Positions 1 through 7,548 of a stretch of 7,548 bases of DNA are shown here, piece by piece. A model generated the notes under the pieces. It was not told the origin of the DNA. It did no database searches and saw only the letters and a list, made by a program, of their open reading frames with translations. The first letter of the stretch is position 1; the number at the start of each line of letters is the position of its first letter. Made by a program: the position numbers and the translations under genes. The stretch is from Bugula neritina (Eukaryota; Animalia; Bryozoa), in contig CAXIUT010000214.1 in assembly GCA_964035545.1 (NCBI GenBank), positions 1 to 7,548 of the forward strand, in the 5' to 3' direction.

Positions 1-63
1 CCCAACCCCAACCCCAACCCCAACCCCAACCCCAACCCCAACCCCAACCCCAACCCCAACCCC
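1..63 (-). repeat. Left terminal telomere, (CCCCAA)n, Tetrahymena-type C4A2
   Basis: Perfect CCCCAA tandem repeat from base 1 to 63 (about 10.5 units). The G-rich strand runs 5'->3' toward the end, as expected for a chromosome terminus. Confidence 0.98.
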
Positions 64-588
64 TTTGATAAGTAATAATAAAAGAATAATTCAAAATATA
101 AAATGTTATAAAATTATTTATTTCAAATTATAAATCTATATTCAATCTTCATTGATATGATTTAGTATTAATAGATCATTATTTCGATAAAATTATTATT
201 TTTATATTAAGTTATATTATTTTTTTCTTGATAAAATAAAATTCAAAACCAAATAAAATTTATAAAAAAGTCAATTTTTCAGCTGTTTTTATATTTCCTA
301 ACATAAATATACAACTTTAAATAAAAAATAAAAAAATAATTAAAAAATGATTTTTGGCAACGAGAAAGGGTAACAGAGTACTATATCAACTTTTTTATGT
401 ATTTCTTTTTAGGAGCTTTTAGTAGAAGTTTTAGGCTTTACCAGTCCATTAAATATTTTGATCTATTTGTAGATTATAATATCATTGATATCAGTATTAA
501 TTATTAAATGACTTTTTTGATATAAATGACTTTAATTATCAAATAAACTTATATTTAAGTTTTTGACATTTATTCTCTAAAATATAAG

Positions 589-599
589 CCCCAACCCCA
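589..599 (-). repeat. Short internal telomere-like remnant CCCCAACCCCA
   Basis: Exact 11-nt match to the telomeric repeat in the same orientation as the left telomere, inside very C-poor DNA, about 70 bp past the stop of the Rh gene. Confidence 0.7.
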
Positions 600-670
600 T
601 AATATTAAATCTAATAATTTGAAAATCAATTAAGATAATCCTAGATATAATGATAATAATCTGGATGTAA

Positions 671-2139
671 TCAAAGATAAGCAAATTGATCTTTTGGTCC
701 TCCTTCTGCTTCATATGGTACAAATCCATCGTCATCAATAAATAATCCACCTGCTCTTGGAATACCTACTCTTTCATCACTATGATAGTTAATACTTGAA
801 CTGTTAAACCAATAGGTCCTATCATCGAAATGATCCTCTGATTTCTGATTGTTTACACAATTTGATATCAATCCTGCTATTAAACCCACTCCTAAACCGA
901 TACCTGCAGAAATCACTGCGATCAACATTTCATATCCAGGGTTAAAATCTGTTGTCTTAGAACTGAAAGTAAATCCGTCAGAGTCATTATCAATCAACTT
1001 TCTAAAACCTGCGGCCAAAGCTCCTCCGAAAAGTCCTTGAATACCAAAAAGACTCCATGAAATAGTAGAAACTATATTGTTTTATTGTCCATAATTTTTT
1101 TCAAAAATATTTTGAAAGATAGCCATGAATGCTCCTCCAACAAAACCACCAGCCACAGCATAACCTGGATTAGTTATCCAGAATGAAGCTGAACCAATAA
1201 TAATAGCTCCAGCTATAGGTGCATAGATAAGATCTCTAGCAATTAGATATCCATTTATCAAAAGTGAGATGACTAAAGCTCCCATTATGGATGCTCCCAT
1301 GCCCATTATCACTAATAATGGACCTGTAATAATGTTAAACTGATTGATTCCATGATAAGTATCTAGGTCTGCTGCTAAAATAGGCAATAAAAGGAATAGA
1401 ATAAGGGCGCCCATGATAGATCGAGCGATACTTGCGGGATCTGCTTCATATTTTTTATGTTTGATGGTTGAAGTATCATCACTTGCTGCTTCACTTAGTC
1501 TATAAATGAAGCCAAGAGCAAGTCCCATAAATCCTCCAAAAGTAAAAATGCCAAAGGATCCAAAACTATCAATAGCTAAATTGCTGATAACTTGTCTATT
1601 GATCTCATATCCGAATATTCCGAAGATGGTGATGATCAGACATTCGAGTGCTCCTGCTCTTCCTAATACGCATGAGAATGCAACGATTAAAGAGATCGCA
1701 CACTTGAAGCATGAAGTGATTGTATTGGATGAATTTTGTCCAGTGGGAATTTAGAAGTTAGAGAGGTAGAGGTTGAATTATTGGTCGTTGAAGGAGTTGG
1801 ATGATGGGGTATCTTGAATGCCTGCTTTGGTCCAAAAAGCATTGGCAAAGGGATAGAACTCTACACATAGAGCGGTTATAAGAAAAGCAAATCCAAGAGA
1901 GGTCCATAGAAGTCTTTTAAAGAACGAGAAGACAAGACCGAATCCTTCGTTATTAGATAATTACCTGCTATTGCTAGAAATCCAAGGAAGATAGCGAATG
2001 TGATTGAGGAGATATTGATGTATGAAGTGGTGTTGGGGATAGTGAAAGCATAAAGCAAGGGGACAGCTATATGTAGAATAATGAGAGTTATCGAGAAGAC
2101 GACATTATTCCTTGAAACTGATTGGTTGTCGAAAGCCAT
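671..2139 (-). CDS. Rh-type (Amt/Mep/Rh family) ammonium transporter homolog, about 482 aa; complement(join(671..1944,1965..2139))
   Basis: ATG at 2139-2137. After removing a 20-nt GT-AG intron, one frame runs to TGA at 673-671 with three in-frame TAA. Rh-like motifs: AIAGFGLVFSFFKRLLWTSLGFAFL (cf. GFGFLMTFLxRYGFSAVGFNFL), CFKCAISLIVAFSCVLGR, DSFGSFGIFTFGGFMGL, APIAGAIIIGS, NPGYAVAGGFVGG, WSLFGIQGLFGG, and C-terminal HFDDRTYW (cf. FEDxxYW). Many hydrophobic segments. Confidence 0.92.
1945..1964 (-). other. 20-nt spliceosomal intron (GTAATTATCTAATAACGAAG), phase 1
   Basis: GT...AG ends. Removal joins the N-terminal frame to the downstream frame and restores the Rh GFG motif (G|GA TTC GGT). 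Confidence 0.88.
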
Positions 2140-2509
2140 CACTTTACCTGAAATTAATATTTTGAATATATCTCAACAATAAATCATATTGAATAAAATA
2201 TGTTGGAAAGAAAGATAACGTTTTTTTTATTTAAAGTTTATTAGATCAGATAAAATGTTCAATAATTTGTTATTTTATTTTTGAAGGACGATTCTGACAA
2301 TCATGTTTATTTTTTAAGGGAGAAAGTTTAGCTAAATAAATCTTTTATCCTATTATTTATAACAAAAATATTACAAAAATATCCTTTACTGATGGAAAGT
2401 TCAATAAATCCTAGCATTATTTCATATTTTATTTGACTTCTTTTCTTTAACTTAAAATACTAATTTCTTCAAAAATTATCTTTTCACTTAATAAATTATA
2501 AATTTGTTT
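2140..2509. promoter_or_regulatory. Divergent intergenic region, probable bidirectional promoter for the Rh and sugar-transporter genes
   Basis: 370-bp AT-rich non-coding gap between two head-to-head start codons. No specific element identified. Confidence 0.5.
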
Positions 2510-4074
2510 ATGTAAGACATCGAAGGCGTTCATAAATCAGTCATCATCATTATCCCGGGAATAGCGAGTTTGGCCTCTATAGTAAACGGATACTTTCTCA
2601 TCTATTTTACTATGATCTTCGAACATGTCAAGTAGTATAACTCTTTCAATGATGAATAGTTTCTTCATTTCTATTTTCCTCTGATGGATGCAGCTCTACC
2701 ACTAGGTGCATTTATTGGTATACTTTTATTTATTTAGGTTCTTTCGTCTACAACCATTTTGTCAATTCTTTTGGATAAAAAAAAGCAATGCAGTATCTAG
2801 ACTATATTTCAATAGTAGCCATATTAATGCAACTATGTTCTTTAAATATAGTCCTTGTAAGCTTTTCAAGATTAATAATGGGTTTTTACTGTGCAATAAC
2901 GATGGCATTGATTCCTTCTTGGATTTTATCTATGTCTCCAAGTTTTCTAGGTGGAATATTAGGTACTTTTAGTCAATTAGCAATCGCAATAGGAATGTTT
3001 TAGGTCTACTGTATGGAATATTTTCTATAAGATACTTCTCTTAGCAAAGAATTAAGAGTTCGATTATTTATTTCCTTGCCTTTACTGAATATCATTGTCC
3101 ACCTCATAGGAATTCATAAAGTAGGTTTTGACAGTCTCAATCGAATCATAGCTCGAAAATAAAATCCTTAGATAGTAAGATTTATGAAGACTATGTATGG
3201 AAAAGATTGGAGAAAATTTGCCAAATAATTACGTACCTTTAAAAACGAACCAAGCATAGAGGTATCACATGAAAATCACTAAGATGAAATTCAAGTAGCA
3301 GTGAGATAGACTAATGAATAGAGCATTAATTTTACCTAAAGTAAAGAATCAAAGGATAATCCTAATTTAGTGATAATGAAAAAAATCGAAACAATGTTAT
3401 TGAGAAAGCTGATGTTTTTATAACAAAATAAAATAGGAATCATGCTCACATTTGCTAATCAATTTTCAGGATTTATGGTCATTATCTACTATCTTTTGGA
3501 AATATATAAAAAACCTGAAGATAGCAGTCATTCTATAAACAATGGAATTAGAATCAATTTTAGCATTTTGCTTTATCTAGGATCTTTTCAAATAGTTTTA
3601 ACCTTGATCAGTGGATTTCTTATCCATAAGTTCGGAAGAAGAAGAATCATGTTGTCTGGCTTAGTTATAATAGTAATTTCTTTATTATTTGTCATCATTA
3701 ATGTCGGTCATCACAATGCGGAGATAATATTTTTGTTTGGGTATATTTTAGGGTATTCTATATCAGTAGGTCCTCTTTTCATGATGTATGCTATTGAAAC
3801 AGGAGCTAATATTTAGCTAGTTTTGCAAATTAATTGGTTCTTGATGTTAATATTGAGTTTTATCACTCACAAGTATATTGAAAATGTTAGTTAATCGATG
3901 GTTCTTGGAATATTTTGTGTCAGCTCTATTATCTCTTTGATATTTTTTGGTCAAAAAATGATATAAACTAAAGATCAGGATTATTAGGAGAATATTTAAG
4001 GAAGAAAAATACAAAATTAAGGATTATAGGTTCTTTATAGTCAAATTAGAGAATAATAAGAATAAAATTCATGA
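2510..4074 (+). CDS. MFS sugar-porter family transporter (divergent), about 514 aa; join(2510..2717,2738..4074)
   Basis: ATG at 2510 (M*DIEG...). After removing a 20-nt intron the frame is open to TGA at 4072-4074. Motifs: PLGAFIGS, FG*KK, SRLIMG...IPSWILSMSP, GILGTFSQLAIAIG, ANQFSG (cf. QQFSG), KFGRRRIMLSG, GYSISVGPLFMMYAIE, INW, I*TKD (cf. PETKG). Two hydrophobic halves separated by a charged loop. Confidence 0.9.
2718..2737 (+). other. 20-nt spliceosomal intron (GTATACTTTTATTTATTTAG), phase 1
   Basis: GT...AG ends and T-rich. Removal restores GAFIG|SF and shifts from frame 2 into the frame carrying the rest of the transporter. Confidence 0.9.
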
Positions 4075-4186
4075 TAATTTTAAAATTATATCTATTCTAT
4101 CATCATATTTATCTTATTCAAGATATTTAAATATTATAATTGTTATCATTTATGCAAGTTGCCTCCAATTATAATAATTTATAAGA

Positions 4187-5032
4187 ATGTCAGATATTAA
4201 ATAAATAGAATCCTTAACTAAATCTCTCTCTGAAATCGTAAATAACTTGAATAACTACATCTCTCATAAAGAAACTTCTCCAATCGTCAAGAAGGAGTCA
4301 GTTTACAAAAAAACATCAGATATGACTTATATGAGTTTCTTAGTCAAAGTTCTTTCACAGAGACCACCAGTTTAAGTTGTGCTGAAAAAGCAAAGCTATT
4401 GTTTACAGGAAGATCTTGAACTACTTCTTGAACTTTCATCTTATGCTAGTATCAATAATAAATGTTTCTAAGAAATATCAAGTAAAAAGAAACTTAACAG
4501 AACTATCTAAAGTATGAAATCAAGATACTATGAATGTCTTTCAAAAGTTGGTGAAGCTTAAATGAAAAAAATAGTCACCTGGATTGAACAATAAGGGGTG
4601 TAAGGATTTATTAATTTTGAAGCTGGTTAGTTTAAAATCAGTTTAAATGATCCTAAAGCTGAGAAAAAGACATAGAAAAAAGAAGTGAAGAGAAATAGAA
4701 CCGATTCTTTGTAAAATTTATAAAAAAAATATGAAAAGAAGAAATAAGTACCTAAAAAAATAGTACCAACAAACTGCAAAGAACTTAATGATATACTGAA
4801 ACTGTATTCAAAGATGGTGAATATACCAATCAAAACTTTATTATAAAATCTTGATCAGGTTTCAGGTGATTTTGTTCAGTTAGACAATTATATCGAGACC
4901 AAAGATAAAAAGTTACTATGGAACTCCTAAGAAGATGAAATTTTAAGAAAAGGAGGAATTGAGGTTTAACTTTTAAGAAAATATCGAGGAGCAGGAGTAG
5001 AGGCTAGAAAGAAATACCTTGGAATTAAATGA
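4187..5032 (+). CDS. RAP1: Rap1/TERF2IP-like protein (Rap1-type Myb domain + Rap1 C-terminal RCT domain), 281 aa
   Basis: One frame from ATG 4187 to TGA 5030-5032 with many in-frame TAA/TAG, so the ORF track missed it. Myb-like segment at about 4397-4540: YCLQEDLELL...NNKCF*EI...RTI*SMKSRYYECL (cf. Rap1 FTxxDDxAIL...GNALWKAM...HSWQSLKDRYLKHL). Lys/Glu-rich linker follows. RCT-like end: LDQVSGDFVQLDNYI...LLWNS*EDEILRK...LLRKYRGAGVEARKKYL (cf. SG...IWSxxDDxxL...LxKKFGxxNVxRRxxF). Alignment is from memory, not a search. Confidence 0.75.
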
Positions 5033-5097
5033 TTATTCTATCGAACTTTTAAAGCTATATAGATAAGTATTCTATTCGAATTTCTATATAATTTAAA

Positions 5098-6552
5098 ATG
5101 ATAGAGGATATAAATAGCAAAAGTGAGCCAGAGGAGATATCTTTGTTGAATATAAACACTAATGACATTTTGATTGAGTAAAAGAAGGATAAAATAACCT
5201 ATTTTTTGCCTTGTTATGTGAGAATTAAGGTAAAAACTGTCAAGCAACTTGAAATAGAATCATTGTCTGGCATGATTTCAGGAACTCTTTTGTTCTCTTT
5301 TTATTATGGAAACCTTCCCAGAGACTTAATTGACCAGTTCACAGGTCCTGATGCCTCCAAATCGATATTATTGCAACTGGGCAGACAAGAATCTATTGAG
5401 CTTAAAGAAGAAAAAGGTATCACATTTAAATAAGATCCAGCCAATAAATTCATAGACTATGTAATTAGAACATAATTTGATTGCCATCTAACTGGAGATG
5501 TGGTATACACTCCATTTTAGATATTGAACCTGACTCTATCAGTCACAGTTCAATCGGTAATTTTAAATCCCAAAATAAACAATGGAAAGAAAATCATTGT
5601 TAAATTTAACTGCATGAATAGCAGTAATGTCACCACTATTGATTCCTTCGATTGCACTTTTGGAACTTATAATCTAGCTGATTATTTTCTAGATAGTGAC
5701 TATACCAATAAAGCTCTCGACAGATTTTCTCCTATTTCTGTCATGAATCCTGACTATAAGATTCTAGAAGACAAAGTCTTTGCTGTAAAAAATAAAAAGA
5801 AATTAGATCCTGAAGAATAAGATCCAAAACCAGCTTTAGAGCATGAAAATAGTAATGTTAAGCTCATTAGTCTTCAAGAATAGAAGAAATAAAACAAAAA
5901 TATATCTGTTAATCCTAGTATTGGTCCTAAAATAGACAAAGAAGAAAAAATAAAACACTATCAATATACCCATTTCAGAATACCTCTGTATAAGTATCCA
6001 GGAGCTTCTTTGATTTCCATATTCATCCCAGTATATGTCCTTGGAATCCTAAATCTGGCAATATTCTTTCAAGATACAGTTGTGGGAGATAGAGTGGCCA
6101 ATATTGCAACAATCACTTTGGCCTTTATTGCCTTCTTGCCCACAATTAACGAAAAAATTCCTTAAACAAGTGATATCAAAATGATAGAGATCTTAATTTA
6201 CATCCAGACTGCTGCAACTATGTTGACTTTAGCACACACCTTATATATAAGAAACTAAAATGGAGATACTTATAGCTTTGAATGGTAGTCAAGCGTATTA
6301 TTCTTCATTACTTTGGCAGTTAATGCGATTACTTTTGGCATAGTTGTCGGCATGTTTGTGATACACAAGATATGGTGGTAGAAAATTTACAATCAGAAAA
6401 GAGAAGTCAAGATTAGAAACAAGTTGGTAAGAGAAGATTGGGAAAACAAGGAGTGTGACTAGTATTTTAAAAAGTGGATCATGAACAATAGAGTTTCTGT
6501 TTTAGGAGTTCAAACTGATAAAATCAAACTAGAACAACCAAAGAAAGCATGA
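5098..6552 (+). CDS. Cys-less (Pro-loop) pentameric ligand-gated ion channel subunit, 484 aa
   Basis: One frame from ATG 5098 to TGA 6550-6552 with 12 in-frame TAA/TAG. Beta1/beta2-like CYVRIKVKTVKQLEIESLSGMISGTLLFSF; Pro-loop YTPF*ILNLTL (cf. F/YPFDxQ); pre-M1/M1 FRIPLYKYPGASLISIFIPVYVLGILNLAIFF; M2 GDRVANIATITLAFIAFLPTI; M2-M3 loop IP*TSDIKMIE; M3; M4 at about 6295-6363. Confidence 0.82.
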
Positions 6553-6623
6553 TAAAACTCTATTATATTTTTAAATGATTGCATAAATAAGATGAGTAAT
6601 AATTAAGTTGATAATAATAACTA

Positions 6624-6830
6624 ATGGATATTGGAGAGAGGCTTAATTTCAATGGAAAAATCATACAATACTGTTTGAACTTGAACAACTGGAAAGCCAA
6701 CGAAAATCAAGAGGAAGCTTTGGATCGTTTCCAAGATTGTATGACAAGATCAATTGTTGCTGAACAACTTTTTAGAGCATAACTCAACAGAACTAGACCT
6801 GGAATATTTAAAGAAGAAGAAGAAGAATGA
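6624..6830 (+). CDS. Small hypothetical protein, 68 aa (true start may be 6592, see findings)
   Basis: ATG 6624 to TGA 6828-6830: MDIGERLNFNGKIIQYCLNLNNWKANENQEEALDRFQDCMTRSIVAEQLFRA*LNRTRPGIFKEEEEE. GC is higher than in the flanks, and the TGA-TAA stop context matches neighbouring genes. Confidence 0.65.
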
Positions 6831-7027
6831 TAAAAGCATGATCCATTAAATAAATAAATATCTGACACTTTTGGATAATATCATTTGTTACTATTCATTA
6901 CAAATATATCAATAAAAGCAATTTTAAATACCAAAATACAAAAAACATCTTTTTCAAGTGTAAATTTATTTTTGATTTAAATTTATCTTTAAAATATAAG
7001 GTTATGAATTTAATTCATCTATTTTAA

Positions 7028-7111
7028 GGGGTTGGGGTTGGGGTTGGGGTTGGGGTTGGGGTTGGGGTTGGGGTTGGGGTTGGGGTTGGGGTTGGGGTTG
7101 GGGTTGGGGTT
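7028..7111 (+). repeat. Internal telomeric tract, (GGGGTT)14
   Basis: 84 bp of perfect GGGGTT repeat in the same orientation as the right terminal telomere, followed by 350 bp of unique sequence. Confidence 0.97.
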
Positions 7112-7461
7112 TTAATTCAATTTAGAGGGCAAGATAAATCAAAATATATTTTTTTTAATTTTCTTATCTTTTTTGGAAAGAAGAAGAATCTTTAGTAATA
7201 GAGTTATTCTCAAACTGAAATAAAATTCTAATTTATTTTATATTGAGAAATAAAATAATTTTTTCCAAAAAACGTCTTTAAAAGATGAAAAAATAAGTAA
7301 AAATAGTTTTATTATCTACTTTTTTAGTACATAATTTGAATAAAAGTGAATAAAGGAGAGTAATATCATTTCCAAAAGACTTAAAAAGCGACGAATTAAA
7401 TGATAATTTAATAATTGTCCTATTCTAAATATATATGATAACGCTCAAATTTCTTCTTTTA

Positions 7462-7548: not shown

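Follow-up and report, generated by a model that had tools for sequence, protein, structure and literature searches.

The window, by which we mean the whole stretch of 7,548 nucleotides that was analysed, is a complete mini-chromosome with telomere repeats at both ends (C4A2 at 1-63 and G4T2 at 7463-7548). On its forward strand, the frame at 4187-5032 contains no internal TGA, and 15 of its 281 sense codons are TAA or TAG, which are read as glutamate (Glu). The preliminary description had singled out this frame as one missed by standard ORF calling, and its coordinates were found to be exact. Owing to the peritrich code, neither standard ORF calling nor most tools can see the gene. Upstream, a (sugar-)transporter gene ends at 4074, leaving 112 bp to the ATG; downstream, the next gene begins near 5098. 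The gene and its parts are as follows.

4187..5032, + strand: complete intron-less coding sequence (ATG at 4187, TGA at 5030-5032, 281 codons), collinear with 15 orthologs without frame gaps
4187..4261, + strand: N-terminal acidic helix (aa 1-25), specific to the ciliate family, with a conserved LT+SL..IV..L; helix 2-24 in a low-confidence model of ortholog L023
4313..4372, + strand: conserved KKTxDMTY..FL.K.L motif (aa 43-62), without known family, seen in ortholog alignments and also kept in the diverged copy of samples X2/X3
4382..4546, + strand: Myb-like domain, Rap1 type (aa 66-120), with an SY.LQED helix, an SI.N.. insert and an NRT.ESL+SRY third helix
4547..4660, + strand: conserved acidic post-Myb module (aa 121-158), without known family, E.EMKKIV.W.E.EG..G.L.F followed by a short hairpin
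4661..4765, + strand: Lys/Glu-rich basic linker with a conserved KR.R (aa 159-193), net charge +3 to +7
4766..5029, + strand: RCT-fold domain (aa 194-281), six helices in the predicted model (AlphaFold2 model of ortholog P0013, 81% identical)

Column conservation in the family is highest in the RCT (0.84), followed by the post-Myb module (0.77), the Myb (0.75) and the KKTxDMTY motif (0.71), and the linker is the least conserved of the named segments. The post-Myb module forms a helix and two short strands in a low-confidence model, and no Pfam or PDB match was found for it. The charged linker that had been described between the Myb and the C-terminal domain was located as the K/E-rich stretch at aa 159-193, and judging by its sequence the KR.R within it is possibly a nuclear localisation signal. 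The full translation of the frame, in which the 15 codons were given as E, Q or X, was used at the level of alignments; searches and folding used stop-free pieces or orthologs.

The window is contig C223 of a parent assembly of 216 Mb. C4A2 ends like its own are common to many small contigs of this mixed assembly (including C10, C11, C14, C15, C58, C87, C95 and C291), and in many of these TAA and TAG stand for Glu. This is in contrast to the large contigs C1, C2 and C8, which are on the megabase scale, carry intron-bearing genes in the standard code, have a Rap1 gene of their own and are ~35% G+C where sampled. Given the C4A2-ended small contigs and the difference in code from the intron-bearing large contigs, the window therefore comes from a ciliate travelling with another organism's assembly. 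It is the DNA of a ciliate passenger (epibiont or contaminant), separate from the main organism of the assembly, which is called the host below. DNA near-identical to the window was present in sequencing runs under three organism labels from three studies.

Telomere repeats are not confined to the ends of these molecules. The window has an inner G4T2 tract at 7029-7103, ~360 bp before the terminal tract at 7463-7548, and the small contigs C10, C11, C14 and C15 also have internal telomere tracts besides the terminal ones; these could be alternative telomere-addition sites or assembly joins. Directly before the inner tract of the window there is a frame of ~68 codons (6625-6831, + strand) with TGA as its stop and a run of Glu at its end.

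TGA is the sole stop codon in the code used by the window gene, and this code is the peritrich nuclear code, table 30, in which TAA and TAG both specify Glu. Table 30 had been put forward for the translation from the outset, and several kinds of evidence bear it out. When HSP70 genes on the small ciliate contigs are compared with the host HSP70 copies, their in-frame TAA and TAG codons stand mostly opposite Glu and very rarely opposite Gln. Orthologs of the gene at 4187-5032 have GAA or GAG at many of the TAA positions of the window, and two SNPs between strains swap TAA/TAG with GAA/GAG, including TAA>GAA and GAG>TAG. Table 6, which reads TAA and TAG as Gln, was rejected since both the HSP70 alignments and the ortholog codons point to Glu. 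The number of sense TAA/TAG codons varies from 1 to 15 in ~280 codons per ortholog, and the same Glu position alternates between GAA/GAG and TAA/TAG among close relatives.

Conservation of the gene and its N-terminal end

Word searches of ENA, Logan and JGI assemblies with a stop-free 60-aa piece from the C-terminus of an ortholog returned 22 fragments, and a search with a 56-aa N-terminal piece returned two fragments whose contigs carry full orthologs. The contigs behind the fragments, together with a profile scan of metagenomes, yielded 15 further full-length orthologs from metagenome and SRA contigs and thus a set of 16 members with the window. The 16 proteins are 272-291 aa long, 44-82% identical, collinear and encoded in the same code; all of them start with MSE or MSD and end with +KYL.. 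before a TGA. Other searches were negative or returned the host: the metagenome scan with the N-terminal piece of the window gave no match, no paralogs of the gene were found in the assembly, none of the RNA runs searched was found to carry it, and scans of the assembly using PF11626 and PF08914 picked up the host Rap1 gene alone, the window not being among the matches.

Related strains differ from the window in 13 codons of the frame, and 11 of these changes are synonymous and 2 non-synonymous. Samples X2 and X3 hold a second copy that is 85% identical at window 4305-4444 and 4775-4836, and this copy is either a paralog or belongs to a co-occurring sister species. Here, 10 of the 15 changed codons are synonymous and 5 non-synonymous, and a 12-nt length difference between conserved blocks is in frame. 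These data show that the gene is real, under purifying selection and conserved in at least 16 lineages. Its neighbours are partly conserved, with a sugar-transporter gene upstream and a channel-like gene downstream. In several relatives a flavoprotein gene (PF02441) lies between the sugar-transporter gene and the Rap1-like gene (at 1036-1560 in L020 and at 1242-1571 in L029/L030); it is absent from the window, so gene order on the mini-chromosomes is only partly conserved.

Just 65 residues lie N-terminal to the Myb, and a Pfam search of the stop-free N-terminal halves of orthologs did not find a BRCT. A BRCT encoded by a hidden upstream exon was considered and rejected, as only 112 bp separate the upstream gene from the ATG and 16 of 16 members share the start; between the end of that gene at 4074 and the start of the next near 5098 there is no room for an extra exon or a BRCT. 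With the short N-terminal stretch, the conserved MSE/MSD start and no Pfam match, the absence of an N-terminal BRCT that had been noted from the sequence is upheld. According to a 2024 review, all known RAP1 homologs have a BRCT, a Myb and an RCT, and such homologs are traced from kinetoplastids to mammals with no ciliate named (PMC10813129).

The Myb segment and the C-terminal domain

By its sequence, the Myb segment is closest to a Rap1 Myb. In a single pre-specified comparison, phmmer aligned window aa 67-118 with residues 41-96 of the animal Rap1 P0003 at 17 bits (P 3e-7), and in this reference protein Pfam places Myb_Rap1 at residues 45-98 (27.8 bits). An HMM built from seven family members scored 19.7 bits against P0003 for the Myb stretch and 21.2 bits for the whole protein (P 6e-9), and hhalign of the family with the Rap1 Myb of P0003 gave 93.9% (E 1.6e-7) at 38% identity over 61 columns. 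Against the seven canonical Myb repeats of P0002, the Myb part of the family HMM had no match (0/7); it is the C-terminal WT.EED motif of the HMM that weakly matches these repeats. Furthermore, when exons of the host Rap1 gene are aligned with the window protein, Myb1, Myb2 and RCT2 keep their order and the two Myb exons abut. A word search with the Myb region of P0003 gave no match, and no PDB match to a TRF Myb was found by sequence.

Ortholog L036, which is nearly free of stops, passes the Pfam Myb_DNA-binding cut-off of 24.4 with 25.2 bits; Myb_Rap1 covers profile positions 1-55 of 59 in it, at 13.3 bits versus a cut-off of 27.1. L023 matches Pfam Myb_DNA-bind_6 at E 0.0075. The generic Pfam pass in L036 speaks for a Myb as such. 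As to the Rap1 type that the preliminary description had assigned to it, the match to the Rap1 Myb of P0003 is in favour, and the cut-off of the Myb_Rap1 profile itself was missed. The AlphaFold2 model of the N-terminal half has a pLDDT of 63, with Foldseek matches that amount to noise, and at this low confidence the assignment of the Myb therefore draws on sequence. The domain is weakly basic, with a net charge of +1 to +4 (0 to +2 for the third helix NRT.ESL+SRY), and a telobox-like recognition helix is absent when judged by eye against the telobox motif.

For the C-terminal domain, an RCT fold is predicted. AlphaFold2 was run on P0013 (100 aa, stop-free, 81% identical to window aa 183-280) with alignment A1, and the resulting model has six helices, a mean pLDDT of 80.7 and a pTM of 0.62. 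On the window protein, the predicted helices fall at about aa 197-211, 215-224, 229-238, 247-255, 258-267 and 270-278. When the model was compared with 350,542 PDB chains by Foldseek, ranks 1-7 were all Rap1 RCTs (3k6g, 4bjt, 3owt, 4bj5 and 3cz6), and the match to human 3k6g had a TM of 0.70-0.76, an rmsd of 2.1-2.5 Å, 21-22% identity and a probability of 1.00. VIA-align superposed 87 of 92 residues on 3k6g (Z 12.4, rmsd 2.2 Å) and gave Z about 7.6-8.0 over 92-94 residues for the yeast Rap1 RCTs. A scan of 48,161 PDB representatives that was independent of Foldseek returned 3k6g as the sole structure with Z >= 8 (Z 12.2, rmsd 2.6 Å, 88/93 residues), the yeast Rap1 RCTs at ranks 2-3 and then UBA/CUE domains at Z <= 6.6, whose alignments extend over just the first three helices. 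In the ESM-Atlas, a search by fold returned first a chordate TERF2IP cluster (Myb_Rap1 100%, Rap1_C 100%) at a TM of 0.71 and an rmsd of 1.9 Å. The preliminary description had named failure of the C-terminal 80 aa to match or fold like an RCT as one outcome that would overturn it; the model of the stop-free ortholog, compared with human TERF2IP and yeast Rap1, is predicted to fold like an RCT.

Two observations accompany these searches. Helices one to three of the model, which span residues 12-61 of P0013 and roughly aa 193-242 of the window protein, superpose on many UBA/CUE domains (Z 4-6.6, rmsd ~2 Å), and the RCT may, as modelled, contain a UBA-like sub-fold. The second row of the ESM-Atlas search is a 57-member cluster of 287-aa proteins without a Pfam family, at a TM of 0.72 over 86 residues. 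This length agrees with that of the ciliate family, and the cluster may consist of members of it from organisms with completely called genes.

At the level of sequence, the similarity to known RCTs is marginal. Pfam Rap1_C (PF11626) is the commonest match in alignment A1, with 17 of 21 members as opposed to 3 of 21 for a generic Myb, and its scores across the orthologs range from 14.7 to 18.7 bits (best E 0.0013) versus a gathering score of 24.2. The best scores (L023 18.7, L022 17.5, L033 16.3 and P0013 15.7 bits) are thus all below the cut-off. As a scale for these numbers, a genuine host Rap1 exon reaches 21.9 bits, and the animal Rap1 P0003 is undetected at E <= 0.1. The match is limited to profile positions 43-84, the second half of the profile, and the profile end always falls on the protein end; for the 60-aa tail of L022, Rap1_C is the sole Pfam match (E 0.0043, 17.5 bits, profile 47-84). 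Direct comparison of the ciliate tail with animal RCTs by sequence gave P 0.007-0.02 (hhalign P 0.023). A profile of the C-terminal domain had no match among PDB sequences, Pfam and PDB searches with the window's own stop-free pieces, which are too short, returned nothing relevant, and the language-model neighbours of the tail were Myb clusters at scores of <= 0.81, to be taken as leads only.

With no PDB profile match and marginal sequence scores, what carries the RCT assignment is a single predicted model, derived from a shallow alignment of closely related sequences. The RCT-like domain that had been proposed at the very C-terminus was recovered by Foldseek, by the 48,161-chain scan and by the ESM-Atlas, and Rap1_C was its most consistent Pfam match. 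The profile check that had been suggested alongside stayed below both Rap1-specific cut-offs, at best 18.7 bits for 24.2 with Rap1_C and 13.3 bits for 27.1 with Myb_Rap1.

Interpretation and rival readings

We consider it probable, at roughly 0.7, that the gene encodes a small (~280 aa) protein of the Rap1/TERF2IP family in a peritrich-code ciliate, with a Rap1-type Myb and an RCT fold in canonical order, without a BRCT and with three family-specific modules. The domain order of Rap1/TERF2IP that was recognised at the outset is retained, as the Myb (aa 66-120) is followed by the linker (aa 159-193) and by a helical domain (aa 194-281) that runs to the last residues. The designation as a candidate ciliate Rap1 homolog without a BRCT is supported, and its scope is the peritrich-code ciliates. 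The literature search found no paper describing a ciliate Rap1, in agreement with the earlier statement that none has been characterised.

How such a protein might work can be sketched from its better-known relatives. Human and fission-yeast Rap1 reach telomeres via a partner bound to the RCT, and budding-yeast Rap1 binds DNA itself. Because its Myb is weakly basic and without a telobox, the ciliate protein would be an adaptor like human and fission-yeast Rap1, without sequence-specific DNA binding. By analogy, its charge pattern (a weak Myb, an acidic post-Myb module and a basic linker) also resembles that of the human and fission-yeast proteins and is unlike that of budding-yeast Rap1. The basic linker would then serve for entry into the macronucleus, and the RCT would dock on a short helical motif of a putative protein that binds duplex G4T2. 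Once at the telomere, the protein might contribute to keeping end joining or recombination in check, or to the control of telomere length. A telomeric role, a partner of the RCT and nuclear import are what we infer for this protein. It is a good deal more doubtful that we are looking at the first identified component of a ciliate duplex-telomere complex, be it a minimal BRCT-less Rap1 whose RCT points to a G4T2 partner or a protein whose Myb, post-Myb module and linker contact duplex DNA directly. If such direct contact were true, a single protein of this small size could cover the chromosome ends of a highly fragmented macronucleus, of which there are very many.

The same structural and sequence evidence would also fit a Rap1 descendant that works outside telomeres, as an adaptor in transcription or at chromatin, with an RCT that recruits a non-telomeric partner. 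The telomere link of the protein is one that we infer, and the loss of the BRCT and the ciliate-specific modules could accompany a changed role. There are precedents in budding-yeast Rap1 at promoters and in the extratelomeric roles of mammalian RAP1. Still, we regard this as unlikely, as no part of the ciliate protein is more conserved than the RCT and RCT-bearing Rap1 is at telomeres in every organism studied (PMC10813129).

A different origin altogether would be a lineage-specific Myb/SANT protein, in which a UBA-like three-helix unit and a degenerate Myb-like WxxEED helix-turn-helix mimic an RCT by convergence or model bias. Only Rap1 RCTs span the whole six-helix domain, at 2.2-2.6 Å and 19-22% identity and far above the next fold, even if the first three helices on their own align with UBA/CUE domains at Z 4-6.6. 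The WS.EED..L tail does resemble the start of a Myb repeat, and its low-scoring language-model neighbours are Myb clusters, but its Pfam preference is for Rap1_C (17 members) over Myb (3 members). Pfam Rap1_C stays sub-threshold and the model comes from a shallow alignment; against this, the domain sits at the extreme C-terminus behind a Rap1-like Myb, which is the order of Rap1. We therefore hold such mimicry to be quite improbable. Finally, that there is no gene here but a chance open stretch in AT-rich DNA under a permissive code, as the 15 standard stop codons in 281 codons and the lack of the gene in any RNA run could be taken to mean, is refuted to near certainty by the conservation data, with 16 collinear orthologs sharing start and stop, an excess of synonymous changes among strains (11 versus 2) and in the diverged copy (10 of 15, with the 12-nt length difference in frame), and also by a domain that is foldable and recognisable in prediction.

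For the Rap1-family reading, the interest lies in what the protein may lead to. Telomeres and telomerase were discovered in ciliates, and to our knowledge only the complexes of the G-overhang have been characterised there (TEBP alpha/beta; Pot1a-Tpt1-Pat1-Pat2). In other eukaryotes, a Rap1 whose RCT is intact provides the docking site for the duplex-binding factor, and the family is therefore a concrete bait for the ciliate factor, that is, for proteins covering the double-stranded part of ciliate telomeres. It would also mean that the Myb-RCT core of Rap1 can exist without a BRCT in a protein of 280 aa. Should Tetrahymena or Paramecium prove to have relatives, established model organisms could be used to test this directly. 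A practical point lies in where the gene was found, namely in the contaminant or epibiont fraction of an unrelated assembly and hidden by the peritrich code.

Comparison with known Rap1 proteins

Among animal proteins, the Rap1 P0003 (1056 aa) has a Myb that aligns with that of the ciliate protein over about 55-60 residues at 38% identity, with the SIN-N insert included. Both P0003 and the host Rap1 share with the ciliate family the RCT tail motif W..(E/D)D..L ... L+K(F/Y) ... V..R+K(F/Y)L, aligned end to end. They differ in being three to four times longer and in having a huge low-complexity linker, and the sequence similarity of their RCTs to the ciliate one is marginal. The host Rap1 gene, at C1:5595914-5599808 (L017 3376-7369), encodes its Myb in split exons and its RCT in two exons, and its linker exon is very long and of low complexity. 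Its RCT exon, compared with 1.84 billion representative proteins, had 3 matches, one of them useful (P0003); with P0003 as the sole clear relative, Rap1 evolves fast in the host lineage.

Likened by description only, the RAP1 of Trypanosoma brucei is another divergent protist Rap1 that sequence searches barely recognise, and it works with a TRF homolog (PMC10813129). Again by description, it is unlike the ciliate protein in having a BRCT, a Myb, a Myb-like/RRM region and an RCT. A scan of our assembly for TRFH (PF08558) gave no match, not even for the host, and is thus uninformative. The Myb proteins that bind through a telobox (TRF1/2, Taz1, Tbf1 and plant TRB) are unlike the ciliate protein, whose third helix NRT.ESL+SRY has a net charge of 0 to +2 and is without a telobox.

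Rap1 of S. cerevisiae (3cz6, 3owt, 4bjt and 4bj5) has the RCT fold in common with the predicted ciliate domain, at Z about 7.6-8.0, and in yeast this RCT is a platform on which Sir3, Rif1 and Rif2 dock. The yeast protein binds DNA directly via two tandem Myb-type domains, whereas the ciliate protein has one Myb, with no telobox-like recognition helix. Moreover, the yeast RCT is ~150 aa long, and the compact ciliate RCT is closer to the human one.

Human RAP1/TERF2IP is ~400 aa long. In contrast to it, the ciliate protein of 281 aa is without a BRCT, remains below the cut-offs of Pfam Rap1_C and Myb_Rap1 and adds the N-terminal helix, the KKTxDMTY motif and the acidic post-Myb module; we know of no TRF2-like partner in ciliates. 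The two are alike in having one Myb, then a linker that is acidic or charged, and finally an RCT of six helices that closes the protein. On the human RCT in 3k6g, a complex with TRF2, the ciliate model superposes at Z 12.2-12.4 and 2.2-2.6 Å over 87-88 of 92-93 residues with 19-22% identity, and the weakly basic Myb of the ciliate protein would fit the adaptor role of human RAP1.

Follow-up and report, generated by a model that had tools for sequence, protein, structure and literature searches.

A divergent Cys-loop-less pentameric ligand-gated ion channel subunit from a ciliate mini-chromosome, with a possibly inverted membrane orientation

The pLGICs (pentameric ligand-gated ion channels) are the textbook receptors for external transmitters, and in all members with known structure or function of which we are aware the beta-sandwich domain is extracellular or periplasmic. 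Members without the disulfide of the Cys-loop have been listed from protists as 'Pro-loop receptors' in a survey that leaves signal peptides and topology aside (Jaiteh et al. 2016, PMC4795631). Such protist Cys-less members are thus known, but none is known to have been characterised, and their membrane orientation is unquestioned in the literature examined. The protein described here is a Cys-less Pro-loop receptor in the sense of that survey (PMC4795631). It resembles ELIC and GLIC in the missing Cys-loop disulfide, the Pro-loop proline and a very short M3-M4 linker; ELIC is the best match of its family by sequence profile (2e-10), and GLIC is among the fold matches. However, ELIC and GLIC have signal peptides, keep the ligand-binding domain in the periplasm and end soon after M4, whereas the present family has no signal peptide, continues after M4 into a basic tail (50-250 aa) that contains a conserved Trp motif, has a long insertion of charged residues in loop C, and is invisible to Pfam. 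With the metazoan Cys-loop receptors (nAChR, 5-HT3, GABA-A, GlyR) it shares the overall fold, an N-terminal helix before beta1 and, in M2, an acid at -1', Arg at 0', Thr at 6', Leu at 9' and an acid at 20', followed by IP.TS. By contrast, the second Cys of the Cys-loop, the signal peptide and the long basic M3-M4 cytoplasmic domain of metazoan receptors are all absent from it, and a long tail after M4 replaces the long M3-M4 domain of metazoan and host receptors.

The DNA analysed (in the following, the window) is a complete contig of 7,548 nucleotides, deposited with the assembly of the bryozoan Bugula neritina. C4A2 repeats stand at its start and G4T2 repeats at its end, its composition is AT-rich, and TGA alone interrupts its reading frames. 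Because of these telomeric repeats, the base composition and the TGA-only frame breaks, we identify it as a small macronuclear ciliate chromosome that was sequenced together with the animal, i.e. a telomere-capped mini-chromosome that is a contaminant within the animal assembly. The assembly itself measures 216 Mb, and its Mb-scale contigs bear canonical animal pLGIC genes that are split by introns. Near-identical DNA was found in sequencing runs filed under three organism labels in three studies; a search for the locus in RNA runs gave none. The ORFs on the window terminate in TGA; one of them (674-2245, minus strand) was first guessed to encode an Rh/Amt transporter, which Pfam did not support.

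The sequence-only reading had not recognised the genetic code and had left in-frame stops untranslated. Here TAA and TAG stand for Glu and translation stops at TGA alone, as in the peritrich nuclear code (NCBI table 30). This assignment was examined in an alignment of the channel ORF with nine close relatives, which contains 212 TAA/TAG sites: the residues opposite these sites weigh 50.5 for E and 12.7 for Q. Columns of conserved Q hold 29 Q and no TAA/TAG, while columns of conserved E hold 17 E and 10 TAA/TAG. Similarly, where other ciliate contigs of the assembly carry HSP70 genes, TAA/TAG stands opposite a host Glu 24 times and opposite a Gln six times, and natural TAA/GAA polymorphisms occur at 4469 and 6256. 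Family alignment, HSP70 and the TAA/GAA polymorphisms together show that these codons stand for Glu, not Gln, and all residues of the channel are given here in the Glu reading.

The channel ORF runs from ATG 5098 to TGA 6550-6552 on the plus strand and encodes 484 aa, with 12 in-frame TAA/TAG codons. Contigs from three further public runs differ from the window at 16 positions within 5098-6552 (codons 33-444), of which 15 are synonymous if TAA/TAG is Glu and 14 if it is Gln; the sole nonsynonymous change in the Glu reading is K103R. The gene is thus real and under strong purifying selection. Synonymous third-position changes fall at codons 263, 280 and 286, all inside a charged insertion, and no spliced joints or skipped segments were seen across the ORF in the DNA-like contigs of four runs; since the changes in the insertion are synonymous and no run skips a segment, the frame is continuous and intron-free in the covered parts. 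The features of the gene and of the gap before it are as follows.

5033..5097, plus strand: AT-rich intergenic gap of 65 bp, from the upstream TGA to the channel ATG
5098..6552, plus strand: CDS of a divergent Cys-less pLGIC subunit, 484 aa, read with TAA/TAG as Glu and stop TGA
5098..5199, plus strand: short polar N-terminal segment, aa 1-34, without hydrophobic core (alignment, hydropathy)
aa 20-25, plus strand: conserved motif (S/N)TN(D/E/Q)(I/V)L, probably an N-terminal helix ahead of beta1
5200..5985, plus strand: N-terminal beta-sandwich ('ligand-binding') domain, aa 35-296 (profile A1; fold from relative P0136)
5473..5532, plus strand: Pro-loop, the Cys-loop equivalent, aa 126-145, with C129 kept, core Y137-T-P139-F-E141 and Leu at the second-Cys position
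5713..5952, plus strand: variable K/E/N-rich insertion that separates the last two strands (loop C region, about aa 206-285); coding, no intron
6004..6069, plus strand: M1, aa 303-324, with conserved Pro311 and preceded by the pre-M1 Arg294
6091..6144, plus strand: M2 pore helix, aa 332-349 (hhalign to host nAChR-type genes; phmmer matches to bona fide pLGICs)
6181..6249, plus strand: M3, aa 362-384 (hydrophobic segment, alignment)
6250..6291, plus strand: M3-M4 linker, very short and acidic, aa 385-398, charges +1/-4 (charge count)
6292..6363, plus strand: M4, aa 399-422 (hydrophobic segment)
6364..6549, plus strand: post-M4 tail of 62 aa, basic beside the membrane, with 8 K+R in its first 25 aa
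6439-6468, plus strand: tail motif W448-x-N-x-x-C-D-x-x-F457, conserved in close relatives

Searches with the window protein were run on its stop-free pieces, while folding and whole-chain work used relatives with the standard code. The Pfam models Neur_chan_LBD (PF02931) and Neur_chan_memb (PF02932) find nothing on the window, whether six-frame translations of the assembly are scanned or stop-free pieces at E 10, and only one of 47 family sequences reaches E 5e-4 with PF02932. The piece 5893-6162 (90 aa, from pre-M1 to the M2-M3 loop) nevertheless obtained 196 phmmer matches among 1.8 billion representative proteins, including P0044 (9e-12), P0099 (2e-7) and P0129 (7e-6), in all three of which Pfam recognises the two pLGIC domains. 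Profile A1, built from eight relatives in protists, matches ELIC at 2.3e-10 and then GlyR, alpha7 nAChR and GABA-A beta, with alignments that extend from the Pro-loop to M3; on the window it reaches E 2e-36 (5599-6387) and E 1e-6 (5215-5769), and it also matches host receptor exons, weakly. The M2 stretch aligns without gaps to host nAChR-type genes, a result that is weak alone (hhalign probability only 26%, E 7e-4). We therefore place the protein firmly in the pLGIC superfamily; the phmmer matches, profile A1 and the fold of a relative bear out this much of its earlier description as a pentameric channel, although the Pfam pLGIC models miss it.

The fold was modelled on the full-length relative P0136 (AF2; pLDDT 82.4, pTM 0.77). 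The model has strands at 32-245, followed by helices at 247-270, 275-298, 308-333 and 337-382, and residues 1-24 are disordered except for a short helix (22-27) before beta1. Foldseek aligns it to whole chains of GlyR alpha2, GABA-A, muscle nAChR, GluCl and GLIC (E ~1e-16, TM 0.6-0.7, ~345 columns), and ESM-Atlas features lead to unnamed eukaryotic clusters and to Neur_chan clusters. Judged from this model, the window protein probably shares the superfamily fold of an N-terminal beta-sandwich and four transmembrane helices. Pentameric assembly, by homology only, and channel activity are what we infer from this kinship.

The residues expected of a pLGIC are in place. The Pro-loop column Y137-T-P139-F-E141 aligns with the PFD of relatives and of ELIC; in the Glu reading its core is YTPFE, with E141 encoded by TAG/TAA. 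M2 has D331 at -1', R332 at 0', T338 at 6' and L341 at 9', and the M2-M3 loop has E352 at 20' followed by an IPETS motif (P355). R294, P311, T338, L341 and P355 are hallmark residues that are conserved across distant subfamilies, while the -1' residue differs among relatives. A protein derived from pLGICs that is no longer a ligand-gated pore, for instance a membrane protein with a structural or regulatory role or a copy in decay, could account for the failure of the Pfam models, for the replacement of the loop C region by a variable charged insertion of ~70 aa, whose length and sequence differ between close relatives, and for the variable -1' position. We judge this highly improbable: purifying selection is strong, and the Pro-loop, the pre-M1 Arg, the Pro of M1, the 6' Thr and 9' Leu of M2 and the motif between M2 and M3 have been kept across distant subfamilies.

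The N-terminus of the window protein is acidic and polar, with a maximum Kyte-Doolittle mean of 0.51 (9 aa, first 35 residues), and the alternative in-frame ATG at 5029 brings no hydrophobic core. This agrees with the sequence-only reading, which had described an acidic N-terminus without hydrophobic signal, and the observation extends to the whole family: a hydrophobic N-terminal segment is absent from the window and from ten other complete N-termini, belonging to at least four subfamilies. A metagenome scan with a piece of the window yielded seven close relatives, which share 58-73% identity over that piece; six of them have a complete 5' end. The window protein and these six start with Met and 17-20 polar residues, followed by a motif STN(E/Q)(V/I)L and then by beta1 (YYLPCY...). 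Two of these sequences, L027b and L024, have an in-frame TGA 6 and 11 codons upstream of the ATG, and in L027 two copies of the channel lie in tandem, ~130 bp apart. More distant relatives, which use the standard code, behave likewise. P0146, on a genomic contig of 9.9 kb, has two in-frame stops 4-5 codons ahead of its ATG; P0136, from a metatranscriptome contig that includes a 5' UTR, has the same architecture; and P0119 starts as these two do. P0151 (629 aa, from a genome with 58% GC) has an extra charged N-terminal portion of 140 aa, which gave no match in Pfam, with a non-hydrophobic start and an in-frame stop upstream.

These starts bear on the possibility that the gene model is truncated and that splicing joins it to an upstream exon for a signal peptide. 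Very short introns occur in ciliates, and one paralogue has no ATG at the expected place. The room for such an exon is nevertheless small, as had been remarked earlier: the upstream ORF 4187-5032 ends with TGA 5030-5032, only the 65 bp of 5033-5097 separate it from the channel ATG, and it is a real CDS under selection (nine of 11 polymorphisms synonymous in its own frame). Synteny of this upstream gene, sought in relatives for a comparison of intergenic lengths, was not found. Furthermore, seven close genes start at the homologous position ahead of the conserved motif, in-frame stops stand 4 to 63 codons upstream in P0146, L027b, L024 and P0151, the tandem copies of L027 leave ~130 bp between them, and the P0136 transcript contig begins with a 5' UTR and shows the same architecture. 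A missing signal exon is very unlikely because the polar starts occupy a homologous position and relatives have in-frame stops upstream, and we consider truncation of the model extremely improbable. The lack of a signal peptide, as read from these N-termini, is a family trait.

The paralogue in question, C59A (G000:C59, L018:3332-5584), has no ATG at the usual place; the ATG at L018:3843 misses the frame by one base. The single ATG in frame stands 98 codons upstream, and a start there would bring in a hydrophobic stretch, possibly a signal anchor. An open upstream frame means little in a code with one stop, and C59A could stem from an error in the assembly, be a copy in decay or represent a genuine variant.

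The charges around the hydrophobic segments (aa 303-324, 332-349, 362-384 and 399-422) give an indication of membrane orientation. In ten close sequences the 15 aa before M1 contain 1-3 K+R and hardly any acidic residue, the M1-M2 loop contains 1-2 acids with the 0' Arg as its only basic residue, and the M3-M4 linker has 12-15 residues and is acidic. Stated as charges, M1 has +2 to +3 ahead of it and -1 to -2 behind it. The two loops had been called net acidic before, and they lie where they had been placed; in the Glu reading the M3-M4 loop becomes RNENGDTYSFEWES, with charges +1/-4, and is more acidic still. The tail, claimed to be about 60 aa long and basic next to the membrane, proves to have 62 aa with 16 K+R (net charge about +6 in the Glu reading). 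Its first 25 aa after M4 contain 8 K+R, and those of the close sequences 4-9, except in the divergent paralogue C59B. A long basic tail after M4 is present in all 17 relatives compared (50-250 residues across the family), and in both C59 paralogues the tail is long and K- and E-rich. In 17 of 17 members from several subfamilies, K+R are more numerous on the side of the N-domain, the M2-M3 loop and the tail than on the opposite side (161 versus 47 in total), an excess that comes mostly from the tail and is modest per residue (~18% versus 13%). The canonical receptors of the host served as a control: the 25 aa that immediately follow M3 in them are very basic, with 5 K+R.

A Trp is found ~25-35 residues past M4 in all subfamilies, within WxNxxCDxxF in the close ones. 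In the relative P0131 the tail contains DVDGNGLLSADDI, which fits the pattern of a 12-residue, Ca2+-binding EF-hand loop (D-x-D-x-N-G-x-L-x-x-x-D), although its Pfam EF-hand_6 match stays below the threshold (E 0.018, 15 bits versus a cut-off of 25). This loop, DVDGNGLLSADD, lies ~90 aa after M4, and 9 aa beyond it the P0131 ORF stops at what may be a splice donor.

Work on signal-anchor proteins indicates that a large, foldable N-terminal domain without a signal leads to an N-cytosolic anchor, while the positive-inside rule has exceptions and some eukaryotic proteins, e.g. neuregulin-1, translocate long N-terminal domains without a cleaved signal. M1 would fit as an N-cytosolic anchor because of the charges of its flanks, of the linker and of the tail, together with the K+R asymmetry in 17 of 17 members. 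An orientation with both N-terminus and C-terminus inside, i.e. inverted, is the best-supported if unproven reading of these sequences, and we regard it as slightly more probable than not. Further hints in this direction are the conserved Trp of the tail, the long K- and E-rich tails of the C59 paralogues, the EF-hand-type loop of P0131 and the lack of a conserved Cys pair in the N-domain. The charge pattern from which inversion had been suggested by the positive-inside rule has gained strength through the M1 flanks, the asymmetry across the family and the EF-hand-type loop, the last of which remains below the cut-off. We found no precedent for an inverted pLGIC, proposed or tested, in a literature search of incomplete coverage.

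Alternatively, the same divergent pLGIC could have the canonical orientation, with the N-domain translocated without a cleavable signal, either because M1 acts as a reverse, N-exo anchor or by a route specific to ciliates; in that case the basic tail would be at the outer or lumenal face, where it would serve the ligand-binding domain as a 'latch'. It is established knowledge that characterised members of the family all have an external ligand-binding domain. Whatever the orientation, the Trp motif of the tail shares a side of the membrane with the N-domain, on which it could pack; the charge bias per residue is modest, and the possible hydrophobic N-terminal extension of C59A counts against an inverted reading. 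On the other hand, a domain of ~300 aa with a predicted beta-sandwich fold is not likely to pass the translocon once it has been made, the charges flanking M1 favour N-in, the tail holds 16 K+R in 62 aa, and the tail of one relative has the EF-hand-type loop (below the Pfam cut-off).

The cysteines bear on the same alternative. The Cys-loop disulfide is absent: C129 lies at or near the position of the first Cys, and aa 145, at the second, is Leu. The label 'Cys-less' given to the protein earlier is thus apt for the disulfide, but the first Cys is kept. C129 stands 10 residues ahead of P139, as compared with 8 in the canonical loop, the metazoan C-x13-C around the Pro-loop is absent, and no close relative has a conserved Cys at the second position. 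A pair with such spacing, C172-x13-C186, exists downstream in a different loop, and the retention of both cysteines in most close relatives would suit an external N-domain. Its members are, however, lost singly in three relatives (L027b, L022 and L027a), and we reject a structural or obligatory disulfide between them on these grounds. A disulfide C39-C129 was likewise rejected, since L023 is without C39 yet keeps C129; in the P0136 model the equivalent of C39 is at the start of beta1 and that of C129 at the end of beta6, apparently far apart (by eye). No conserved Cys pair was found in the N-domain in the alignment of close relatives. Taken with the evidence above, the canonical orientation has in our view an appreciable but clearly lower probability than even.

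Returning to the inverted orientation, we propose that the product of the ORF is a functional pLGIC subunit, very divergent and Cys-loop-less, from a ciliate with TAA/TAG as Glu. The family has kept the gating hardware, namely the Pro-Phe-acid of the Pro-loop, the pre-M1 Arg, the M1 Pro, the 0' Arg, 6' Thr and 9' Leu of M2 and the 'IP.TS' between M2 and M3. It departs from the canon in the missing signal peptide, the acidic M3-M4 linker of 12-15 residues and the conserved basic tail of 50-250 residues. An N-terminal domain of ~300 residues would be synthesised before the first hydrophobic segment leaves the ribosome, and M1 should insert as a type II anchor because this segment comes late and its N flank is the more positive. 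With this insertion the beta-sandwich domain would be cytosolic, as would the M2-M3 loop and the tail; the two remaining loops, M1-M2 and M3-M4, would be exposed outside or to a lumen, and the channel would be gated from the cytosolic side by a putative ligand. We hold this explanation as a whole, a divergent pLGIC subunit that is inverted and cytosolically gated, to be somewhat favoured, its orientation and gating side being deduced from sequence features. Whether it represents a protist pLGIC clade that is upside-down relative to all known members, gated by intracellular ligands, possibly Ca2+-sensitive and located in the plasma or an organelle membrane, seems to us evenly balanced.

Opposite orientations within a channel family are not without parallel. 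The pore of ionotropic glutamate receptors (iGluR) is inverted with respect to that of K+ channels, an inversion established by structures. If the present prediction, made from sequence rules only, holds, a conserved channel module would likewise have been flipped. The same fold would then be gated from the cytosol, which would extend the scope of the superfamily to organellar or second-messenger-gated channels and would bear on the origin of the receptor family in early eukaryotes. If the orientation is canonical, the family would present an unusual translocation of a large domain without a signal peptide.

Whichever the orientation, censuses of protist pLGICs undercount, since the family is invisible to Pfam and unannotated. 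The subfamily occurs across protists and is annotated neither by Pfam nor by the source collections of the proteins searched. Indeed, a word-indexed protein search with P0136, and another with alignment A1, returned the queries themselves only, and the same search with alignment A3 returned 26 unnamed or 'hypothetical' proteins, all without Pfam domains.

The ciliate from which the chromosome derives uses the peritrich code, in which TAA and TAG are both read as glutamate and TGA is the sole stop. The glutamate reading is demonstrated by the genes of the channel family and of HSP70 (window 1-7548; contigs C87, C291, C58 and C31 of the Bugula neritina assembly) and by TAA/GAA polymorphisms at window positions 4469 and 6256. 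Besides the channel gene itself, the features considered here are the following:

Window 1-63, left end: C4A2 repeats
Window 674-2245, minus strand: long ORF for a multi-pass membrane protein
Window 2656-4071, plus strand: sugar-transporter (MFS) gene, with Pfam Sugar_tr matches (1e-13 and 1e-7) in two stop-free pieces
Window 6439-6468: conserved motif W-x-N-x-x-C-D-x-x-F in the channel tail, also present in relatives
Window about 7460-7548, right end: terminal G4T2 repeats
L018 (assembly contig C59, 39000-48999) 5680-5760: internal G4T2 array

A Pfam search with the two largest pieces of the minus-strand ORF gave no match; an initial assignment to the Rh/Amt transporters found no support there. 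An additional inner G4T2 array was observed at window positions of about 7040-7125, about 350 bp ahead of the terminal one.

The internal array of L018 lies within a 57-kb contig, between the tandem channel paralogues C59A and C59B, and immediately adjoins the 5' end of C59B, which has lost its start codon and retains the YTNRIL motif. The arrangement is explained either by concatenation of small chromosomes or by truncation of one copy at a breakage site. In C59A (L018 3584-3900) the conserved start position has no ATG; the ATG at 3843 is out of frame by one base, and the sole in-frame ATG, at 3584, would add about 98 aa including a hydrophobic stretch.

The tail motif is situated about 25 aa past M4, the last transmembrane segment, and its Trp is retained in every subfamily examined. 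The post-M4 tail of a distant family member, P0131 (locus L059), contains a putative EF-hand-type Ca2+-binding loop, DVDGNGLLSADD, within the last 30 codons of the ORF. This ORF ends 9 aa past the loop at GTAAAT, which could be a splice donor; an upstream exon bearing the Pro-loop stands in a different frame, and the source organism of P0131 therefore has introns. At the opposite terminus, one subfamily, represented by P0151 (L061; source genome with 58% GC and the standard code), possesses an extra charged region of about 140 aa ahead of the beta-sandwich, for which (residues 1-140) a Pfam search returned no match.

The same chromosome (window 3900-7000) was found in four public sequencing runs, X1-X4, with a divergence of 0.2-0.7%. 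Since these runs stem from three studies and bear three different organism labels, the ciliate accompanies several hosts or cultures. That the contigs of X4 break off at GATC sites points to a library of the Hi-C type.
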